This document shows, one piece after another, positions 1 to 64,000 of a stretch of DNA of 64,000 nucleotides; within the stretch, counting starts at the first letter, position 1; the number at the start of each line of letters is the position of its first letter. The notes under the pieces are model-generated. The model searched no databases. It worked only from the letters and a program-made list of their open reading frames with translations, and was not told the DNA's origin. The stretch comes from Deltaproteobacteria bacterium (lineage in GTDB: Bacteria > Bdellovibrionota > UBA2394). A program made the translations under genes and the position numbers. The stretch is from NCBI GenBank assembly GCA_017302715.1, contig JAFLCD010000012.1, positions 480-64,479 on the forward strand, in the 5' to 3' direction.

Positions 1-1162
1 ATTAATTCAAACAGAAAATTTAGGAGCAAAAATCAAAGTCATCGGCGTGGGCGGCGGCGGTGGTAATGCTGTGAACACGATGATCTCGGAAGGCCTTACG
101 GGCGTTGAGTTCATCGCGGCGAATACCGATGCGCAAGCTTTAAAAAATACGCTTGCAGGTCATCGCATTCAACTCGGTGCTGCGCTTACTAAAGGACTTG
201 GCGCAGGTGCGAATCCAGCTGTGGCTCGCGAGGCTGCACTCGGAGACACCCAACAAATTTCTGAATTGCTCGATGGATGCGATATGGTTTTCGTTACATG
301 CGGACTCGGGGGAGGAACAGGTACGGGCGCAGCTCCTGTGATTGCGCAAATTGCCAAGTCGATGGGAATTTTAACTGTCGGAGTGGTGACCAAACCTTTT
401 ATTTTTGAAGGCAAGCGACGACGTCGACAAGCCGACGAAGGTTTGGTGCAAATGCGTGAGAACGTAGACACCTTGATCACGATTCCAAATCAAAGACTTC
501 TCACTTTGGCTTCAAATGAACTTACTCTTCTCGATGCATTCAGAAAAGTGGATCAAGTTTTACTTTCGGCCGTTAAGGGAATTAGCGATCTCATTAATAT
601 TCACGGAATGGTCAACGTCGACTTTGCTGACGTTAGAACCGTGATGAGCGAAATGGGAATGGCACTTATGGGAACAGGCGAAGCTCGCGGAGACAATCGC
701 GCTGTGATCGCTGCACAAAATGCGATTTCTTCTCCACTTCTCGAAGATGTTTCGATCGAAGGTGCTACCGGTATCCTGATCAATATCACCGGAACTTCTT
801 CGATGACTCTTTATGAAGTGAATGCGGCTGCGACTTTGGTCCAAGAAGCGGCACACGAAGACGCGAATATTATTTTCGGAAGTGTCATCGATGATACGCT
901 CGGAGATAAAATCCGAGTAACTGTGATTGCGACTGGATTTAATAAAAAAGTTGAAGCGATTACTGATCTTGAGACAGCAGCGCCTTCGGCAGTTGCGGCC
1001 AAAGTTGAAGCGCGAGCCGAAGCGACTCAACCACTCAATATTCAGATGCAGGATACTCCGGTTGCTCCAGCGCTTGGTCAATCGCGACCTCGACGAGGAA
1101 TTCCTTTGTTTGAAGAAGAGAGTTTTGACGTTCCAACATTTTTAAGAAAAGGCGTTGAATAA
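1..1162 (+). CDS. ftsZ: Cell division GTPase FtsZ, 5'-truncated by window edge (frame continues upstream of ORF start at 47)
   Basis: Translation from nt 2 gives ...IKVIGVGGGGGNAVN; tubulin/FtsZ signature GLGGGTGTGAAP; C-terminal conserved tail DVPTFLRK. Confidence 0.9.
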   Translation, partial: LIQTENLGAKIKVIGVGGGGGNAVNTMISEGLTGVEFIAANTDAQALKNTLAGHRIQLGAALTKGLGAGANPAVAREAALGDTQQISELLDGCDMVFVTCGLGGGTGTGAAPVIAQIAKSMGILTVGVVTKPFIFEGKRRRRQADEGLVQMRENVDTLITIPNQRLLTLASNELTLLDAFRKVDQVLLSAVKGISDLINIHGMVNVDFADVRTVMSEMGMALMGTGEARGDNRAVIAAQNAISSPLLEDVSIEGATGILINITGTSSMTLYEVNAAATLVQEAAHEDANIIFGSVIDDTLGDKIRVTVIATGFNKKVEAITDLETAAPSAVAAKVEARAEATQPLNIQMQDTPVAPALGQSRPRRGIPLFEEESFDVPTFLRKGVE

Positions 1163-1187
1163 TCGACGCCAGAAAAGGGTAAGAAAG

Positions 1188-1796
1188 ATGAAATTCAAAG
1201 CAATCGTTGGAGTTTTAGCTGTAAGTTTTTGCGCGAGCTGTGGGGATGAAGGCGGCGGTAGTGGAAACAACAAAGCTTTTTCGCAAGATATTCGTTTAAT
1301 TAACTACGATCTTAAGGTCGCCGACGTTAAGATTTCAAAAATCTCTTTCAAGGGTGGGCGAGAAAATTTAGTTAAAGGTATTGGCTACGCTCCTGGTGAA
1401 TCGACGGATCTGGTTCAGCGAGTGATTGAGAACGGAAGTTTTATTCTCAAGATCAATGACAAAAAAGCAGATATTACGATTTCATCCGAAGGTCGTATTG
1501 ATCGACATCGAGCAGCGGATAATGCTCCTTCGCCAAATTGTCGAGTGGTCGGTGAATCTCATATCGTCGGTGAAGCGAGTCCACTGAGTTTAAATTTTAC
1601 CTGGGCTTTTAAAGCGGAAGTCGTGGGTGGAGAAGATTGTAATTCTCAGCAAACCGGACTCACTGAATTTTTAAACGCCGAACTCAATGCACTTAATCTG
1701 CAGTCAGCTAAAGATTTGATTCAAGCAGCCGATCAAAAAGCTTCGCCTGGACGAATCTTTCAATTAACGTTGACGGTTGTAGGTGAAGGTCATTGA
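1188..1796 (+). CDS. Hypothetical lipoprotein (signal peptide MKFKAIVGVLAVSFCASCG)
   Basis: ORF 1155..1796; internal ATG at 1188 followed by lipoprotein-type signal; no recognisable family. Confidence 0.4.
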   Translation: MKFKAIVGVLAVSFCASCGDEGGGSGNNKAFSQDIRLINYDLKVADVKISKISFKGGRENLVKGIGYAPGESTDLVQRVIENGSFILKINDKKADITISSEGRIDRHRAADNAPSPNCRVVGESHIVGEASPLSLNFTWAFKAEVVGGEDCNSQQTGLTEFLNAELNALNLQSAKDLIQAADQKASPGRIFQLTLTVVGEGH

Positions 1797-2871
1797 TCAG
1801 CCACGTCCAAAAGTTAGTTTAAATCTCCTTGGCGGAGGTATCACTGGAGCTTTTTTTCATTTCGGTGTGCTTGCCGCCTTGGACGATCATCTCAGTCGAA
1901 AATCGGTCGACTACGACGTCTATGTAGGAACATCAGCGGGTAGTTTAGTCGCTACTTACTGTGCTTTGGGTGTGAAGCCTCAAGAAGTTGTTGAGGCCGT
2001 TCTTAAAGAAGACAGAAAATTTTTTCATATTAAGCGACGCGATATTTATCGATTCAGTTTGATCGATTGGGGAACTGACTTCGGCAAACTGCTTTGGACT
2101 CTTTTCTATTGGCTCTATATGAAAATCGAGCATTCCGAAGATGCTCCGAGTTTTTTTTGGGTGCTTAAAGATGCGCTTCCCGCCGGATTTTTTTCGATGC
2201 GCTATTATGAGAATTGGATTTCTAAGCAGTTCAAAAATCACCGTCTGCCCAGTTTTTTCTCCGAGCTTTCTAAAGAACTTTATATTCCTTCTTATAATTT
2301 AGATGCGTGCAGTCGCACCGTCTTTGGACGTCCGGGCTTTCAACATATTTCTTTTGGAAAAGCCATTACCGCTTCGAGTGCGATTCCTATTTTCTTTGAG
2401 CCCGTAAGTATTGAGGATCGAGATTTTGTGGACGGTGGAATTGGCGATATGGCCCATCTCGACATTTGCGCTTCGGCCAAAGCTGAATTGGTGATCGTGA
2501 TTAATCCGATGGTGCCTGTGAGAAATGATTTAGAGTCGGTCAAAATTAAAACCGTCTTCGATGAAAAAGGAAAAATTCGAGATAAAGGTTTTACGTATGT
2601 CTTCGATCAAACTCTTCGTTTAGATCTTCGTCAGCGACTTCATCAAGCGATTCACCATATGGGTTATGAATATCCAGGAGTCGATGTACTTTTGATTGAG
2701 CCCGACGATACAGATCCGACGATGTTTCTTTTTAATCCGATGGAATTTGAATCGAGAAAACAAATCGTTCAATACGCTTATGATTTAACAAAAAAGAAAT
2801 TGCGCCAACACTCCGAACTCTGGAGTCGCACTTTAGATAAACATGGAATCACTTTAGTGGGAGTTACTTAG
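1783..2871 (+). CDS. Patatin-like phospholipase
   Basis: Glycine-rich oxyanion loop LGGGITGAFFHFGVL, GxSxG serine motif GTSAGS, catalytic DGG (FVDGGIGD). Confidence 0.7.
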   Translation: MKVIDQPRPKVSLNLLGGGITGAFFHFGVLAALDDHLSRKSVDYDVYVGTSAGSLVATYCALGVKPQEVVEAVLKEDRKFFHIKRRDIYRFSLIDWGTDFGKLLWTLFYWLYMKIEHSEDAPSFFWVLKDALPAGFFSMRYYENWISKQFKNHRLPSFFSELSKELYIPSYNLDACSRTVFGRPGFQHISFGKAITASSAIPIFFEPVSIEDRDFVDGGIGDMAHLDICASAKAELVIVINPMVPVRNDLESVKIKTVFDEKGKIRDKGFTYVFDQTLRLDLRQRLHQAIHHMGYEYPGVDVLLIEPDDTDPTMFLFNPMEFESRKQIVQYAYDLTKKKLRQHSELWSRTLDKHGITLVGVT

Positions 2872-2873
2872 TA

Positions 2874-2949
2874 GGGGTCGGGTTAAAAAGGTGCCAGGTC
2901 AGCTATTCAATTTGTACGAGCTGACCTGGCACCTTTCCGACCCGACCCC
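2874..2949. repeat. GC-rich palindromic intergenic element (REP/MITE-like), copy 1: about 31-nt arms ggggtcgggttaaaaaggtgccaggtcagct / inverse, 14-nt loop
   Basis: Near-perfect inverted repeat read directly; same family at 4845 and 35571. Confidence 0.65.
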
Positions 2950-2964
2950 TTATGAAAGGAATGT

Positions 2965-3744
2965 ATGTCAGTAGATGAAACCAAAGGAATTACTTTAGAC
3001 GATCAAGATATTGAGATCGTTAATCAGTGCATTGCTCAAAATCCTACTATTTTACTTCAGTGCACAGAGATTAGAAATCGATTGGCGAGTGCCAGACTCA
3101 AAAGAATTCCAAAAGAGAGTATCAGAAAATTAGAGAGCTTTGATGCAGCAGTGATCGACAATGCCGTTGAACATAATTACGAAATGCTTTTAAAAGACGC
3201 CGCTCTCTCGCGACCTGAGCAATTAATCAGTGTCGTACGCTCAACGGATCTCGTCGTACAGAAAGGTCCTTTTCTTAAAGTTCTTTCGGTAGGCCCCCGA
3301 TCTGAAGCTGAAATTTTTTATCTGCTTTCGGTGGGCTTTCATCCTGAGAATATTCGGGGGCTCGATTTGATTTCGTATTCTCCCTTTGTCGATCTTGGAG
3401 ATATGCATTCGATGCCTTACGCCGATCATTCTTTTGACGTCATTATTTTAGGATGGGTGCTTGCTTACAGCAAAGACGATGCCAAAGTGGCTCGTGAAGT
3501 GGTACGTGTTGCAAAGCCTGGAGCGCTCATTGCGATTGGATGCGAATATAATCCACTTTCAAGTCAGGAACTTCAAGATCGCGGCGGAATTTTAAAAACA
3601 GATTATCCGCGGTTTCAATCGACCCAAGATATTTTAAAATTTTTTGATGGCCACGTAGGAGATCTCGTTTACAAACATGATATTCGCTCGGATGCTAGAA
3701 ATCAGACCGGAGCGGTGATGGCAGCTTTTTATTTAAAGAATTAA
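2965..3744 (+). CDS. Putative class I SAM-dependent methyltransferase-like protein
   Basis: Weak motif I KVLSVGPRS, post-I FDVIILGWVLAY, KPGALIAIG resembling LKPGG motif; N-terminal ~90 aa unassigned. Confidence 0.4.
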   Translation: MSVDETKGITLDDQDIEIVNQCIAQNPTILLQCTEIRNRLASARLKRIPKESIRKLESFDAAVIDNAVEHNYEMLLKDAALSRPEQLISVVRSTDLVVQKGPFLKVLSVGPRSEAEIFYLLSVGFHPENIRGLDLISYSPFVDLGDMHSMPYADHSFDVIILGWVLAYSKDDAKVAREVVRVAKPGALIAIGCEYNPLSSQELQDRGGILKTDYPRFQSTQDILKFFDGHVGDLVYKHDIRSDARNQTGAVMAAFYLKN

Positions 3745-4829
3745 TATCGGGGAACTGAGCTCTCACCAAAATCCAAAAAAAGTCTGTTGATAAAAGCATA
3801 CGGCATACTTTGAAATGTCGAAGGCATTTTTAATTTTTCAATTTCATCTTTGTTTAATCTTGGCGGCGGTACTGGAACTTGTGGAGTAATTCCATAAGTT
3901 ACTTGGCAGAGTAGTCGCGAAGTATTTTTAGGAAGCAGACCTTTGTGGACACCTCGAGTGTCGACGATGAAGTTAGTTCCCGCAGGTCCGCACAATTTTT
4001 GACCCTCTTTTCCAAAATATTCCTTAACCTCGGCATCTGATTTTCGAAGCTTCTTTAAATACCACGCCATGAATTCTTCTGTTCGATGAGAATTTTTTAA
4101 AACATAGTCTTTTACTTTTTCGCAAGTGTGAGTGCCTTCGACATAAACGTGAGGGCCAGAATCTTCGTTGACGTCGGTTAAATAAATAAAAAGCTTACAA
4201 AATTTATAATCGTCGTAATCTAGATGATAGAGCTGAGCATCTTTAGCTTCCTCTTTTTTTGCATGTGACCACCAGGCCTCGATGACTTTGATGGTAGGTG
4301 TAACGCCTAAATAATTTTCAACCACGGACAAAACTTTTGGATCATTAGCGATTTCTAAAAAGTGCGGAGCTTCGATACAGTCTTTCAAAGCGTATTCTGA
4401 AATATTTCCGTTGAGATCTTTGGTGTGGCGTTTTTCAAAATGTTCGCGCATGGCTTTAATTTTTTCAGGCGCGATTTCAAAAGCGGGGGTGTGACCTTTT
4501 TCTTCGAGCGCGTTTACTTTTGCCATTACATCTACCGGAATTTTAGAAATGACAGGCTTAAGCTGAAGTTGATTTTGATGATACTCACGTACCGCATTAA
4601 GAAAATGGTTACGAACATTGTCGTCTGCAAAACTAATATTCCAAAGATCTCTATGAAATTGACTGACGGCGGAGAGGTCACTGGGATTTTGCGAAAATTG
4701 ATTATAGATGTTTTGAAAATAAGCCCATTCGCTTGATCTCATGAGATGGTTTTGAAGTCCTAAAAACCACTGCGCCATCTGTTGTTGTGAACTCACCATC
4801 ATCCTCAGAATATCACCCCCCATTTTCAA
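3741..4829 (-). CDS. Putative phytanoyl-CoA dioxygenase (PhyH)-like 2OG-Fe(II) oxygenase
   Basis: HxD...H arrangement (YHLDYDD ... GPHVYVEGTH) typical of PhyH family; TTG/ATG start near 4829/4823. Confidence 0.4.
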   Translation of the reverse strand: MKMGGDILRMMVSSQQQMAQWFLGLQNHLMRSSEWAYFQNIYNQFSQNPSDLSAVSQFHRDLWNISFADDNVRNHFLNAVREYHQNQLQLKPVISKIPVDVMAKVNALEEKGHTPAFEIAPEKIKAMREHFEKRHTKDLNGNISEYALKDCIEAPHFLEIANDPKVLSVVENYLGVTPTIKVIEAWWSHAKKEEAKDAQLYHLDYDDYKFCKLFIYLTDVNEDSGPHVYVEGTHTCEKVKDYVLKNSHRTEEFMAWYLKKLRKSDAEVKEYFGKEGQKLCGPAGTNFIVDTRGVHKGLLPKNTSRLLCQVTYGITPQVPVPPPRLNKDEIEKLKMPSTFQSMPYAFINRLFLDFGESSVPRY

Positions 4830-4844
4830 ACGTGTAGCAGCATA

Positions 4845-4921
4845 GGGGGTCGGGTTAAAAAGGTGCCAGGTCAGCTATTCAATTCGCTTGAGCTGACCTG
4901 GCACCTTTTTAACCCGACCCC
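4845..4921. repeat. GC-rich palindromic intergenic element, copy 2 (perfect 31-nt arms)
   Basis: ggggtcgggttaaaaaggtgccaggtcagct ... agctgacctggcacctttttaacccgacccc. Confidence 0.65.
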
Positions 4922-5102
4922 ATCCTGAGGCATTCATGCCCCGGTTTTATGGATTCAAAGTCGCAAGTCTTGCGGTGGGGGCTATTTTAAGCGGTTTATA
5001 GGCCAATATGACTTGGCACAGCAATTGCATCTCTAGGCTTCAACTTCGGAACTCTGACCAAGATTCGAAGCCGTTATTTAGGACCCTGAGTGAGTTTTTT
5101 GT

Positions 5103-5432
5103 GTGAAAGGATCTATGAGGACCAACAAATTTATTACCTTCTTTAGTCTTTGCTCTCTTTATTTTTGCGCTTCTTCTTCGGAAGTTAAAGCCAACGATTG
5201 CGCTTCAACCGAAAATGAAGGCGTCTCTCTTCGCGCTGTTGCTTGCGTTGTAAGCTCTGTCAGCGAATTCGACACTGCACTTCAAATGAGAGGCGAGTCA
5301 CCAGTTGGAATGAATAAAGAATCTGATTATTTTGAACATCGAACTCGAGCTTTAGCTCCGATGGCTGATGAGAGATTTTTGGATATGGTTCAAATCAAAC
5401 AAAAACAATTATTCGTTCAGTTTAAATTCTAA
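5103..5432 (+). CDS. Small secreted hypothetical protein
   Basis: ORF with N-terminal hydrophobic signal-like segment; no family recognised. Confidence 0.3.
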   Translation: MKGSMRTNKFITFFSLCSLYFCASSSEVKANDCASTENEGVSLRAVACVVSSVSEFDTALQMRGESPVGMNKESDYFEHRTRALAPMADERFLDMVQIKQKQLFVQFKF

Positions 5433-5927
5433 TTAAAAAACAATGATCGCAGAAAGACTGGTTTCGATAGGATCTGAGTCTTTTTCAGTTCGAGAGATCA
5501 ATCTCTGACCGACATCCGCAAAAATCCCACAGCGCGCTGAAAAAAACCTTCCAAGGCCTGCGCGATAGGTAAATACGGGATTAAAGGAATTTCTTCTTCT
5601 CTCGATTCCCCCGCCGACTAAAATTCTAAAAGCATACGGATTAAAAATTTCGTAGAAAGCTACTGAGCCTCCGGCCGTCCATTTATACATCGGTGTCTTT
5701 TGTTTTCCCGTAAAAACAGTTTGCGACATCCACTCAAGCTCTCCGGTAATAAAAGCATCCCTTTGATTGGGTTGTAAAAAACTTAATCGCGCTCCGCCCA
5801 TCACTGCTGCATTATCTGACACATCCGAAAACTGATAACCAGCAACAGGCTCAAGAGAAAAGCCAGGCTTCACTTCAAAAGAAAAAGGCGCTGAAATGAG
5901 AGATAAAAAAGCTATCGAAGCAAACAT
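5433..5927 (-). CDS. Putative outer-membrane beta-barrel protein
   Basis: Signal peptide, alternating hydrophobic beta-strand pattern, C-terminal aromatic (F). Confidence 0.4.
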   Translation of the reverse strand: MFASIAFLSLISAPFSFEVKPGFSLEPVAGYQFSDVSDNAAVMGGARLSFLQPNQRDAFITGELEWMSQTVFTGKQKTPMYKWTAGGSVAFYEIFNPYAFRILVGGGIERRRNSFNPVFTYRAGLGRFFSARCGIFADVGQRLISRTEKDSDPIETSLSAIIVF

Positions 5928-5939
5928 GCCTCAGTTTAC

Positions 5940-6554
5940 TTATTTTCGAAGCTGAAGGGAATAAATCGGTACACCGGCTTGTAAAAATCTTCTTTGAAAT
6001 AAAGTTTTAGGCTCTGTTTCAAATAAATCGCCTTTTTGACTCAGTACAATAGGAAAAAATTCTCGCCTTGAGTTCTCGATTTGAAAAAATTCCCAATAAG
6101 ATCGACAATCCGAACGAAAACAAAATCGACCTCCTGGCTTTAAAATTCTATAGATCTGCTGAAAAAATTCTTTCGTCACCATTCGATGTTTTTCATGGCG
6201 ATCCTTTGGCCAAGGATCCGGAAACTGCATCCACACCTCATCCCAAAACTCAGCTGGAGAATCTTGAACGAAGGTCGGAACATCCCAAAAAATCACTCGC
6301 GATTGCAGAGATTCATTTCGCTGAAGCTTCTCGGCGGTCTTAAAAATTCGTTTGAATCGTTTGTCGACTCCCAGTCCCGCCATCTCAGGATGCAATTTTA
6401 AATATTCGCTTAAAAAATGTCCGTTGCCGCAACCCAAGTCTACAAACGAAGTTTTGCCCTCATAGATACTCCATAAGTTGGCGAGATCTTGCCCAACGAG
6501 AGCATGAGATTTAACTTTTTCAATATAATGATTACGCGCTTCGATAAAGGGCAT
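5940..6554 (-). CDS. trmB: tRNA (guanine46-N7)-methyltransferase
   Basis: SAM motif VDLGCGNGHFL and conserved FPDPWPKDRHEKHR box. Confidence 0.8.
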   Translation of the reverse strand: MPFIEARNHYIEKVKSHALVGQDLANLWSIYEGKTSFVDLGCGNGHFLSEYLKLHPEMAGLGVDKRFKRIFKTAEKLQRNESLQSRVIFWDVPTFVQDSPAEFWDEVWMQFPDPWPKDRHEKHRMVTKEFFQQIYRILKPGGRFCFRSDCRSYWEFFQIENSRREFFPIVLSQKGDLFETEPKTLFQRRFLQAGVPIYSLQLRK

Positions 6555-7323
6555 CGCCCACTCGTAGCATGGTTTTTTTGTCTACACCAGATGGAGCGCG
6601 CTCAATTAAAAGCAAAACCGAAGAACCCAGCTTAAAGGCTAAAAGTCGCTCGGCTTTTTGCACAGAATCCGAAAGTTTAGTCCAATGATCATAAGAAACT
6701 TCGCCTTTTTCGGAGTAAAGGCCTGAGACCGCCATCGCCCCTACGCAAATCATCAAAACTTGGCCGTAAGTTTCGGATTCCCATTTAAAAGTCAGCCGCT
6801 CATTTTCAGAAAATAAAAGCGGAGAAAGCCATCGACCTAAAGCGTTCACCGGCAAAAAATTTCCTCGATGCCTGCGAGCTTCAAGATTTCGTCCTTCGCA
6901 GGCGGCATGTACCCAATGATAATTTTTAGGCGCCAGATAAAAATTCCAAAACATTCCATTTTGAAAACGGCTTAAATCGAGCTCTTTAAAATTCTTCCAT
7001 TCATAATGAAGTTTTTTTACTTCTGTTCCGTCTGAGCGAAAAATCAAAGCCGGACCATCGACACATTTTCCCTCAATCGGACTGACTAAATTTTCCGAAG
7101 CTATTTGAAATCGAACCGTTCTTAAAAAAAACTCACCTAAAGTTTTAAACGAAGAAGTTTCCGGCCAATCAATTCCATACATTGATTTGAAAATCGCAAT
7201 GAATCTCTGATGAATCGTTTTTCCCCAGGGCCCATTCGCAATCAGCCAAACGGCTCGCGTGTGAAGAGGCGACCAAAGATAAACGAAAAAAAATCGGCAG
7301 GGAATTCTCAGCATAAGGTTCAA
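6532..7323 (-). CDS. psd: Phosphatidylserine decarboxylase proenzyme
   Basis: YLAPKNYHWVHAACEG (cf. LSPRDYHRVH), LFSENERL, and LGS(S/T) self-cleavage motif FKLGSSVL near C-terminus. Confidence 0.6.
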   Translation of the reverse strand: MNLMLRIPCRFFFVYLWSPLHTRAVWLIANGPWGKTIHQRFIAIFKSMYGIDWPETSSFKTLGEFFLRTVRFQIASENLVSPIEGKCVDGPALIFRSDGTEVKKLHYEWKNFKELDLSRFQNGMFWNFYLAPKNYHWVHAACEGRNLEARRHRGNFLPVNALGRWLSPLLFSENERLTFKWESETYGQVLMICVGAMAVSGLYSEKGEVSYDHWTKLSDSVQKAERLLAFKLGSSVLLLIERAPSGVDKKTMLRVGDALYRSA

Positions 7324-8828
7324 TCGTTTTTAATATGGTGAATTTTTAAAAGGTTTGTTGTCCCTGGTCTTGCGACAGGAGTTCCCGATAAAATCACAAT
7401 AAAAGAATTCGATTTCCATCTGTTGTATTTTTGTAAAACGCGTTTGCAAAGCTCAGGCATTTCGTCGGTATGCTTCATCACTTTAGTGGTGGCAGGAATT
7501 ACGCCCCATACCACCGAGAGTCTTCGACAAATATCTTCAAATGGAGTGAGCGCAAAAATCGGCAGATTCGGTCGAACGCGAGAGATGGCGCAACCCGTAG
7601 CTCCTGAATGTGTGAATGCACAAATCGCCGATACATCGAGAGACTTTGTCGCTTGTACGGCCGCCGCGGTGATGGCCGCGGTGACTTGCTCGGTGTGATC
7701 TTGCAAACGATGCTCTTGAATATCCGAAAGTTGAAAGAGATAAGATTCGGTGCGCACAATAATTCGGCTCATCGTTTTCACCGACTCGAGCGGAAAATCT
7801 CCCGAAGCTGTTTCGGCTGAGAGCATCACGGCATCCGTTCCATCAAGAACGGCGTTCGCTACATCCGAAGCTTCCGCTCGAGTAGGTCGAGGTTTATTCG
7901 TCATGCTCTCGAGCATTTGAGTCGCAGTGATGACAAATTTTCCCTGTTTATTCGCCGCGCGAATAATTTGCTTTTGAAGTCCAGGAACTTGCTCCATCGG
8001 ACATTCAACGCCAAGATCTCCGCGAGCGATCATAATTCCATCGGTTACTTTTAAAATATTTTCAACATCGTTGACGGCGAGTGCACTTTCAATTTTGGCG
8101 ATGATGAGCGGAGCTCGAGCTGATTTTCCAATTGTATCGTGGATAAGTTTTTTTGCGGCAACAATATCGGCTGCCGATTGCACAAAGCTTAAGGCCACAA
8201 AATCAACGCCGTTTTTTAAACCAAATTTCAAATCGCCTTTATCTTTAATGGTCAAACACGAAATTTTCACTCGTGTATCCGGAAGATTCATTCCTTTATT
8301 ATTTTTGAGTGGTCCACCAAAAATGACTCGCGTAAAAATATCTTGGCCTTTCACTTTCTCGACGATCAAAAAAAGTAGGCCGTCATCGAGCAAAATTCGA
8401 TGTCCCACTTTGATATCTTTGTGCAGTTGCTTGTAAGTACAGGAGACAGAATTTTCATCTCCTAAAAATTCCCGAGTTGAAATCGTAAATTTTTGGCCCT
8501 TTTTCAACATGATCTGCTGATTCTTAAATCTTCCCACTCGAATTTTAGGACCTTGAATATCTTGTAAAATGCCGAGGTACTTTCCCTCTTTTTTTGCAGA
8601 CTGCCGAAGCACGTTTAAACGTCGACTGTGATCCGCAGGATTTCCGTGCGAAAAATTCAAGCGCGCGACATCCATTCCATTTCGAATCAACGAGCGAATC
8701 ATCTCTGGGCTTTCTGAGCTCGGTCCAATGGTACAGACCACTTTTACTTTTTTCGTTTGAATTTGCTCGTAGCTAATCGGGTCAGCAGCAAGGTCGACTA
8801 AATGGAACCAATCGGATTCAGATTTCAT
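7320..8828 (-). CDS. pyk: Pyruvate kinase
   Basis: KVVCTIGPSS ... MDVARLNFSHG; full-length barrel+C-terminal domain. Confidence 0.9.
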   Translation of the reverse strand: MKSESDWFHLVDLAADPISYEQIQTKKVKVVCTIGPSSESPEMIRSLIRNGMDVARLNFSHGNPADHSRRLNVLRQSAKKEGKYLGILQDIQGPKIRVGRFKNQQIMLKKGQKFTISTREFLGDENSVSCTYKQLHKDIKVGHRILLDDGLLFLIVEKVKGQDIFTRVIFGGPLKNNKGMNLPDTRVKISCLTIKDKGDLKFGLKNGVDFVALSFVQSAADIVAAKKLIHDTIGKSARAPLIIAKIESALAVNDVENILKVTDGIMIARGDLGVECPMEQVPGLQKQIIRAANKQGKFVITATQMLESMTNKPRPTRAEASDVANAVLDGTDAVMLSAETASGDFPLESVKTMSRIIVRTESYLFQLSDIQEHRLQDHTEQVTAAITAAAVQATKSLDVSAICAFTHSGATGCAISRVRPNLPIFALTPFEDICRRLSVVWGVIPATTKVMKHTDEMPELCKRVLQKYNRWKSNSFIVILSGTPVARPGTTNLLKIHHIKND

Positions 8829-8914
8829 ATGGGAGTAAGCTACGCAAATTTTGCGTAGTTTTCAGCTAAATACCAACGAAATCGTCAATTTAACCAGGCA
8901 TCAGTCTTGCAAGA

Positions 8915-9640
8915 ATGAGTGGTATGCATGGCATTTCGTACATTTTCAGATTTTCGGCTCCTTTAAGCGCCATGCTTTTGCTTCTAAGCTGTGGAGGAGT
9001 TGAGTCCGATTCAGTCATTGAAAGATCTACAGTGAATCTTCCCTCGGGAAGAACTCTTTATCTCAAAGCCCAAGATGGAATTCCCATTGCTTTTGATCCG
9101 AGCGCAAGTGATCCCAATACTTTGGTGCAAGTGAGTCGCATCTTGGATCTCAACCAGTACAATGTTTTGATCGAACCTAATCTTACGAGTGATAAGCAAA
9201 TTGTTAACACCGTGATCACCGGCATTGGAATTTCGGCGCAAGACACCGCCGGAGCTGCCGTGAGTATTCGACTGGGAATTATCGCGCGCGAATATGATCC
9301 CTCTACGGGCGGATTCAGTCCAACGACTCGAGTCTTTTCAGCTCAAGGTGAAGACCTTTCTAACACTCAGCAATTTTTAACTTCGAATTCGGCCACTTTA
9401 CTTTCGGGTCTAGGTGTTCGTCTTCGCCGCGGCAAGGTTACCCATTTGCAAATTCAACGAAAGCCTTTCAATTCTATTGGCCAATCAGGCTCTGCGATTG
9501 GAGGCAGCAAGCAAGTTATTCTTCCCAATAACTGGGTAGCGGTTGGATTTAAAATTCGATTTGTTTCCAACACCCCTGGCGGCGAAGCTCCGTTTCTTCA
9601 AGACACTCTTCTTTACACTGGCCAACTGACATACCAATAA
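8915..9640 (+). CDS. Secreted hypothetical protein
   Basis: Signal peptide; no family recognised. Confidence 0.4.
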   Translation: MSGMHGISYIFRFSAPLSAMLLLLSCGGVESDSVIERSTVNLPSGRTLYLKAQDGIPIAFDPSASDPNTLVQVSRILDLNQYNVLIEPNLTSDKQIVNTVITGIGISAQDTAGAAVSIRLGIIAREYDPSTGGFSPTTRVFSAQGEDLSNTQQFLTSNSATLLSGLGVRLRRGKVTHLQIQRKPFNSIGQSGSAIGGSKQVILPNNWVAVGFKIRFVSNTPGGEAPFLQDTLLYTGQLTYQ

Positions 9641-9656
9641 ATCAGTCCACTAAAAA

Positions 9657-11597
9657 TCAATGAGCTTTTCGAATGGCTTCTAAGCTCGTTGGATTTTCGA
9701 CTGCGGAGTCATCGAGTTTTTCATTCAAGATAAGTTTACGAATCAATCCGCGTAAAATTTTTCCCGATCTTGTTTTAGGAAGAGCATCTACAAAAAATAT
9801 TTTTTCTGGAGCTAAAGCTTTGCCCATCTTCTGAGTCGCGAGCTTTAAAAGTTCTTCTCGAATTTTTTCGTAAGAGAGTGTGGCTTCAGGATTTTTAAGA
9901 ACCACGTAGCAAGAAACAGTTTCGCCTTTGATTTCGTGTGGAAGTCCGATCGCAGCGACTTCGGCAACACGCGCGTCTTCCATTAAAAAACTTTCAAATT
10001 CGTTGGGGCCGACGCGTTTACCTGCAATTTTAATTGTATCATCGCTTCGGCCACGCAAAAACCAGAACCCATCCTCGTCAATGAAGGCCCAATCGCCGTG
10101 ATACCAAATTTTTTCTCCGAATTTTTCAAAATAAGTAGCTAGATATTTTTCTTTCGAATTTAAAAATCCTTTGGTCATCGAAGGAAGAGGCGAGAGACAA
10201 ACCAGATGACCTAAGCCTTGCTTTATGGGCTTTGCATCTTCCGAAAAAACTTGAGCGTTCACGCCAAGGCCCGGACCAGATAAACTCGCCGGTTTTAATT
10301 TCGAGAAAGGATGCGGCATCAAGAGGCATCCCATGATCTCCGTTCCGCCCGAAATATTCATAATCGGACATCGGCTTTGACCTATTTTTTCAAAAAACCA
10401 TATCCAAGATTCTTCATCCCAAGGTTCACCTGTCGAACCTAAAATCCTCAGCGAATTTAAAGGATTTCTTTTCAAGAATTCGGATTCAGATTTTTTAAGC
10501 ACTCGGATGGCCGTCGGCGAAATTCCTAAATGCGTCACTTCATGTTGATGAATAATTTTCCAAAGTCGATCTGTGTCTGGATAATCTGGAACTCCTTCAA
10601 ACAAAACGACGGTCGCACCAAATTGCAAAACGCCCAAAATTTCCCAAGGCCCCATCATCCAGCCGATATCGGTATACCAAAAAAACTTATCCGAAGTTTT
10701 AACGTCAAAAGTATATCGAAGCTCTTTGCCTGTCGTCGCGAGCACCCCAAAAGGAGTGTGAACACAGGCTTTAGGTTTTCCGGTAGTGCCCGAAGTATAC
10801 AATAATAAACATTCAGACTCCGCGGGACGAGAAAGAGATTTAAAAGGAATCACATCGCGATGTCCGCGCAAAAAATCTTCGCGTTTTAAGATGAAAACTT
10901 TTTTCACCGAAGGACACTCGCCCAAAATCGATTCTAAGGTTTTTCGAACGGGAATTTCTTTTCCTCGCCGAAGCGTTTTCTCTTGAACAAAAATAAATTT
11001 AGCTTCGCCATCTTGAAGGCGAGAGGCGATGGCTTCGCCTCCATAACCTGAAAAAATAGGAATCACCGTTAAGCCAGCGCGCAAAATTCCAAAGAAGCTT
11101 GCGACCATTTCTAAACTCATCGGCATCAAGAGGGCGGCGCGATCTCCTACCTTTGCCCCAGACGCGCGAAGTTCCTCGGCGATATAACTCGATTCACGAG
11201 CAAGATCTTCAAATGTCCAGATGGCCGTGCTGCCGGGCTCGTCGCCTTCAAAAATCAGCGCTGGTTTTTTTCCAAAGTTCGTGGCGTCATTTTTGAGATG
11301 TCGATCGATGCAGTGATCGACAATGGACATCTCCGCACCTTCGACCCATTTTGGCCAAGGCAGATCGGCCGCTAAAAGCTTGGAGTAGGGCTTTGTAAAT
11401 TCAATGCCAATATCTTTAAGGGCTTTTTCCCAAAACCAAACGGGATCTTTTTGGGATCGCTGAATCAAATCCTCCACCTTAGCGATTCCTAAAGATTTCA
11501 TGAAATTTGCTAGATGAGATTGCTGGATCCAAGGCGCTTTTGGTTCGTAAAAAACTTTCGACATCTTAGATAAGATAATCGAGCTTCTGATAAACAT
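9657..11597 (-). CDS. acs: Acetyl-CoA synthetase-like AMP-forming acyl-CoA ligase
   Basis: AMP-binding motif LLYTSGTTGKPKA; ~646 aa, Acs-like length and C-terminal lysine region (SGKILR). Confidence 0.8.
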   Translation of the reverse strand: MFIRSSIILSKMSKVFYEPKAPWIQQSHLANFMKSLGIAKVEDLIQRSQKDPVWFWEKALKDIGIEFTKPYSKLLAADLPWPKWVEGAEMSIVDHCIDRHLKNDATNFGKKPALIFEGDEPGSTAIWTFEDLARESSYIAEELRASGAKVGDRAALLMPMSLEMVASFFGILRAGLTVIPIFSGYGGEAIASRLQDGEAKFIFVQEKTLRRGKEIPVRKTLESILGECPSVKKVFILKREDFLRGHRDVIPFKSLSRPAESECLLLYTSGTTGKPKACVHTPFGVLATTGKELRYTFDVKTSDKFFWYTDIGWMMGPWEILGVLQFGATVVLFEGVPDYPDTDRLWKIIHQHEVTHLGISPTAIRVLKKSESEFLKRNPLNSLRILGSTGEPWDEESWIWFFEKIGQSRCPIMNISGGTEIMGCLLMPHPFSKLKPASLSGPGLGVNAQVFSEDAKPIKQGLGHLVCLSPLPSMTKGFLNSKEKYLATYFEKFGEKIWYHGDWAFIDEDGFWFLRGRSDDTIKIAGKRVGPNEFESFLMEDARVAEVAAIGLPHEIKGETVSCYVVLKNPEATLSYEKIREELLKLATQKMGKALAPEKIFFVDALPKTRSGKILRGLIRKLILNEKLDDSAVENPTSLEAIRKAH

Positions 11598-11625
11598 TCG
11601 AGATTTATTTTGTTAGACTTTTTGG

Positions 11626-11928
11626 ATGGTGCTTCCCGCAGACGTTTTATTTTTCTGCTCTCTCAGCATGATGGTTATCTTTGCTTGGCTCAGTTGGTTT
11701 GCGTTTAGCGAACCTCTGGCTTATATGCGGTGGCTGAGTCCTGTTTATTTGCTCACACGTACTTTGTGGAGAAAAAATCCAGGCCGCTACGATCGAATCA
11801 TTTCTTTTTCTTTTGGCAGCGTTTATTTGGTGATGACTATTTTTTTTAGCTTCGTTTTAGGTGGATGGATAACGACTGCGCTGTTTCGACTCTGGCACTC
11901 GCCATTTGCAAGTCTTGTTTTTCCTTAG
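11626..11928 (+). CDS. Small hydrophobic ORF (possible 3-TM membrane protein)
   Basis: ORF only; lies in acs upstream region. Confidence 0.2.
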   Translation: MVLPADVLFFCSLSMMVIFAWLSWFAFSEPLAYMRWLSPVYLLTRTLWRKNPGRYDRIISFSFGSVYLVMTIFFSFVLGGWITTALFRLWHSPFASLVFP

Positions 11929-13772
11929 CGGGGAGCTGAATCAAAGATCGAACTTAAATCTAAGTTTTTTACGTTTTGAGATTCATTGGAGTCTTCGCAA
12001 TGTGAAGGGCCGGAACCTTGATTCTGAAAAGAATAATCAATGAATTTGAATTTACCAGTATAGCCCAATTCATTTAATCCATCTCTGTTTTGATAAGTCA
12101 TCGTCTTCATAAAAGCTACTGGCTCATCGTACATGCGATTATAGGTTATCTGACCCCAATTTTTGCGATCAGAAAACGGATTGAAAGCGAGCTCCGAATA
12201 GATGCCAGGTAGATTTGAATCCATCACATAAAATAAATCAGGCACTTCGGAATCTTGAGGTAGGCGATATCCAATAATACTGATGCGATGAAAATTGAAC
12301 GCACTCGTTTCGTTGGTTGATTTTATGGTTGTATGAATAGGAAGCGATTCGTCCAACATCTTTTTTATATAAAGCGCATGTCTTTTCAAAGCAGGGGGAG
12401 TGAAATAGATCCCATTAAAATCTCCATCTCTGCCGCCTAAAGTTTGATTGTTTGGATAGAGCTCTTGGGTAAGACCCCATTTCTTTTGAATTTTTTTTAT
12501 CGCTTCTTCGTAAGGCCCATAATTTTTGTCGTTTGTTGAGCTGAGAGATTTCATCGCATCCAAAAATTCTTTTCGAGACGCATATCCGTAAATAGAGATT
12601 GTTTCTGCAGGTTTTTGAGATTCATTCGTTTGAAATGCTCGACTTAATTTTTGCTCAATAGTTTTAAAGTCATCTCTTTTTTCGGCGGGCACAAATTGAA
12701 CATGAGCCAGCATCGCTGTATTCATATAATCAAGGCCCACACAATAACCAGACGAGTCGCTGTCACTAAAATTTTTAATGCAGAACGACTTAAGATCTTG
12801 AGGATTTACAACAAGATGCACTCTTCCTTCATGAGGATTAGGAAAACCCTCTGCTAGTTTTTTAATTTTTTCACTGTCGGCTAAAATTTCTGGATAGCGA
12901 TCCAGATCATTCTTGGCTTGTTGCCTAAACCAATCAAAGGATTTAAGGGTTTCATTCAGTTCATACTGCGATTCTGGAGTTTGAAAATCATTTTCTAAAA
13001 TGGATTGAAAATGTATTTGAATTTTGCTGACTATTTTTTCAGTAGTTTGCTGGTCAGGATTTTTTTGACTGCGTTCAGCCGCGAATTTTAAATAGTTGCG
13101 AAAGATAAGAAGAGAGTTGGTGAGTCCTGCTTCGCCTCGATCACTTTCTAGATCTGTAGGCCAAAGATCAAAAAAAACATTTTGAAGGCTAGGATTCAAT
13201 TGCCAAATTTGTTCGAATTCAACCGTATTTTTATCTAAATAGAGAATCACCGATCGGCTTAGGGCATTCGAAAATTCTTGAGAGCCTGACCTGTTTTTCA
13301 TTTGTCTCGAGAGAGATAGAATTTCGAAAGTGTAGGCAGAAGATTCTCGATTTTCTATAGTGCTTAAAATTTGTTTGAACTGGGTGGGAAGATTACTTTT
13401 TACGGACTCTCGAAGTAATTCAATGTTGACTTCTGCGATCTCACTATTTCTTAGACTTCTTCGATCTATAAATCCTCTTATACCGTCATATTCTTTTCGA
13501 GATAAATAAATCGGTTGAATGGAATTTTCTTTTCCAAATTCACGAATTCCTTTTTTCAAAACTTTTTTATCGATGTCTTTAGCTGAGACATCCGCGAGGT
13601 AAGTTGAAAACGCCGGTAAAATAACAGCGGGCAATTCAGAATTTAAAATAATTTCTGCTGCGGTCTGCGCATTCTCTTCTCTTTGATTAAGGATGGACTG
13701 AGCACTTAAGTTCGCGACAAAACTTAAAAAAATGACGACAGAAAAAATGTAGTATCGTGTTTTCAAAGCCAA
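11925..13772 (-). CDS. Secreted hypothetical protein (615 aa)
   Basis: Signal peptide MALKTRYYIFSVVIFLSFVANLSAQS; no family recognised. Confidence 0.5.
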   Translation of the reverse strand: MALKTRYYIFSVVIFLSFVANLSAQSILNQREENAQTAAEIILNSELPAVILPAFSTYLADVSAKDIDKKVLKKGIREFGKENSIQPIYLSRKEYDGIRGFIDRRSLRNSEIAEVNIELLRESVKSNLPTQFKQILSTIENRESSAYTFEILSLSRQMKNRSGSQEFSNALSRSVILYLDKNTVEFEQIWQLNPSLQNVFFDLWPTDLESDRGEAGLTNSLLIFRNYLKFAAERSQKNPDQQTTEKIVSKIQIHFQSILENDFQTPESQYELNETLKSFDWFRQQAKNDLDRYPEILADSEKIKKLAEGFPNPHEGRVHLVVNPQDLKSFCIKNFSDSDSSGYCVGLDYMNTAMLAHVQFVPAEKRDDFKTIEQKLSRAFQTNESQKPAETISIYGYASRKEFLDAMKSLSSTNDKNYGPYEEAIKKIQKKWGLTQELYPNNQTLGGRDGDFNGIYFTPPALKRHALYIKKMLDESLPIHTTIKSTNETSAFNFHRISIIGYRLPQDSEVPDLFYVMDSNLPGIYSELAFNPFSDRKNWGQITYNRMYDEPVAFMKTMTYQNRDGLNELGYTGKFKFIDYSFQNQGSGPSHCEDSNESQNVKNLDLSSIFDSAPR

Positions 13773-13997
13773 GCCACCTATCCCTCTCTTAAAGACTGCA
13801 AAACCTATGCCAGCAAAAATGACCTTAAAGCGGCTTTAAATCAAGTTTATAGGGCGATGGGGGGATGAAAAGGGGCAGTTCTCTTGCTAAAGAAGCCGGC
13901 TAGAATCAGGTTTTGTTCCGCGTCGCGGAGATATTATTTGGCTTCGAAGTCATAGGCCTGACCGAAAAATTATCTGCTTTAATTGGCGGATGATTTT

Positions 13998-15050
13998 TTA
14001 TCCAAAGAAAACAGATTTTCTGTCTTTCAATACATCAAAAACCATTTCCTGAATTTGCTCGCGAAGCTTTTCGTTTTCGCGATTAATCAGAATTCCGTTG
14101 TGACGATCTTTTTCGGAATACTGATCAAACGGAATTGGTTTTCCAAAGACCATCGTCCATTTTGTGGGAAGTGGAATCGCGCCGAGTGGTCCCAAAAAAG
14201 GAAAAGTCGGAGTAATGGGAATGAAAGGAAGACCAAGCGGGCGAGCGAGAACAGAAGATTTATAAAGGAGTGGATGAATTTCTTCGGCTCCAACAATCGC
14301 GACTGGAACAATCGGAGCTTGAGTATTAAGCGCCAATCGAATGGCACCCCCTCGACCAAATCTTTGCAGTTTGTATCTCTCCGTAAAAGGTTTTGAAATT
14401 CCTTTGATGCCTTCAGGAAAAACGGAGACGAGTTCGCCTTGGTTGAGCAATCGTTCTGCATTCTCCGGGCAGGCGCGAATGCCACCGATGCGATTCATCA
14501 TCACGCCCATAAATGGAAAATGAAAAACAAAATCGTCGACCAAAAATCTAAGTTCTCTTTTTTGAGCATGCTCATTGTAAATAGCGACCTTCATCATCGC
14601 GGCATCGTAAGGCAAGACGCCCGAATGATTGGCGACGAGTAGAGCTCGACCGGTAGAAGGAATATTTTCGATACCTTGAACGCTTACTCTAAAATATTTT
14701 TGAAACAAAAAATCAAAAAAAGGCTTAATCGCCATTTCGAATTGTCGATCGCATCCGTATTCATCGACTTCATCGCTTTGTAAAACGCGGCGAACCTTGC
14801 CAATGATTTCCCAAATTTTTCCAGGCGAAGCCGATTCAGATAAATTTTTGAGCGAAGGAATATTCAAGGATGGAATGTTCGAAGAGATAAGCTTTAATTC
14901 TTCGATGAATTCAACTGCCATCTTTTCTAATCGTTTTCGATCAAAACTTTCGGGGTTGTTAAAATAAGAATCGAGTTCATCCGACAGTTGTTTGAGCAAT
15001 CGTTGAGCTGAAAAAACTTCTTTGTTGGGGATTTCTTTTTTTGCCGACAT
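13998..15050 (-). CDS. Lysophospholipid (PlsC-family) acyltransferase
   Basis: LLVANHSG...D and FPEG(I/T) acyltransferase motifs. Confidence 0.6.
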   Translation of the reverse strand: MSAKKEIPNKEVFSAQRLLKQLSDELDSYFNNPESFDRKRLEKMAVEFIEELKLISSNIPSLNIPSLKNLSESASPGKIWEIIGKVRRVLQSDEVDEYGCDRQFEMAIKPFFDFLFQKYFRVSVQGIENIPSTGRALLVANHSGVLPYDAAMMKVAIYNEHAQKRELRFLVDDFVFHFPFMGVMMNRIGGIRACPENAERLLNQGELVSVFPEGIKGISKPFTERYKLQRFGRGGAIRLALNTQAPIVPVAIVGAEEIHPLLYKSSVLARPLGLPFIPITPTFPFLGPLGAIPLPTKWTMVFGKPIPFDQYSEKDRHNGILINRENEKLREQIQEMVFDVLKDRKSVFFG

Positions 15051-16081
15051 TATTGAAACTCCTGAAGCCTTTGAGACTTAGCAAAATCTAAAAAAGCTTC
15101 TTTCGATGAATAAGTAGGAACAAAATTCATTTCACGCTTCGCTTTTTCTCCGTCCGTTACCCAGAGATAGCGAAAATAATCTAAAAGTTTTCCAGGCACA
15201 GAGACTAATTGCAAATTCCATAAAACTTGAACGAGCGGATAAGCCAAAAAAGAAGCCACAGGCAAAGAAAATTTTCCGGCCTCGCGAAGTGCATAACTTA
15301 AAGGGATCACTCCGTGACCTGTGATATTAAAAATTCCGGGATGATTTTTCATCACGGCGGTTTCGAGCGCGTTGCCTGCGTCTTTTTCATGCACAAACTG
15401 CATCAGCGGATCATAGCCAAGCAAAGTCGGAACAATCGGCCTGCGAAATAATTCGGTAAAATAATTTTTGCTCTTAGGTCCGAGAATCAAAGCGAATCTC
15501 AAGACACTCAGAGAAATTTCGGGAGCTTCTTTTCGAACTTGAGCGATTTGTTTTTCGGCTTCAACTTTATCGCGAATGAAATGCGCTTCAGGGTGTGCAG
15601 CGAGCGGATGCGTCTCGTCTATATAATTAGGATTTTTAGGAGACGCTCCATAGACCGCCGTCGTCGAACAAAAAACGAGCTTTTTTACCTGAGCGGCTTT
15701 ACAGGCACTTACAATATTTAAAGTGCCGATGACTTCAAGCTCATGCGCCTGAACCCAATTCAAACTCGGATTGTTTTTAAGCGCGGTATGCACAACTAAA
15801 CTGGCGCCGATCTCTTCCAACTTTTTAGCAAGTCGAGCGTCTGCTCCCGGATCAATCAGATCCAGTTTGATGAAATGTAATTTCTTAAACTTTTTGGAGT
15901 AAGCTCGTCCAGGCGCATGCAAATCGACGGCGTGATAGCTTGTGACACTTGGATTTTTTTCAAGCTTTTCGAGCAAAAGCTCGCCGAGGATGGTGTGAAT
16001 TCCTATCACCACTATTCCCTGATCCACCCCTGATGAGTTTTTGCGGGAGACTTCGTATAAAGTTTGATCTTCCGTTGTCAT
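15050..16081 (-). CDS. NAD-dependent epimerase/dehydratase family protein
   Basis: Rossmann-like N-terminus, STTAVYGAS and downstream Y/K region; start possibly 16105. Confidence 0.5.
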   Translation of the reverse strand: MTTEDQTLYEVSRKNSSGVDQGIVVIGIHTILGELLLEKLEKNPSVTSYHAVDLHAPGRAYSKKFKKLHFIKLDLIDPGADARLAKKLEEIGASLVVHTALKNNPSLNWVQAHELEVIGTLNIVSACKAAQVKKLVFCSTTAVYGASPKNPNYIDETHPLAAHPEAHFIRDKVEAEKQIAQVRKEAPEISLSVLRFALILGPKSKNYFTELFRRPIVPTLLGYDPLMQFVHEKDAGNALETAVMKNHPGIFNITGHGVIPLSYALREAGKFSLPVASFLAYPLVQVLWNLQLVSVPGKLLDYFRYLWVTDGEKAKREMNFVPTYSSKEAFLDFAKSQRLQEFQ

Positions 16082-16103
16082 TTTGAGTAAGACCAAAACT
16101 ACC

Positions 16104-17876
16104 ATGATTCGAAAACTTTCGCCTCATCTTGTCCATCAAATTGCAGCAGGCGAAGTGATCGAGCGGCCGGCCTCTGTACTTAAAGAGCTCATTGAAAATG
16201 CGCTTGATGCAGGAGCGTCGCAAATCGATATCACTTATGAAAACGGCGGATTGAAGTCTTTAAGCGTAGAAGACAATGGAAAAGGTATCTCTGAAGAAGA
16301 GCTCATGCTCGCTTTTGAGGCCCATGCGACGAGTAAAATTTCACAATTTGACGATTTCGAAAAACTTCAGACCTTTGGTTTTCGGGGCGAGGCATTATCA
16401 TCCATTTCAGCCATGGCTGATCTTGAAATCTGGACATCGTGCGAAAAAGAAAAACGAGGCAGCAGAGGACGAGTCGCCTTTGGAGCAAAGAAAAAAAGTG
16501 AAGCCGCAGATAAACGCATTGGAACAAAGGTTCAGATGCGCGATTTATTTTCGGCTCATCCAGCGCGGTTGAAATTTATGAAATCCGAAAGAGGCGAGGC
16601 GATGCAATTGCTTTCAGTATTTAAAAAATACTCTCTCGCTTATCCCGAATTTTCTTTTTCCATCAAAGATTTAGAAACAGAGCGAGAACACTCCACTCAC
16701 TCAGAAAGTTTTTTAGATCGGGTGATTTGGTTTTTTGGAGACTCTGAAAAAGATCATTGGCTTCAAGTGAATGCCCAGTCCGCTGATTGGAAAATGCAGG
16801 CCGTCATTTTGCGCCCGCGCTTTCAGCAAAAAGTTCGAGCGGGAATTCATTTATTTTTAAATAGACGGCCCTTTAAAGATTCACGTTTGGAATTTGCTGT
16901 GAAAAGAGCCTTTGAGGGATTCACTTTATTTACTCGCGATATCGCTGCTGTGATATTTCTGGAAGGCTCGCCTAAACTTTTCGATGTGAATGTTCATCCC
17001 ATGAAAACCGAAGTGCGATTTTTGCAGGCAGACACTTTGTTCTCATTTATTTCAAAAAATATTACAGAAGCATTGCGATCGGAGCATTTAGAAATCCAAA
17101 ACACAAAATCTGAAGTTTCATTAAAAGAACCTGAAGTCTTTTCTTCTCCATCTTTAGAAACTGATCCAAATCGATCCTCCCGACTTTGGGACCTTCGGCC
17201 AGGGACGTCCTCGGGCTCCCAACCTCTCGCGGGCCAACGGGAATCACTTGCTGAAAATGCGGAAGAAAAATCAGCAGTCTTATTTGAGCATAAATCTGAA
17301 TTTGAATTTATAGATGTTCTAGATGACACATACTTACTTGTCCGAAAAAATTCAGAGCTTTATATTTTCGATCAGCATGCACTGCATGAAAGAATTTTAT
17401 ACGAGAGACTCTTAGCGGATTTTTCGAAATTAGAAAAAATTCCGTCGCAGCGGCTTTTGTTTCCTCAGCCTATTCCGTTTTCTGGAGCAGAGAATTTACT
17501 GGAGCACGAAGAACTTCTTGAAAAGCTGGGCTTTGAAATTCGACAATGGAGCAAGGCGGGTGAAAATAAAAATCAGATGCAATCGATTCAACTTGTCGCA
17601 GCTCCAGCCATTTTAAAACGCGGACACTCAGAAGTGCTCTCCAAAATTTCTGAATCTACTTCGCGTGGAAAAGAAACAGTCATCCGAGATGTATTAGCCA
17701 GTATGGCCTGTCATTCAGCGGTTCGCGCCCACGATCGAATCGACACGGCCGAAATCGATAGACTCCTCAAAGATTTTCAGTCCGAAGATGCGCTGGGGCA
17801 TTGCCCGCACGGTCGGCCCACTTTTGTACGACTGCAAATTAAAGATCTTGAAAAAATGTTTCAGCGAGTCGTATGA
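16104..17876 (+). CDS. mutL: DNA mismatch repair protein MutL
   Basis: MIRKLSPHLVHQIAAGEVIERP ... LIENALDAGAS GHKL ATPase motifs; C-terminal dimerisation region. Confidence 0.85.
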   Translation: MIRKLSPHLVHQIAAGEVIERPASVLKELIENALDAGASQIDITYENGGLKSLSVEDNGKGISEEELMLAFEAHATSKISQFDDFEKLQTFGFRGEALSSISAMADLEIWTSCEKEKRGSRGRVAFGAKKKSEAADKRIGTKVQMRDLFSAHPARLKFMKSERGEAMQLLSVFKKYSLAYPEFSFSIKDLETEREHSTHSESFLDRVIWFFGDSEKDHWLQVNAQSADWKMQAVILRPRFQQKVRAGIHLFLNRRPFKDSRLEFAVKRAFEGFTLFTRDIAAVIFLEGSPKLFDVNVHPMKTEVRFLQADTLFSFISKNITEALRSEHLEIQNTKSEVSLKEPEVFSSPSLETDPNRSSRLWDLRPGTSSGSQPLAGQRESLAENAEEKSAVLFEHKSEFEFIDVLDDTYLLVRKNSELYIFDQHALHERILYERLLADFSKLEKIPSQRLLFPQPIPFSGAENLLEHEELLEKLGFEIRQWSKAGENKNQMQSIQLVAAPAILKRGHSEVLSKISESTSRGKETVIRDVLASMACHSAVRAHDRIDTAEIDRLLKDFQSEDALGHCPHGRPTFVRLQIKDLEKMFQRVV

Positions 17877-18595
17877 ATTTAACTTTTGTAGTCACGGGTC
17901 CTACAGGCTGCGGAAAATCCAAATTTGCAGAAGATCTCGCCGTTAAACGAAAAGTTGAAATCGTTAACGCCGATGCTTTTCAGATGTATAAAGAAATTCC
18001 GATCGTTAGCAATCAACCTGAATCTTCCAAGGTTGCTCACCACTTTTTAGCGAATCGTTCTCTTGCTGAGCCAATTTCAGCTGGAGAATTTTCTAGATTA
18101 TCGGCATCTGCCTTTTCTTTGAACGCTATTTGGGTAGGTACAGGCCTCTATTTAGGCGCTGCACTTTACGGACTCGACGCCGATAGGAAAAAAGGAACTC
18201 CTTTTCAGGGCGAGCCGCTGCATCCTTTTAAAATGATCGTTGTTGAGAGAGATCGCGCCGAGCTCTATGAAGTTTTAAATCAACGGGTTGATCAAATGAT
18301 CGAACGTGGAGCTCTCGATGAGATAAAAAAAATTCAAGAGATGCTCACGCAAAATCAAATTTTAGCGACGAACCATGTTCTTAAAGCCATCGGTGTTCGT
18401 CAGATGCTCAGTGTTTTTAATCAAGAGATGACCCATGAAAAGGCGATTGAAATTTGGAAGCGAGACACTCGACATCTCGCGAAGCGTCAATGGACCTGGC
18501 TTAGAAAATTTTGCGCACCTTCGAAGCAGATTCTTTGGTTGAATTTGTCTAAGGAAAAAGAAGCCTTAAAGCAGGCTGAAGAATTCTTCGCATAA
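17873..18595 (+). CDS. miaA: tRNA dimethylallyltransferase (short form)
   Basis: P-loop VVTGPTGCGKS; 4-bp ATGA overlap with mutL. Confidence 0.75.
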   Translation: MNLTFVVTGPTGCGKSKFAEDLAVKRKVEIVNADAFQMYKEIPIVSNQPESSKVAHHFLANRSLAEPISAGEFSRLSASAFSLNAIWVGTGLYLGAALYGLDADRKKGTPFQGEPLHPFKMIVVERDRAELYEVLNQRVDQMIERGALDEIKKIQEMLTQNQILATNHVLKAIGVRQMLSVFNQEMTHEKAIEIWKRDTRHLAKRQWTWLRKFCAPSKQILWLNLSKEKEALKQAEEFFA

Positions 18596-18634
18596 TGCTT
18601 TGCAAATTTTTGGCGACTTATTAAAACTAGGCGC

Positions 18635-19636
18635 TTGGATACTCCTGTTCAAAATTCCGCGGTTAAGAAACGTCGTTATCTTGAATTTGAACGACCGCTC
18701 GAAGAACTCGATCAGCAAATTGATCGCTTAAAAAATCTTAAAGTTCAGGGTGCTGTCGATGTTTCGAGTGAAATTAAAACTCTCGAAAAAAAATCTGAAG
18801 ATTTGCTCACTCATATTTTTGCAAATTTAAACCCTTATCAAATTGTGCAACTTTCTCGGCATCCTGATCGTCCTTCTTGTCTTGATTATCTCTCCATGAT
18901 TTTTGATGAGTTTATCGAACTTCATGGCGATCGAAATTTTATGGAGGATGCCTCCATTGTAGGAGCGATGGCAAAACTTCAAGGCCAAACAGTCATGGTC
19001 ATCGGCCATCAAAAGGGAAAATCCACTCAAGAAAATCAAATCCGTAATTTCGGTATGCCCCGACCAGAAGGTTATCGAAAAGCGTTGCGACTTATGAAAC
19101 TCGCCGAGAGGTGGAAGTTGCCGATCATTACTTTTATCGATACTCCCGGTGCTTATCCCGGCATTGATGCCGAAGAGCGCGGTCAGGCTCAAGCCATCGC
19201 AGAAAATATTTTAACGATGACCGATCTTTCGGTTCCGATTATTTCGGTTATTTTAGGTGAAGGTGGGAGTGGAGGCGCCCTTGCAATCGCTGTCTCTGAT
19301 CGAATGCTGATGCTCGAGTTCTCTATATATAGTGTGATTTCTCCAGAGGGTTGCGCCGCGATCACTTGGAAAGATGGAAGTTTTGCATCAAAGGCGGCGG
19401 AAGAGCTGCAAGTGACTTCTAAAGATATCGTGAAAGCAAAGGTAGCTGACCGCGCTATTCAGGAGCCTTTAGGCGGCGCTCATCGTGATCCTCTTTTGAT
19501 GGCCAACCGCTTGAAAGAGGCGCTCATCAAAGAACTTCAATCTCTCAAAGCTTTAAAGTCCGAAGATCTTATTTCTAAACGTTACGATCGCTACAGACAT
19601 TTAGGCGCATTTGAAGGCGCGGCTTCATCCCCATGA
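18635..19636 (+). CDS. accA: Acetyl-CoA carboxylase carboxyltransferase alpha subunit
   Basis: RHPDRP ... full-length AccA-like sequence. Confidence 0.85.
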   Translation: MDTPVQNSAVKKRRYLEFERPLEELDQQIDRLKNLKVQGAVDVSSEIKTLEKKSEDLLTHIFANLNPYQIVQLSRHPDRPSCLDYLSMIFDEFIELHGDRNFMEDASIVGAMAKLQGQTVMVIGHQKGKSTQENQIRNFGMPRPEGYRKALRLMKLAERWKLPIITFIDTPGAYPGIDAEERGQAQAIAENILTMTDLSVPIISVILGEGGSGGALAIAVSDRMLMLEFSIYSVISPEGCAAITWKDGSFASKAAEELQVTSKDIVKAKVADRAIQEPLGGAHRDPLLMANRLKEALIKELQSLKALKSEDLISKRYDRYRHLGAFEGAASSP

Positions 19637-20334
19637 GCTCAAAAAAAATTCTTATTACTCTTGATGGACCTTCCGGCAGTGGAAAATCCACGGCTTCGGT
19701 AAAGTTGGCTTATCATTTTCAGTTACCTTGTCTCGATACCGGAGCGATGTATCGGTTCGTCGGTTTAAGAGCTCTCGAAAAAAAAATTCCTCTTTCCAAT
19801 GAAGATGATATTTCAAAATTGGCAGCCCAATGTGATTTTCAATTTCGATTTGAAGGAGAAGAACCCATCGTTGAGGCAAAAGAACTTGGAGAAAAGTTTC
19901 AGAAACTTGGAAAAGAAATTCGTAGTCCTGAGGTCTCTTTAGCGGCGAGTGCAATCGCTAAACTTAAAAAAGTTCGTGAAGTCCTCGTCAAAAAGCAGCA
20001 AGAAATCGGCGAAAAAGAGGGGGGCGTGATTGAGGGTCGCGACGCCGGTACCACGATTTTTCCTCAGGCAGGTCTCAAGTTTTTTATGACCGCGGATGTG
20101 GTCGAGCGGGCCAAACGTAGATACGCCGAGCTCAAGGAAAAATTGGGAACGAATGTTCAAGCTTTCGACGAAGTTCTTAAAGAGATGGTCGTTCGGGACA
20201 AACAAGACGAGGAAAGGGCTTTTAGTCCATTAAAGCCCGCAGATGACGCCATCATTTACGATACTTCAGGCAAAAACTTCGACGAAGTCGTTCAATTCCT
20301 CATTCAGACCGTTCGATCTCGATTGAAGCCTTAA
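19633..20334 (+). CDS. cmk: Cytidylate kinase
   Basis: ITLDGPSGSGKST P-loop; overlaps accA stop by 4 bp. Confidence 0.85.
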   Translation: MSSKKILITLDGPSGSGKSTASVKLAYHFQLPCLDTGAMYRFVGLRALEKKIPLSNEDDISKLAAQCDFQFRFEGEEPIVEAKELGEKFQKLGKEIRSPEVSLAASAIAKLKKVREVLVKKQQEIGEKEGGVIEGRDAGTTIFPQAGLKFFMTADVVERAKRRYAELKEKLGTNVQAFDEVLKEMVVRDKQDEERAFSPLKPADDAIIYDTSGKNFDEVVQFLIQTVRSRLKP

Positions 20335-20444
20335 AAATCTTAACTTGGATTGTTTTGACTTGAGGTTCCGCCCTCGGGTAGCAATAAAGGACTTTAATAA
20401 AGGTCGCGTCCCTTGAGGAACGACCGGAAGGAGATCTTTTAGAC

Positions 20445-22178
20445 TTGTATATGGCATTAAAATATTCGGATAATTCGTCGGACCGGACGACAAACTCACT
20501 ACACAAAAAGGCGGATGACGCTCACTTCGAGCAACTTCTTGAGGCCGCTTTCGAAAAAGAACGAAAATTTAAAGACGGAGAAGTGGTTCCAGGAAGAGTG
20601 ATCAAAGTCACTGAAGACCACGTCATCGTTGATATTGGTTTTAAATCAGAGGGCAGTGTTGAAATCGAAGAATTTCAACGTGACTCTGAAGGAAAATACG
20701 AAGTTTCTCCTGGAGATGAACTTCTTGTTTACATTGAAGCCTTAGAAGATGAGCACGGGCATCTTTTGCTTTCGAAAGAAAAAGCAGATCGTCTTAAAAT
20801 TTGGGATGAAATCGCCGACGTATTTGAAAAGGGCGCGGTCATTGAAGGCATCGTCATTGATAAAGTTAAAGGCGGCTTAGTTGTAGATATTGGCGTGAAA
20901 GCTTTCTTGCCAGGTTCACAAATTGGTCTCTTGCCTGTGAAAGATTTGGATTCTTTCGCTCATCAAAATTTAAAATGCAAAATTGTTAAGTTTAACAAGC
21001 GACGAGGAAATATCGTTTTGTCTCGCCGAGCAGTGCTTGAACAAGAGCGCGATTCACGTAAATCCGAAGTTCTCAGTACCCTTGAAGAAGGACAAGTTTG
21101 CGATGGTATCATTAAGAATGTGACCGACTACGGTGTTTTCATCGACTTGGGCGGTATTGATGGATTGCTTCACGTCACCGATATTTCTTGGGGTCGTGCA
21201 GAGAATCCACAGAAGATGTTTCATGTTGGAGATCCCATCAAAGTTAAAATCCTTCGCTACGACAGAGAAAAACAGCGCGTTAGCTTAGGCCTTAAACAAA
21301 TGAGCGATGATCCATGGGTTTTGGTTCCTACCAAATTCCCTTCAGGCTCTGTTGTTAAAGGAAAAGTTGTTAGCTTAACAAATTACGGAGCTTTCATTTC
21401 TCTCGAAGACGGAGTTGAAGGTTTAATCCATATCTCAGAAATGAGCTGGAATAAAAAAGTGAAGAACCCCAATAAACTTTTGGCTGTTGGCCAAGAAGTT
21501 GAAGCAAAGGTTCTTGAAGTCGACGTCGAAAATAAAAAGATTTCACTCGGTATCAAGCAACTCGAAGCTAATCCTTGGGAAGCTTTGATCTATAAATATC
21601 CTATTGGTTCAACGATTAAGGGAACGGTTTCGAATATCACCGATTTCGGTATCTTCGTTTCGGTTGAAGATGGAATCGATGGACTTGTTCACGTCTCCGA
21701 TTTGACTTGGTCTGGAAAATCAAAAAATCCAGCTGAGCTCTATACTCGAGGACAGGAAATCGAAGCCAAAGTTCTGCATATCGATGTCGATCATGAGAAA
21801 TTCTCACTTGGAGTTAAGCAATTGGCCGGCGATCCTTGGGATAAAGCCGACAAACGTTTTGCTCCAGGCACTCGCCTTAAGGGCAAGGTCGTAAGAATTA
21901 CGGATTTCGGAGCTTTTGTTGAGATCGCTCCAGATATCGAAGGCTTGGTACATATTTCTGAAATCGCAGATGAGAAAATTGAAAATGTCGCATCTGTATT
22001 ATCAGAAGGCCAAGAAATTGAAGCCGAAGTCACCAATCTCGATATGAAGGATCGAAAGATTTCACTTTCGATTAAGGCGCTTAAACGTCGCGAAAGTGAT
22101 CAGGAAATGAAGAAATATCTCGATTCGGGAAATTCATTATCCAGTACTTTGGGCGAAGCCTTCAAAAAGAGCAGCTAG
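20445..22178 (+). CDS. rpsA: 30S ribosomal protein S1
   Basis: Six S1 repeats (G.V..V.DFGAF/GL.H.S motifs); TTG/ATG start after GGAAGGAGA SD. Confidence 0.9.
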   Translation: MYMALKYSDNSSDRTTNSLHKKADDAHFEQLLEAAFEKERKFKDGEVVPGRVIKVTEDHVIVDIGFKSEGSVEIEEFQRDSEGKYEVSPGDELLVYIEALEDEHGHLLLSKEKADRLKIWDEIADVFEKGAVIEGIVIDKVKGGLVVDIGVKAFLPGSQIGLLPVKDLDSFAHQNLKCKIVKFNKRRGNIVLSRRAVLEQERDSRKSEVLSTLEEGQVCDGIIKNVTDYGVFIDLGGIDGLLHVTDISWGRAENPQKMFHVGDPIKVKILRYDREKQRVSLGLKQMSDDPWVLVPTKFPSGSVVKGKVVSLTNYGAFISLEDGVEGLIHISEMSWNKKVKNPNKLLAVGQEVEAKVLEVDVENKKISLGIKQLEANPWEALIYKYPIGSTIKGTVSNITDFGIFVSVEDGIDGLVHVSDLTWSGKSKNPAELYTRGQEIEAKVLHIDVDHEKFSLGVKQLAGDPWDKADKRFAPGTRLKGKVVRITDFGAFVEIAPDIEGLVHISEIADEKIENVASVLSEGQEIEAEVTNLDMKDRKISLSIKALKRRESDQEMKKYLDSGNSLSSTLGEAFKKSS

Positions 22179-22340
22179 TTTTAAGGAATCTGGATTTTAA
22201 TCTGACTCTTCGTTGCTCGGGGTGCCATAGGTACACAACCTTATGTCACCCTCCCGACTCGATTCAGATCAAACTTCAGATTCCAAATCTCTTTTTATTT
22301 TAAATGAGGACACGTCCTTTATTTCTGTTAAAAATAGCGC

Positions 22341-23225
22341 GTGGGTAAATTTTTTAAAATCATTCTCGTTATATTTGTCGTCTTTTTACTGATCTCCATT
22401 TTAGGCGGTATCAATAAACTCGTCAGTTCAGCTGATGAGGATGATATTAAGTCCGCCAATATCGGAGTGATCGAAGTCAAAGGTGTTATCACCGATAGCT
22501 TTCCTGTCTTAGAACAAATCCGAGAGTTTAAGAAAAATTCTCAGTTAAAGGCATTGGTCGTTCGCATCAACTCTCCGGGTGGAGCAGTCGGTGCATCCCA
22601 AGAAATTTTTATGGAGCTTAAAAAACTTCGTCCCACCTATCCTGTGATCGTATCGATGGGAGATCTTGCAGCGAGTGGAGGACTTTATGTTTCTTTGGGT
22701 GGTGAAACAGTTTTTGCATTGCCTGGAACTCTGACTGGATCGATGGGGGTTTTACTTGAGCTTACCAATTTTGCGCGTTTGCTCGATAAAATTTATATCG
22801 ACTCGGTCACTATTCGAACGGGTGATCTGAAGGATGCGGGAAATCCCACAAGGCCCTTAGATCCTAAAGCTAAAAAATATTTTGAAACTTTGATTCAGCA
22901 GACTTTTAATTCTTTTAAAGAATCCGTAAAAACTGAGCGAAAAGTTTCGGCTGAAACGATTCAGCTCTTATCAGATGGTCGAGTGGTGGATGGAAACGAG
23001 GCCTTGAAGTTAGGTTTAGTAGATAAAATAGGTACATTTCAAGACGCTGTTAGTTTTGCAAAAGAGAAAGCCAAAATTTCTGGTGATCCGAAACTGACTT
23101 TTTTATCTCGCAAACCCAAAGGTTTGTTTGAAAGAGTTTTGGAGGGTGCAGTTGCGCCGATTCATGATTTGGTAAAAGAATCGTCATCGGTTTTACAATA
23201 TAAGTGGTCACCTTTTGGGCATTAG
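22341..23225 (+). CDS. sppA: Signal peptide peptidase SppA (36K type)
   Basis: N-terminal TM, SMGDLAASGGLYVS serine-protease motif; GTG start. Confidence 0.8.
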   Translation: MGKFFKIILVIFVVFLLISILGGINKLVSSADEDDIKSANIGVIEVKGVITDSFPVLEQIREFKKNSQLKALVVRINSPGGAVGASQEIFMELKKLRPTYPVIVSMGDLAASGGLYVSLGGETVFALPGTLTGSMGVLLELTNFARLLDKIYIDSVTIRTGDLKDAGNPTRPLDPKAKKYFETLIQQTFNSFKESVKTERKVSAETIQLLSDGRVVDGNEALKLGLVDKIGTFQDAVSFAKEKAKISGDPKLTFLSRKPKGLFERVLEGAVAPIHDLVKESSSVLQYKWSPFGH

Positions 23226-23246
23226 ACAGAGCGCAGGAGATTTTTT

Positions 23247-23732
23247 TTGAACCCCATGTTTGCACCATGGCGAATGGAATTCGTCGAAAAATTTAAACCC
23301 TCCGATGGTTGTCCGCTCTGTAGAATTTCAAGTGCGCAGGATGAAAAAGAATTTCAAATTTTAGGACGCGGAAAACTTTGCTTTGTGGTGATGAATAAAT
23401 TTCCATACTCCAATGGTCATCTGATGGTAATTCCCAATCGACATGAATCGGATTGGACTCAATTATCTCAAGAAGAAAGTTATGAGATTGCTGATCTTAC
23501 TCAAAAGTCTTTGCGAGCTATTAAGCTGGCGTTAAATCCAGAAGGTTTCAATTTAGGAGTGAATTTAGGTAAAGCAGCAGGAGCGGGTATCGAAGGTCAT
23601 GTGCATCAGCACATCGTGCCCAGGTGGTTAGGCGATATGAATTTTATGCCGCTGCTCGCAGAAGTTAAAATGATTTCGGAACATTTAGAGACGACTTACG
23701 GACGTATTCGAGAGGCGTGGGTGAAAGTATGA
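23247..23732 (+). CDS. HIT-family nucleotide hydrolase
   Basis: Histidine triad HVHQHIVPR. Confidence 0.7.
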   Translation: MNPMFAPWRMEFVEKFKPSDGCPLCRISSAQDEKEFQILGRGKLCFVVMNKFPYSNGHLMVIPNRHESDWTQLSQEESYEIADLTQKSLRAIKLALNPEGFNLGVNLGKAAGAGIEGHVHQHIVPRWLGDMNFMPLLAEVKMISEHLETTYGRIREAWVKV

Positions 23733-24043
23733 AGCCAAGTTTAAAATTACTTATAGGGATTATTGTATTTGTTATCGCGAGTTTTTTTATCGCAAGATTT
23801 TTCAATGAAAATGCCGAAACGGTTCAAGTGCAATTTTTTTATTGGAGAACCAGAGAAGTTTCTAAGGGCTTTTTCATCGGATTTGTTTTCTTAATCGGCG
23901 TTTTTGTCACCGCATTGCTTTCGTTTTCAACGATTGTCTCGAAATCGTTTGAAACGGCTCGCTTGCGCAGAGAAAATAAAGCCTTAAGAGCCCTTGTTGA
24001 AGCCAAAGGCGAAGACAAAAATATCTCGGAAAATGCAGTTTAA
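23729..24043 (+). CDS. LapA/YciS-like inner-membrane protein (DUF1049-like)
   Basis: Two TM segments then coiled coil RLRRENKALRALVEAKGE; ATGA overlap with HIT gene. Confidence 0.45.
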   Translation: MKPSLKLLIGIIVFVIASFFIARFFNENAETVQVQFFYWRTREVSKGFFIGFVFLIGVFVTALLSFSTIVSKSFETARLRRENKALRALVEAKGEDKNISENAV

Positions 24044-24107
24044 TTATATTTCATTCGCTTATATAAAGAACTCATAGAAATAGGGGGGGTAAAAAAGGAC
24101 GCTCCCT

Positions 24108-25517
24108 ATGTTGAACTCACTTATTCTTTCACTCTCTTTGATTGTCTCTGCTCCTTCCGTCGCTCCACTTCAGCCTGTTGATTGCAAGCAAATCGTTGCT
24201 GTCATTACTCCCGAACTCTCTCGTCCAAAACAAAAAACATTTATGGGTATCGTGGGCAAAACGGATGTTCCGCGCTACGACGTGAACCGTGAAGAGTTCC
24301 TCGTCTTAAAAGACATCCGAGATTTTATTTTATCCGATAAATTTAATATCACCCCGTTTTTGAAAGATCCAGCGACCGCTGTGGCGAGTGAAATTCAAGA
24401 AGCTCGAATTCAGCTTGCTGATCTTTTGGTAGCTAAACTTAATATTCCTTTTTCAGCTTATCGAAAAGCCGAACGAGCCTGGTTGATTGATGAGCAGGAT
24501 CTGCAAAGAAATCGAAAGAGAGATTTTATTGCGTTTATCAGTGCGATGAGTTCTTTAGATCAAACAAGGCAATCGCTTATTTCTCAATTTCGCGCGCAAA
24601 CCAGTTCGGACGCGAAAAATTTAAGTATTTCTAATGAAGGTCGAGAAGCCCTTTTTGTTCTCTATAGACGATCTTCGGTATCCAGAACTCCAGAGTCAGT
24701 AGAAAATTTTGTTCGATTTCTTCTCCAAGATAAAGAGATCGCGCGAAATGAATTAACTTTTCAAGAGGCTGATACGCTGAAATTTTTGAAAAATTCGATT
24801 GAAAATTATCCCATCGAAAAAGCGATTCAAAGACATCTTATGAGTGGCCAATCTGTGCAGGAATTTTCAAGAACTCTAGCTGCTCGATTAGAGGGTAAAG
24901 ATGGATGGCGAACAGCTAAAAAAGATCGAAAAGTTTTTGCTCGTATTTCAAGAGAGATGAAAGTTTTTGGAGGTTCTCATTACGATCGAATGCTTCGATT
25001 TGTTTATTTTATTTTTGAAAAACCATTTGATCCAAGTCAGGTTGATGCGAAAACACGAAAAAAATATCGTAAGATTGCTACGATTTTAGAAGATCAAATT
25101 CCTCGCGGATTTTTTGCATGGGGACATCCTATTCGAAGGTCAGCGAACTTGATCAAAGGTAGCGTCGAAGTGGGCGCCATTTTGGGAGTTGTCGGCGCGA
25201 TTGGAATCGGAGGATCTCATTTGGCAAATTGGGTAGGAACTCATTATCCGCAAAAACTACCTGAGTCTTTGGTTGCACCTTTGCAGGCTGCTCCTCGTGC
25301 TCAACAGATTTATAACTATCGATTGGATGCATTGGAAAAAATGGATCCTGTTATCGATTTTTCCCAGAAAAAATTGGAACCATGGATGGAAAAAGAATTC
25401 TGGCCGGTGTTGAACGAGGGTTATGGGATCGTTAAGAAAAGTGTAGAAGAGGGAATAGTGAATATAAACGAATCATTCACTCCAGCTCGTCAAACACATA
25501 CAACGAACCCACGGTAA
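24108..25517 (+). CDS. Secreted hypothetical protein (469 aa)
   Basis: Signal peptide; no family recognised; 3' end overlaps convergent pilin gene. Confidence 0.45.
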   Translation: MLNSLILSLSLIVSAPSVAPLQPVDCKQIVAVITPELSRPKQKTFMGIVGKTDVPRYDVNREEFLVLKDIRDFILSDKFNITPFLKDPATAVASEIQEARIQLADLLVAKLNIPFSAYRKAERAWLIDEQDLQRNRKRDFIAFISAMSSLDQTRQSLISQFRAQTSSDAKNLSISNEGREALFVLYRRSSVSRTPESVENFVRFLLQDKEIARNELTFQEADTLKFLKNSIENYPIEKAIQRHLMSGQSVQEFSRTLAARLEGKDGWRTAKKDRKVFARISREMKVFGGSHYDRMLRFVYFIFEKPFDPSQVDAKTRKKYRKIATILEDQIPRGFFAWGHPIRRSANLIKGSVEVGAILGVVGAIGIGGSHLANWVGTHYPQKLPESLVAPLQAAPRAQQIYNYRLDALEKMDPVIDFSQKKLEPWMEKEFWPVLNEGYGIVKKSVEEGIVNINESFTPARQTHTTNPR

Positions 25518-25968
25518 AACTTGAGGCGAAGCTTACGGTCCTTCTAAAAATACTGGTGATTCCATCTCCGTTGAGATCACCTTGAGCTTCACAATCTACA
25601 GAATTGGTGGCGGTGACAGTGGTTTGATAAGAGAATTGAATGGGGTCTGTAAAATTAAAAGTTAAATGAGCCCAATTTGGATCTACAGTAAAATCAACCA
25701 CTCTCTTATTTGCGACCGGCGGAAAATTAATAGGACCTACCGCAAGAAACGTAGTGTTTTTTGAATAGTATTCCACTTCACCTGTCGTTAATTTTGAAAC
25801 TCCTTGAACCGCCTCGGTGGTTTTAGCTCGTAAAATATATGTCTTATACATGCCAAGCGCTGTTGCCGCTAAAATAGAAATCATCAGAATAACCAACATA
25901 AGTTCAATCAAAGTGAAAGCTTTGCTCGTCGACCTAATAACGAATGACTTTATTTTCACGGCACACAC
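25477..25968 (-). CDS. Type IV pilin / pseudopilin-like protein with N-terminal methylation motif
   Basis: KA|FTLIELMLVILMISILAATAL prepilin motif (Ala instead of Gly at -1). Confidence 0.6.
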   Translation of the reverse strand: MCAVKIKSFVIRSTSKAFTLIELMLVILMISILAATALGMYKTYILRAKTTEAVQGVSKLTTGEVEYYSKNTTFLAVGPINFPPVANKRVVDFTVDPNWAHLTFNFTDPIQFSYQTTVTATNSVDCEAQGDLNGDGITSIFRRTVSFASSFTVGSLYVFDELE

Positions 25969-28186
25969 CCTTTAATCCTGATTTCTCGTCGTAAAGATAT
26001 AACCTTAGAATACCATAGGCTTTAAGTTTGGATAAGCTTTGCACGCATCGGCTCGTTAAAATGGAATCCGGAGCTGAGGCTATCCAGCCATCCGAGAGAA
26101 CAATTTTTGCTGTGTCTCCTTTTTGACGTATATTTTTTGCGGGCAAAATATCTTTTAGATCATCATTAGAAAGAAGATGAATTCCTTCTTCTTTTTTCAA
26201 AAATTCATCGAGATTTAAAAAGAGAAAAACTCCACCTGCAGCGATGGCTGTCCAGACGATAGTTCTCAATAAATAATATTGAGTTGATTTTACAGTTCTT
26301 GAAAAACGATCTTTCTTAATTTGAATATGGGCAAGACCTGCTAAGGCATTTGCGGCTTCTTCATTGCGATCATTATTTCGGAGCGCCATTTGATAAGCTT
26401 CGCGCGCTTGCGGAATCTGGCCGCGGCTGACATAGATGTGGCCTAAAAGAACCGGTCCCATATCTTGGGATGGGTTCTTTTTGCAGATATCTTCAAGCGA
26501 CTTCAGTGCTTTTTGCTCATTTGCTTCGTTCTTTTCTATTTGAGCTAATTTGAATTCGGCATAACAAGCGTAGGAGACATACTCAATTCCGCGAGGCCAA
26601 ACTTTTGCTGCCCCTTTAAATTTTTCGAGAGCTGTCTTGTAATTATGATTGGCCGAAAACTTAAGGCCTTCTCGAAAATAATCCTGAGCTTCTAAGAATT
26701 TTTTTGAATCTTGAGCGGAATCAGCTTTGAATTGCTTAATTGATTTTAAATATTCCGTTTTAAGGTCAGTGTCCGAAACGGTTTGATAAGCTTTATCAAT
26801 TTTAGAAAGCATATCATCCAGAATTCTTTTTACTTGGCCTGATAATTTGGAACCGTATCGATCAGGATGAAGTCGATAGCGGATGGTACGGTAGGACTCT
26901 TCAATTTCTTCGGTCTTCGATTGAGGAGTGATCTCGAGAATTTCAAAATAATTTTTTGAAAGAAGATCCATGTATTCGCTTTGAATTCTTTCAGCAATTT
27001 CTTTGGGTATTCTTTGTTCCTCTTTAAAATCTTTGGCGAAGTCAGTGGAAGGTTTGAAGTCGCCGGCTTCTTTTGTGCCTTCAGAAATTTGAATGAGTTC
27101 TAGATTCTCTAAAAGAAAGAATACTCGAAAAAGAATCTCATGATTGGATTCGGGCATCTTATTTAAAACTTCGCGAAGACTTTCTTTGGGCGATATCGAT
27201 TCAAGAAAGCTTTTGGAACCCGCATCCAAATTAAGCATCGGCAAAATTTGAAATGCCCTTTGAGAAAACCCGATATGAAAATTTTCTTTGGCTTTGAAAA
27301 AATCTTTTAGAAATTCTTTGGTGTAAATATCTCGATGGGATCTAAAAATAATCAGAAGAGGATTGAATTCGAGAGGGAGAATATACGCAGGTAAATCCTG
27401 TAAAGCTTGAAGCTCATATTCTCCGTCTTTCCAAAGACAGGTATTTACCAAAAGTCTGTAAGTGTGACGTCGAATACCTTCAAATAATTGATTTTTGGAG
27501 AGCGCTTCCATTTTGAGAAGCATCTGACCAAGTTGAAGTCCTTCTTCGACCATTTTCTTAGAAGCTTCGATTTGAATTTCGGGCGTAATAAGGCCCATCA
27601 TGACAAAAGACTGACCTAAACTTTCAGAGATGACGGTGGAGTGGGCGCCTACGGGAAAACCATTTTGAAAAAATATTTTTCTCTGGGCACTTTCTTTAGA
27701 AATCTGCAATTGACCAGTGAAAGCTTCGTTATAAGCGTCGAGCAATAATTTTTCGAAAGGGCGTTGGACTAAAAGCCCCTTTTTTTGAACGCTTTCATTT
27801 TTTGAAAACGATTTGCCGCTGATATTTGAAAGTAATTCATTGATATCAAATGGCTTCGTCCAATACGAATGCAGCCCATGCAAATTAATCAGCTGAGATA
27901 TTTGATTGGGATCTTTGTAGACTCCAGAAATGGCAACCATCTTTAAATTTTCACTGAGTTGATTTTCTTTAAGCTTTGTAAAAAGTTCGGCTCCCATCAC
28001 CTGGGGAAGCAGCATATCGCAGATCAAAAAATCAAAGGGAGATCCTGACGTATGAGCTTGAGAAATAGAATCAAAACCTGATTGCCCATCGAGCACGCTC
28101 TCGACATGAAAGCCTTCGAGGGAGAAGCGATCGCTTAAAAGTTTATTTAAATATTTATCGTCCTCGACGATAAGAACTTTTCCCAT
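25934..28186 (-). CDS. Multidomain signalling protein: N-terminal response-regulator receiver, central unknown region, DnaJ (J) domain, TPR repeats, C-terminal TM segment
   Basis: REC: VLIVEDD...FLICDMLLP...WTKPF; J domain: YFEILEITPQS...YRTIRYRLHPDRY; TPR-like repeats; hydrophobic stretch TIVWTAIAAGGVFLFL. Confidence 0.65.
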   Translation of the reverse strand: MGKVLIVEDDKYLNKLLSDRFSLEGFHVESVLDGQSGFDSISQAHTSGSPFDFLICDMLLPQVMGAELFTKLKENQLSENLKMVAISGVYKDPNQISQLINLHGLHSYWTKPFDINELLSNISGKSFSKNESVQKKGLLVQRPFEKLLLDAYNEAFTGQLQISKESAQRKIFFQNGFPVGAHSTVISESLGQSFVMMGLITPEIQIEASKKMVEEGLQLGQMLLKMEALSKNQLFEGIRRHTYRLLVNTCLWKDGEYELQALQDLPAYILPLEFNPLLIIFRSHRDIYTKEFLKDFFKAKENFHIGFSQRAFQILPMLNLDAGSKSFLESISPKESLREVLNKMPESNHEILFRVFFLLENLELIQISEGTKEAGDFKPSTDFAKDFKEEQRIPKEIAERIQSEYMDLLSKNYFEILEITPQSKTEEIEESYRTIRYRLHPDRYGSKLSGQVKRILDDMLSKIDKAYQTVSDTDLKTEYLKSIKQFKADSAQDSKKFLEAQDYFREGLKFSANHNYKTALEKFKGAAKVWPRGIEYVSYACYAEFKLAQIEKNEANEQKALKSLEDICKKNPSQDMGPVLLGHIYVSRGQIPQAREAYQMALRNNDRNEEAANALAGLAHIQIKKDRFSRTVKSTQYYLLRTIVWTAIAAGGVFLFLNLDEFLKKEEGIHLLSNDDLKDILPAKNIRQKGDTAKIVLSDGWIASAPDSILTSRCVQSLSKLKAYGILRLYLYDEKSGLKGVCRENKVIRY

Positions 28187-28213
28187 TCGTATGTAGTTTA
28201 ACGAAAAAGTCTT

Positions 28214-31200
28214 TTAAAATCGAAGAGATATCGGAGTTCCTACGGCGTTTGAAGAAGTGTTAACAATTTCGAGTGAATCATTGCTTTGACACAATACGTA
28301 AAGATACTTCACCGCAGTGATCGTAATTTCCATCATCTTGGTGGGACCACATCCCGAAGTGAGACTGACCGTAGCGGCAACAGCATCGGTACTGAGATTG
28401 AGTACCGTTAAGCTATCATCCGAAAAATTAGAAATAAAAGTTTTGGTGGCGGAGTCGACAGCATAAGCATGCAGCGGCATGGATCCTGTGGCGACATCGC
28501 TGGAAGACCCGGATTCGTTAAAAATCCGAACGACATCAGCTCCTGGATAAGTGACATAAGTTTTAAGATAAGTCGTTCCCACAGAGGTTGAAATGTGAAG
28601 AGGAGAGGCCGAGAGCGCAAGATTTGTAGTTAGACGAAATCCCGAAGTAAAATTGGTGTACATCGATTTTGTAGACGGACTAAGGGCATAAAGCACTGCC
28701 GACGTTGGATTATAAACGGCTTCTCTAAGTCCAAAGTAAATCAAACTGTCGGTTGAAGTTACGGCATTAGTTGTTCCGTTAATCGTAGAAATAGTTGTGG
28801 AGCCTTCATGTACGACGGACACCGCATTAGTCGAAGGATTCACTGCAACGTCATATGGATCTGTCGACACACTGACATGCGAAATCGCAGCATTCGTCGC
28901 CGAGTTAAAGATGCTCACCGAATTTGATTTCATATTGGCGACATAGAGTTTGCTATTGGCGGTGCTTACGGCCATGGCCATGGGACGTTTTTGAGTAGAA
29001 AGAAATCCAATCGAAGCAAGATCTCCGTTGGTATCGAGGCCAAGTACCGAGATGCTATCGCTTGAACTACAGAGCGCGAACAATTTTGAATTGGTAGTGT
29101 CGAGTGCCAATTCAGTGGGGGAATCGCAGACAGAATATATGCTGAGTGCTGAGGTAGAAGCATTGAGAATTCCGATGGCGTTGATCGAGCGAAGAGAAAC
29201 ATAAATGCGACCTTTGGCTGTCCAAGAAACAATATCGCTTGCCGTATTATTCAGCGCAGAGGCAAGACTCTCGCGTTGATGAAGAGCGCTGATGCGTTGA
29301 ACGACAGGTTTAGAAAAATCAGCCATCCATACCATTTCGGATCCATCGAATGCTGTTACAGCTGGATCCACATCGATGGGGAGTGTCTGATTTGCAAAAG
29401 TAGTGGATGACATATTGGCTATCGGAAAAATTCCTACAGATTTTTTAGAGGGGTAGTATGTAAAAATATTTGAAGAAGATGAAACGCCCGAAGAAAAAAC
29501 TCTGCTGAAAGGAGAGAGAGTTTTGCTTTCTCCATCTGAATTTACAAGAGCAGTTTCATTGAGAAGTCCTGCGATGACTTTATTTCCGTTGCCGCTCAGA
29601 AGATGGGGTGAACTTGAGAGAGTTGCATCCGTACTGGTTGTTGGCGTAACCGTTGAGAAAGACATTCCGTTCATGCTCGATGCGATGGCGCCGGTGGTTT
29701 GAAGTGCAATGTCTGTAAAACTTCCGGGCAAAGTATGAGTCGCTTGGACTGCCATATTCGAAGCGCGAAGAGCGACTACTTTATTGCTGCCGCCCACATA
29801 CAAAGTGGCGGGAGTGTCCGCCGATTGATAAATAATTTTTTTAGGCGTGATGCTGAGAGCGGTATTGCTTACAAAAGCTTCGGATCCTGAAGTGATATCA
29901 ATCGTCGTAACAGACTGAGAGGTCTCATTGACCGCCCAAAGTCGATTCGCGGTCGCGTTGAAATCAAAATGAACAGGCCGAGTTTGAGTCGAGAGGTTCG
30001 TAACGGCATTGCTTGCAAGATTGATGACCGATAGTGAATTGGATCCTCGATTCAAAACGTAGAGACGATTCGTGCGATAGCCGATTTGAACGGGAGATGT
30101 CTGCACATTGAAATGTCGTAAGCGCCAATTAGAAGAGCTGAGTTCACTAAGTGAATACGCTGTATTCGCAGCTGTTGAAACAAAATGCATCACACTTGTG
30201 GATTGAGCGGCTATGGAATCAATGGACTGGGGTTGATAGAGAGTGTCTGAGATGGCTTGAGTTGTAAGATCGACAATACTTATGGCGTTGCCGGTATTGC
30301 TGACAAGCACTGCAGAATCCAAAGCTCCGTAGTGGCCGATATCGTTCATCACGACCGGTAAAGTAATCGTCGTGGTCGTAAAAGTATGAGTGGGATTAGA
30401 GGCGATGGCTGTTTTATGAAGAATAAGTTTTCGATCGGATTGCATCACGGCTACAAAACGATTGGTTCCGTCTGAACCCACGAGCATCTTGATAGGATTT
30501 TCTCCGGCAGAAATAGATTTTACAAAGACATCGCTTGTGTCGTAAATATTTACGAGTTTGTCTGAAGGGCAAAACACATAGCGGTATCGTGAAGCCGATT
30601 CAAAATCTCTCATCATTTGCACAGGAGATCGGCAGGTCGAGAAAGTCGTCGAAGAAGTGAAGCCTGTATTGTAGTGACGAATATAATCATTTCCAAAAGT
30701 CGTAGTGGCAACTCCAATCGTATGATTATTATTCGATTGAATCGTCACAAAAAGTTCTGAAGAGTCGAGATCGTAAAGTGGTTTTCCAAATTGAGCGTGA
30801 CGAGATTCGCTCATCGTTTCCGCCGCTGTCAAAGCACTCATGGTCGAGCCTTGATAAGATCGCAAAATAAGTCCGGTGGCATTTTGGTAGCCGACAAAGA
30901 TCGTGGGATCTGCGGCGGTTGTGGATTGAATCCATTGAGGAGACGCAATCGATGCAGAAAGTGCCGAAGAGCAAAGAGTGGTGGTGTTGGGTGTGAGCGT
31001 ATAGGAGTAAACGGTATTTGCTTTTTTATCGGCGACAATGAGTCGATACGTTGTTCCCGAAGCGGATTCGGCTATATGAATATCGCTGATTTCTTGAAAG
31101 CCTGTGCAAGAAAGACTGCTGATCACGGGAACGCCAGATACGTTTGTTCCGTAGTAAATTTTGTTGCGAGCTTGATTTGTAAAAACAAATTCAGTGCTCG

Positions 31201-31453
31201 TATCTCGCTTCATATAGAATAAACTGCGCGGACCCACCGCCACATTTTCTGGAAGTTCGGATAAAATCAGATCGCGATTGGCGATATCGGTCGCACGAAT
31301 AGAAGAAACGGTAGAAGTTTTTGAAGAGAAAATAAAAACACGGGAAGTAGCACCGCCGCGAACTTGAAGGTCACCGGTTCCGATCAGTGACGGACCTTGA
31401 GGCATGACCGCATCTACGTGTCCGACGAGGGCAAAGAGAATGGCAAGCAGCAT
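28214..31453 (-). CDS. Large (1079 aa) Ser/Thr-rich secreted surface protein with YVTN-type beta-propeller repeats
   Basis: Signal peptide; repeated ~40-aa units (KLYVANMKSNSVSIFNSATNA..., PYDVAVNPSTNAVSVVHEGSTTIS...). Confidence 0.6.
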   Translation of the reverse strand: MLLAILFALVGHVDAVMPQGPSLIGTGDLQVRGGATSRVFIFSSKTSTVSSIRATDIANRDLILSELPENVAVGPRSLFYMKRDTSTEFVFTNQARNKIYYGTNVSGVPVISSLSCTGFQEISDIHIAESASGTTYRLIVADKKANTVYSYTLTPNTTTLCSSALSASIASPQWIQSTTAADPTIFVGYQNATGLILRSYQGSTMSALTAAETMSESRHAQFGKPLYDLDSSELFVTIQSNNNHTIGVATTTFGNDYIRHYNTGFTSSTTFSTCRSPVQMMRDFESASRYRYVFCPSDKLVNIYDTSDVFVKSISAGENPIKMLVGSDGTNRFVAVMQSDRKLILHKTAIASNPTHTFTTTTITLPVVMNDIGHYGALDSAVLVSNTGNAISIVDLTTQAISDTLYQPQSIDSIAAQSTSVMHFVSTAANTAYSLSELSSSNWRLRHFNVQTSPVQIGYRTNRLYVLNRGSNSLSVINLASNAVTNLSTQTRPVHFDFNATANRLWAVNETSQSVTTIDITSGSEAFVSNTALSITPKKIIYQSADTPATLYVGGSNKVVALRASNMAVQATHTLPGSFTDIALQTTGAIASSMNGMSFSTVTPTTSTDATLSSSPHLLSGNGNKVIAGLLNETALVNSDGESKTLSPFSRVFSSGVSSSSNIFTYYPSKKSVGIFPIANMSSTTFANQTLPIDVDPAVTAFDGSEMVWMADFSKPVVQRISALHQRESLASALNNTASDIVSWTAKGRIYVSLRSINAIGILNASTSALSIYSVCDSPTELALDTTNSKLFALCSSSDSISVLGLDTNGDLASIGFLSTQKRPMAMAVSTANSKLYVANMKSNSVSIFNSATNAAISHVSVSTDPYDVAVNPSTNAVSVVHEGSTTISTINGTTNAVTSTDSLIYFGLREAVYNPTSAVLYALSPSTKSMYTNFTSGFRLTTNLALSASPLHISTSVGTTYLKTYVTYPGADVVRIFNESGSSSDVATGSMPLHAYAVDSATKTFISNFSDDSLTVLNLSTDAVAATVSLTSGCGPTKMMEITITAVKYLYVLCQSNDSLEIVNTSSNAVGTPISLRF

Positions 31454-31522
31454 AAAGCTTTATCGGAAATTTTTTAGAAAAAATAAGAGTTCTAAAAATG
31501 CTGCTGCGCTTTCAAAAGCTTT

Positions 31523-31921
31523 CTAAGGAGAAACATTCAGAGTTTTCCAATTTTGAATAGCTTGTAAAAGTGAGTCAGAATTAGTGCTGCAATTGTTCCA
31601 ACAGTTGTGACCGCCTTGAACCTTCAAATAAATTCGAGAGAGTTGAGGCGTATCAAAATCCACTAAGCCTGCGGAGTTCATAATCGTATTGAAAGAAGAT
31701 TGAATATCATTGGGGAGAGCAAAGAAAGGAGCTTGAGTGGTCGCATGACAAGAGGAGCATCGATCTTTTAATATAGGATAAAGTGTCTGGCTAAAGTGTG
31801 TGGCTGATGCTGTCGCCGATTCTGTTTGCAATTGTGGAATATCTAAACTTCCGCCGCAAGCTGAAGCAAGGAGGAGCAAACTTCCCAAGGCAAAATAAGA
31901 ATGTGAAAATATTTTTTTCAT
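31523..31921 (-). CDS. Lipoprotein with single CxxCH motif, PSCyt1 (DUF1549 N-terminal 'planctomycete cytochrome c')-like
   Basis: Lipobox LLASAC; LYPILKDRCSSCHATTQ matches the F..I.PIL...C..CH pattern of PSCyt1. Confidence 0.5.
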   Translation of the reverse strand: MKKIFSHSYFALGSLLLLASACGGSLDIPQLQTESATASATHFSQTLYPILKDRCSSCHATTQAPFFALPNDIQSSFNTIMNSAGLVDFDTPQLSRIYLKVQGGHNCWNNCSTNSDSLLQAIQNWKTLNVSP

Positions 31922-33447
31922 TACGTTGCCTTTTTAAAGATCAAATATTTTGAATAGTTTGCCCCTTCAAAAGGATCTGATCCATTTCCTCCCGGTAAAC
32001 TTTTTAATTCAGACTCGCGACCTGAGAGCGCCAAATAATTAAGCGCCACTGCTTTTGCCATATTCGTTGGAGAATTATTTGCGGTGATTAAATAAGAGAT
32101 ATCAACTCCTGAAGTAGTGAAAGCTCCGACTTGTCGTCCGCTGTTTTGCACTTGAGCTCCGCGAGTCGCGCCCGGAATATAACTGAAAACGGCGCAGACC
32201 GATGCCGCACCATTATCGCCAGGTCGACTTAAAAATCCGTCCCCTCCAAAAGTAGGGTTCTGCGCATTGCCGAGATTGCTGACCGATGTGTCCGCTGCGC
32301 TTGTTCCCATTCCACCGTCTGTGATCACGTGAATGAAAAGAGGTTTTCCGATTCTCGCGGCGTAGTGGAGCATTTTTCCAACTTCAGCTCCTGCTTGAAA
32401 GCCTTTTTGTCGTGTTTCGGTTGCCGTATTATCGTGTGAGTCATATCCGCCCAATGTGATTGTTCCAACACCAGAAAAATTTTGCATCACGAGTCGTGTC
32501 ACCACCGCACTCGCGTTATTGGCGAGATTTGTCGTGGCGTAAGCCACAGCCAAATCATCAGTAGATGAAATGGGATCGTTTGGAAAAATTTGTGTGGGTT
32601 GAAAATTGCTGAGTAAAGAATCGGCGTTGATGTAACCACACTGAACCAGCTCATCGATTTGTTGAGTAAGATTCATATTACGAAAATCTCGAAGTTTGGC
32701 GCTGCTCATTTGAGCTGTCGCGGTTCTAATTTTTTGCATTCGTGCAGCGCCCAAAGCGTCAATTAAACCACCGCGATCGACAATAGATTGAGCGCCTCTT
32801 CGATTGGCGACTCGGATAGGACGATAAGCAGAAACTTCTGAACCTACGGCTGCCGAGGCATTTCCACCCGAAAGGGAGCCTTCGGTTCCGATAGAAGGAA
32901 GAAGTTGCCCTGATCTTCCTGCGGCTGAAACAAGATAGCCTGCATTGTGTGCATTGATGCTCGTGTCGTCGTTAGATGTTCCACAGAGAATGAATCCGTC
33001 GACAGAATTTCTAAATTGCGAAGGCAAGAAAGCATTTAGGCCAGCAAGAAAACTGGAGTCGGGATGCATCGCCACTCCGTAAGTGGTGTCGGGTGCGATC
33101 GCAGCGCCATTTCGAATCGCTCCGTATTTTAAATTCGCAGGAATTCCGGAGACGATGTTGCTTGAAAGAAAATCCATTTGTCCGCCCCGTCCTCCGGGAA
33201 CAAAATCTTGAGCCATGGGGTAACCACCCGCGAGATCCAAAGTGATAAAAGCAATTTGATTGCTCATCGACGCATTCGAGCAGCTTGCAGGTGTGGCTGC
33301 GTAAACGTCTTTGAATAAATAAGAAAAAATATTGGGCATTAAAATGCTACCCACGCCGGCCATTAATCCCTGCGCAATAAAATCACGGCGAGTCACCGGC
33401 TTTTTGTGATTCTCATGTTGAAATATTTTTTTCTTCTGTTGTTTCAT
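31921..33447 (-). CDS. TAT-exported DUF1501-like (sulfatase-fold) protein
   Basis: Twin-arginine signal VTRRDFIAQGLMAG; IAFITLDLAGGYPMAQDFVP and GGYDSHDN resemble DUF1501 WLSGG...D.FDPKP / GGWDTH motifs; alternative start 33498. Confidence 0.55.
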   Translation of the reverse strand: MKQQKKKIFQHENHKKPVTRRDFIAQGLMAGVGSILMPNIFSYLFKDVYAATPASCSNASMSNQIAFITLDLAGGYPMAQDFVPGGRGGQMDFLSSNIVSGIPANLKYGAIRNGAAIAPDTTYGVAMHPDSSFLAGLNAFLPSQFRNSVDGFILCGTSNDDTSINAHNAGYLVSAAGRSGQLLPSIGTEGSLSGGNASAAVGSEVSAYRPIRVANRRGAQSIVDRGGLIDALGAARMQKIRTATAQMSSAKLRDFRNMNLTQQIDELVQCGYINADSLLSNFQPTQIFPNDPISSTDDLAVAYATTNLANNASAVVTRLVMQNFSGVGTITLGGYDSHDNTATETRQKGFQAGAEVGKMLHYAARIGKPLFIHVITDGGMGTSAADTSVSNLGNAQNPTFGGDGFLSRPGDNGAASVCAVFSYIPGATRGAQVQNSGRQVGAFTTSGVDISYLITANNSPTNMAKAVALNYLALSGRESELKSLPGGNGSDPFEGANYSKYLIFKKAT

Positions 33448-33451
33448 AAAA

Positions 33452-34138
33452 TTAAAAATAAATAACAGGGCCACTTCCAAGAGCAGCTGCACACACACCG
33501 TTCATGGCATTCTTTAAAGTCGTATTATTATCTGCAAATCCTGTAGCGAGATCGCCCGATAGAGTGACCAAACTATTGATGGCGTTTTGTCGACTAACGG
33601 TGGGAGCAATTTCTTCTCCCCAAAATCTTTTAAGCATAAATTCGGCAAAGGTATATTTTTGCGTCGAGCTCCCCAATAAGTCAGAATATTTTTTTGCACC
33701 AAAAGTACCAGTGGTTGTTCCAAAATCAGTGCCGTTGAAAAAATTAATTCGGTTAGTTTCTGAATTAATGAGTTCAATACAAAATTGAGAGGCAAAATTC
33801 ATAATCGATATCAGCTGATTGGCTTGCAGCGATTGAATATCATTTGAAGTGGGTAAACTGGGTTTGTTTGTATTGTAATAGACATTTAAATTTCCGTTAT
33901 TGCTAGCGGGATTAATTCCTGTTGCTGACACCATGCTTGCAAAAATCTGTTCGTAGTTTTTTACTCCAACACCTTGTAAGCCTGTCGAGTCATCCGCAGT
34001 TGAATTATTAGAAGAAATGGAATTCACCGTCATTTGACATCCGCTCATCCCCAAAGTGATTAACGTCATCGAGGAGATGAAAGTGGTGGAGTAAATAAAT
34101 TTTATAAAAATATCCTTCATTTTTATTTTCCAAAACAT
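33452..34138 (-). CDS. Hypothetical secreted/lipoprotein (228 aa)
   Basis: N-terminal hydrophobic signal with Cys; no family recognised. Confidence 0.35.
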   Translation of the reverse strand: MFWKIKMKDIFIKFIYSTTFISSMTLITLGMSGCQMTVNSISSNNSTADDSTGLQGVGVKNYEQIFASMVSATGINPASNNGNLNVYYNTNKPSLPTSNDIQSLQANQLISIMNFASQFCIELINSETNRINFFNGTDFGTTTGTFGAKKYSDLLGSSTQKYTFAEFMLKRFWGEEIAPTVSRQNAINSLVTLSGDLATGFADNNTTLKNAMNGVCAAALGSGPVIYF

Positions 34139-35439
34139 AATTTTGAGGTTTCTGCAAAGAGGGCTCTCATATTATAAGCACCCGAAGCCGAATAATTTGA
34201 ATACTCAGGAAATCCCGTTTCAAATTTTCTGGCGATGGTGATCAATAAATTTGTTTCAGCTGCGCTAGGAGCTCTTAAGCAAATTCGGCTAAAAACTTTT
34301 GTCGCCATATTTTCTGAGAAAGCTTTAGTGGCGGCGAGCATTCGTCCGAAGCTTTTGATTCCTTTTCCAGAAGTGAGAGAAGGAGTATTCGCATCTGTTC
34401 TCCATCCTAGATTTGCATTAGGACCTGTCGACCAAAAATTGAGCCACGTATTATCTTTTAAGCGATAGCCGCTTGGAAAAACCGTATCTTGTCTAAATTG
34501 TTTCGTCTGAACGGTTCGTCGGTAAGTAATGATTTCGCTCGGAAAATCGATATAGGCGAAAGCTCCCGCAAGCGCATCGAGATTTCCGTGACAACCCATA
34601 CAAGTATTAAGAAAAGTTTGAGAGTTTCCTCCAGGAAGTCGGTCAACGTCCTGACGAACACGTGCATCCGAAACATTGGCGTCGTGAAGCTGCGATAAAT
34701 CTTTTCCTAAAAATCCCCAGAACGCATAACGCACGGGTCTTCGATTTGTTCCTGCCGAATAAAATTCTAATCCCCACTGACGAGTGGTGAGTAAACCCGA
34801 AACATCTTCTGCATTGAGAGGAGAGTCTTGAGTCAGAGCAAAAATATCACTTTGACGTCTAGCCATCAGCAAGTTTGGCCAATTAGAAAAGCGCTCCAAA
34901 TCTGAGTAATGAAAAAAATCTCTAAATAAAGTATTCGGATTTGCAGCTCCCGGGATCACTAAGAGTGGACGAATTTTTCCATCTTGAAAATTATCTACGG
35001 GTTGTCGAACTAAACCTGGGTTCGTTTGTAAACTTTCGAGTCCTGTATAAATCACATCTCCATAAAGAACTTGATCGAAGGATTGATTGTTGATGATGAG
35101 GCCAACAATTGTTGCCGTGAAATCATTCAAAGCTAAGTCATTGGTTTGGGCTTTATTAGAAAGTGGATTAAATAAATTTTTAATCGTCAGTTTATAAAAA
35201 TTAACATCATTCATCGCAATGAATGCCGCTTGGGCTGTTTGACCATTTTGAAGAAAAGTCGTTAAGCTTTGTAAAGTTGAAAGGCTAGGAGATACGCCCG
35301 TAAATCGAGAGTAAAGTCTTTGAGCCTGATCTTGCGCGTTTTCGGTATCCAAATTGGCGGCAGAAATTTCGGCGCGCGCGACAAAAGCCACGTAAAAAAG
35401 AATGAGTAGTTTTTGGAGACACCCACGCATGCCTCTCAA
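34123..35439 (-). CDS. Secreted protein with single CxxCH motif (planctomycete DUF15xx/PSCyt-like)
   Basis: Signal peptide; FLNTCMGCHGNLDALAGAFAYIDF resembles the C..CH..D..G.A.E.FD block of planctomycete cytochrome-like DUF families. Confidence 0.45.
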   Translation of the reverse strand: MRGMRGCLQKLLILFYVAFVARAEISAANLDTENAQDQAQRLYSRFTGVSPSLSTLQSLTTFLQNGQTAQAAFIAMNDVNFYKLTIKNLFNPLSNKAQTNDLALNDFTATIVGLIINNQSFDQVLYGDVIYTGLESLQTNPGLVRQPVDNFQDGKIRPLLVIPGAANPNTLFRDFFHYSDLERFSNWPNLLMARRQSDIFALTQDSPLNAEDVSGLLTTRQWGLEFYSAGTNRRPVRYAFWGFLGKDLSQLHDANVSDARVRQDVDRLPGGNSQTFLNTCMGCHGNLDALAGAFAYIDFPSEIITYRRTVQTKQFRQDTVFPSGYRLKDNTWLNFWSTGPNANLGWRTDANTPSLTSGKGIKSFGRMLAATKAFSENMATKVFSRICLRAPSAAETNLLITIARKFETGFPEYSNYSASGAYNMRALFAETSKLCFGK

Positions 35440-35570
35440 AAATGCAAATATTAGGCCGCTGAGATTTTTTACTAAGCCATCGATATTATTGATGAAAAAT
35501 TCAAGACATTTCTAAAACTTTGGCATTTCTGCCCGGCCCCAAGCAATTTTCGTCGCGCAAGATTTGCACA

Positions 35571-35618
35571 GGGGGTCGGGTCGGAAAGGTGCCAGGTCAG
35601 CTTTCCGACCCGACCCCC
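35571..35618. repeat. GC-rich palindromic element, copy 3 (short variant, 15-bp stem)
   Basis: ggggtcgggtcggaaaggtgccaggtcagctttccgacccgacccc; same arm/loop sequence as copies at 2874 and 4845; sits 5 nt past stop of OMP gene. Confidence 0.6.
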
Positions 35619-35623
35619 AAAAA

Positions 35624-36775
35624 TCAAAAATGATATTTCAAATTCGCGTGGGCGCGGAGGTAACTCAAATCGATTTTGGCGTCGGTATAAGTTTGCGAAA
35701 TTCGAGTGCTCGATGCGCTTGAGCCTTTTCCTTTGGCCGTCATCATCTCTGCAGTTAAATCCGACGACCAATGATCAGCCCATCGATATCCAAAACTTCC
35801 GGAAAAAATAAGTGGAATACTATCCGCCGAAATTCCCGGCGACTGAGTTCCATCTTCCGAAAATCCGGCCCCAAGAATAGCCGTCGCGCCTGCTGAATAC
35901 ATAAAATCTTCGGCGAATTTTCCTTCAACCTTAAAAGGAATCGCAATTCCCTGAGTCGTCGTTTCAACAAAGAGCAAAGTATTTTGAACCGGATTTAAAT
36001 CGGGCGAAACATCGAACATATAAAATCCAAGTCCGAGTCCTAAACGCACATAAGAATTTGCTGAAGAATAAATTTCATATTTAAAAAATGAATTCGCCGA
36101 AAAAGTATGTGTATTAATTTGATAACCTGCACCTCGCACTTCAGCGACTTCAAATTGAGGACCCAACGTTAATCGATACATTCCGTAATGATATGCACTT
36201 TCGAAAGTCCAAAACGCAGCGCGATTCCAAAGTGTCATTTGCAAAAGCGAAAGATCAAGGGCAAGTCCCGTACTCAATCCAGAAAAGTCATATTTATAAA
36301 TGGTGTTGCGCGAGCCCGATTGCAAGCCCGTCAATTTGTATTGAAGTTTTTGCATTCCTAAATCGAGATGAATCGAACCTTTGTCAGAAATTCGTCCCGA
36401 CCAAAGCCAAAGATAGCGATCTGATTCGAGCGGATTTTTTTCTGCAGATTTAGTACCAGCAACAGATGGTTGCATAATCGGAGCCGCTCTTTCGAGCGCG
36501 AGTTCGCCCTTCACCCATCCACGAAAATTTAAACCCTCTTTTGAAATAACTTCGACTTCGTACCAAAGTCCATCCGAGCGCAGAAAAACAACTTTATCCT
36601 CTAAAGTGATCTCCTTTAATACAGCCGCGTCCGCAGCAGGAGAGACGCGCAACTCTCGCGAATAAGTTGTACCCGGCGGCGGCTTGAGCGGACTCAGTCC
36701 CGTCGGAGAAGCCGATTGCGCGTAGAGAAGTGGAGTACCTAAAATAGAAAGGATTAGATAAAGTCTAAAAAGCAT
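35624..36775 (-). CDS. Putative outer-membrane beta-barrel protein with N-terminal SH3b-like domain
   Basis: Signal peptide, SH3-like segment (DGLWYEVEVISKEGLNFRGWVKGELA), beta-strand pattern, C-terminal ...KYHF. Confidence 0.4.
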   Translation of the reverse strand: MLFRLYLILSILGTPLLYAQSASPTGLSPLKPPPGTTYSRELRVSPAADAAVLKEITLEDKVVFLRSDGLWYEVEVISKEGLNFRGWVKGELALERAAPIMQPSVAGTKSAEKNPLESDRYLWLWSGRISDKGSIHLDLGMQKLQYKLTGLQSGSRNTIYKYDFSGLSTGLALDLSLLQMTLWNRAAFWTFESAYHYGMYRLTLGPQFEVAEVRGAGYQINTHTFSANSFFKYEIYSSANSYVRLGLGLGFYMFDVSPDLNPVQNTLLFVETTTQGIAIPFKVEGKFAEDFMYSAGATAILGAGFSEDGTQSPGISADSIPLIFSGSFGYRWADHWSSDLTAEMMTAKGKGSSASSTRISQTYTDAKIDLSYLRAHANLKYHF

Positions 36776-36817
36776 GGTAGTTCATTATAAGAATTAACGC
36801 AGAGGAAAACAAAACGA

Positions 36818-37453
36818 TTGTCTGAAAGTTTTAGCGATTACCAGCCCATACCAACAAACGGTCCCCACTCACATCTTCTTCCTCGGGACATCGGTTGGAT
36901 CGAAGTGATCACAGGTAGTATGTTTTCTGGAAAAACCGAAGAGCTTCTTCGGCGAATTAAACGTTCCGTGATCGCGAAACAGCCTACGATTTTATTTAAA
37001 CCTAAACTCGACACTCGATATTCGACCGATCACGTCGTCTCCCACGATCAAGTGCGCTATCCATCGGTTGCGGTCAAAGATCCGCACGATATGATTCGCC
37101 TCGCGAAAGATTCTCTCGTTGTTGGAGTCGATGAAGCTCAGTTTTTTCCCGTCAGTTTAGTAGAAGTTTGTAATGAACTCGCCATGTCCGGAAAACGAGT
37201 TATTGTGGCCGGTCTCGATCAAGATTATCGAGGTCAGCCTTTTCATCCGCTTCCCGAACTTTTGGCGATTGCCGAATATGTGACCAAGCATCTTGCGATC
37301 TGTGCAAAATGCGGAAATCCAGCGACTCGCAATCAACGTCTCGTCGCTGCAGGCGACCAAGTTCTCTTGGGCTCGCTTGAATCTTACGAAGCGCGCTGCC
37401 GAAAATGTTTCGAACCTCCTCAAGAGGCTCGAGCAGTCGCTGCACAATCTTAA
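36818..37453 (+). CDS. tdk: Thymidine kinase
   Basis: P-loop GSMFSGKTEEL; C-terminal zinc ribbon CAKCG...CRKC; ~22-aa N-terminal extension. Confidence 0.85.
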   Translation: MSESFSDYQPIPTNGPHSHLLPRDIGWIEVITGSMFSGKTEELLRRIKRSVIAKQPTILFKPKLDTRYSTDHVVSHDQVRYPSVAVKDPHDMIRLAKDSLVVGVDEAQFFPVSLVEVCNELAMSGKRVIVAGLDQDYRGQPFHPLPELLAIAEYVTKHLAICAKCGNPATRNQRLVAAGDQVLLGSLESYEARCRKCFEPPQEARAVAAQS

Positions 37454-37511
37454 ATTATGTTCTGTTCATGAATTCATATTTAATTAATGAGTAAATAGAA
37501 GGAGAAATCGT

Positions 37512-38138
37512 ATCGCTGACTTTGAAAAAAAAGATAATATTCGCGTTAACCATCAAATTCGCGCGGCCAAAATTCGAGTTGTTCTCGAAGACGGCGCTCA
37601 ATTGGGAGTCTTAAGTCCTTATGAGGCGTTGAAGGAAGCGGAGAAGCGGGGTCTTGATCTCGTTGAAATTTCTCCCAAAGCGTCGCCACCGGTTTGTAAA
37701 CTGATGGACTTCGGAAAATTCAAATATGAATTGAAGAAAAAGGCTCAAGGCTCCAAAAAAGCTAACGCGGGTAATGTGGTTAAAGAAGTTACTCTTTCTC
37801 CTCAGACAGATGTGCATGACCTCAACTTTAAGATGAAAAACTCCCAAAGATTTTTGGAAGAAGGGCATCGAGTAAAAGTCATGGTTAAATTTCGTGGTCG
37901 CGAAATGGCCCACCCCGAAATCGGTCGAAAGCAGATGGAGAGAATCATGGAGTCTCTTAAGGAATTCGGAGTGCCAGAGTCCGATCCAAAGATGGAAGGC
38001 CGGATGCTGATGGCGGTTTTTGTTCCCATGGCTCAAGCCTCTAAAATAGCTGCGAAAACCAAGACTCCAGAACCGGTTAAGGCAAAACCAGCTGACCCCT
38101 TAAAGTCTAAATTGATCGTGCCCCGTAAGCAGGGTTAA
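37512..38138 (+). CDS. infC: Translation initiation factor IF-3 (non-AUG start, likely AUC/AUU-class)
   Basis: Frame upstream of ORF-track start encodes ADFEKKDNIRVNHQIRAAKIRVVLEDGAQLGV matching IF3 N-terminus; in-frame ATC at 37512 is 8 nt after GAAGGAGA. Confidence 0.8.
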   Translation: MADFEKKDNIRVNHQIRAAKIRVVLEDGAQLGVLSPYEALKEAEKRGLDLVEISPKASPPVCKLMDFGKFKYELKKKAQGSKKANAGNVVKEVTLSPQTDVHDLNFKMKNSQRFLEEGHRVKVMVKFRGREMAHPEIGRKQMERIMESLKEFGVPESDPKMEGRMLMAVFVPMAQASKIAAKTKTPEPVKAKPADPLKSKLIVPRKQG

Positions 38139-38202
38139 GACTCATAAATCTTAGGATTTGTTGATTGATTCTCGGGCGGCTACAGGGTTAGATCTCTCAC
38201 TT

Positions 38203-38403
38203 ATGGGTAAGCTTAAATCTAATCGTTCCGCGATGAAGCGGTTTCGCGTTACAGCCAAAGGCAAAGTAAAGCGAAAAAGAAATCACTTAAAACACATTTT
38301 GACGACGCATCCAAAAAAGGTGAAGCGACGTTACCGAAAGAAAACTTATGTTCGCGAAACCGAGCAAAGACATATGGAAAGGCTAATGCCCTATTCATTC
38401 TAG
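38203..38403 (+). CDS. rpmI: 50S ribosomal protein L35
   Basis: MGKLKSNRSAMKRFRVTAKGKVKRKRNHLKHILT. Confidence 0.85.
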   Translation: MGKLKSNRSAMKRFRVTAKGKVKRKRNHLKHILTTHPKKVKRRYRKKTYVRETEQRHMERLMPYSF

Positions 38404-38436
38404 TTTTCGGTAAAAGAAATTTAAAAAGGAAGATCT

Positions 38437-38787
38437 ATGAGAGTTAAAGGCGGAACAAAGTCCAAAAATCGAAGAAAAAGAGTCTTAAAAAAGACAGAAG
38501 GTTTTACCGGAAGAGCTCGTAATACATTAGTTACAGCTACCGAAGCTCTCGATCGCGCGATGGCGTTTAACTATCGCGATCGAAAAGTTTTAAAGCGAAA
38601 CATTCGCTCTCTTTGGATCACTCGTTTGACTGCGGCGGCTCGTGCTCATGGAACTTCCTATAGCCGACTGATCAACGCATTGAAGACAAAGAAAATTGAT
38701 CTCAATCGCAAGATGCTCGCCGACTTAGCAGCAACCGAACCAAAAGTTTTCACTCAGATTTTAAAAGTCGCTGGTTTAGCGAGCTAA
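38437..38787 (+). CDS. rplT: 50S ribosomal protein L20
   Basis: MRVKGGTKSKNRRKRVLK...AFNYRDRK... Confidence 0.9.
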   Translation: MRVKGGTKSKNRRKRVLKKTEGFTGRARNTLVTATEALDRAMAFNYRDRKVLKRNIRSLWITRLTAAARAHGTSYSRLINALKTKKIDLNRKMLADLAATEPKVFTQILKVAGLAS

Positions 38788-38833
38788 GCTAAAATCGAAT
38801 TTTCGAATTTCACTTTTTACGTTAAGCTTCTCC

Positions 38834-39895
38834 GTGGTTGAAAATACTATCGAGAAGCTTCGTTCTTTAAGAGCAGAAGCCCTTCAAAAAATTTCTGCAG
38901 CGAAGACAAGCGATCAGCTTGAATCTGTTCGTGTGGAGTATCTTGGAAAAAAAGGAAAAGTTTCTGAAGTTCTTGCGGCACTTAAAGATCTAGATGCCGA
39001 TTCACGAAAAAAAGTCGGACAAATTTCAAATGAAGTGAAAAGCGTTTTAGAGGATGGAATTTCTTCCACTCGCGATCAACTTCAGCAAAGTGAAATGGAC
39101 GCTGAACTGAAAAAAGATTCTTTAGATTCTACGGCACCTGGCATTACATACTTTCGCGGAAAAATTCATCCCATTCGACAAGTTTTGCGAGAAGCGATTT
39201 CGATTTTAGAACTCGCAGGTTTATCTGCCGCCTATGGACCCGAAGTTGAATTTGAAGATTATTGTTTTGATAAGCTTAACTTTAAACCCGGTCACGCCGC
39301 TCGCGATATGCAGGCTACTTTTTTTGTAAAGACGGACGAAGGTGCTAAGCCGCTGGTGTTGCGCACGCATACGTCGCCGGTTCAAGTGCGAAGTTTGCTG
39401 ACGGCCGCAAAAAATAATTTTACTCTGCCCATTCGCATTCAGGCTCCTGGAAGAGTTTATAGAATGGATGACGATAGCACTCATGCTCCGATGTTTCATC
39501 AGATCGAAGGACTAGCGGTCGATACATCTTCGACCATGGGAGATCTGCGTGCCGTTTTAGATTTTTTCTTTCGAAAGTTTTTTGATCAGTCGGTGAAGAT
39601 TCGTTTTCGCCCGAGTTATTTTCCATTTACCGAACCTAGTGCCGAAGTCGATGTGTCTTGCGTATTTTGCGCGCAAAAGGGATGTCGCGTTTGCAAACAA
39701 AGCGGATGGATCGAAGTGGCCGGAGCGGGAATGGTGCATCCAGAAGTTTTTGAAGCTTGTGGATGGGATCCCAAAAAAGTTCAAGGCTGGGCCTTTGGAA
39801 TGGGAGTCGAAAGACTCGCCATGCTCAAACTTGGCGTTCCGGATTTGCGACTCTTCTTTGAAAATCGCATGAGCTTCTTGCGAGGAGCAAGATGA
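38834..39895 (+). CDS. pheS: Phenylalanine--tRNA ligase alpha subunit
   Basis: Class II motifs incl. FRPSYFPFTEPSAEVDV, GWAFGMGVERLAML. Confidence 0.9.
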   Translation: MVENTIEKLRSLRAEALQKISAAKTSDQLESVRVEYLGKKGKVSEVLAALKDLDADSRKKVGQISNEVKSVLEDGISSTRDQLQQSEMDAELKKDSLDSTAPGITYFRGKIHPIRQVLREAISILELAGLSAAYGPEVEFEDYCFDKLNFKPGHAARDMQATFFVKTDEGAKPLVLRTHTSPVQVRSLLTAAKNNFTLPIRIQAPGRVYRMDDDSTHAPMFHQIEGLAVDTSSTMGDLRAVLDFFFRKFFDQSVKIRFRPSYFPFTEPSAEVDVSCVFCAQKGCRVCKQSGWIEVAGAGMVHPEVFEACGWDPKKVQGWAFGMGVERLAMLKLGVPDLRLFFENRMSFLRGAR

Positions 39896-39917
39896 TGAAA
39901 CCAGTACGAGGAGCAAA

Positions 39918-42317
39918 ATGAAACTCAGCTATAAATATTTTAAAGAGCAGCTAGATTTTGATGGAAGTGCTCAAGACTTAGCTCGAGTTCTCGCAGATTT
40001 AGGATTTCCCAATGACGGCGTCACTCATCAAGGTGAGGGCCTCGATCAAGTTGTCGTAGGAAAAGTTTTAACAAAAAATAAGCATCCTCAAGCAGATCGT
40101 TTAAATTTACTCACTGTCGATGTGGGTTCTGAGCAGCTCCCCATCGTTTGCGGCGCGCAAAATATGGTGGTGGGAGATTTTGTTGCTCTTGCTCCGATCG
40201 GCGCCAAAATTCCTGGCAAAGATGGATCGGGACTTGTCATGAAAGAAGCGAAAATTCGCGGCGAGACTTCGAAGGGAATGTGTTGTTCTGAAGTTGAGCT
40301 TCGGCTTTCGGATGAGAGCGATGGGATTTTGCTTTTACCTAAAGACAAAGCGAATGACTCAACACTTGGAAAAAAAGTTTCGGATATTTTAAATCTTCAA
40401 GATTGGATTTTAGATATCGATGTTACTCCAAATCGTGGAGATGCGTTGAGCTACAGAGGACTCGCTCGAGAAGTTTCGGCAAAGACTGGAGTGAAACTCA
40501 AATCCTTAGCCACATTAAAGTGGAAAAATCCGACAAGCGGAATTAATCCCACGATCGAAAATTTAAAAGATGCTTCGGGCTTTGCAGCTTGTCTCGTTCA
40601 AGGGGTGAATTCAAAACCCACTCCCGAATTTTGGCAGAATTTTTTGCAAAAATCCGGAGCGAGAAGCATTTCGAATCTCGTCGACGTGACCAATATTGTT
40701 TTGTTTGAGCTCGGCCACCCCATTCATTTTTTTGATGCCGATAAAGTGGATCCTGCAACGATCCAGGTGCGACGAGCCAAAGCTGGTGAAAGTGTAAAAC
40801 TTTTAAATGATCAAACGATCAAGCTTGATCCAGAAGATCTTGTGATCGCCGATTCTTCAGGTGTTTTAAGTTTGGCGGGCATTATGGGAGGAGCAGAGTC
40901 TTCGGTTTCTTCCACCACGAGGAATATTTTGATCGAGGCTGCTTGTTTTAATCCTGTTTTGATTCGGGCGACGGCAAAACGACACGGTCTTTCTTCGGAG
41001 TCGAGTCATCGCTTTGAGCGCGGACTGACTCCTTTTCGTCTCGATGAAGTGATTGAACGTGCGATTGGACTTCTCAAAGAACTATCAGGTTTTGAAACGG
41101 CGGCGGGAACCAAAGTTATCGATCGGCATCTCGAAAAAAAATCCATTTTATATGAACGCGCCAAAGTCGAAGCCAAACTTGGAAAGCTCGCACCGACCGA
41201 CGAAGAAATTTTTGAGATGCTCAGACGTCTCGATTATGAGATCCAGCCTAAAGGTTCGACGGCGGTTTTAGGTTTTCCCTGGTATCGCACCGATATGTCG
41301 CATCTTGAAGATGTGATGGAAGATATCGCGCGCTTACTCGGCTACGAAAATCTTGCTAAAGTTCCGCTCAAATCTTTTGAATCGGTCTCGACTCTTAAAG
41401 ATTTAAGCCCGATGCACTCGCTTTCGGATAAAATTCTAAACGAATTTATTTCGATTGGATTTTCTGAAGCCATTCATATGAGTTTTGCTGATGAAAAATG
41501 GGAAAAGAAGTTGGGGTTAACCACTGGCGAATCGGTTGCGCTTCAAAATCCTATTCATTCCGAAAAGTCTCATCTGCGTCGAACTCTTGCAGGCGGATTA
41601 CTCGAACGAGCTCAACTCAACGCGAATCACTCTGAAGATGAGATTCGTTTAGTCGAGGTCGGTCCGGTTTTCAAAAAAACGGGCGCCTCTCTCTATGATG
41701 AGAGCCCGGTGAGCGAGGAATTTCGGGTCGGATGCGTTTGGTTAGTTCAAGCTCAAGACAAAAAACGACTTTGGAGCAATAAAGCCGACGCCTTTTACGA
41801 ATTTAAGGGCGCTATTCAGTCTGTTTTAGGACAAGTCTCTCTCGAAAGAGCTGAAACTTTGCCCACCAGTCTATTTCATCCCAATCGGATTTTAAATTTT
41901 ACCTCAGGAATCGCCGGCGAGCTTCATCCTCGGTTGATGAAACTGCTCGATTTATCGGGAAGATGCTTTATAGGCGAGTGGACCTTGCAAGGCGCCGAGA
42001 GAAAATTCAAATACGAGCAGCCACCCCAATTTCCTTCGATCGATCTCGATGTTTCGTTCTTAGTCCCCAAGACGTTGAGCGTTCAGGAGATGCTCGATTG
42101 CTTTAAGAAATCGAGTTCACAGATTCTTGAATGGGTTCGACCGTATGATTTATATGAGTCAAAAGATTTGGGAACACAGAAAAAATCGATGACCTTTGCA
42201 ATGCGTTATCGAGATCCAGCGAAAACTTTAACCATGGAAGAAGCAAAGCAGGCTCACGATAAAATTGTGGAGGCTGCCATGAAGACTTTTGCCAAAGATC
42301 AAATTGCGTTGCGTTAA
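39918..42317 (+). CDS. pheT: Phenylalanine--tRNA ligase beta subunit
   Basis: 799 aa; tRNA-binding N-domain, B3/4, B5, FDX-ACB arrangement by similarity. Confidence 0.9.
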   Translation: MKLSYKYFKEQLDFDGSAQDLARVLADLGFPNDGVTHQGEGLDQVVVGKVLTKNKHPQADRLNLLTVDVGSEQLPIVCGAQNMVVGDFVALAPIGAKIPGKDGSGLVMKEAKIRGETSKGMCCSEVELRLSDESDGILLLPKDKANDSTLGKKVSDILNLQDWILDIDVTPNRGDALSYRGLAREVSAKTGVKLKSLATLKWKNPTSGINPTIENLKDASGFAACLVQGVNSKPTPEFWQNFLQKSGARSISNLVDVTNIVLFELGHPIHFFDADKVDPATIQVRRAKAGESVKLLNDQTIKLDPEDLVIADSSGVLSLAGIMGGAESSVSSTTRNILIEAACFNPVLIRATAKRHGLSSESSHRFERGLTPFRLDEVIERAIGLLKELSGFETAAGTKVIDRHLEKKSILYERAKVEAKLGKLAPTDEEIFEMLRRLDYEIQPKGSTAVLGFPWYRTDMSHLEDVMEDIARLLGYENLAKVPLKSFESVSTLKDLSPMHSLSDKILNEFISIGFSEAIHMSFADEKWEKKLGLTTGESVALQNPIHSEKSHLRRTLAGGLLERAQLNANHSEDEIRLVEVGPVFKKTGASLYDESPVSEEFRVGCVWLVQAQDKKRLWSNKADAFYEFKGAIQSVLGQVSLERAETLPTSLFHPNRILNFTSGIAGELHPRLMKLLDLSGRCFIGEWTLQGAERKFKYEQPPQFPSIDLDVSFLVPKTLSVQEMLDCFKKSSSQILEWVRPYDLYESKDLGTQKKSMTFAMRYRDPAKTLTMEEAKQAHDKIVEAAMKTFAKDQIALR

Positions 42318-42426
42318 CACCGTGAAAAAGTTGAGCTTTTTAATTCTTGGTGCCTTGCCGCGAGAGTCTTCTGCCGCTTAAAATAAAGAGAGCGGGGGTA
42401 ATATGAATTCTACCGAAGGAAACAAA

Positions 42427-42750
42427 ATGACACTGACGAAGGCTGATATTGTTGATCAGGTCTTCGAAAAAGTGGGGCTTACCAAAAAAGAAGCGACCGA
42501 CATCGTTGAATTTGTTTTCGATTCTTTAAAAGACACTTTAAAAAAAGGCGACAAGATCAAAATTTCTGGATTTGGAAATTTCGTCGTTCGCAAAAAGAAA
42601 TCTCGAGTGGGAAGAAACCCTCAAACGGGTGAAGAGATGACGATCACCGCTCGCAGCGTTTTGACTTTCAAACCTTCACAAGTTTTACGAGCCATTTTGA
42701 ATCGTGATCTCGGTGGAAAAAATAGAGAAGGTCAAAAACATGCGGGATAA
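42427..42750 (+). CDS. ihfA: Integration host factor alpha / HU-family DNA-binding protein
   Basis: MTLTKADIVDQVFEK...GFGNFVVRKKKSRVGRNPQTGEEM; conserved position after pheT. Confidence 0.75.
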   Translation: MTLTKADIVDQVFEKVGLTKKEATDIVEFVFDSLKDTLKKGDKIKISGFGNFVVRKKKSRVGRNPQTGEEMTITARSVLTFKPSQVLRAILNRDLGGKNREGQKHAG

Positions 42751-42908
42751 TCGCGCTATTTCTTTGAAGCGTAAAACTCGATCGACCAAGAAAACCTTGG
42801 CTTCGACATCGCAAGTTTCGAAAAAAAATTCTCTTCGAATGTGTAAGTCTCGATTGGTTCGTTTAAGAAATCAGATGGAAGATCTGATTTTATTGTTCGA
42901 ATAAATCG

Positions 42909-42960
42909 CCCGCCCAAATCTCTGGCCACTTATCTCTGGCGATTATTTTTTTTGTTTTAA
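42909..42960. terminator. Putative bidirectional terminator between ihfA operon and convergent gene
   Basis: aatcgcc ... ggcgatt stem followed by ATTATTTTTTTTGTTTT on + strand; minus-strand gene stops at 42943. Confidence 0.35.
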
Positions 42961-43575
42961 TTTTGGACGTTTGGATTCTTGCTGAAGAACTTCTTGAAGT
43001 TCTTTCGTCACTTGCTCGGCGATCTCTCTGTTTTGCGAAGTATTTTTTAAGTTCGCAAGTAGCGAGGGCTGAACCGCTTGAGCTCGATAATAAGTAAGTT
43101 CTAAAAGTTTCGATAAATCGCCGACGAGAAAACTTGTTTGTGCCACCGTTTCAGCCGTCTGAGCATTTTGCGTTGTGCGCGGAATTTCTAATTCTTCAAC
43201 TAGTTTTTGCAGTGCCATTTGCTGAACGACAGGGTCTTTATGTTTAAGGCGTGCCACGATCGAGTCCATCGTCTGAGGTTGCAAACTTCCTGCCGCTAAG
43301 AGGGCCACTTGATGCCAGGTGGTGAGAGGTAACTTAGGATCATTCGGAACCGAGGGAACCATAGCCGCCAATCGAGAGAGATCTTTTTGCATCTCAAGTT
43401 GCGTAGTGAGGCGTTGAAGTTCAAGTTCGCGAATGGTGTTCGTGGTTTCAGGATTTAAAACTATCTTCATCGTCGCTGTGATTTCTTGCTGAGCTTGTTT
43501 TGCCAAAGGAGAAATCAGAGGCGAGATTTGCGCGGCAATCAGGAGGCTAGAGATGGCGAAAATTTTTGAAATCAT
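42943..43575 (-). CDS. Secreted hypothetical protein (Q/L-rich, coiled-coil-like)
   Basis: Signal peptide MISKIFAISSLLIAAQISPL; no family recognised. Confidence 0.45.
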   Translation of the reverse strand: MISKIFAISSLLIAAQISPLISPLAKQAQQEITATMKIVLNPETTNTIRELELQRLTTQLEMQKDLSRLAAMVPSVPNDPKLPLTTWHQVALLAAGSLQPQTMDSIVARLKHKDPVVQQMALQKLVEELEIPRTTQNAQTAETVAQTSFLVGDLSKLLELTYYRAQAVQPSLLANLKNTSQNREIAEQVTKELQEVLQQESKRPKLKQKK

Positions 43576-43699
43576 AAGTTAAATCGTGGGTCTTCATAGC
43601 CGATATTCAGGGATTTAACTAGGGGGCGCGAAATGGGGTTTGGACCCTTGCTCCCGGGCATAAAATCATCTTAAGTTTGTGGATCTACCGTATATAAGT

Positions 43700-43776
43700 C
43701 GGGGTGTGGCTCAGCCTGGTAGAGCACCTGCTTGGGGTGCAGGGGGTCGTCAGTTCAAATCTGGCCACCCCGACCA
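43700..43776 (+). tRNA. tRNA-Pro (anticodon GGG), CCA encoded
   Basis: Manual cloverleaf: acceptor CGGGGTG/CACCCCG, D-arm GCTC-AGCCTGGTA-GAGC, anticodon arm CCTGC-TTGGGGT-GCAGG, T-arm GTCAG-TTCAAAT-CTGGC, discriminator A + CCA. Confidence 0.85.
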
Positions 43777-43794
43777 TTTGACCCCGAAAGAGCA

Positions 43795-44451
43795 ATGTCC
43801 GAATATACCCGAGGAAGGGGCTTTACGAGATATTGTTCCAGTATCAGCTTAGTAATGAATGTATCTTTTGAACCAATTCAGTTTCTCGCAGAAGGCCCAA
43901 TAGCCCAAAAACTTCACGATATTGTTTCAAAGCAGATGGATCTGCATCAAGCATTGGGTTCTTTGATGGAGTTGAATAGCCTGAAAGATAAAAACCAAAA
44001 TAATTTGAATGAAAGCGAGAAAATAATTTCAGCCAGCCTTTGGACAAGCTCGCTGGTTGAATATTCAAAACTTTTTAACACTGGAAGAAGGACATGGCTG
44101 TCGCCAGATATTTTCGATAAACCGCCTTTTGAGTCGAACTCAAAATTGCTGCATGAAAAATTATATAATTTACGAAATGAGCATATTGCTCATCGTGTTG
44201 ATACTCATCTCCAGCAAATAAAAATTATTTTTCTTTTGGCTGATCCTAGGTATGTAGAAAAAAATTTGCTTGGGGTTGGTTGCCTAATGGCAAAGTATAT
44301 TGGACCGACTCTGGATGAGCTGAAGAACTACATAGCACATACTGTGAAACTGGAGCAGTGGTTATCATCAGAAGCTGAAAAGTTAAAGGCGGAGTTAATT
44401 GAATATGGCAAACCTTTGACGTCCAAAATGTATACCAAGCTTAAACTCTGA
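43795..44451 (+). CDS. Hypothetical protein (orphan; AT-richer)
   Basis: ORF after tRNA-Pro; ATG at 43795 chosen because ORF-track start overlaps tRNA. Confidence 0.4.
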   Translation: MSEYTRGRGFTRYCSSISLVMNVSFEPIQFLAEGPIAQKLHDIVSKQMDLHQALGSLMELNSLKDKNQNNLNESEKIISASLWTSSLVEYSKLFNTGRRTWLSPDIFDKPPFESNSKLLHEKLYNLRNEHIAHRVDTHLQQIKIIFLLADPRYVEKNLLGVGCLMAKYIGPTLDELKNYIAHTVKLEQWLSSEAEKLKAELIEYGKPLTSKMYTKLKL

Positions 44452-44456
44452 CGAAC

Positions 44457-44981
44457 TCATCGCTCTATTAGTCTTGCCATTGTTATTTCGTCTCTTAATT
44501 CGCCACGAATTGTTTCAGACTTAATTAGATGAGTGCGCTTTTGAAATCCCAAGCGTTTCATCAATTGTACCGAACGAATATTCTGACTATCGAGCTTCAC
44601 CCATAAAAGCTTGAGCTGAAAATTTTGCTGAAGATCGGCAATCATCAGTCGGCATGCTTCTTCCGCGAAACCCTGCCCCCAGGAAGCTGGATGTAAAACA
44701 TATACAATATCTGCTTCTTTTATTTTATGATCGATTGTTGCTTGGATGTAACCGATAAGGCGATCAGCTCCAATATTTCTGATAACCCAATTTTTCCAAA
44801 TTTGATATCCATCTGGAGATTTTTCGAGAGAGAGTTTTTGATACCGTTCTGTTAAAGCTGCGACGGATTTTGGAGGAGTATCAGGTATAAATTCGTAAAT
44901 CTCCTGTGGGCTTAAGACTTCGAACATTTCTTTCGCATGTCGAGGTTGAATTGGTTCTAATTCAATACGCCCATCTTTCAT
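44457..44981 (-). CDS. GNAT-family N-acetyltransferase (RimJ/RimL-like)
   Basis: Acetyl-CoA binding core ...VYVLHPASWGQGFAEEACRLMI... Confidence 0.65.
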   Translation of the reverse strand: MKDGRIELEPIQPRHAKEMFEVLSPQEIYEFIPDTPPKSVAALTERYQKLSLEKSPDGYQIWKNWVIRNIGADRLIGYIQATIDHKIKEADIVYVLHPASWGQGFAEEACRLMIADLQQNFQLKLLWVKLDSQNIRSVQLMKRLGFQKRTHLIKSETIRGELRDEITMARLIER

Positions 44982-45238
44982 GTTGAAGTGCTGACATTGA
45001 TTTGTTGGGTAATTTGAGGGATTCCAAAATCAATACGAACTTTTCTCATGCACGTATCAGGATTGATCATCAAAACACAATTCGCTGCGCTGGATGATAC
45101 GATATTCGCTGCTACGAAAGATAACCCCTTCCCAAGGTCGTTCATTTGTTTAATTTTATCTGAGCCTAAATGAGCGGCGGTTATATAACTCATTCCGTAG
45201 GCAGCCAAGCATGTCCATACTATTGGTTTATGTTCCAT
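44978..45238 (-). CDS. Small hypothetical protein, 4-bp overlap with GNAT gene
   Basis: ORF only. Confidence 0.25.
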   Translation of the reverse strand: MEHKPIVWTCLAAYGMSYITAAHLGSDKIKQMNDLGKGLSFVAANIVSSSAANCVLMINPDTCMRKVRIDFGIPQITQQINVSTST

Positions 45239-45473
45239 GTTTTTATTATATCACGGCTCTGTGTCTAAATTCGCTCTGAATTTCCTGCACCCATTCGAAT
45301 AGAAGATTTGTGAAATTGAACGAGGACGATGATTTTAGAATTGCCGATCTTTCAGCAATCTGAGTTGCTGAAAAAGTATCCTTTACATACATTCCTTCAA
45401 TTTCTGCTTGGTCGATTCTTTCCCTCATCCATCTTTTCTACCACCCAGTTTCGCTTCAGGCCCTGAAGGAGGC

Positions 45474-47012
45474 TCACGGTCTGAACATATAAACAGACAA
45501 CTCATCTATGTTTAAATCAGGGCGCTTTTGATTCTGAGAATCGCGTGGCAAATCTTTCAAAAAGAAAAGATGAGTTTCGTTAAAACTTTTCACCGAGATT
45601 CGATCTCCTCGAGCGCTCATATGCACTGTTGAGTTATGTTCTGTATTTGGGCGTATTCCTTTTGGATAAGGAATAAATCCAGAGAGGTTGGGTGCAGTAT
45701 CACCATTGAAATCTGCAATGGTGATGCCTTCCAGAGAGCTGGTTACGATTCTTAAAAATCCATCGTTAGTAAGATTCAAAGCAGGTGATGACGTTTGATT
45801 CTCTGGTGAAACAAAATGAATGGGATTTTTTTGAGGAGCTTCTAAATCCCAAAGTAAAGTGATGTAGCGATAAGAAATCCGTCGAGTTTTGCTTTTAAAA
45901 ACTTCCGCCCGAATAGCCACCGCCAGCCAGCGATCATTGGCACTAATCGCTGCATTAAAAAGATGAAGCTCTCTCAATTTTTCACCTGCTCTCATTAATG
46001 GCTGAATTATTTCTGCTGAGACTCGGCGTAAATAGGGCAGATTTGTTTTCTGAACTTTTTCATCGACATTCCACAGCTGAAAAACGTCATCACTGCCATA
46101 CTGAGTTACTAAATATTTTCCTGATGCGGACAGTACGACCGATTTTCCCGTCGCGATGCCATCTTTTGCTTCCAAATCAGAGAAAGAGCGTTCTGAGAGA
46201 GCGGTGCTTTGTTGTGGGTCAACTTCCGACCTCTTAAAAATTTTGGTTTGCCAGGTGCGTCCTCCTAGGCCTTTTCCGTTTACGAAGGCGATGGATGAGA
46301 GATTTTCGGAGAACGTGCTCAACGCCCAGCTTGGGTTATCGCTAGGAAACTGAATCTGATAAAAAATATTTCCAGATCCGTCTTGCGAAGGATCTGTTTT
46401 TGCGAACTGAAGTATGTAGAAGCCGTCTCTGATTCTTTGAATTATATGGGAGCTTGCTTGAGTGTAAGAGTGCTTTAGTTTTGGTTCGCGACGGTATTGA
46501 ATCCCTACCGAACCCCCCACACTGCTATATCCGTGAGCATGAATAAGGGCTTCTACGCCTTCCTTCAAAAGGGGGCGAAAATGGTCATTATGCAAATAAT
46601 AGAGGCCTAATTTTTTGGTAATCAGTCCTGTATGCGTTGCATTAGGTACTCTCCTCATATTTACAAAAGCAATTTCGTAATGGGGATCTAAATATTTATC
46701 AGCAGTCGGAAGAAATCGTAGGCTGGGATTTTCCTGATTCACGTTTACATAAATAGCGTAATCGGGAGGAGATTCATCAGTTTCCTCTGTCACACTATTG
46801 TTCTTCCATATTCCAACCAGTGCATCTCCCCGGGCATTCACTCTTGCGAGCAGTTTATTAGAGAAAAGAATTCCGCTCAGGTTTTTGACAATGTTCGCAC
46901 AATTATAAAATGTAATTTCACCGCCAGAAGTTTTTGTGAGCGAATCTGCAAAAGTGGAAAGGGGTAGATAAAATCCCGCAGTCAGGAATAGTAATGCAAG
47001 AAGTGCCTTCAT
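45474..47012 (-). CDS. Secreted hypothetical protein (512 aa)
   Basis: Signal peptide MKALLALLFLTAGFYLPLSTFA; no family recognised. Confidence 0.45.
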   Translation of the reverse strand: MKALLALLFLTAGFYLPLSTFADSLTKTSGGEITFYNCANIVKNLSGILFSNKLLARVNARGDALVGIWKNNSVTEETDESPPDYAIYVNVNQENPSLRFLPTADKYLDPHYEIAFVNMRRVPNATHTGLITKKLGLYYLHNDHFRPLLKEGVEALIHAHGYSSVGGSVGIQYRREPKLKHSYTQASSHIIQRIRDGFYILQFAKTDPSQDGSGNIFYQIQFPSDNPSWALSTFSENLSSIAFVNGKGLGGRTWQTKIFKRSEVDPQQSTALSERSFSDLEAKDGIATGKSVVLSASGKYLVTQYGSDDVFQLWNVDEKVQKTNLPYLRRVSAEIIQPLMRAGEKLRELHLFNAAISANDRWLAVAIRAEVFKSKTRRISYRYITLLWDLEAPQKNPIHFVSPENQTSSPALNLTNDGFLRIVTSSLEGITIADFNGDTAPNLSGFIPYPKGIRPNTEHNSTVHMSARGDRISVKSFNETHLFFLKDLPRDSQNQKRPDLNIDELSVYMFRP

Positions 47013-47232
47013 CCGAGACTCTCCTTAAACATTTTTATTTAGAAAAGCATATCTGAACTTGAAATTTTCTTATGGGGATCAAAAATGGGGGAATCCTCGC
47101 TTTGAAAAGGTTTTGTAAAATTGATTGTTTGGCGGTGGTCTTCCATCTGAAACATCAAGCCGTTTATTTTTGTAAACACTTGTTTATTTTTTCAATTGCT
47201 CCTCTACGAAAGCAAATGTTATCAATTTATTC

Positions 47233-47973
47233 ATGTACCGCGAATGCTTGATAGGTGAGCTAAAACAGAGACAAGAAAAGAATCCTCGGTATTCGCTTAG
47301 AGCATTCGCCAGATTTTTGGGTGTGAGTCCGGCGTATCTTTCTCTTGTTTTTAACGGTCAAAAAAAACTCAGCTCAAAGCAAGCTGTGAGGTTTTCTGAA
47401 ATTCTTGATCTAAGTCCCACTGCCTCTCGAAAATTTATTAAGTCCACCATTCATAAAAATGCATCAAAGACACTTTCAGTTTTGAGTCGTCGATTGGTAA
47501 GCGACTCCGAACTTGAATCAATGGGCAGTTGGGAACATTACGCCGTATTGGGTCTTGCGAATTTGAGTGTTAACAAAGCGAATCCGGCATGGATTGCTAG
47601 AAAACTTGGCATCTCCCATTCAAGGGCACTTGAAATTTACACACGATTAAAGCAGATGGGCTTCATTGAAGAGAAGCAAGGATCGTTTTATCAGTGTTCC
47701 AATCCTCTTGATACGGCTCCCGAGATCCCATCGAGCGTCGTTCGAAAATATCATGCAGAATGTTTGAATGTAGCAGCGGAAGCATTACGAACTATTTCCG
47801 TGGAGCGAAGACATTATTCAACTCTTACGATGTCTGTTGACCCAAAAAAAATCGAAAAAGCAAAACAACTAATTGAAGATTTCAAAACTTCGATGGAAGA
47901 GCTGTTAGAAAGCGGAACTCGCGGTGAGGTCTACAATCTTCAGATTCAACTCTACCCATTAACGAAAGGATAA
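47233..47973 (+). CDS. HTH-containing regulator-like protein (TIGR02147-like)
   Basis: N-terminal HTH YSLRAFARFLGVSPAYLSLVFNGQKKLS; family assignment from memory, not verified. Confidence 0.45.
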   Translation: MYRECLIGELKQRQEKNPRYSLRAFARFLGVSPAYLSLVFNGQKKLSSKQAVRFSEILDLSPTASRKFIKSTIHKNASKTLSVLSRRLVSDSELESMGSWEHYAVLGLANLSVNKANPAWIARKLGISHSRALEIYTRLKQMGFIEEKQGSFYQCSNPLDTAPEIPSSVVRKYHAECLNVAAEALRTISVERRHYSTLTMSVDPKKIEKAKQLIEDFKTSMEELLESGTRGEVYNLQIQLYPLTKG

Positions 47974-47977
47974 AATT

Positions 47978-49087
47978 ATGAGCAAAATTATTTTGGTTTT
48001 CACGTTTATATTCGGATCAATTACAACCTATGCCGGTAACAATGTAGGCAACGGCGTTCCAGATATTGACGATCGTAAGGATGCAGCTTGGTTTACGAAT
48101 GTGAATGAACCAGTTCATTACTGCGTTCAAACCACTTCAGATTCAAGTGTTGATCTTGTTTTTGCTAAGCGTGAAGTTGCGCGCGCTATCGAAGATTGGA
48201 AGCGATACATTCAAGAACGTCCTGGTTTAAATAGTCCGATATCTTTGCAAACTGATTGGCGTGAAGAAGGCGTCTGCGACAATGCCGACATTCATTTCGA
48301 TATTGGAACAACTCCCAGTGACAATCACGTCGCCGAAGCGGTCAAAACTAAAATTGATCTCATTAATGGAGTGAGCAAAGGATACATCCGAGTGGCGGCC
48401 GCAGGAAGCATGACCGTTAAGGGAGGTATGCCATTTCCGAATTGGATGAAGCCCAATCATCTGTTTTCTATTTTGCTTCACGAAATCGGACATGTGATGG
48501 GTTGTGGTCATGTCGATGGAACTATTATGGATGAACGTTTGGTGCTTGCTTTACGTTTTAACAATCAAGAGAGATTGGCTTCGATAGATCAGCGACGTAT
48601 TCTTTTTTACGACAATATTGCGCCATTGGCTTACCGAGGATCGCTGGGTAACGCAGCAATCGGTTCAGATCCTGGCGGAAGTGAATCCAACTATCGAAAG
48701 CTTGCAGGACGCGAAGCTCGCGGTGACATTCGAGCTGAATATTTTCCGAATGAGGCTCTGTTAGTAATTGATGATGGTCAGGGAGCTATCAAGGTGAGAT
48801 TTGAAAGATCGCTTTCTCAGACTTCTGCGGATTTACGATTTGCTGATAGTTCCAGACGTTTTTATCGGATGAAAGAATATAGTGGAGGCGGATACCTTAT
48901 TACATCGGATCAAAACTATGGATTTGTAAATATGATGAGAGCCTTTACTCCAAATGGAGTAATTACAGTTCAGGTTTACGTAAATGCATTGGCAATTGGA
49001 CGCGATGGTCCGATTGGAATCGACTTGGTCGAGGATGGAAAATTGCTAGGTCTGTTCCGTGCGGCGCCTTATCTTGAACAACGGTGA
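47978..49087 (+). CDS. Secreted zinc metalloprotease, metzincin-type
   Basis: Signal peptide; extended zinc-binding consensus HEIGHVMGCGH (HExxHxxGxxH). Confidence 0.6.
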   Translation: MSKIILVFTFIFGSITTYAGNNVGNGVPDIDDRKDAAWFTNVNEPVHYCVQTTSDSSVDLVFAKREVARAIEDWKRYIQERPGLNSPISLQTDWREEGVCDNADIHFDIGTTPSDNHVAEAVKTKIDLINGVSKGYIRVAAAGSMTVKGGMPFPNWMKPNHLFSILLHEIGHVMGCGHVDGTIMDERLVLALRFNNQERLASIDQRRILFYDNIAPLAYRGSLGNAAIGSDPGGSESNYRKLAGREARGDIRAEYFPNEALLVIDDGQGAIKVRFERSLSQTSADLRFADSSRRFYRMKEYSGGGYLITSDQNYGFVNMMRAFTPNGVITVQVYVNALAIGRDGPIGIDLVEDGKLLGLFRAAPYLEQR

Positions 49088-49210
49088 GAGCTTCTGTTTT
49101 TGGTAGCAGTCTTATGCCAGGAGAATACGCAATAAACGGACAGGATACGGTTCCTCATCAAGGCGATTTGACTCAAACACTTGTCTTGATTTGCCTTAAG
49201 TTTGAGTTTT

Positions 49211-49232
49211 TAAGCCTGTCCCGGGACAGGCT
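49211..49232. repeat. 22-bp motif aagcctgtcccgggacaggctg containing perfect 20-bp palindrome; copy 1
   Basis: Identical 22-mer again at 52245; lies between convergent metzincin and ankyrin genes. Confidence 0.5.
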
Positions 49233-49251
49233 GCTACAGAAACTCAATTTT

Positions 49252-50457
49252 TTATTTAATCGGCAGATAATTTTTTTCTTCACGCTGATTGGCCTTTGCG
49301 CCGCGAGTTACAATAAGATCCTGCATTTTCTTCCAAGTTGCAGATGATTTATCGCCAGAATTAGAGCTTCGAATATTTTTCATATGAGTTTGAAGGCTCC
49401 AATAATTTCTTCTAATGCGATCGAGCGCTGTTTCATTTTCATCATTCAAATGATTAATGTCTGACTGAGCATCCAAAAGAGCAATCACCGTTTCGAAAGA
49501 ATTAGAATTGGTCGCAGCAAGTGAAAACGCGCTCTCTTCAGATGCGTCGACTGCATTCACATCAGCTTTATTTTTTAATAAAACTTTTACGACGGGAAGT
49601 AAGCCTTGCATTGATGCGCTTATGAGGGCCGTTCGATTGTAGTTACTGACACAGCGATTTTCGATATCGGCACCTTTTTCAATCAACAATTCAACTAACT
49701 TAGCTCGTCCTTCGATATCACCATATCCCCAGGTGGCTTCAGAAGCGATATTGAGCGATGTGCAGTTTTGCGGATTTTTAGCATTCACGTCTGCGCCTCG
49801 TTCAATAAATATTTTTGCAACTTCAAAAGTTCCAGACTGTGCGGCATTCATGAGCGGAGTTCGTATTCCTGTTCCTGAATCATCTTCGGTAACTTCAAGA
49901 TTAATTTCTTTTCTAAAATGATCTAAAATATGAATCGCAGCTAAAGATCGGTCTACTCGTGCGGTTCGTTCGTAATCATTTTGGATTTTAGATTCAAAAA
50001 TAACAGCAGAAGTAAATTTAGAACTGAGCTCACCTCGAGTATAAAGACTATCGTCTTCAGGAAAAAAGAAAGAATAGAGCCATTGTCTTGTTAGACCTTG
50101 CACAGGATTTGCTTTGGTATTTTTCCAGTCGAATTTGAATTTGTTCTCTGAATGAAGTTGAATAAAAATATCAACGATCTCAACATATCCAAGGCGAGCA
50201 GCTACATAGAATGGATTGAGTCGATTATAAAAATCTTCTTTCTGCCCGTTTGCGTGAATGAGGTTTGGACCAGCGTTGAGATCGGCGCCCAACTCAACTG
50301 CTTTTTTAAAACAGGCGATATCGCCAAATTTTGCGGCGTAAAAAGGTGAAGGAGTTTCTATTTTGCAATCATCTGATTTCGGCAGAGATTTTTCTTGGGC
50401 TGAAAGATTGCTAAATAGATTAAAACTAGCGGCAAATACGAATAAAAGTCTGAACAT
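49252..50457 (-). CDS. Secreted ankyrin-repeat protein
   Basis: Signal peptide MFRLLFVFAASFNLFSNLSAQ; multiple ANK repeats (TPLMNAAQSGTFEVAKIFIERGADVNAKN, ...). Confidence 0.75.
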   Translation of the reverse strand: MFRLLFVFAASFNLFSNLSAQEKSLPKSDDCKIETPSPFYAAKFGDIACFKKAVELGADLNAGPNLIHANGQKEDFYNRLNPFYVAARLGYVEIVDIFIQLHSENKFKFDWKNTKANPVQGLTRQWLYSFFFPEDDSLYTRGELSSKFTSAVIFESKIQNDYERTARVDRSLAAIHILDHFRKEINLEVTEDDSGTGIRTPLMNAAQSGTFEVAKIFIERGADVNAKNPQNCTSLNIASEATWGYGDIEGRAKLVELLIEKGADIENRCVSNYNRTALISASMQGLLPVVKVLLKNKADVNAVDASEESAFSLAATNSNSFETVIALLDAQSDINHLNDENETALDRIRRNYWSLQTHMKNIRSSNSGDKSSATWKKMQDLIVTRGAKANQREEKNYLPIK

Positions 50458-50588
50458 TTGAGCTCCTTAAAATTTGATTGGCGTAGTCATATACCAAGTT
50501 GGGTCAAGCGCAAACCCCTCAATTGGAGCTGATTTGAAGGGTAGGCCAAAGTTCTATAAATACATGTACTTTGTTTTTTTTAAAGGCT

Positions 50589-50891
50589 TCAGGCCGCTTT
50601 TGGTGGAGCCATTTCGAGACCTGCAGCAGCGATGATTTTTACGAGCAAATCGCAAGAGACACTTACAGATGCTCCATTTTTTACAGCTGATATCTTGCTG
50701 CGAGCGACGCCCGAGCGTTTAACAATTTCATTTACGGTCAGCTTGGATTTTTCGATGGCTTTTACTGCTAGAGTCGTGAGGCGAGCTTTATATTTCATCA
50801 GCGCTGTATCGCTTTCAGAGAGACCAAGAATTTTGCCGAGTTCGTTAGCATCGCGTGCTAAGACATAATTTTTCTTTGATCCATTTTTCAT
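50589..50891 (-). CDS. higA: HigA-type antitoxin (XRE-family HTH)
   Basis: HTH LTVNEIVKRSGVARSKISAVKNG; downstream of and 4-bp overlapped by toxin gene. Confidence 0.6.
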   Translation of the reverse strand: MKNGSKKNYVLARDANELGKILGLSESDTALMKYKARLTTLAVKAIEKSKLTVNEIVKRSGVARSKISAVKNGASVSVSCDLLVKIIAAAGLEMAPPKAA

Positions 50892-51223
50892 AAACTTAGT
50901 TCCTCTTTAAATGCCTTTAATCTTTTCTTTCCGGTTTCAATTTCAAAATGAGGAGTCTGCTGAGTTTTTTTATTAAATCCATGAAACACCAAAATTCCTG
51001 TGTTTACTTGGATCACAAAAAACGCGCGATAAATTCCGTTTGCATCCTTCACTCGAATCTCCGACGCTCCTTTAGCGACTGCGGGGATCGGCTTTACATC
51101 CGGCATGCCTATCGATTCGCCTAGCTGCAGTCGTGTTAACACGCTTCCCAGTTCCTTCCGAATCTTAACGGGCCAATACTTAATTTCACGCTGAGCGGGA
51201 CCGTAAATCAGTACATTACGCAT
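50888..51223 (-). CDS. higB: HigB/RelE-superfamily toxin (phage Gp49-like)
   Basis: MPDVKPIPAVAKGASEIRVKDANGIYRAFFVIQ...FHGFNKKTQQTP typical of Gp49-like killer proteins; toxin-first order. Confidence 0.6.
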   Translation of the reverse strand: MRNVLIYGPAQREIKYWPVKIRKELGSVLTRLQLGESIGMPDVKPIPAVAKGASEIRVKDANGIYRAFFVIQVNTGILVFHGFNKKTQQTPHFEIETGKKRLKAFKEELSL

Positions 51224-51237
51224 CGCAGGACTTTCTT

Positions 51238-51266
51238 AATGTCCCATAAAAGGGACATTTTGTCAA
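51238..51266 (-). promoter_or_regulatory. Perfect inverted repeat aatgtccc-N6-gggacatt adjacent to TTGACA (minus strand) upstream of higB: putative operator/promoter
   Basis: Palindrome 15 nt upstream of higB start codon; -35-like hexamer immediately upstream on the coding strand. Confidence 0.35.
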
Positions 51267-51437
51267 ATGGACTAATGAACGTGGTGAGTAAAAAGAATTT
51301 GAACGAATTAAAATTTTTTTAAGGCTAGGCTTCATTGCGTCTAGTGGCTGAAGCCTAATTTTTGAGCAATAAAAAACTTATCTTTGTAGGCTTTAATAAT
51401 TGATCGTTTTCCAGATACAAGCTTAGATTTCGACGGC

Positions 51438-52202
51438 ATGAAATGCTCCTTTAAAATTTTAGCTAATTTTATATTTTTGCTTCCGTTTTTGGTGGGTTTT
51501 TCTCGAATCGAAGCCGACTGTCCTGATGTTGCCGCTTCCATATCTAAAACATCACGTAAAGATGAACTCAGAAAAAATATTGCAGACCATTTAAAGGACT
51601 TTGGAAATTCGACTTTAGTTATTCCTCTGCCTAATCAAATTTCAGGTGTTTCTGAACAAATTCGCTCGGCGAGTGAAATGACCAATAAGCTTTTTTCTGA
51701 TTTCAAGGCATTTGAAAAATTTTTATCCGACATCATCGATGAAATGGATGCCAAAATACAGCATTCTGAAGATAGATCAGAGGAAGCAGCACTACTTGAA
51801 GTCCTTAAGGCGCGAGCGAAAAAGCATGGATGGAATGAAATTAAATTGGTTCCGTCTTTTCTTCGCGACGAAGCTTTTCGAACAACGATAGTTGGAAGCG
51901 GAGATCTTTATGGCGAATCTAATAATTTTCATCCGCAGCATACTCGTCATGTCCATCTCCTTCAGTTTCTTTTTTTGGCAGAACATATGGACGGTATCCA
52001 TGGAGTTGGCTTCACTCGCGCTTTCATTCAAAAATTAGCCGAAGAGGAAAATTATTTTTTATGGATATTTCTTTTTGATGAACGCCCACCCGCTTTCATG
52101 AAAGGGGAGTATCAAGGACAATTGAGAAATCCAGCCACTTTCGACTTTTTGTATTTAAATTCGGTCCTGCCTTTAGATAAGGTGCTTAATCTGCTGAAGT
52201 AA
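51438..52202 (+). CDS. Secreted hypothetical protein (254 aa)
   Basis: Signal peptide MKCSFKILANFIFLLPFLVGFS; no family recognised. Confidence 0.4.
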   Translation: MKCSFKILANFIFLLPFLVGFSRIEADCPDVAASISKTSRKDELRKNIADHLKDFGNSTLVIPLPNQISGVSEQIRSASEMTNKLFSDFKAFEKFLSDIIDEMDAKIQHSEDRSEEAALLEVLKARAKKHGWNEIKLVPSFLRDEAFRTTIVGSGDLYGESNNFHPQHTRHVHLLQFLFLAEHMDGIHGVGFTRAFIQKLAEEENYFLWIFLFDERPPAFMKGEYQGQLRNPATFDFLYLNSVLPLDKVLNLLK

Positions 52203-52244
52203 ATTTAAGAAAACTATTCAAAGAGAAGTCGTCTAATGTACCGA

Positions 52245-52266
52245 AGCCTGTCCCGGGACAGGCTGT
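52245..52266. repeat. 22-bp palindromic motif aagcctgtcccgggacaggctg, copy 2
   Basis: Identical to 49211..49232. Confidence 0.5.
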
Positions 52267-52384
52267 GTCTGGCTTATTATTTATGCCTTATACTATCCAT
52301 ACCCGCACCCATTGACCCTATCGAGATCTCGAGGTAGTCATGAGCCAATTTTTAGCCCCGACGCCTTAAAATAAGGAGCATCTC

Positions 52385-54139
52385 ATGAAGAAAATTTACC
52401 TATCGTTTTCGTTTTTAATTATTTCTCTCTTTTTAAATTCTTATGCGGCTGTGCATGCGACGGCTAAGGGGCCGATTCCATTTGCGGTAAATCAAACTGA
52501 AGATCAGCGAAAAACTTACGAAGCTTTCACCGACAAAATGATTATTGCTACGCAAGGAACAGAAAGCACTAAGGCAGCGATAGAAATTTATGCAAAAGGC
52601 GGCAATTTAATCGATGCGGCCATTGCGGCTTCGTTTGTGATCAGCGTTGAGCGCCCACAATCGACGGGCCTTGGCGGCGGCGGCTTCATGCTTTTTCATG
52701 ATGCAAAGTCTGGCAAAGATTACGCGATTGATTTTCGCGAGCGTGCACCTCTAGCTGCAACTGAAAAAATGTTTCTCGATGCTAAAGGAGAAATCATCCC
52801 TGATTTATCAACAGAAGGAATTTTATCCGCTGGAACCCCTGGTCTCGTTGCGGGACTTTGGGAAATCCACCAAAAATTCGGAAAACTTCCTTGGGCTGAT
52901 TTAGTTAGGCCAGCCATTCTTCTCGCCGAAAAAGGAGTAGTAGTTTACCCGCATTTAGCGACTGCGATGAAGACTCAAAAAGATGTGCTTTCAACTTATT
53001 CTTCTACAAAGAAAATTTTTCTCAAAGAAAATGGCGATCTTTATTTAGAAGCTGAGTCGATTGTCCAAAAAGATTTGGCAAATACACTTCGTTTGATTGC
53101 CAAAGATGGTGCAAAAGCTTTTTATCAAGGTCCGATCTCAAAACAGATCGTCGCCGAATTTAAAAAACATAAAGGCTTAGTCACTGCTAAAGATTTGGCG
53201 GATTACAAAGTTCATTGGCGCGAACCTGTGCGCGGTACTTATAAAGGATACGAAGTTCTTTCGTTTCCTCCTCCAAGTTCTGGGGGAGTTCACATCATTG
53301 AAATCCTCAATATTTTAGAGAACGATAACTTAAAGCAAATGGGACCCTGGTCTAAGGACGCTCTTCATCTAACAGTGGGGGCAATGCAGCTTGCATTCGC
53401 CGATCGCGCCCAATATTTAGGCGATCCTGATTTCGTGAAAGTTCCCACAAAAGGTTTAACCTCAAAATCTTACGCCGCTGATCAACGAAAAAAAATTCCT
53501 GCGGATCGCGCATTGAAAGCTGACGAAGTGGCAGCAGCAAATGCTCCCGGATACGAAAGTTCTGAGACAACGAATTTTTCTTTGATGGATGCTGATGGTA
53601 ACGCCATCATTTCAACGCAGACGTTGAATGGCTATATGGGTTCGGGCGTTGTCGTCGAAGGCGCAGGATTTTTGCTCAACAATGAAATGGACGATTTCTC
53701 GGCAAAACCTGGCAGCAGCAATATGTACGGCGCGGTTGGCGGAACTCCAAACTCAATCGCTCCTTTAAAAACTCCACTCTCAAGTATGTCTCCAACGATC
53801 GTGCTTAAAAACAATAAGCCTGTGCTTGGACTCGGCGCACCTGGTGGCACAAAAATTATCACCTGTGTCACTCAGACGATTTTAAATTATTTGGAATACG
53901 GTTTACCACTTTATGATTCAGTCGCTGATCTGCGTTTTCACCATCAATGGAAACCAGACGAACTTTTACTCGAAACACCTGGACCATCCGCTGAAGTCGT
54001 CGCTCAATTAACGGCACTTGGTTATACGCCAAAAGTCGGCGCGATCTCTTGCAAAGTGAATGCGGTTTCTCGTGAAAGCGATAACAAACTTCATGGAGTT
54101 GCCGATCCCCGAGATCTTGGTGCAGCGAGCGGATTATAA
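52385..54139 (+). CDS. ggt: Gamma-glutamyltranspeptidase
   Basis: Signal peptide; autoprocessing/nucleophile Thr in ...SETTNFSLMDADGNAI; GGT small-subunit GxxGGxxI motifs; strong SD AAGGAG. Confidence 0.85.
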   Translation: MKKIYLSFSFLIISLFLNSYAAVHATAKGPIPFAVNQTEDQRKTYEAFTDKMIIATQGTESTKAAIEIYAKGGNLIDAAIAASFVISVERPQSTGLGGGGFMLFHDAKSGKDYAIDFRERAPLAATEKMFLDAKGEIIPDLSTEGILSAGTPGLVAGLWEIHQKFGKLPWADLVRPAILLAEKGVVVYPHLATAMKTQKDVLSTYSSTKKIFLKENGDLYLEAESIVQKDLANTLRLIAKDGAKAFYQGPISKQIVAEFKKHKGLVTAKDLADYKVHWREPVRGTYKGYEVLSFPPPSSGGVHIIEILNILENDNLKQMGPWSKDALHLTVGAMQLAFADRAQYLGDPDFVKVPTKGLTSKSYAADQRKKIPADRALKADEVAAANAPGYESSETTNFSLMDADGNAIISTQTLNGYMGSGVVVEGAGFLLNNEMDDFSAKPGSSNMYGAVGGTPNSIAPLKTPLSSMSPTIVLKNNKPVLGLGAPGGTKIITCVTQTILNYLEYGLPLYDSVADLRFHHQWKPDELLLETPGPSAEVVAQLTALGYTPKVGAISCKVNAVSRESDNKLHGVADPRDLGAASGL

Positions 54140-54159
54140 TTTTTAAATTTAAGGGAAAA

Positions 54160-54726
54160 ATGACAATGAATAAAAAATATTTTTCAATTTTACTAAACTT
54201 TTTCTTTATCTCTGGAGCAGGCTTAATTTTGGCTGAAGAAGATCCAAAAGCTTCAACCGAATTTAATTTTCAAGAGCAGATTGAAATGAAAACGGCGGCT
54301 GGTGATCGAGTGAATTTAAGTCGGCAAGATATCTATGCCGCGTATTTTGTGCATCGAATTTATCTCAAGACCCAGATTAAAATTGAAAAGGTAATTGTTG
54401 AAGGCGGAGAGGTAACATTTTCAGGTGTTTCTTATCGGCTGAACGACGAAGATTTAAAAATTTCTACATTTGCGAGCTCAGGTGGATTTTTAGGTCTTAG
54501 CTATCCCGAGGTTCCATCTATACTTTGTACAATGCTTGGGCTGACTCCATTTCCTGACAAAACTCGGGTTTATAAAATTTATGAAACATTCGATCGAGCA
54601 GTACCACTCACGGAACCCATCGCTGAGTTTGATAGTAAAGCAATATTTAAAAAGAGACATGAAAAGCGATCTCAGCCAGGAACAATGTTTAGCCAGGGGC
54701 TGGCCTCCTTCACATGCGGATTATAA
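54160..54726 (+). CDS. Secreted hypothetical protein
   Basis: Signal peptide MNKKYFSILLNFFFISGAGLILA. Confidence 0.35.
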   Translation: MTMNKKYFSILLNFFFISGAGLILAEEDPKASTEFNFQEQIEMKTAAGDRVNLSRQDIYAAYFVHRIYLKTQIKIEKVIVEGGEVTFSGVSYRLNDEDLKISTFASSGGFLGLSYPEVPSILCTMLGLTPFPDKTRVYKIYETFDRAVPLTEPIAEFDSKAIFKKRHEKRSQPGTMFSQGLASFTCGL

Positions 54727-54801
54727 TTTTAAGGAGTTCAATCATATGAAAAATTTTGTTATCAGTACTTTCAATCTGAAATGACAGATGAGTAGGGTGA
54801 T

Positions 54802-55395
54802 ATGAGCAAATTTTATTTTCTTTTAGCCTTTTTCTTTTACGCGAATGCTGCATACTCCATGCCACGTTCTCCGGGCGACGCAGTGGGCTTTTTAGGTCTC
54901 AGTGGTGATCTCAAGCAAAGAACAAGTTGCTATCTAACTCTTATTCAACTTTACAATCGAAGTTTTGAACCTTCAAATCTCTCTCAGTCGTTTCAGGCAG
55001 ATTTCAGTTTGCTCGACTTGTATCGTCAACAAAAACATCTTTTGTTTCGCTTTCCCTATATTGCGCGTGGAACGATGGGCTCCGATTGGTTCGTCGCTGC
55101 TTCGGACGCTTTGACTGACAAGGACCAAAAAATATTATCGCTTCATCATTTCGAGTTATCATTTGTCTCCGATGAAAGATTCCAATTTGGTCTTCGACAT
55201 ACACGGTTTATAAACCATCAGGGCTCTGCGGTCGCAAATCCAAAAGAGATTTTATTTAAAGGTATCGTCATCGCGATCTACGATCCTGCTGCCCTAACGA
55301 AAATGCAGCAGGATATAAAAGAAAACATTCAATCTCAAAAACCACTGCCGAAAGAGCTTATAGAACAAGCTCAAGATGCAGTGACTTTTCCTTAA
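54802..55395 (+). CDS. Secreted hypothetical protein
   Basis: Signal peptide MSKFYFLLAFFFYANAAYS. Confidence 0.35.
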   Translation: MSKFYFLLAFFFYANAAYSMPRSPGDAVGFLGLSGDLKQRTSCYLTLIQLYNRSFEPSNLSQSFQADFSLLDLYRQQKHLLFRFPYIARGTMGSDWFVAASDALTDKDQKILSLHHFELSFVSDERFQFGLRHTRFINHQGSAVANPKEILFKGIVIAIYDPAALTKMQQDIKENIQSQKPLPKELIEQAQDAVTFP

Positions 55396-55397
55396 TT

Positions 55398-55871
55398 TTA
55401 TTTTTCTAATAAACTTCTGAGCATCCACGCTGTCTTTTCGTGGGTTTGCATTCGTTGAGTGAGAAGATCTGCGCTGGGTTCATCGTGAGCTTCGTCGACA
55501 AGTGGAAAAATTTTTCGAGAGGTGCGAATTACTGCTTCTTGGCCTTCAACTAAAATCTCAATCATCTTTTTAGCGTTAGGAACTTTACGAACTTCTTTAA
55601 TCGAAGAAAGTTCTGCAAATTCTGAATAAGTTCCTGGAGCAGGAAAACCGAGAGCGCGAATTCTTTCGGCGATGAGATCAACAGCAAGAGCGAGTTCATT
55701 GTACTGAGTCTCAAACATTAAATGCAAAGTCTGAAACATAGGACCTGTAACGTTCCAATGAAAATTATGGGTTTGAAGATAAAGGGTATAAGTATCCGCG
55801 AGAACCTTTGAAAGTCCTGCCGCGATTTCTTTTCTGTCTTTTTCTTTAATGCCGATGTCGATTTTTTTCAT
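55398..55871 (-). CDS. dps: Dps (DNA-binding ferritin-like protein)
   Basis: ...[34 protein letters not shown]... ferroxidase-site residues. Confidence 0.8.
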
Positions 55872-55890
55872 AGGGCAGACCTTAACACAA

Positions 55891-56499
55891 TTAGGATAAA
55901 AAGCCGTAGTTTTTAAGAATGGATTCTAAGGTGGAGGCGTTATCCACCGATTGCTCGCCGTGAAAGCCGAGTTTACGCGCGGTTTCTAAATTTGCTTCAC
56001 GATCGTCAATAAATAGAAAGTCGTGTGGTTGATACTTTGGCAGCTCCGCTAACATTCTTTCGTAGATTTCTACTTCGGGTTTTCGCGAACGAAGTTCATA
56101 GCTTTTGAAAATTTTGATAAACGGTTTCATCACCGGCAAAGTTTGCACATAATCAGCGTGGGTGATGCTTATATTTGAAAGTGCGTACAAAGGAATTTTA
56201 TTGGCAACGACTGCAGAAATTATTTTTTCAATTCCATCGAGAGGTTTGTGAACGATGTAGTTGAAAGCTTCTTGAAAAGCGTGCGGATTAAATTTCTTTT
56301 CAACCCTCTCTTCAAAGCCCGCTTGAAATGCTGCCAAATCGATATCGCCTCTTTCAAATCGGTCGTAGATTTTCCAATATTGAAAATCCGTGAACTTTTC
56401 GGATAGACCCAGGTGTTTGATCATTTGAGTCCATTGGACATCAAAAACGACGCCGCCGAGGTCGAGTAATAGAACTTTGGGCTGTGGGTGATCGAGCAT
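55891..56499 (-). CDS. HAD-family hydrolase
   Basis: Motif [11 protein letters not shown]-terminal [16 protein letters not shown]; internal start chosen over ORF-track start 56643. Confidence 0.55.
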
Positions 56500-56630
56500 A
56501 ACTCTGCAAAGATTGCAGACGAGGACGAAAATGGCCACTGAGATTTTACTTAAAATCGCTTGTGAGGGCGTGTATAAGGGTTTTAGCCCTGGCACGCTTG
56601 TTGCTCTTTTAAAAGTCAACGAAAGGGAAC

Positions 56631-57046
56631 CTGTGAAAAACACGACCTTAAAAATTTCAATTTTGGTCTCTTCGCTAAGCTTGCTTTTAGTAGCTTGTGG
56701 TGAGCAGGGAAGTTCTGTTCCGGTGGTTCCTTATGGAGCAACGGGCGGAATCTCAGGTCGTTGGGTTTTAGATTCAGTCGATGGGCAATCGGTTGCCATT
56801 CAAAATTCTGCCACTATGGAAATTCAATATGCCGAAACTTCCGGTCAGTCGATAGGAGTAGTTGTCGCGATTCTTCAGGAAGACGGAAGTTTGAAATTAG
56901 GCGAAAGCCATCCTGCTTATTCAGTTTCAGAAGCCGCCGAAAATTTTAAAGCTGTGCAATTGGCTGTTCAAGCTTCGCCAACACCTGAACATGTGGACGG
57001 CAAACTCCGCATTCAAAATTTAGAATTTGTTCCTGAATTAAATTAA
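56631..57046 (+). CDS. Hypothetical lipoprotein
   Basis: Lipobox LLLVACGEQ; start uncertain (GTG at 56631 or upstream ATG 56513). Confidence 0.35.
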
Positions 57047-57322
57047 TCAAGTATTTACGAGATCGCGAAGTTCTTTTCCGACTTTGAAAAAGGGAAGTCG
57101 TTTAGGAGCGACGTAGATCGTCTCACCCGTGCGAGGGTTTCGACCTTGGTACTCTTCATATTTTCGCGAGACAAAACTTCCAAATCCTCTGATTTCAATT
57201 CGTCCATCGTCGGCGAGAGTATCTGCCATTGATCCAAAAATTACATTCACAACGGCTTCTGCACGTTTGCGTGGCATATTTGTTTTTTGGGCAACTTGAT
57301 CAATGAGTTCGGATTTGTTCAT
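57047..57322 (-). CDS. ihfB: Integration host factor beta subunit
   Basis: MNKSELIDQVAQK...RIEIRGFGSF...GRNPRTGE...FKVGKELRD matches IHF-beta. Confidence 0.75.
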   Translation of the reverse strand: MNKSELIDQVAQKTNMPRKRAEAVVNVIFGSMADTLADDGRIEIRGFGSFVSRKYEEYQGRNPRTGETIYVAPKRLPFFKVGKELRDLVNT

Positions 57323-57455
57323 GATATTCATAGTTTAACCGATCCGCAGAAGCGCTCAAGCCGCGACGCCCCGTCGCGCATTTTGGTGCAGATTTTTCTA
57401 AAAATTTAGTCTCAGTGCGGCAGAGAAATTCAGTATAGTGGGAGGATTGAATCGA

Positions 57456-57528
57456 GGGCCCATAGTTTAACTGGATAAAACGGGAGTTTCCTAAACTTCT
57501 GTTCCACGTTCGAGTCGTGGTGGGCCCA
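57456..57528 (+). tRNA. tRNA-Arg (anticodon CCU), CCA not encoded
   Basis: Manual fold: acceptor GGGCCCA/TGGGCCC, D-arm GTTT-AACTGGATA-AAAC, anticodon arm GGAGT-TTCCTAA-ACTTC, 4-nt variable, T-arm CCACG-TTCGAGT-CGTGG, discriminator A. Confidence 0.6.
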
Positions 57529-57556
57529 ACTTTCATTAGCAGAAGTCTTCGAATGC

Positions 57557-58354
57557 TTGGTAAAATTTCTAATGTCCGCCACCACACCACAGGTCAGTTT
57601 GTTCGCTTCGGCTATTCGCGCCGAGAGGTGGTTGCCGTGGTACGAAAGACTTCGCGCAAATAATGATACGCGTTTTGAAGTTGTTTTTGTCGGGCCAAAA
57701 GCTCCGCTTGTTACACTGCCGCCAGAATTTCGATTTATTCAGTCCGATGTGAAAGGTTCTCAGTGTGCAGCGATTGCGGCTCAACAAACAAAAGCGCCGG
57801 TGATGTTGCAGGTCGTGGACGATGTCGAATATTCCGAGCACGCCATCGATCTGATGTATCGAGCACTTCTCGCCGAACCCAAAGTGATGACGACTGCCCG
57901 ATATTTTTACGGCGAGCGAGATGTTTCATGGTCGCAAAATTGTACGGGAACTTCGGAGCCTCGGTTGCCGCTCTTACCCGTGTGTGGAATGTTCACGCGC
58001 AAAGCTTACGAAGAAGCTCAAGGATTTGATCGCCGCTATCGACATGTATTTTGGGAACTTGATTTTTATATGCGACTGCTCATTCAGCATGGCTACGAAA
58101 CTCGTTTTGTGAATGCTCGCTGCGTAGAGCTTCTTGAAATCAATCCTTTCGAAGAACGACTTAGTACTAAAAGTCGCGATCACGATTACGCTCTCTTTAA
58201 TCTTATGTGGAATGTGGATGAATTTTTAAGCGGGCGTGCTCCCAAGCTAGCGCGGCGCTGGGGTTTTGAGGGTTTTGGCGGCGACAATCTTTTGGGAATG
58301 TCTTTGCCCAGTGCTGGCGATGAAACCACGCATTTGCCGATTTCTGGCCTGTAA
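57557..58354 (+). CDS. Putative GT-A-fold glycosyltransferase-like protein
   Basis: DxD-like VVDDVE and general family-2 GT N-terminal pattern; weak. Confidence 0.35.
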   Translation: MVKFLMSATTPQVSLFASAIRAERWLPWYERLRANNDTRFEVVFVGPKAPLVTLPPEFRFIQSDVKGSQCAAIAAQQTKAPVMLQVVDDVEYSEHAIDLMYRALLAEPKVMTTARYFYGERDVSWSQNCTGTSEPRLPLLPVCGMFTRKAYEEAQGFDRRYRHVFWELDFYMRLLIQHGYETRFVNARCVELLEINPFEERLSTKSRDHDYALFNLMWNVDEFLSGRAPKLARRWGFEGFGGDNLLGMSLPSAGDETTHLPISGL

Positions 58355-58367
58355 ATAGGCATAAAAA

Positions 58368-59273
58368 TTGCAGATAAAGGAGGTTATGGCAGGTCTTCAG
58401 CGTAAATTTATGGCCTCTGTTTTAGTGGGTTTTTTCATGCTCACAAGCTTTTCGATTCAAACTGAAGCTTCAGAATTTTTTTCGAAGAAAAAATGTCTCA
58501 TCGTTTTAGCGGCAGCGGCTACAAGTGGCGGATTGTTTTTGGGACTAAAAAATTCAACTATTGATAAAAGTTTATCGCAAAAAAATTCTGCTCGTGAAAT
58601 CCAAAGAAATCATTTCTCAGAAAATGAATTTGATTCAGCCCCTGGCAGGGGATTTTTAGCCAAAGAAAATGAAAAAACTTCGGTTCGTTTTGAGGTGCCA
58701 GAGATGCAAGATCTAAAGCAAATCGAAGCAGTTGAAAAATTGAGAGAAGAGTCGTTAAAAAGTTTCGTTGAAAACTCCGCGAGGCAGAAAGAGGAATTTG
58801 ATAGCGATATAGAGCCCGGAGATAACGAAAAAACTTTTGACAATTTAATGGCAAGAAAAGCTTTTGAAAATTTGCAAGAGTTTGCATTTGGAGGTTCCGT
58901 CGAAAAAAATATTGATCGGATGCCGAATCTTCTTAAGGCGGTTTGGAGTTCCAAAGATTATATAGACGATGTGGCTTTTGAAGCCTCTGAATTGCAAAAG
59001 AAAGATTGGAGCGGTGAGATTAAAGAGGAATCAACGGATGCCTTAGAGTTTTTTCTGATGTCGATGACTTATCCTCCCGAACTTCCTTCAGAAGCCAAAA
59101 ATATTTTCAACGAATACGACAATCAGATTCAAATTCTCTACACCATGCTCAAAGAGGCTTATCAAAATGGCGATGTGGATACTTCGGATGGGGTGAGCGT
59201 GCTCTTACGTGATCAGATCGCTCAGCAGTATGCGGCGACGGGTGCTATCAGTAGACCTCACAATCTTAAGTGA
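58368..59273 (+). CDS. Secreted acidic hypothetical protein
   Basis: Hydrophobic N-terminus MASVLVGFFMLTSFSIQTEA; E/K-rich. Confidence 0.35.
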   Translation: MQIKEVMAGLQRKFMASVLVGFFMLTSFSIQTEASEFFSKKKCLIVLAAAATSGGLFLGLKNSTIDKSLSQKNSAREIQRNHFSENEFDSAPGRGFLAKENEKTSVRFEVPEMQDLKQIEAVEKLREESLKSFVENSARQKEEFDSDIEPGDNEKTFDNLMARKAFENLQEFAFGGSVEKNIDRMPNLLKAVWSSKDYIDDVAFEASELQKKDWSGEIKEESTDALEFFLMSMTYPPELPSEAKNIFNEYDNQIQILYTMLKEAYQNGDVDTSDGVSVLLRDQIAQQYAATGAISRPHNLK

Positions 59274-59406
59274 TTTTTAAAACTTAGATTTAATTTACAC
59301 TTCATTAAATTGTTTCAGCTTTCTGAAAATTGAGACCCCATTGTTGCCTTGGCCTCACACTGTTACAATTTAATAGATATCAAATCACAAGTCGGTGGGG
59401 GCGCTA

Positions 59407-59780
59407 TGAAAAATATTTTTCTTTTTACTTTAGGTCTCGGAATTTTTTCATTTCAAGTCGATGCGGCGGCATCAAAAACAAAAGCACCAGAAGTCATGCA
59501 AGACGCTGGTGACGTTACATGCGGCTGTGAGGGTAAAGACACTGTCTGTGAAGATGGAAATGGTGTTGAAATATGTCGAGAGGTGGATGGCTATTTTTGT
59601 AAGCCGAAAGAAGGAGTTTCCTATCAACGAATAGGAGAGGGTGAAGCTTCAATGGATGAAAGTAAAATGACTCGCGGGGGTGGATTTAATCCTTTTGAGG
59701 GCCCTTATGATTGCGGAACAAATGCCGAGGGTCACAAGTATTGCAAAAATAAATGGAAGCGCACCGTTTGCTATCAATAG
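59407..59780 (+). CDS. Small secreted cysteine-rich protein (9 Cys in ~100-aa mature region)
   Basis: Signal peptide MKNIFLFTLGLGIFSFQVDAAAS; CGCEGKDTVCEDGNGVEICREVDGYFC... Confidence 0.4.
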
Positions 59781-59822
59781 TTTAAAGTAGCTGACATCAG
59801 AAACTTTCGTTAGGTTTCTGAA

Positions 59823-61193
59823 ATGTCACTTGATTCAAAACTTCAAAAATTTGCAGTTGATGAGCTATCTAAATTAGTAAGAATTCCTAGCATTAGTTTT
59901 CCTGGATTTGATCCAAAGCATGTCGAGAAATCTGGCGAGGCCACCGCAGAACTTTTAAAGCGCGTTGGCTTTCAAAACATTCAGCTTAAAAAAGTCGATG
60001 AATGTTTTCCGTACGTTGTTGGCGAGATTATCGTCGATAAAAAATTACCGACAGCGCTTTTATACGCTCATCACGATGTGCAACCTCCTGGCAGAGAAGA
60101 GATTTGGAAGACGGCTCCGTTTGAACCAACATTAAAAGACGGGCGTTTATATGGGCGCGGAACGGCGGATGATAAGGCGGGCATCTTGGTTCATGCGGCC
60201 GCTGCTGAATATTATAAATCTTATGTTAACTCGTCTGCTATGCCTATGAATCTCAAAGTCATCATCGAGGGCGAGGAAGAAATCGGTAGTTCGCATTTGC
60301 TCGAATTTTTAAAACAAAATCAAACGCAGCTTCAGAGTGACGTGATCATCGTTACCGACACCGCGAACATCGATTGCGGAGTTCCTTCGCTTACGGTGAG
60401 TTTGCGCGGACTCGTCGTCGTGGATGTCGATGTGCGATCGCTGAAAGCACCTCTACATTCGGGAATGTGGGGCGGGGGAGTTGTAGATCCCGTTCAGGTG
60501 CTTGTGAAAATGCTCGCAGCACTCACAGATAAGAGTGGAAATATTTTACTTCCTTCGATTAAGCCTTCGTTGCAAAGAAAATTAGAAATTCCTGTCGGCA
60601 AAGAAATTTTTGCGAAGCAGGCCGGAGTGCTAAAAGAGAATTCTGTTTCCGACAATTTTTGGCATCGCATTTGGTATGAACCTTCGCTTTCGATTAATGC
60701 CATTCAAGCGAGCAGCGAAAAATTAGCGAACAATGTGATTTGTGATCGGGCATTTGCGCGAGTCGGAATTCGTGTCACTAAATCTGAAAGTGGAGAACAA
60801 ATTTCAAAAGAACTCGTCGAGAAATTAAAAAATCTCTGTAAAGAAATTTCAAATGACTCCGTTGAACTTCATTTACACGCTCATTCTCCATCGAACGCTT
60901 GGGAAACCGATCCCAATTCAAAACAAAATGCATGGGCGTTTCGCGCTGCTGATCAAGCTTTACAAAAAGCGTTCGGAAGAAAATCAGTGAATATTGGCTG
61001 CGGAGGAAGCATTCCTTTTATTGGCCCCTTCGAAAAAGCTTTGGAGGCTCCGGTTATTACACTCGGAGTGGAAGATCCTTTTACGCTCGCGCATTCAGAG
61101 AATGAAAGCTTAGGTCTCGATGATTTTTATAAAGCCATCGAAGCAGAGATCGAAATGTTTCAAACTTTGGCAGCAGCTTTTAAATCGCGATAG
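59823..61193 (+). CDS. M20-family metallopeptidase/dipeptidase
   Basis: LYAHHDVQPPG...GRGTADDKAGI metal-binding motifs. Confidence 0.75.
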   Translation: MSLDSKLQKFAVDELSKLVRIPSISFPGFDPKHVEKSGEATAELLKRVGFQNIQLKKVDECFPYVVGEIIVDKKLPTALLYAHHDVQPPGREEIWKTAPFEPTLKDGRLYGRGTADDKAGILVHAAAAEYYKSYVNSSAMPMNLKVIIEGEEEIGSSHLLEFLKQNQTQLQSDVIIVTDTANIDCGVPSLTVSLRGLVVVDVDVRSLKAPLHSGMWGGGVVDPVQVLVKMLAALTDKSGNILLPSIKPSLQRKLEIPVGKEIFAKQAGVLKENSVSDNFWHRIWYEPSLSINAIQASSEKLANNVICDRAFARVGIRVTKSESGEQISKELVEKLKNLCKEISNDSVELHLHAHSPSNAWETDPNSKQNAWAFRAADQALQKAFGRKSVNIGCGGSIPFIGPFEKALEAPVITLGVEDPFTLAHSENESLGLDDFYKAIEAEIEMFQTLAAAFKSR

Positions 61194-62450
61194 TCAAAAT
61201 TGATGCAAATCGACGTTGAGATAATCGATCACCATAGATCTCAGTTGAGATCTTGAGTAGCCGAATTTTTCTTGTCGATCGGCGGCTTCAGCAAGTTGTT
61301 TAGAAATATCTCTTTTGACACGAAATAAATATTTTTTTGCCGCTTCGCGATCATTTTTTAAATCAAAGTAGCGAGCTTTAAAAAGCCAAATCAGATTTTC
61401 ATGATAATTTTCTAGTTCTAAATCTTCTGCACGATTTAAAAATTCGTAAGCTCTTTCTAAGGCTTCATCGCGAACTTTTGGATCTTCAGATCTCCAATAA
61501 ACTAAAAATTCTGTCCAAGCTGCGGTGAGCGGATACGCTGCTTCATCGGGCTGAAGTTTAGCGGCCTCTTCGATAAGGCGAATTCCTTCTTCAAAACGTC
61601 CTTCTTCGGTAAGCGGGATCACGGCTTTTCTAAAGTACGCATTTGCTTCTACAAAATCTCTATTGAAAGCTTTGCGACGTTTTAAACTGGGCAGTGAAAG
61701 ATAATCCGGATTTGCTCTCCATTCCTTGGAAGAAATCGGAAGAGGAATATAACTTCCTTCAAGTGGTCTTGCAAAAGGCATCGGTGGAACGGCCACATAG
61801 ACTAAACCATCTGAAGGTGCCAAAACGAGACTCTGTACATTCGATCTTTTGCCGATGGTGTTGCGAGGAGATTTATCTTTCCAAGATTTTTGGTAAACAT
61901 CGAACGACTCATGACTTGAAATGAGATCGATGGCGTCTTGCACCGTTGCTGCAGAAAAATTTTTCAGCCGCGTTCCTAAAACCATATGTCGATAGCGAGT
62001 GTCTGCGTAAAAAGAAAAGTCCAAAGCGAATTCATCTTTTTGCATGGCGGGATTAATCGCCGTATTGGTGACAGCGTTTCCGAGTTTTTCAAGCGGAGTG
62101 ACAAAAACTCCAAGAGGTGAGAGATCGACATTTACACTTCGATTTTCTTCAAGCGACGTTAAAATGAGGCGCCAGGTGGAAGACGTTCGATTGGCGCGCA
62201 GAATCGCTAAGGCTTCATCAATCGTACGAGCTCGAGATGAAATTTCTTCGGTGAGAGATAAAATCGGGCGGCCTTTAAGTGAGACTTGATCTACTAAAAG
62301 TTGGTGCAATGTAAGAGTTATTCCAGATTCATTGTGAGTGGTGAGAGCGCCAAAAGGCCCACCGAGAGTCGTGATGCTGGTGTAAGTTTGTTTTTCGCTA
62401 TCGGAAGAAGGATGTAAATATTCTACCGTCGAAATACCCGCCGCCATCAT
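61194..62450 (-). CDS. Continuation of C45-like hydrolase domain plus C-terminal TPR-like repeats; overlaps preceding ORF by 53 nt in another frame
   Basis: ITTLGGPFGALTTHNESGITLTLHQL resembles the G..G..GMNE.GL block following the nucleophile in C45 proteins. Confidence 0.4.
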   Translation of the reverse strand: MMAAGISTVEYLHPSSDSEKQTYTSITTLGGPFGALTTHNESGITLTLHQLLVDQVSLKGRPILSLTEEISSRARTIDEALAILRANRTSSTWRLILTSLEENRSVNVDLSPLGVFVTPLEKLGNAVTNTAINPAMQKDEFALDFSFYADTRYRHMVLGTRLKNFSAATVQDAIDLISSHESFDVYQKSWKDKSPRNTIGKRSNVQSLVLAPSDGLVYVAVPPMPFARPLEGSYIPLPISSKEWRANPDYLSLPSLKRRKAFNRDFVEANAYFRKAVIPLTEEGRFEEGIRLIEEAAKLQPDEAAYPLTAAWTEFLVYWRSEDPKVRDEALERAYEFLNRAEDLELENYHENLIWLFKARYFDLKNDREAAKKYLFRVKRDISKQLAEAADRQEKFGYSRSQLRSMVIDYLNVDLHQF

Positions 62451-63522
62451 AATCTAAATTTCTGCCGATGAGTTGACCGTTTTCACTTTGCGCAGGAGGC
62501 ACAACAAATGTAGAACAGCCCAAGCCCGGTAGCGCGCCAAACGCGCCGATGACTTTGGCCATCGCCGAATAAGATTGAGCGAGTAAAAACTGCCCAACAT
62601 CTGGAAGCAACACTGCTTTGTAAACATGCTCCAGCGAAACGTTTGCCCCTTTTGCAAAAGCAATGGCCTTTCGATGATCTTCAGGAGTGAGATTTTTTTC
62701 GAGGGTCGAAAAATATTCATCGTCGATATAAAGTTTAAGAAGATCTACAAGAAACGGAGCTGTGCGCACCAGCGGACTTTGCTCGATCGCCCGATCGATT
62801 CGATTGGCGTAAATCGGAAACGAAGTTTCTAAAATAATGTCCGAAACAAGTCCGCCGCGCTGACAGGCCATCTCTTCGGGCGAACCATAGAGATACATCA
62901 TCCACAGACCTTTATAAGGAATCATTTTCGCGCGATCAAAGTGCCTAGTGCCATCTGAGTCGATCACTAATTTTCCTTCGCATTTTACATCTAAAGATTT
63001 TCTCAAAGGTTTTTTGAGCTGCGACATTTGCATTGCCGAAGAATTTCTAATTTTTTCGTAAGACGACGGCGTGACTGCGTTTGGGCGAAGCCAATCCGAA
63101 TTTTGATAAGAGGCACGCACAAAAGGTGACGTAGATTTTTCTTGAAGGTGAAGAGGGTCCAGTTGAAATAATAAATAAGAAACTTCGGCGGGCAATTCGT
63201 CAGCTCGATCGTAGCGAGGTAAATAATATTGATCGTTTACTTTTCTTAAGATGACCCAAGCGGCCGTTTCATTGAGCTCACCTATAAAAGGTTCGGCTTG
63301 AACTTTCACGACAGAATAAGAAACGGCTTTATTAAAGCGAAATACGACTTCTGTGGATTTACGAATTCGATCTTCTCGAACAAGATCCGATTTTAAAAGC
63401 GGTTCGAGATCGCTTAAAATCGTTTCAATCGTATCGACAATATTTTCTTCGCTTGCAAAAAGATTATGTGCGCCCATTAAGCAGCACAAAATGCTGCTTA
63501 AAAACCAATGCCTCCCCAGCAT
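62398..63522 (-). CDS. Ntn-hydrolase (peptidase C45 / acyl-CoA:6-APA acyltransferase-like) N-terminal portion, secreted
   Basis: Signal peptide; autoprocessing-type nucleophile context GLGCSTFVVPP...GRNLDYD at extreme C-terminus. Confidence 0.45.
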   Translation of the reverse strand: MLGRHWFLSSILCCLMGAHNLFASEENIVDTIETILSDLEPLLKSDLVREDRIRKSTEVVFRFNKAVSYSVVKVQAEPFIGELNETAAWVILRKVNDQYYLPRYDRADELPAEVSYLLFQLDPLHLQEKSTSPFVRASYQNSDWLRPNAVTPSSYEKIRNSSAMQMSQLKKPLRKSLDVKCEGKLVIDSDGTRHFDRAKMIPYKGLWMMYLYGSPEEMACQRGGLVSDIILETSFPIYANRIDRAIEQSPLVRTAPFLVDLLKLYIDDEYFSTLEKNLTPEDHRKAIAFAKGANVSLEHVYKAVLLPDVGQFLLAQSYSAMAKVIGAFGALPGLGCSTFVVPPAQSENGQLIGRNLDYDGGGYFDGRIFTSFFR

Positions 63523-63627
63523 TTCCCCTCCGGTTTTTAACTCATCAAAATATGTTCAGTAGGTTTAGCCTCGCCCTCGCTCGCTTGCCTATGAATTCGT
63601 TTTAGCCAATCGAATTATAAAAATCAT

Positions 63628-64000
63628 CTAGAAGTTTGAAAGAGCGGGGCGCTGGTAAGCGCTTCGGTTGAGCTTCCAAAGTAAAATTCCGTTGATGGCA
63701 ATATGAATAAAACTTGCCAACCATAACGAATGCGTCTGCTGCACGATCAATCCGAGGATAAGGCCCATGAGTGTGCCGATGACGCTCCAAACCCACAGTC
63801 GCGGAGCGGGAATAAGATGACAAAGCCCAAAGAAAATGGCGCTTAACATAAGGCCAAAATGGCTCATCACCACACCTCGAAAAAACCATTCTTCGGTGAT
63901 TCCGCTTAAGAGGGCGAGGAGCACGATCTGCAAATGAGAAAACGGACTTAAAATTTGGCGAAAAACTTTTTCAAGTTCCGAAGCCCATTTCAAAAAACGG
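63628..64000 (-). CDS. CPBP-family (CAAX) intramembrane protease, C-terminal part; N-terminus beyond window end
   Basis: EEWFFRG, FGLCHLIPAP, FIHIAINGIL motifs. Confidence 0.55.
   Translation of the reverse strand, partial: RFLKWASELEKVFRQILSPFSHLQIVLLALLSGITEEWFFRGVVMSHFGLMLSAIFFGLCHLIPAPRLWVWSVIGTLMGLILGLIVQQTHSLWLASFIHIAINGILLWKLNRSAYQRPALSNF

Follow-up and report, generated by a model that had tools for sequence, protein, structure and literature searches.

The window analysed here, a 64,000-nucleotide stretch of a contig from a Deltaproteobacteria bacterium (Bdellovibrionota), contains a run of seven minus-strand ORFs from 35439 to 25477, all of them at the coordinates given in the original prediction (Table 1). 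Tight junctions had been noted at 31921, 34123–34138 and 25934–25968, and these are present when the longest ORFs are taken. Direct reading of the sequence shows that g3 and g4 have a single base in common (TAATG at 31921). The longest g2 ORF overlaps g1 by 16 nt; the ATG at 34120, which is the likely start, leaves a 2-nt gap and gives a clean lipoprotein signal. The longest g3 ORF likewise overlaps g2 by 47 nt, and a start at 33447 (MKQQ), again the likely one, leaves a 4-nt gap and a protein of 508 aa. A 27-nt gap separates g5 from g6. The longest g7 ORF shares 35 nt with g6; started at the second GTG, which has AAGGG ahead of it, g7 would share 26 nt.

Table 1. Features of the seven-gene run and of its upstream flank
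Feature	Coordinates	Strand	Remarks
SH3 + probable outer-membrane beta-barrel protein (SH3-OMP), 383 aa	35624..36775	-	weak SH3_3 match; C-terminus ...LKYHF
Hairpin, perfect, 18-bp, GC-rich	35575..35618	-	directly 3' of SH3-OMP stop codon
g1, CxxCH protein (CMGCH), secreted, 438 aa	34123..35439	-	opens module A
g2, small lipoprotein, longest ORF 228 aa	33452..34138	-	lipobox LGMSGC
g3, Tat-signal protein (RRDFI), longest ORF 525 aa	31921..33498	-	
g4, CSSCH lipoprotein, 132 aa	31523..31921	-	
g4/g5 gap, AT-rich, 69 nt	31454..31522	-	probable seam of two units
g5, S/T-rich YVTN/lactonase-type multi-propeller, 1079 aa	28214..31453	-	hydrophobic N-terminus
g6, REC - PATAN (DUF4388) - J domain - TPR - TM, 750 aa	25934..28186	-	
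g7, type IVa pilin-like, longest ORF 163 aa	25477..25968	-	likely start 25959

Tight packing of same-strand genes is ordinary in bacteria, and alone it is no proof of one functional unit. The hairpin upstream of g1 has an RNA fold of -42.7 kcal/mol (z -7.83; equalled by 0 of 200 shuffles) and is likely a transcript end or stabiliser that sets the SH3-OMP gene apart from g1. Within the run, no terminator-like site was found in the g4/g5 gap, which folds no better than its shuffles (z 0.44) and does not resemble in sequence the corresponding gaps of two related loci (L085 and L086). The genes are close enough together for co-transcription, which is plausible because this gap lacks a terminator, and g1–g4 (Unit A, or module A) and g5–g7 (Unit B) may well lie on a common mRNA in this genome.

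Unit A (31523–35439) is a self-contained, translationally coupled cassette encoding four exported proteins, widespread and uncharacterised. Our survey covered 66 informative loci, drawn from Bdellovibrionota, Myxococcota and numerous Gammaproteobacteria, in each of which the sequence reaches 4.2 kb or more upstream of the g3 homolog. A g1 homolog lies on the same strand within 5 kb of g3 in all 66, and tblastn detects the g4 domain in 65 and g2 in 57. The layout varies with phylum: g1-g2-g3-g4 is seen in ten loci of Bdellovibrionota/Oligoflexales type; in 55 others, a single fusion protein (g4~LamG~g2) stands between g1 and g3. This fusion, ~800 aa in Gammaproteobacteria and Myxococcota, has the g4 counterpart as its N-terminal part, a small cytochrome-c-like domain of which g4 is a free-standing copy, and the g2 counterpart as its C-terminal part (for instance in L077, 7522–9948).

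The CxxCH motifs reported earlier are indeed found in g1 and g4. In g1, C280, C283 and H284 are invariant across 35 homologs, and the CSSCH of g4 lines up with the conserved CxxCH of the fusion proteins. Weak matches to cytochrome c551/Haem_bd are seen for g4, and to cytochrome-c families (Cytochrome_CBB3, Haem_bd, Cytochrom_C) for the fusion proteins. Both g1 and g4 thus carry the conserved heme-attachment motif by which c-type cytochromes are recognized, and we regard them as putative heme-c-binding proteins. The g1 of the window has no Pfam match, and none of its family reaches a gathering score. Below threshold, 22 of the 35 homologs match PSD2 (DUF1585; best E 8e-5, with 22.2 bits for the L077 homolog, cut-off 25.8), 14 match PSCyt3 (DUF1588; best E 0.025), and PSCyt2/PSD5 matches appear now and then. 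This pattern of similarity indicates that g1 is probably a remote relative of PSCyt3/PSD2 and not a member.

The original prediction labeled g3 as DUF1501, which fails at the level of sequence and holds at the level of fold only. No family in Pfam or NCBIfam matches g3 even at E ≤ 10, and the 27 members of its family match a Tat-signal model only, with 0/27 matching DUF1501 or DUF1552 at E ≤ 1. Assignment to PF07394 by the Pfam gathering score was accordingly rejected (no match at E ≤ 10). The fold of g3 is alkaline-phosphatase (AP) superfamily/sulfatase-like, presumably that of the DUF1501 (PF07394) clan as well, and g3 combines it with a twin-arginine signal, as expected of a DUF1501 protein. 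Residues D71, DDT160–162, D336-x-H338 and D377 are invariant and follow beta-strands, a placement known from active sites of AP type; they are candidate metal ligands and a candidate nucleophile. A search of solved structures returned no sequence-level match to g3.

Module A turns up, cassette-like, in a wide range of genomic surroundings. The closest g3 homolog (61% identity) has neighbors that differ from those in the window. Orthologs of g5, g7 and the SH3-OMP gene are found in 0/66 module A loci, and hence Unit A appears independent of Unit B. The REC-DnaJ protein is also absent from all 66, the one REC-only match being an opposite-strand PhoB. In GCA_964622975.1 the two units are unlinked: the module adjoins pst/phoBR on one contig, and g6-g7 lie on a different contig without it. 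In 38 gammaproteobacterial loci, module A divergently adjoins a ~900-aa PD40/HZS_alpha propeller and an SH3+OMP-barrel gene, the same classes of neighbor (propeller, SH3+OMP barrel) as in the window. No sequence similarity was found between that propeller and g5, and the SH3-OMP proteins align over the SH3 domain only (58% probability).

Unit B (25477–31453) is specific to a Bdellovibrionota-like lineage. The description of g5 as an S/T-rich YVTN propeller is borne out by YVTN/lactonase repeats (TIGR02276 over three stretches, 70.1 bits, cut-off 27.85; Lactonase, E 2.7e-11) and an S+T content of 26.6%. In L085, L086, L094, L095 and L097, an ortholog of g5 (42–50% identity) immediately precedes that of g6. 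For g6, Pfam recovers each of the expected domains: REC at residues 4–122 (Response_reg, 53.8 bits, cut-off 30.2), PATAN at 151–279 (DUF4388, PF14332, 42.5 bits, cut-off 25), a J domain (PF00226, 35.2 bits, cut-off 27.8) and TPR repeats. Fifteen orthologs agree fully at the REC residues D9/D10, D57, S87 and K111, and among them the HPD motif (H440-P441-D442) is nearly invariant (at least 90%). One TM helix is placed at ~639–660, with the hydropathy peak at residue 639, and past it lies an alpha/beta C-terminal domain of ~85 aa. The AF2 model has a pLDDT of 84.3, and the domain architecture is common to 27 orthologs, 26 of them full-length. The N_methyl pilin motif of g7 is likewise recovered, with matches to N_methyl (24.3 bits, cut-off 21.2) and TIGR02532 (22.2 bits, cut-off 16.3). 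The predicted cleavage site, KA|FTLIE, has Ala at -1, where 6/7 orthologs have Gly (G|F), and E5 is invariant in the family. A profile of this family aligns with the N-terminal helices of major T4a pilins of solved structure (E 6e-13). In every locus long enough to show it, g7 follows g6. On the other side of the pilin, the window has a second insertion of its own, a 469-aa ORF at 24108–25517.

The window and its relatives have a common backbone, pheST-rplT-infC-tdk, the SH3-OMP gene, a variable slot, g6-g7, and then lapA-HIT-sppA-rpsA-cmk-accA-miaA-mutL. SH3-OMP orthologs (30–40% identity) occupy the same position beside tdk in L086–L092, L098 and L100–L103; the SH3-OMP gene is thus conserved backbone upstream of the cluster, outside the seven genes. 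Unit A of the window sits in the slot between this gene and g6. Across about 16 distinct loci, the g6-g7 pair is present in all, the propeller in six and a g1-type module in four; the slot is empty in eight and holds only the propeller in three. A distant paralog of the module, type B, occupies this slot in three relatives (g1-A versus g1-B, hhalign 96.9% probability, E 1.5e-10), and in L090 and L091 it lies 41–48 nt from g6. Recorded contents of the slot are none, propeller, A with propeller, B with two 2OG-Fe(II) oxygenases and propeller, B' with one such oxygenase and B, and B alone. In the six loci that have it, the propeller gene always comes immediately before g6, no more than 45 nt away, and the cargo lies on the g6 strand with a single exception, an oxygenase gene in L085. 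The gene tables of related loci show no integrase, transposase or flanking repeats around the slot.

These comparisons bear on the claim that the seven genes form one system, which does not hold up across the 66 module loci, where g1–g4 never occur with g5–g7. The seven-gene order is not kept in relatives; what is kept is g5-g6-g7 in six loci and g6-g7 in about 16. There is synteny nonetheless, with propeller, REC-DnaJ protein and pilin together in five loci besides the window, so that the complete lack of synteny in relatives which would have refuted the original prediction is not what is observed. We consider it probable that the 10-kb run consists of two evolutionarily independent units placed next to each other, and is not an obligate system. 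Three observations count against this: the g4/g5 gap has no terminator-like element, so that one mRNA may well span both units; g1-superfamily modules occupy the same slot in three other genomes, which is more than a random insertion site predicts; and module A has propeller and SH3+OMP-barrel neighbors in the 38 gammaproteobacterial loci. The reading of the seven genes as one operon is for the most part not supported; a functional link between module A and Unit B is possible, because three relatives have a type B module in the same slot.

It seems to us unlikely that all seven genes, perhaps with the SH3-OMP gene, are one co-transcribed envelope system, in which a pilus-linked regulator/J-protein, the propeller and the heme/AP-fold module would work jointly, for example in surface or prey sensing or in envelope remodeling. 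The common strand, gaps of at most 69 nt and the g4-g5 junction without a terminator all fit such a system, and so do the 4 of about 16 loci where a g1-superfamily module directly precedes the propeller or g6 and the short distance of the type B paralogs from g6 in L090 and L091. However, the slot is empty in half of these loci and holds only the propeller in three more, the module survey found none of g5, g7 or SH3-OMP, and the units are unlinked in GCA_964622975.1. The 38 divergent gammaproteobacterial arrangements, which would also favor one system, involve a propeller unlike g5 and a barrel protein alignable over SH3 alone. To call the seven genes a surface-sensing or predation system is speculation. 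Quite improbable, in our view, is a permissive insertion hotspot at which module A, type B, the oxygenases and the propeller are unrelated cargo, gained or lost independently and functionally tied neither to g6/g7 nor to one another: the widely varying slot, the second insertion beyond the pilin and the cassette-like module A would suit it, yet the propeller resembles a true operon partner in its fixed place before g6, mobile-element signatures are not seen in the gene tables, and all cargo bar one gene follows the g6 strand.

If the run is indeed two juxtaposed units, Unit A belongs to a large and un-annotated branch of the 'planctomycete-type' pairs of CxxCH/PSD and Tat AP-fold proteins. Judging from fold and motifs, g3 would be a periplasmic enzyme, either hydrolase or transferase, that depends on metal and uses Thr as its nucleophile, and it would act with the heme-c-binding partners g1 and g4 and the lipoprotein g2; the substrate might be an envelope or imported glycan or ester, and a redox step is probable. 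These enzymatic and heme-binding roles of g1, g3 and g4 are ones we infer. In Unit B, g6 would be a membrane-anchored J-protein under phosphorylation control, with g7 as its translationally linked, dedicated T4a-like pilin and g5 as an optional upstream gene. Phosphorylation of REC may control both the binding of PATAN to the type IV pilus motor and the recruitment of DnaK by the J domain at the inner membrane, and the outcome would be a tuning of the assembly or use of a g7-containing pilus. Read-through from Unit A into Unit B is possible in this genome. It is an unlikely but conceivable extension that the slot upstream of g6/g7 is a dedicated docking site for interchangeable heme/AP-fold modules (A, B, B') and S/T-rich propellers. 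If so, they would together make up a modular envelope system coupled to the pilus: contact signaling through the phosphorylated J-protein in the membrane would control a redox/hydrolase module outside the cytoplasm, and this could bear on surface or prey recognition.

Several known systems resemble Unit A in part. AP superfamily enzymes (sulfatases, NPP, PafA/PhoK, phosphoethanolamine transferases) are 8–15% identical to g3, which lacks the CxPxR motif of sulfatases and, unlike the enzymes compared, is always accompanied by heme-motif partners. Planctomycete-type PSCyt/PSD proteins, with domains of the Studholme type, pair with DUF1552 or DUF1501, and these pairs are likewise uncharacterised; He et al. 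(2017, PMC5615132), who review them for Verrucomicrobia, describe a Laminin_G_3-type module for PSCyt proteins. As in those pairs, a secreted CxxCH protein (g1) adjoins a Tat-signal protein of about 450–520 aa (g3), and a Laminin_G_3 module is present in 23/23 fused g4~g2 proteins. Unlike them, g3 matches neither DUF1501 nor DUF1552, the CxxCH/PSD content is spread over two or three genes in another order, and the family is found mainly in Bdellovibrionota, Myxococcota and Gammaproteobacteria instead of the PVC phyla. Gammaproteobacterial module A homologs adjoin Redoxin, DUF3570 and ApbE genes, and clusters of DUF3570/ApbE/thioredoxin-like genes encode a flavinylated redox system for extracytosolic electron transfer (Meheust et al. 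2021, PMC8238504). This neighborhood speaks for a redox role of the heme-motif module; in the window such genes are not beside module A, the association being in other phyla only.

Coupling of J-domain proteins and DnaK to envelope machines is known from the membrane-anchored DjlA of E. coli and from SglK of M. xanthus, and g6, like DjlA, is a membrane-anchored J-domain protein. In Nostoc, DnaK1/DnaJ3 interact with active T4P motors (PMC9239167). The g6 J domain has an intact HPD and lies in a pilus context as well; unlike DnaJ3, DjlA and SglK, it is fused to a receiver and PATAN in one polypeptide. To our knowledge, no J domain–receiver–PATAN fusion has been characterized. PATAN is an output domain that binds PilB1/PilC in Synechocystis (10.1101/2021.06.11.447907). 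In the PatA-type response regulators that serve type IV pilus phototaxis in cyanobacteria (PixG, PixE, TaxP), PATAN is N-terminal and REC C-terminal; g6 has them reversed, adds a J domain, TPR repeats, a TM helix and a periplasmic domain, and lies outside any Che-like cluster. The combination of PATAN with REC is nevertheless the same, and g6 adjoins a pilin gene.

The contig belongs to a metagenome-assembled genome named 'Deltaproteobacteria bacterium' (locus tag J0L93_10260). The original prediction treated seven minus-strand genes, g1 to g7, as one co-transcribed operon joining a CxxCH/DUF1501 module to a propeller, a REC-DnaJ-TPR protein and a pilin, and all seven ORFs are found where it placed them. 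Pfam and NCBIfam models agree with REC, DnaJ and TPR domains in g6, to which they add DUF4388 (PATAN), and with the N-methyl pilin motif of g7; they also match YVTN/lactonase repeats in g5, the proposed S/T-rich propeller, with a Ser+Thr content of 26.6%. The DUF1501 label is without sequence-level support: even with the cut-off relaxed to E<=10, g3 finds no match in Pfam, and neither do g1 and g2. Direct reading of the g3/g4 junction gives TAATG at 31921, the one-base sharing that had been claimed. A 2-nt gap lies between g1 and g2 if g2 starts at 34120 (lipoprotein signal), and a 16-nt overlap if the longest ORF is taken; the corresponding values for g2 and g3 are a 4-nt gap (MKQQ start of g3 at 33447) and a 47-nt overlap. 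The g4-g5 and g5-g6 gaps are 69 nt and 27 nt, and g6 overlaps g7 by 26-35 nt.

Features of the window and of the comparison loci (L0xx)
Feature	Locus	Coordinates	Strand	Description
g1	window	34123-35439	-	module A; CxxCH protein
g2	window	33452-34138	-	module A; lipoprotein
g3	window	31921-33498	-	module A; Tat/AP-fold protein
g4	window	31523-31921	-	module A; CxxCH lipoprotein
g5	window	28214-31453	-	Unit B; YVTN propeller
g6	window	25934-28186	-	Unit B; REC-PATAN-DnaJ-TPR-TM protein
g7	window	25477-25968	-	Unit B; pilin-like protein
SH3-OMP gene	window	35624-36775	-	backbone gene upstream of g1
Hairpin	window	35575-35618	-	18-bp GC-rich perfect stem directly 3' of SH3-OMP stop codon; -42.7 kcal/mol, z -7.8
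469-aa ORF	window	24108-25517	+	no Pfam/NCBIfam match
143-aa ORF	window	30791-31222	+	Arg/Cys-rich, antisense within propeller gene; most likely spurious frame
2OG-Fe(II) oxygenase	L085	441-1178	+	paralog
2OG-Fe(II) oxygenase	L085	5822-6556	-	paralog
2OG-Fe(II) oxygenase	L090	4879-5610	+	paralog
Fourth type B protein	L085	4970-5815		
Fourth type B protein	L090	4093-4869		
Fourth type B protein	L090	9212-9952		
Fourth type B protein	L091	6452-7219		
exbB-exbD-exbD-tonB	L077	3675-6298		Rheinheimera pacifica; directly upstream of module homolog, same strand

The best-supported reading of the cluster, and one we consider reasonably probable, is a juxtaposition, in which a mobile, self-contained periplasmic heme/AP-fold cassette (g1-g4, module A) occupies a slot of variable content that precedes a clade-specific propeller/REC-PATAN-J/pilin unit (g5-g7, Unit B). 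With a 5-sequence alignment as query against one genome per species, relatives of g3 were found in at least 184 reference-species genomes; 80 loci were fetched, and 66 of these had enough sequence upstream of the g3 homolog to be counted. g1 accompanies g3 in 66/66 (same strand, <=5 kb), the g4 domain in 65/66 and g2 in 57/66. None of the 66 has the propeller, pilin or SH3-OMP gene, so that the proposed new operon architecture is mostly unsupported; the single match to g6 is a PhoB receiver on the opposite strand. Ten loci of Bdellovibrionota/Oligoflexales type share the g1-g2-g3-g4 layout of the window, and in 55 others, mostly from Gammaproteobacteria and Myxococcota, g1 and g3 enclose a roughly 800-aa g4~Laminin_G_3~g2 fusion. 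Further g1 and g2 copies follow a few kb 3' of the first module in four loci (L006, L028, L063, L075), as tandem or partial cassette duplications. ExbBD/TonB sets lie near the module in 12-13 loci besides that of R. pacifica.

The slot itself lies in a backbone conserved between the window and its relatives: pheST-rplT-infC-tdk, SH3-OMP, slot, g6-g7, lapA-HIT-sppA-rpsA-cmk-accA-miaA-mutL. Among about 16 distinct loci compared, including further metagenome loci, the g6-g7 pair is constant, and a propeller stands directly 5' of g6 in six (the window, L085, L086, L094, L095 and L097). Eight loci have an empty slot and four have a four-gene g1-type module there, module A being confined to the window. 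The modules of L085, L090 and L091 are of a distant paralogous kind (type B), made up of a CxxCH lipoprotein (385-457 aa), a small lipoprotein, a Tat protein (491-510 aa) and a CxxCH protein with a Cys-TM-basic tail. BLAST with type A does not detect type B; profile comparison finds the first type B gene homologous to g1 (96.9% probability, E 1.5e-10), and hhalign of the two Tat proteins, with only three type B sequences available, is not significant (probability 2%). At the C-terminus of the fourth type B protein, a G-C-G-like motif is followed by a TM helix and then a basic tail, a sequence arrangement that resembles Cys-containing, MYXO-CTERM-like C-terminal sorting signals. Paralogs of a 2OG-Fe(II) oxygenase (48-54% identical) accompany type B, and the L085 module has one on each side, the two being inverted relative to each other. 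In GCA_964622975.1, module A adjoins pst/phoBR, and g6-g7 lie elsewhere without a module. The 469-aa ORF converges on the pilin gene, their 3' ends overlapping by 41 nt. All relatives lack this ORF and have lapA straight after the pilin; it would seem to be a second insertion specific to the window.

That all seven genes form a single system, as originally proposed, we regard as unlikely, given their separation in the 66 module A loci. Three observations speak for it. The first is that g1-type modules recur at the slot as different paralogs. The second is transcriptional, in that no terminator separates module A from Unit B: the g4-g5 gap contains no terminator-like element and no significant RNA structure, so that transcription may read through from module A into Unit B. 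Given the hairpin behind the SH3-OMP gene, g1 probably opens a new unit. As no U-tract follows the stem, the hairpin does not qualify as a canonical intrinsic terminator. A promoter and terminator scan yielded no excess of sites over shuffled sequence, and the key gaps contained none; an Rfam search of 24000-38000 matched zero families, and the gaps 5' of the propeller show no sequence conservation from genome to genome. The third is that Gammaproteobacteria also have module A beside a propeller and an SH3-OMP barrel. The window g5 has no sequence similarity to the gammaproteobacterial propeller, and the two SH3-OMP families align only over the SH3 domain (58% probability); the sharing of neighbors by two phyla is therefore an argument from architecture only. 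A pure hotspot model for the slot comes third.

Both units are uncharacterised, and existing family models fit neither fully. In Unit B, 27 orthologs of g6 (26 full-length, 35%-50% identity) have an identical REC-PATAN-DnaJ-TPR architecture; the receiver residues D9/D10, D57, S87 and K111 do not vary, and the HPD motif hardly does. In the predicted structure (pLDDT 84.3) the TM helix is long and the C-terminal domain is small, with an alpha/beta fold; Foldseek matched receiver domains only and found nothing for the C-terminal domain. The g7 family has its match in major type IVa pilins, over their N-terminal helices; position -1 is Ala in the window copy and Gly in 6 of 7 orthologs. PATAN is an output domain that binds PilB1/PilC (10.1101/2021.06.11.447907), and a DnaK/DnaJ system works at active T4P motors (PMC9239167). 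By analogy with these characterised relatives, and from fold and motifs, g6 may act on a pilus motor and through DnaK. It would join in one polypeptide the motor binding and the motor action each shown separately in cyanobacteria; with its own pilin, it is thus a compact candidate for the study of pilus regulation in predatory-type bacteria. The REC-PATAN-J fusion and the un-annotated module A family are both moderately interesting parts.

Module A represents a large family outside all Pfam and NCBIfam models. A word-indexed search gave 140 g3 homologs, none with a Pfam domain, and a profile of 27 homologs matches 1625 clusters at 50% identity. The sole domain model matched by these 27 is the Tat signal; no relative was found among PDB sequences with the profile or among plasmids by tblastn, and the fetched loci contained no further Tat-type ORFs usable as DUF1501/DUF1552 references. 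The invariant residues (D71, D160-D161-T162, D336-x-H338 and D377) fall at core-strand ends and a helix N-terminus, which would correspond to the AP-type sites of metal ligands and nucleophile; fold, motifs and characterised relatives suggest an enzyme. Six members (P0009, P0017, P0028, P0036, P0093 and P0096) carry the public-record name 'general secretion pathway protein GspF'. This is almost certainly a propagated mis-annotation, since the family shows no similarity to that polytopic T2SS protein.

The surroundings of module A in Gammaproteobacteria offer a handle on this long-unassigned class of periplasmic proteins. In 38 loci (among L016-L083) a conserved divergent operon lies about 0.5-6 kb upstream of g1 on the opposite strand. 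It encodes a propeller of ~900 aa with PD40 + HZS_alpha, two OMP barrels (one of them SH3+OMP), a Redoxin and DUF3570; 21 of the loci also have ApbE close by. DUF3570, ApbE and thioredoxin together form a flavinylated extracytosolic electron-transfer system (PMC8238504), and adjacency to such genes supports a periplasmic, redox-linked role for module A. Heme binding by g1 and g4 would be consistent with fold, motifs and characterised relatives. Judged by sequence, module A is a divergent relative of PSCyt/PSD + Tat-partner pairs that lacks a family model, because the CxxCH of g1 is invariant across homologs, 22/35 g1 homologs have sub-threshold matches to PSD2/DUF1585 and 14/35 to PSCyt3/DUF1588, and the g4~g2 fusion proteins have weak cytochrome-c matches. 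The known pairs, whose function is not known, often carry Laminin_G_3 modules (He et al., PMC5615132). Laminin_G_3 is likewise present in the module A fusion proteins, and with module A the range of PSCyt/PSD + Tat-partner systems would reach far outside the PVC phyla.

Follow-up and report, generated by a model that had tools for sequence, protein, structure and literature searches.

Four abutting open reading frames, designated A, B, C and D, occupy positions 31523-35439 on the minus strand of a 64-kb stretch of Bdellovibrionota DNA (the window) and form a tightly packed operon for an extracytoplasmic protein set. This operon was previously uncatalogued, and all four components are without Pfam or NCBIfam models, none of them reaching a model in searches of either collection. 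It represents a third, deep-branching lineage of the modules of Planctomycetes and Verrucomicrobia that combine a CxxCH partner with a Tat-exported alkaline-phosphatase-fold protein. We give a slightly better than even chance (roughly 0.55) to the reading that A-D build a periplasmic, lipoprotein-tethered, heme-dependent redox/hydrolase complex. A preliminary description of this DNA had proposed a planctomycete-style secreted module, with CxxCH proteins and a TAT-exported protein bearing DUF1501-like motifs, in a non-planctomycete-looking genome. This much was borne out, the genome being Bdellovibrionota-like: the reading frames, the motifs, the Tat signal and the fold of C agree with such a module, and an evolutionary tie to the planctomycete modules is supported by the PSCyt3/PSD2-like character of A and by the best fold match of C.

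The stop codon of C and the start codon of D overlap (TAATG), the stop of B lies 4 nt from the start of C, and A runs 16 nt into B or, if the second ATG of B is used, ends 3 nt short of it. The reading frame of C spans 31921-33498, and the family-consistent start (MKQQKKK) at 33447 yields 508 aa. Judging from the nucleotide sequence, the hairpin preceding the operon is likely a terminator that splits the SH3-like gene from it. Because this hairpin lies 3′ of the upstream gene and a promoter-like site precedes A, A-D look like a transcription unit of their own; promoter-like sites showed no enrichment over shuffled sequences. All motifs quoted in the preliminary description were found in the translations of A, C and D (Table 1).

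Table 1. Coordinates of the operon genes, conserved motifs and putative transcription signals in the window.
Feature	Position	Strand	Remarks
Hairpin, GC-rich, 18-bp stem	35571..35618	-	Read directly from the sequence; starts 6 nt past the stop codon of the preceding SH3-like gene
Promoter-like -35/-10 pair preceding A	35485..35514	-	Consensus match only
Gene A	34123..35439	-	ORF; 438 aa (435 aa from ATG), Sec-exported, helical; C-terminal half PSCyt3+PSD2-like, one CxxCH
CMGCH of A, residues 280-284 (heme attachment), then conserved Asp288	34588..34602	-	Invariance and alignment
Gene B	33452..34138	-	ORF; 228-aa lipoprotein, lipobox Cys34; B domain
Gene C	31921..33447	-	508 aa, Tat-exported, predicted alkaline-phosphatase-superfamily/DUF1501-like fold
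Twin-arginine motif RRDF of C, residues 20-23 (TRRDF 19-23)	33379..33390	-	R20, R21 invariant in 40/40
LDLAGG of C, residues 70-75, end of strand beta1	33223..33240	-	D71, A73, G74, G75 invariant; strand 66-72 in model
GGYDSH of C, residues 333-338	32434..32451	-	Asp336, His338 invariant; after strand 325-332
Gene D	31523..31921	-	ORF; 132-aa lipoprotein, lipobox Cys22, single D domain (CxxCH…HNCW..C)
CSSCH of D, residues 55-59 (heme attachment)	31745..31759	-	Invariant in all 42 D domains
HNCW of D, residues 105-108	31598..31609	-	H72, C74, W75 (alignment numbering) invariant; C78 at least 90% conserved (42 D domains)

At least 593 GTDB species representatives, culturable species among them, have a member of the C family, which ranges over Bdellovibrionota, Gammaproteobacteria and Myxococcota. 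Synteny of the module was confirmed in 83 other loci, where A, the B domain, C and the D domain occur together wherever the flank escapes a contig end; all incomplete sets, the window included in the count, were located at contig ends. The same 84 loci comprise the architectures A-DDB-C (41), A-DB-C (11), A-B-C-D (12), A-B-C-DD (4) and DA-B-C-D (3), the Bdellovibrionota loci having the split order A-B-C-D. In Gammaproteobacteria, Myxococcota and Spirochaetales, a fused lipoprotein consists of one or two D domains followed by LamG, a beta domain and the B domain. By BLASTP, B shares homology with the last ~170 aa of such fused 700-900-aa proteins (residues 659-820 in locus L001, E=4e-8) and with B204 of locus L002 (E=2e-20); its domain was found in 81 ORFs across the 84 loci. 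Sequence comparison thus identifies B and D as the C-terminal and N-terminal parts of one lipoprotein that is fused in most other lineages, in line with the earlier view of a partner split into separate genes.

The CxxCH…HNCW region of D is a new and widespread domain, occurring in 848 cluster representatives (E<=1e-3) with one to four copies per protein. In the AF2 model of D (pLDDT 95.9), HNCW lies in a loop ahead of the last helix; we infer His105 to be a candidate sixth heme ligand, and Cys107 and Cys111 probably form a disulfide. As in class I c-type cytochromes (PSCyt1, Cytochrome_CBB3, PccH, Haem_bd), the domain comprises ~95 aa with a helix ending in CxxCH and a loop ligand ahead of a long C-terminal helix, and the weak matches of D in Pfam and the PDB are without exception c-type cytochromes. 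Unlike in these proteins, an invariant His (HNCW..C) takes the usual Met position, and the matches are all sub-threshold and cover the CxxCH helix only. The preliminary description had matched D to the PSCyt1 signature and called its domain cytochrome-like. Neither PSCyt1 membership nor a cytochrome fold was supported: PSCyt1 was matched by three of the 42 D domains, all below threshold, with PccH or Cytochrome_CBB3 weakly matched by more, and Foldseek retrieved no cytochrome with the confident model.

The D protein of the window, at 132 aa, is the shortest seen; those of the 25 other split-type loci all measure 346-689 aa. Compared with its two closest relatives (397-411 aa) it has lost ~270 aa, among them a second PSCyt1-like heme domain that these relatives have kept, and no remnant of the missing part was found within the 64-kb window. 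On these sequence comparisons, the D of the window is a truncation and not an ancestral compact form, contrary to its earlier description as a compact version. The same shortening, with no remnant left, could mean that the operon is decaying in this genome and that the window copy may be non-functional while the family functions elsewhere. We consider this extremely unlikely, as what remains of D is a complete domain with all invariant residues, a lipobox and translational coupling to C, and as A, B and C are intact and keep all family-invariant residues; moreover, single D domains occur elsewhere (46 of 149 representatives).

For A, 197 homologs were found, and C280, C283, H284 and D288 were invariant in the 40 homologs compared. 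PSD2 was matched by 22 (best 5e-11) and PSCyt3 by 18 of 40 family members, the window's own A remaining below every Pfam threshold. Alignment by hhalign with canonical partners of DUF1552 proteins gave a probability of 95.2% (E=2.7e-8); the aligned part is PSCyt3+PSD2 (DUF1588/DUF1585) according to Pfam, and CMGCH of A is in register with the CxxCHxxMD of canonical PSCyt3. The C-terminal half of A (~residues 210-434) is, as judged from these profiles, homologous to the PSCyt3+PSD2 module. The partner is hence of the type that accompanies DUF1552, not of the DUF1549/DUF1553 type named earlier. In Planctomycetes and Verrucomicrobia, PSCyt3/PSD proteins paired with DUF1552 (PF07586, HXXSHH) have the order Cyt-PSD3-PSD5-PSD4-PSCyt3-PSD2 (DUF1587/1595/1592/1588/1585). 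Their gene order is the same as here, the CxxCH partner lying directly upstream of a 400-500-aa Tat-signal protein; the CxxCHxx(M/L)D motif is in register with that of A, and the canonical partners begin with a CxxCH domain and can hold a CBM insert (CBM60), comparable to the fused D-LamG-B proteins. They differ in that PSD3, PSD4 and PSD5 were undetected in A or B, that here the partner is spread over two or three genes, and that C has no profile similarity to DUF1552 (hhalign probability 1.7%). In the same comparison, DUF1552 against DUF1501 reached 96.5%; hhalign is therefore able to detect this clan.

The twin-arginine motif was present in 77 of 84 C ORFs. None of the 261 C homologs has a Pfam domain, none of 40 family members searched matched any Pfam domain, and DUF1501 was not matched by any of these 40 even at E<=1. 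C also lacks a sequence-profile match to any PDB chain and a significant profile link to any characterised enzyme. The AF2 model (pLDDT 75.5, pTM 0.78), with low-confidence stretches at residues 221-280 and 381-400, nevertheless retrieved only members of the alkaline-phosphatase superfamily among the top 50 Foldseek PDB matches (identity 9-16%, TM-scores 0.13-0.34). Its best BFVD match was a DUF1501 protein, aligned over the full length (E=3.2e-5, prob 1.0). Hhalign against DUF1501 was marginal (probability 34.7%, E=4e-4), with GGYDSH placed on the WDxH motif of genuine DUF1501 sequences. The model thus assigns to C a predicted alkaline-phosphatase-superfamily fold that is closest to DUF1501: the likeness claimed earlier holds for the fold and the D-x-H motif and fails for HMM membership.

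A Tat signal, CxxCH partners and LamG/CBM inserts have likewise been described for the modules of planctomycetes (PMC3542564; PMC5615132). In those with DUF1501 (PF07394) and PSCyt1/PSCyt2/PSD1 (DUF1549/DUF1553), the partners carry CxxCH and often Laminin_G_3, and a role in electron transfer was hypothesised (Kamneva et al. 2012, PMC3542564). The operon could be read as a bona fide DUF1501 gene with a PSCyt1 lipoprotein, a compact DUF1501 + DUF1549/DUF1553 system that came from Planctomycetes or Verrucomicrobia. This is highly improbable, although C carries the Tat signal together with GG…DF and GGYDSH, and although the '…YPIL..C..CH' helix of D can be aligned with the CxxCH helix at the N-terminus of canonical partners (probability 85%, over 24 columns only). 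None of the four proteins significantly matched PF07394, PF07635, PF07583 or PF07587, and membership in DUF1501/PSCyt1 was rejected by these HMM tests. EFGRTP and GRDHW of DUF1501 are replaced by SDG and GDN(S/G) in C, and A resembles PSCyt3/PSD2 and not PSCyt2/PSD1. The family is native to Bdellovibrionota, Gammaproteobacteria and Myxococcota, outside the PVC range of DUF1501 modules, and is not a recent import from planctomycetes.

C is the most conserved component, with a mean column identity of 49% and ~36 invariant columns. Since these include clusters of Asp, His, Thr and Asn at strand ends, they make up an active-site-like pattern, and C is presumed to be the catalytic subunit. Alignment and model place the invariant Asp and His residues at the C-terminal ends of core strands. 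With the superfamily (alkaline phosphatase, NPP, sulfatases, iPGM, BcsG, PorX), C has in common the core alpha/beta fold, an invariant Asp where beta1 ends and a D-x-H that follows one of the later strands. By analogy with this architecture, Asp71 may be a metal ligand, and Asp336/His338 form a candidate metal-binding D-x-H. C is set apart by its low similarity to the superfamily structures, by the large helical insertion (residues ~221-280) and by its obligate association with heme-motif proteins. After D377, the third of the conserved acidic residues, C has G378 where alkaline phosphatase and NPP have His; the metal site may therefore be atypical or absent.

This missing His of the 'DH' pair would also suit an envelope electron conduit or redox sensor in which C is a non-catalytic alkaline-phosphatase-fold scaffold, working in Gammaproteobacteria with outer-membrane barrels and an HZS-alpha-like propeller. 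Tat export fits pre-assembled non-enzymatic subunits as well, and an outer-membrane beta-barrel, SH3-OMP and the heme propeller are indeed neighbours. Against such a conduit, which we regard as unlikely, speak the conservation of C with its strand-end pattern typical of an active site and the split-type lineages, which retain A-D without outer-membrane or propeller neighbours. Among 41 fused-type loci with full flanks, DUF3570 was encoded nearby in 39, a TlpA/thioredoxin-like protein in 39, an HZS_alpha-like propeller in 36, an SH3-OMP barrel in 36 and ApbE in 14. DUF3570 has been shown experimentally to be an ApbE-flavinylated extracytosolic electron-transfer protein (Méheust et al. 2021, PMC8238504). 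The ApbE/DUF3570/thioredoxin-like/DUF4266 (DsbD-linked) flavinylation system is, as proposed for A-D, an extracytosolic redox system, and adjoins 39 of the 41 loci; it is a neighbour of A-D and not their homolog. Neither the 64-kb window nor any split-type (Bdellovibrionota) locus has the DUF3570/ApbE/HZS-alpha neighbourhood, so that the redox-chain argument is borrowed from another lineage.

Alternatively, C might be a phosphatase- or sulfatase-type hydrolase for non-redox nutrient scavenging, with A, B and D as substrate-binding or scaffold proteins and with structural hemes, or with cysteines engaged in disulfides or metal binding. The fold of C with its conserved Asp and His, the carbohydrate-binding-type LamG domain of fused B proteins and the link of PSCyt genes to sulfatases and CBMs (He et al., PMC5615132) lend this some plausibility, but we think it rather doubtful. 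Two independent, strictly invariant CxxCH motifs, His included, in A and D are hard to explain without heme, and the flavinylated DUF3570/thioredoxin/ApbE linkage is near-universal in fused-type loci. In Alteromonas, a TonB receptor and PhoR/PstS-like genes are found close to the operon, as scavenging would lead one to expect, but such Pho-type neighbours were seen in this one locus only.

In thiosulfate oxidation by the Sox system, the periplasmic c-type cytochrome SoxAX and the Tat-exported dimetal hydrolase SoxB act on one substrate. The combination of a cytochrome c with a Tat-exported metallohydrolase offers a functional analogy, and many module hosts, which include Thiodiazotropha, Sedimenticola and Chromatiaceae, are sulfur oxidisers. 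There is no homology, SoxB having a metallophosphoesterase fold as opposed to the alkaline-phosphatase fold of C, and non-sulfur heterotrophs and predatory bacteria are among the module hosts as well.

For the heme-dependent redox/hydrolase complex, we propose that A, B and D would be exported unfolded via Sec, that heme c would be covalently attached to A and D at the invariant CxxCH, with His105 as the likely second axial ligand in D, and that B and D would be lipid-anchored. Heme binding is plausible because CxxCH is invariant in both proteins and the weak matches of D are all c-type cytochromes. C would fold in the cytoplasm, where it probably binds metal at the invariant cluster D71, H128, S158/D161/T162, D336/H338, D377 and D411, before export by Tat, and A-D would assemble into a membrane-tethered complex in the periplasm. 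The two mono-heme modules may then connect the active site or substrate of C with a redox chain of the periplasm or outer membrane by passing electrons between them. In fused-type genomes, this chain would be the adjacent DsbD-type thioredoxin-like protein, flavinylated DUF3570 and ApbE together with the HZS-alpha-like heme propeller. C itself would transfer or hydrolyse an ester in a redox-coupled reaction on a substrate outside the cytoplasm; the LamG domain in the fused forms points to a glycan or another surface polymer.

The preliminary description had placed four consecutive genes on the minus strand of the window between 31523 and 35439, and all four were confirmed as open reading frames. 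They encode A, a Sec-exported CxxCH protein; B, a lipoprotein; C, a Tat-exported protein; and D, a CxxCH lipoprotein; the same letters are used here for the respective families or domains. All motifs that had been read from the sequence were found in proteins A, C and D, and a lipobox was also present in B. The stop codon of C and the start codon of D overlap (TAATG), B and C are separated by 4 nt, and the ends of A and B share 16 nt or, if the second ATG starts B, lie 3 nt apart. A hairpin without a T-tract, which a terminator scan did not pick up, begins 6 nt past the stop codon of the upstream SH3-like gene, and a promoter-like site lies upstream of A. Taken together, the abutting genes, the hairpin after the upstream gene and the promoter-like site before A make A–D look like a single transcription unit.

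Positions of the A–D genes, of motifs in their products and of neighbouring features in the window
Feature	Position	Strand	Description
A	34123-35439	-	ORF, 438 aa
A, heme motif	residues 280-284		CMGCH
B	33452-34138	-	ORF, 228 aa
B, lipobox	Cys34
C	31921-33498	-	ORF; start MKQQKKK at 33447 from the family alignment gives 508 aa
C, twin arginine			TRRDF
C, motif	residues 70-75		LDLAGG
C, motif	residues 333-338		GGYDSH
D	31523-31921	-	ORF, 132 aa
D, lipobox	Cys22
D, CxxCH motif	residues 55-59		CSSCH
Hairpin	35571-35618	-	perfect 18-bp GC-rich inverted repeat GGGGGTCGGGTCGGAAAG / CTTTCCGACCCGACCCCC, 12-nt loop
Propeller gene	28214-31453	-	1079 aa
SH3-like gene	35624-36775	-	383 aa

Directly 3′ of D and on the same strand, after a spacer of 69 nt, lies the gene of a secreted protein with many YVTN/lactonase-type β-propeller repeats. 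The SH3-like protein encoded on the other side matches SH3_3 weakly (E = 0.0019) and has the C-terminus ...KYHF, the kind of ending typical of outer-membrane barrels. Both were rejected as members of the module, as no homologs were found in 83 other loci and the analogous gammaproteobacterial neighbours did not match them either. In the gammaproteobacterial loci, an HZS_alpha-type propeller non-homologous to the 1079-aa protein stands beside the module, and an SH3_3+OMP_b-brl protein without detectable homology to the 383-aa protein lies near it. That a propeller accompanies the module in both the window and the Gammaproteobacteria could be analogy or coincidence.

The four genes had been taken for a DUF1501 gene with a PSCyt1-like partner. 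Direct membership of these families fails, since no significant DUF1501 or PSCyt HMM match was obtained. Scans of the window proteins against Pfam-A and NCBIfam gave nothing significant for A, B and C; D matched only Haem_bd in Pfam (E = 0.032), and its match to 'cytochrome c551' (E = 3.8e-4) was driven by the signal peptide. NCBIfam held no model for any component, including the orthologs of cultured Alteromonas and of the comparison locus L191. The literal reading as DUF1501 plus PSCyt1 would account for the shared motifs and has these HMM results against it; the set should rather be labelled an uncatalogued A/B/C/D module, remotely related to PSCyt3-PSD2 and DUF1501. Several C-family proteins are named 'general secretion pathway protein GspF' in NCBI and UniRef (retrieved proteins P0024, P0025 and P0106) and show no GspF similarity, which looks like a propagated misannotation.

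Neither window C nor any of 40 family members matched DUF1501 (PF07394) at E ≤ 1 in a Pfam scan in which real DUF1501 proteins score 265–487 bits, and no Pfam match of C to DUF1552 (PF07586, HXXSHH) was found. For profile comparisons, real DUF1552 and DUF1501 genes were drawn from IMG/VR and metagenomes and verified by Pfam. Two composed bait sequences, DUF1552-like and DUF1501-like and recognised by Pfam, served only to fish these real genes, and all comparisons used fetched sequences. With hhalign, a C alignment of 119 sequences matched about 100 DUF1501 sequences with a probability of 34.7% (E = 4.1e-4, 101 columns); window residues 272–376 were aligned, with GGYDSH on WDxH and the flanking strand and helices in register. 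As a control, DUF1552 matched DUF1501 with a probability of 96.5% (E = 8.6e-10, 370 columns). The comparison of C with 83 real DUF1552 sequences gave 1.7%, over the Tat signal only. When the DUF1552 and DUF1501 alignments were small or of low diversity (n = 4 for DUF1501), C likewise aligned with them only in the Tat signal. Sequence-profile searches of the PDB, run with the alignment of C and with that of A, returned nothing meaningful.

An AlphaFold2 model of C, built from a 40-sequence alignment (pLDDT 75.5, pTM 0.78), has a confident α/β core. The best 50 PDB matches in Foldseek all belonged to the alkaline-phosphatase superfamily, with TM-scores of 0.13–0.34, among them the TAB5 alkaline phosphatase (E = 2.6e-4, probability 0.92), sulfatases, NPP, PorX, iPGM and BcsG. 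In BFVD the best match was A0A6J5M742, a 'DUF1501 domain-containing protein' (E = 3.2e-5, probability 1.00, 490 aligned columns of 489 residues); further matches to NPP, alkaline phosphatase and sulfatase had E ≥ 0.046. At TM-scores of about 0.3, these models point with moderate confidence to a fold that C shares with DUF1501 models and that is alkaline-phosphatase-like. The twin arginine is invariant in 40/40 homologs, and the Tat motif was present in 77 of 84 ORFs. Further invariant residues, namely D71, H128, S158/D161/T162/N165, D336/H338, D377 and D411, sit just after core strands according to the alignment and the model. Metal ligands and nucleophiles of the alkaline-phosphatase superfamily occupy such strand-end positions, and by their place along the model strands these residues are candidate metal ligands and a candidate nucleophile. 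C lies outside DUF1501 by every HMM criterion and is probably a distant, DUF1501-like representative of the alkaline-phosphatase clan. The early reading of DUF1501-like motifs in C was a good lead.

Window A matched no Pfam family at E ≤ 1. When 40 A homologs were scanned singly, 22 matched PSD2 (DUF1585, PF07624; best 5e-11), 18 PSCyt3 (DUF1588, PF07627; best 2.4e-3) and 15 Cytochrome_CBB3, while PSCyt2 was matched weakly by six and PSD1 by none. A partner of the DUF1549/DUF1553 type, which had been envisaged for C, is therefore replaced by one of the PSD2/PSCyt3 type. By Pfam, the canonical DUF1552 partner has the order Cytochrome_CBB3/PSCyt1 - PSD3 - (CBM60) - PSD5 - PSD4 - PSCyt3 - PSD2. 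The A family aligned with 23 such partners with a probability of 95.2% (hhalign, E = 2.7e-8, 173 columns). Residues 210–434 of window A fell onto partner residues 581–767, where Pfam places PSCyt3 (584–683) and PSD2 (696–770), with CMGCHGNLD on CAACHARMD. C280, C283 and H284 of A are invariant in 40/40 homologs. The N-terminal half of A and the B domain gave probabilities below 1% against PSD3, PSD4 and PSD5 of the canonical partners in hhalign, and their assignment to these families was rejected for want of a significant profile match. The pattern NxxE(Y/I)..T…LTGV in B resembles the start of PSD3 and is a lead only.

C has 261 homologs in a word-index search, none with a precomputed Pfam domain, and A has 197. 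The word-index search with D matched D alone; an exhaustive HMMER search raised this to 848 cluster representatives (E ≤ 1e-3), of which 268 reached E ≤ 1e-10. The proteins, 130–1460 aa long, carry one to four D domains in tandem. In a scan of one genome per species, relatives of C were found in at least 593 GTDB species. These include Bdellovibrionota (Bacteriovoracaceae, Halobacteriovorax, Oligoflexia), Myxococcota, a few Spirochaetales and many Gammaproteobacteria (Glaciecola, Alteromonas, Marinobacter, Kangiellaceae, Steroidobacteraceae, Thiodiazotropha, Sedimenticola, Chromatiaceae). The nearest relatives are metagenomic proteins with 47–61% identity.

The ORFs of 83 loci and the window were scanned with HMMs built for A, C and the B and D domains, and two arrangements emerged. 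The fused type, with the gene order A, D(D)B, C, was seen in 52 clean loci (54 with two variants) of Gammaproteobacteria, Myxococcota and Spirochaetales; its middle gene encodes a 700–900-aa lipoprotein composed of one or two D domains, Laminin_G_3, a β region and the B domain. The split type, A-B-C-D(D), comprises 19 loci and the window, or 26 loci including variant and contig-truncated ones, all from Bdellovibrionota; in some of them D is also fused to A. Every complete locus has A upstream of C, B or the fused gene standing between them, and every locus lacking a component ends at a contig boundary. In BLASTP, window D matched an 822-aa Alteromonas protein twice (residues 73–150, E = 1e-10; residues 177–258, E = 2e-12), and window B matched its residues 659–820 (E = 4e-8). 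Because B and D both match one fused protein, the proposal that the partner is divided among separate genes holds in substance. In 13 Bdellovibrionota loci of the split type (e.g. L035:2802-3638), a Peptidase_A8 (lipoprotein signal peptidase II) fused to DUF4018 is encoded just 3′ of D, and a signal peptidase II gene at this place fits a module with two lipoproteins.

Window D had no Pfam match to PSCyt1 (PF07635). Across 42 D domains, Pfam matches were all below threshold and divided among PccH (15), Cytochrome_CBB3 (13), Haem_bd (8) and PSCyt1 (3, best 0.01), so that its identification as a PSCyt1 'planctomycete cytochrome c' cannot be upheld. In the alignment of the 42 domains (alignment numbering), C22, C25 and H26 of CxxCH, Pro32, Ser62-Arg63 and His72-x-Cys74-Trp75 are invariant and Cys78 nearly so; the CxxCH motif is accompanied by a conserved candidate distal ligand, H72 (42/42). 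The model of D, of very high confidence (pLDDT 95.9), has five helices; helix 2 ends in CxxCH, and the loop leading into the long C-terminal helix carries the invariant His. This order of elements would correspond to that of class I cytochromes c, with His in the usual place of Met. Nearly all matches in a PDB profile search were c-type cytochromes, over the CxxCH helix only, and hhalign with the N-terminal CxxCH helix of the canonical partner gave a probability of 85% over just 24 columns. A Foldseek search with the model gave no cytochrome match. From the weak matches spread over the cytochrome c clan, the conserved residues and the layout of the model, D is probably cytochrome-c-like; it would represent a new domain of this kind, distinct from PSCyt1.

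In all other split-type loci D is 346–689 aa long, and in the two closest relatives 397–411 aa. The part absent from window D, for example in comparison with L191:9524-10717, is a β domain and a second CxxCH domain; the latter weakly matches PSCyt1 and Cytochrome_CBB3 in the split-type relative L002. Of the missing ~270 aa, tblastn found no trace in the window. Window D is a truncation and not the ancestral minimal form. Local decay of the window copy would agree with this truncation; set against it are the four confirmed frames, in which all motifs are still present. The window module is, with its truncated D gene, less suited as the compact and tractable model for which it had been taken, and the gammaproteobacterial isolates are the better experimental models.

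The surroundings of the fused type were counted in the 41 loci whose flanks are complete over 10 kb. Beside the operon of A, the fused D-LamG-B gene and C there nearly always stood a set of genes transcribed divergently from it. It comprised DUF3570 and an AhpC/TSA-Redoxin (TlpA-like) thioredoxin-like protein (39/41 each), a ~908-aa HZS_alpha/PD40 propeller, an SH3_3-OMP β-barrel and a second OMP barrel (36/41 each), and ApbE in 14 of the 41. The Alteromonas propeller protein has weak, sub-threshold matches around a C-terminal CxxCH region. Large TPR proteins are also part of the fused-type cluster (L031–L110; e.g. L104:275-1438, L103:11692-12249, L040:1097-2095, L086:2622-5348). Flavinylation of DUF3570 by ApbE has been shown experimentally (Méheust et al., eLife 2021, PMC8238504), and clusters of ApbE, DUF3570, thioredoxin-like protein and DUF4266, often with DsbD, have been described as an extracytosolic electron-transfer system of unknown function (PMC8238504). 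For reading the module as a redox machine, the adjoining flavinylation system offers the strongest evidence at hand. The split-type loci lack all these neighbours, except for TlpA-like proteins in four and ApbE in one, and none is present in the 64-kb window.

A mechanism can be outlined from the operon, the Sec, lipoprotein and Tat signals, the invariant CxxCH in two proteins, the alkaline-phosphatase-like fold and invariant Asp/His of C, the strict co-occurrence of the four parts and the redox neighbourhood in another lineage. A and D would bind heme c, B and D would anchor the set to the membrane, and C, as a metal enzyme, would acquire its metal in the cytoplasm before export by Tat. Electrons would travel through the hemes to C or its substrate, or in the reverse direction, and the LamG domain of the fused forms may bind a glycan or polymer substrate. 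We regard such a redox-coupled enzyme as a tentative proposal that may well prove wrong. Among the rival readings, a scavenging enzyme that only hydrolyses, its hemes being structural, would suit the fold of C, with the DUF3570/ApbE neighbourhood of the fused-type loci against it; an electron conduit with C as a scaffold would suit that neighbourhood, with the invariant candidate ligands of C against it.

Relatives of DUF1501 and DUF1552 were also encountered in viral sequences. Stand-alone DUF1552 (HXXSHH) genes with Tat signals are carried by 26 IMG/VR viral contigs (L004–L029; e.g. L010:6001-7245, L027:6001-7245), some of 100–200 kb. In their flanks, as judged from ORF listings, no PSCyt3-type partner ORF was seen and the neighbours looked phage-like; the viral DUF1552 gene may be an unrecognised auxiliary metabolic gene. 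At least 320 IMG/VR stretches encode DUF1501 relatives (L192–L271 among them), often in tandem, and a search for their partners recovered mostly tandem DUF1501 copies. BFVD, too, includes a 'DUF1501 domain-containing protein' of an uncultured Caudovirales phage. Viral contigs or the flanks of proviruses thus appear to carry DUF1501 commonly.

In Planctomycetes and Verrucomicrobia, hosts that are hard to manipulate and carry dozens of paralogs per genome, modules of PSCyt/PSD with DUF1501/DUF1552 rank with the gene families that have expanded most. Our literature searches turned up no work on the function of DUF1501, DUF1552 or PSCyt. The nearest known systems are the PSCyt3-PSD + DUF1552 and PSCyt1/2-PSD1 + DUF1501 pairings of these phyla, both of unknown function, and no function has been assigned to such modules since their description in 2004 (PMC3542564, PMC5615132). 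Unlike either pairing, the A/B/C/D module sets a Tat protein of the DUF1501 type beside a partner of the PSCyt3/PSD2 type, and the partner is spread over two or three genes, outside PVC and with no database model for any part. In contrast to PSCyt3-PSD + DUF1552, the full set of PSD3, PSD5 and PSD4 upstream of PSCyt3 was not detected in A and B. The identity of the module and its evolutionary relationships, stated in this way, are very probably correct.

With a probability of roughly 0.45, the module represents an unrecognised third lineage of heme-motif partner and Tat-exported alkaline-phosphatase-fold protein. This lineage would consist of four unmodelled families or domains, join a PSCyt3/PSD2 partner to a DUF1501-type enzyme in at least 593 species outside PVC, and be wired to DUF3570/ApbE in Gammaproteobacteria. 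Its joining of these two types would suggest one ancestral two-component machine behind all three pairings. The same design principle, usually one copy per locus, extends over no fewer than 593 species in the Bdellovibrionota, Myxococcota and Gammaproteobacteria. Proteins A and C and the B and D domains define four new families or domains, candidates for Pfam or NCBIfam, and the 'GspF' naming of C is corrected as well. The DUF3570 cluster links by adjacency two systems of unknown function and ties the module physically to experimentally validated flavinylation electron transfer, the first concrete, testable hint of a redox role. If the reading as a third lineage holds true, A/B/C/D would form an enzyme class of its own, periplasmic and fed through heme and flavin. 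Cultured, completely sequenced isolates that carry the module include Alteromonas sp. M12, Ningiella sp. W23, Glaciecola petra, Brumicola pallidula DSM 14239 and Marinobacter sp. BGYM27, and the culturable Alteromonas, Marinobacter, Glaciecola and Aliikangiella would open the 20-year-old question of PSCyt, DUF1501 and DUF1552 to experiment.
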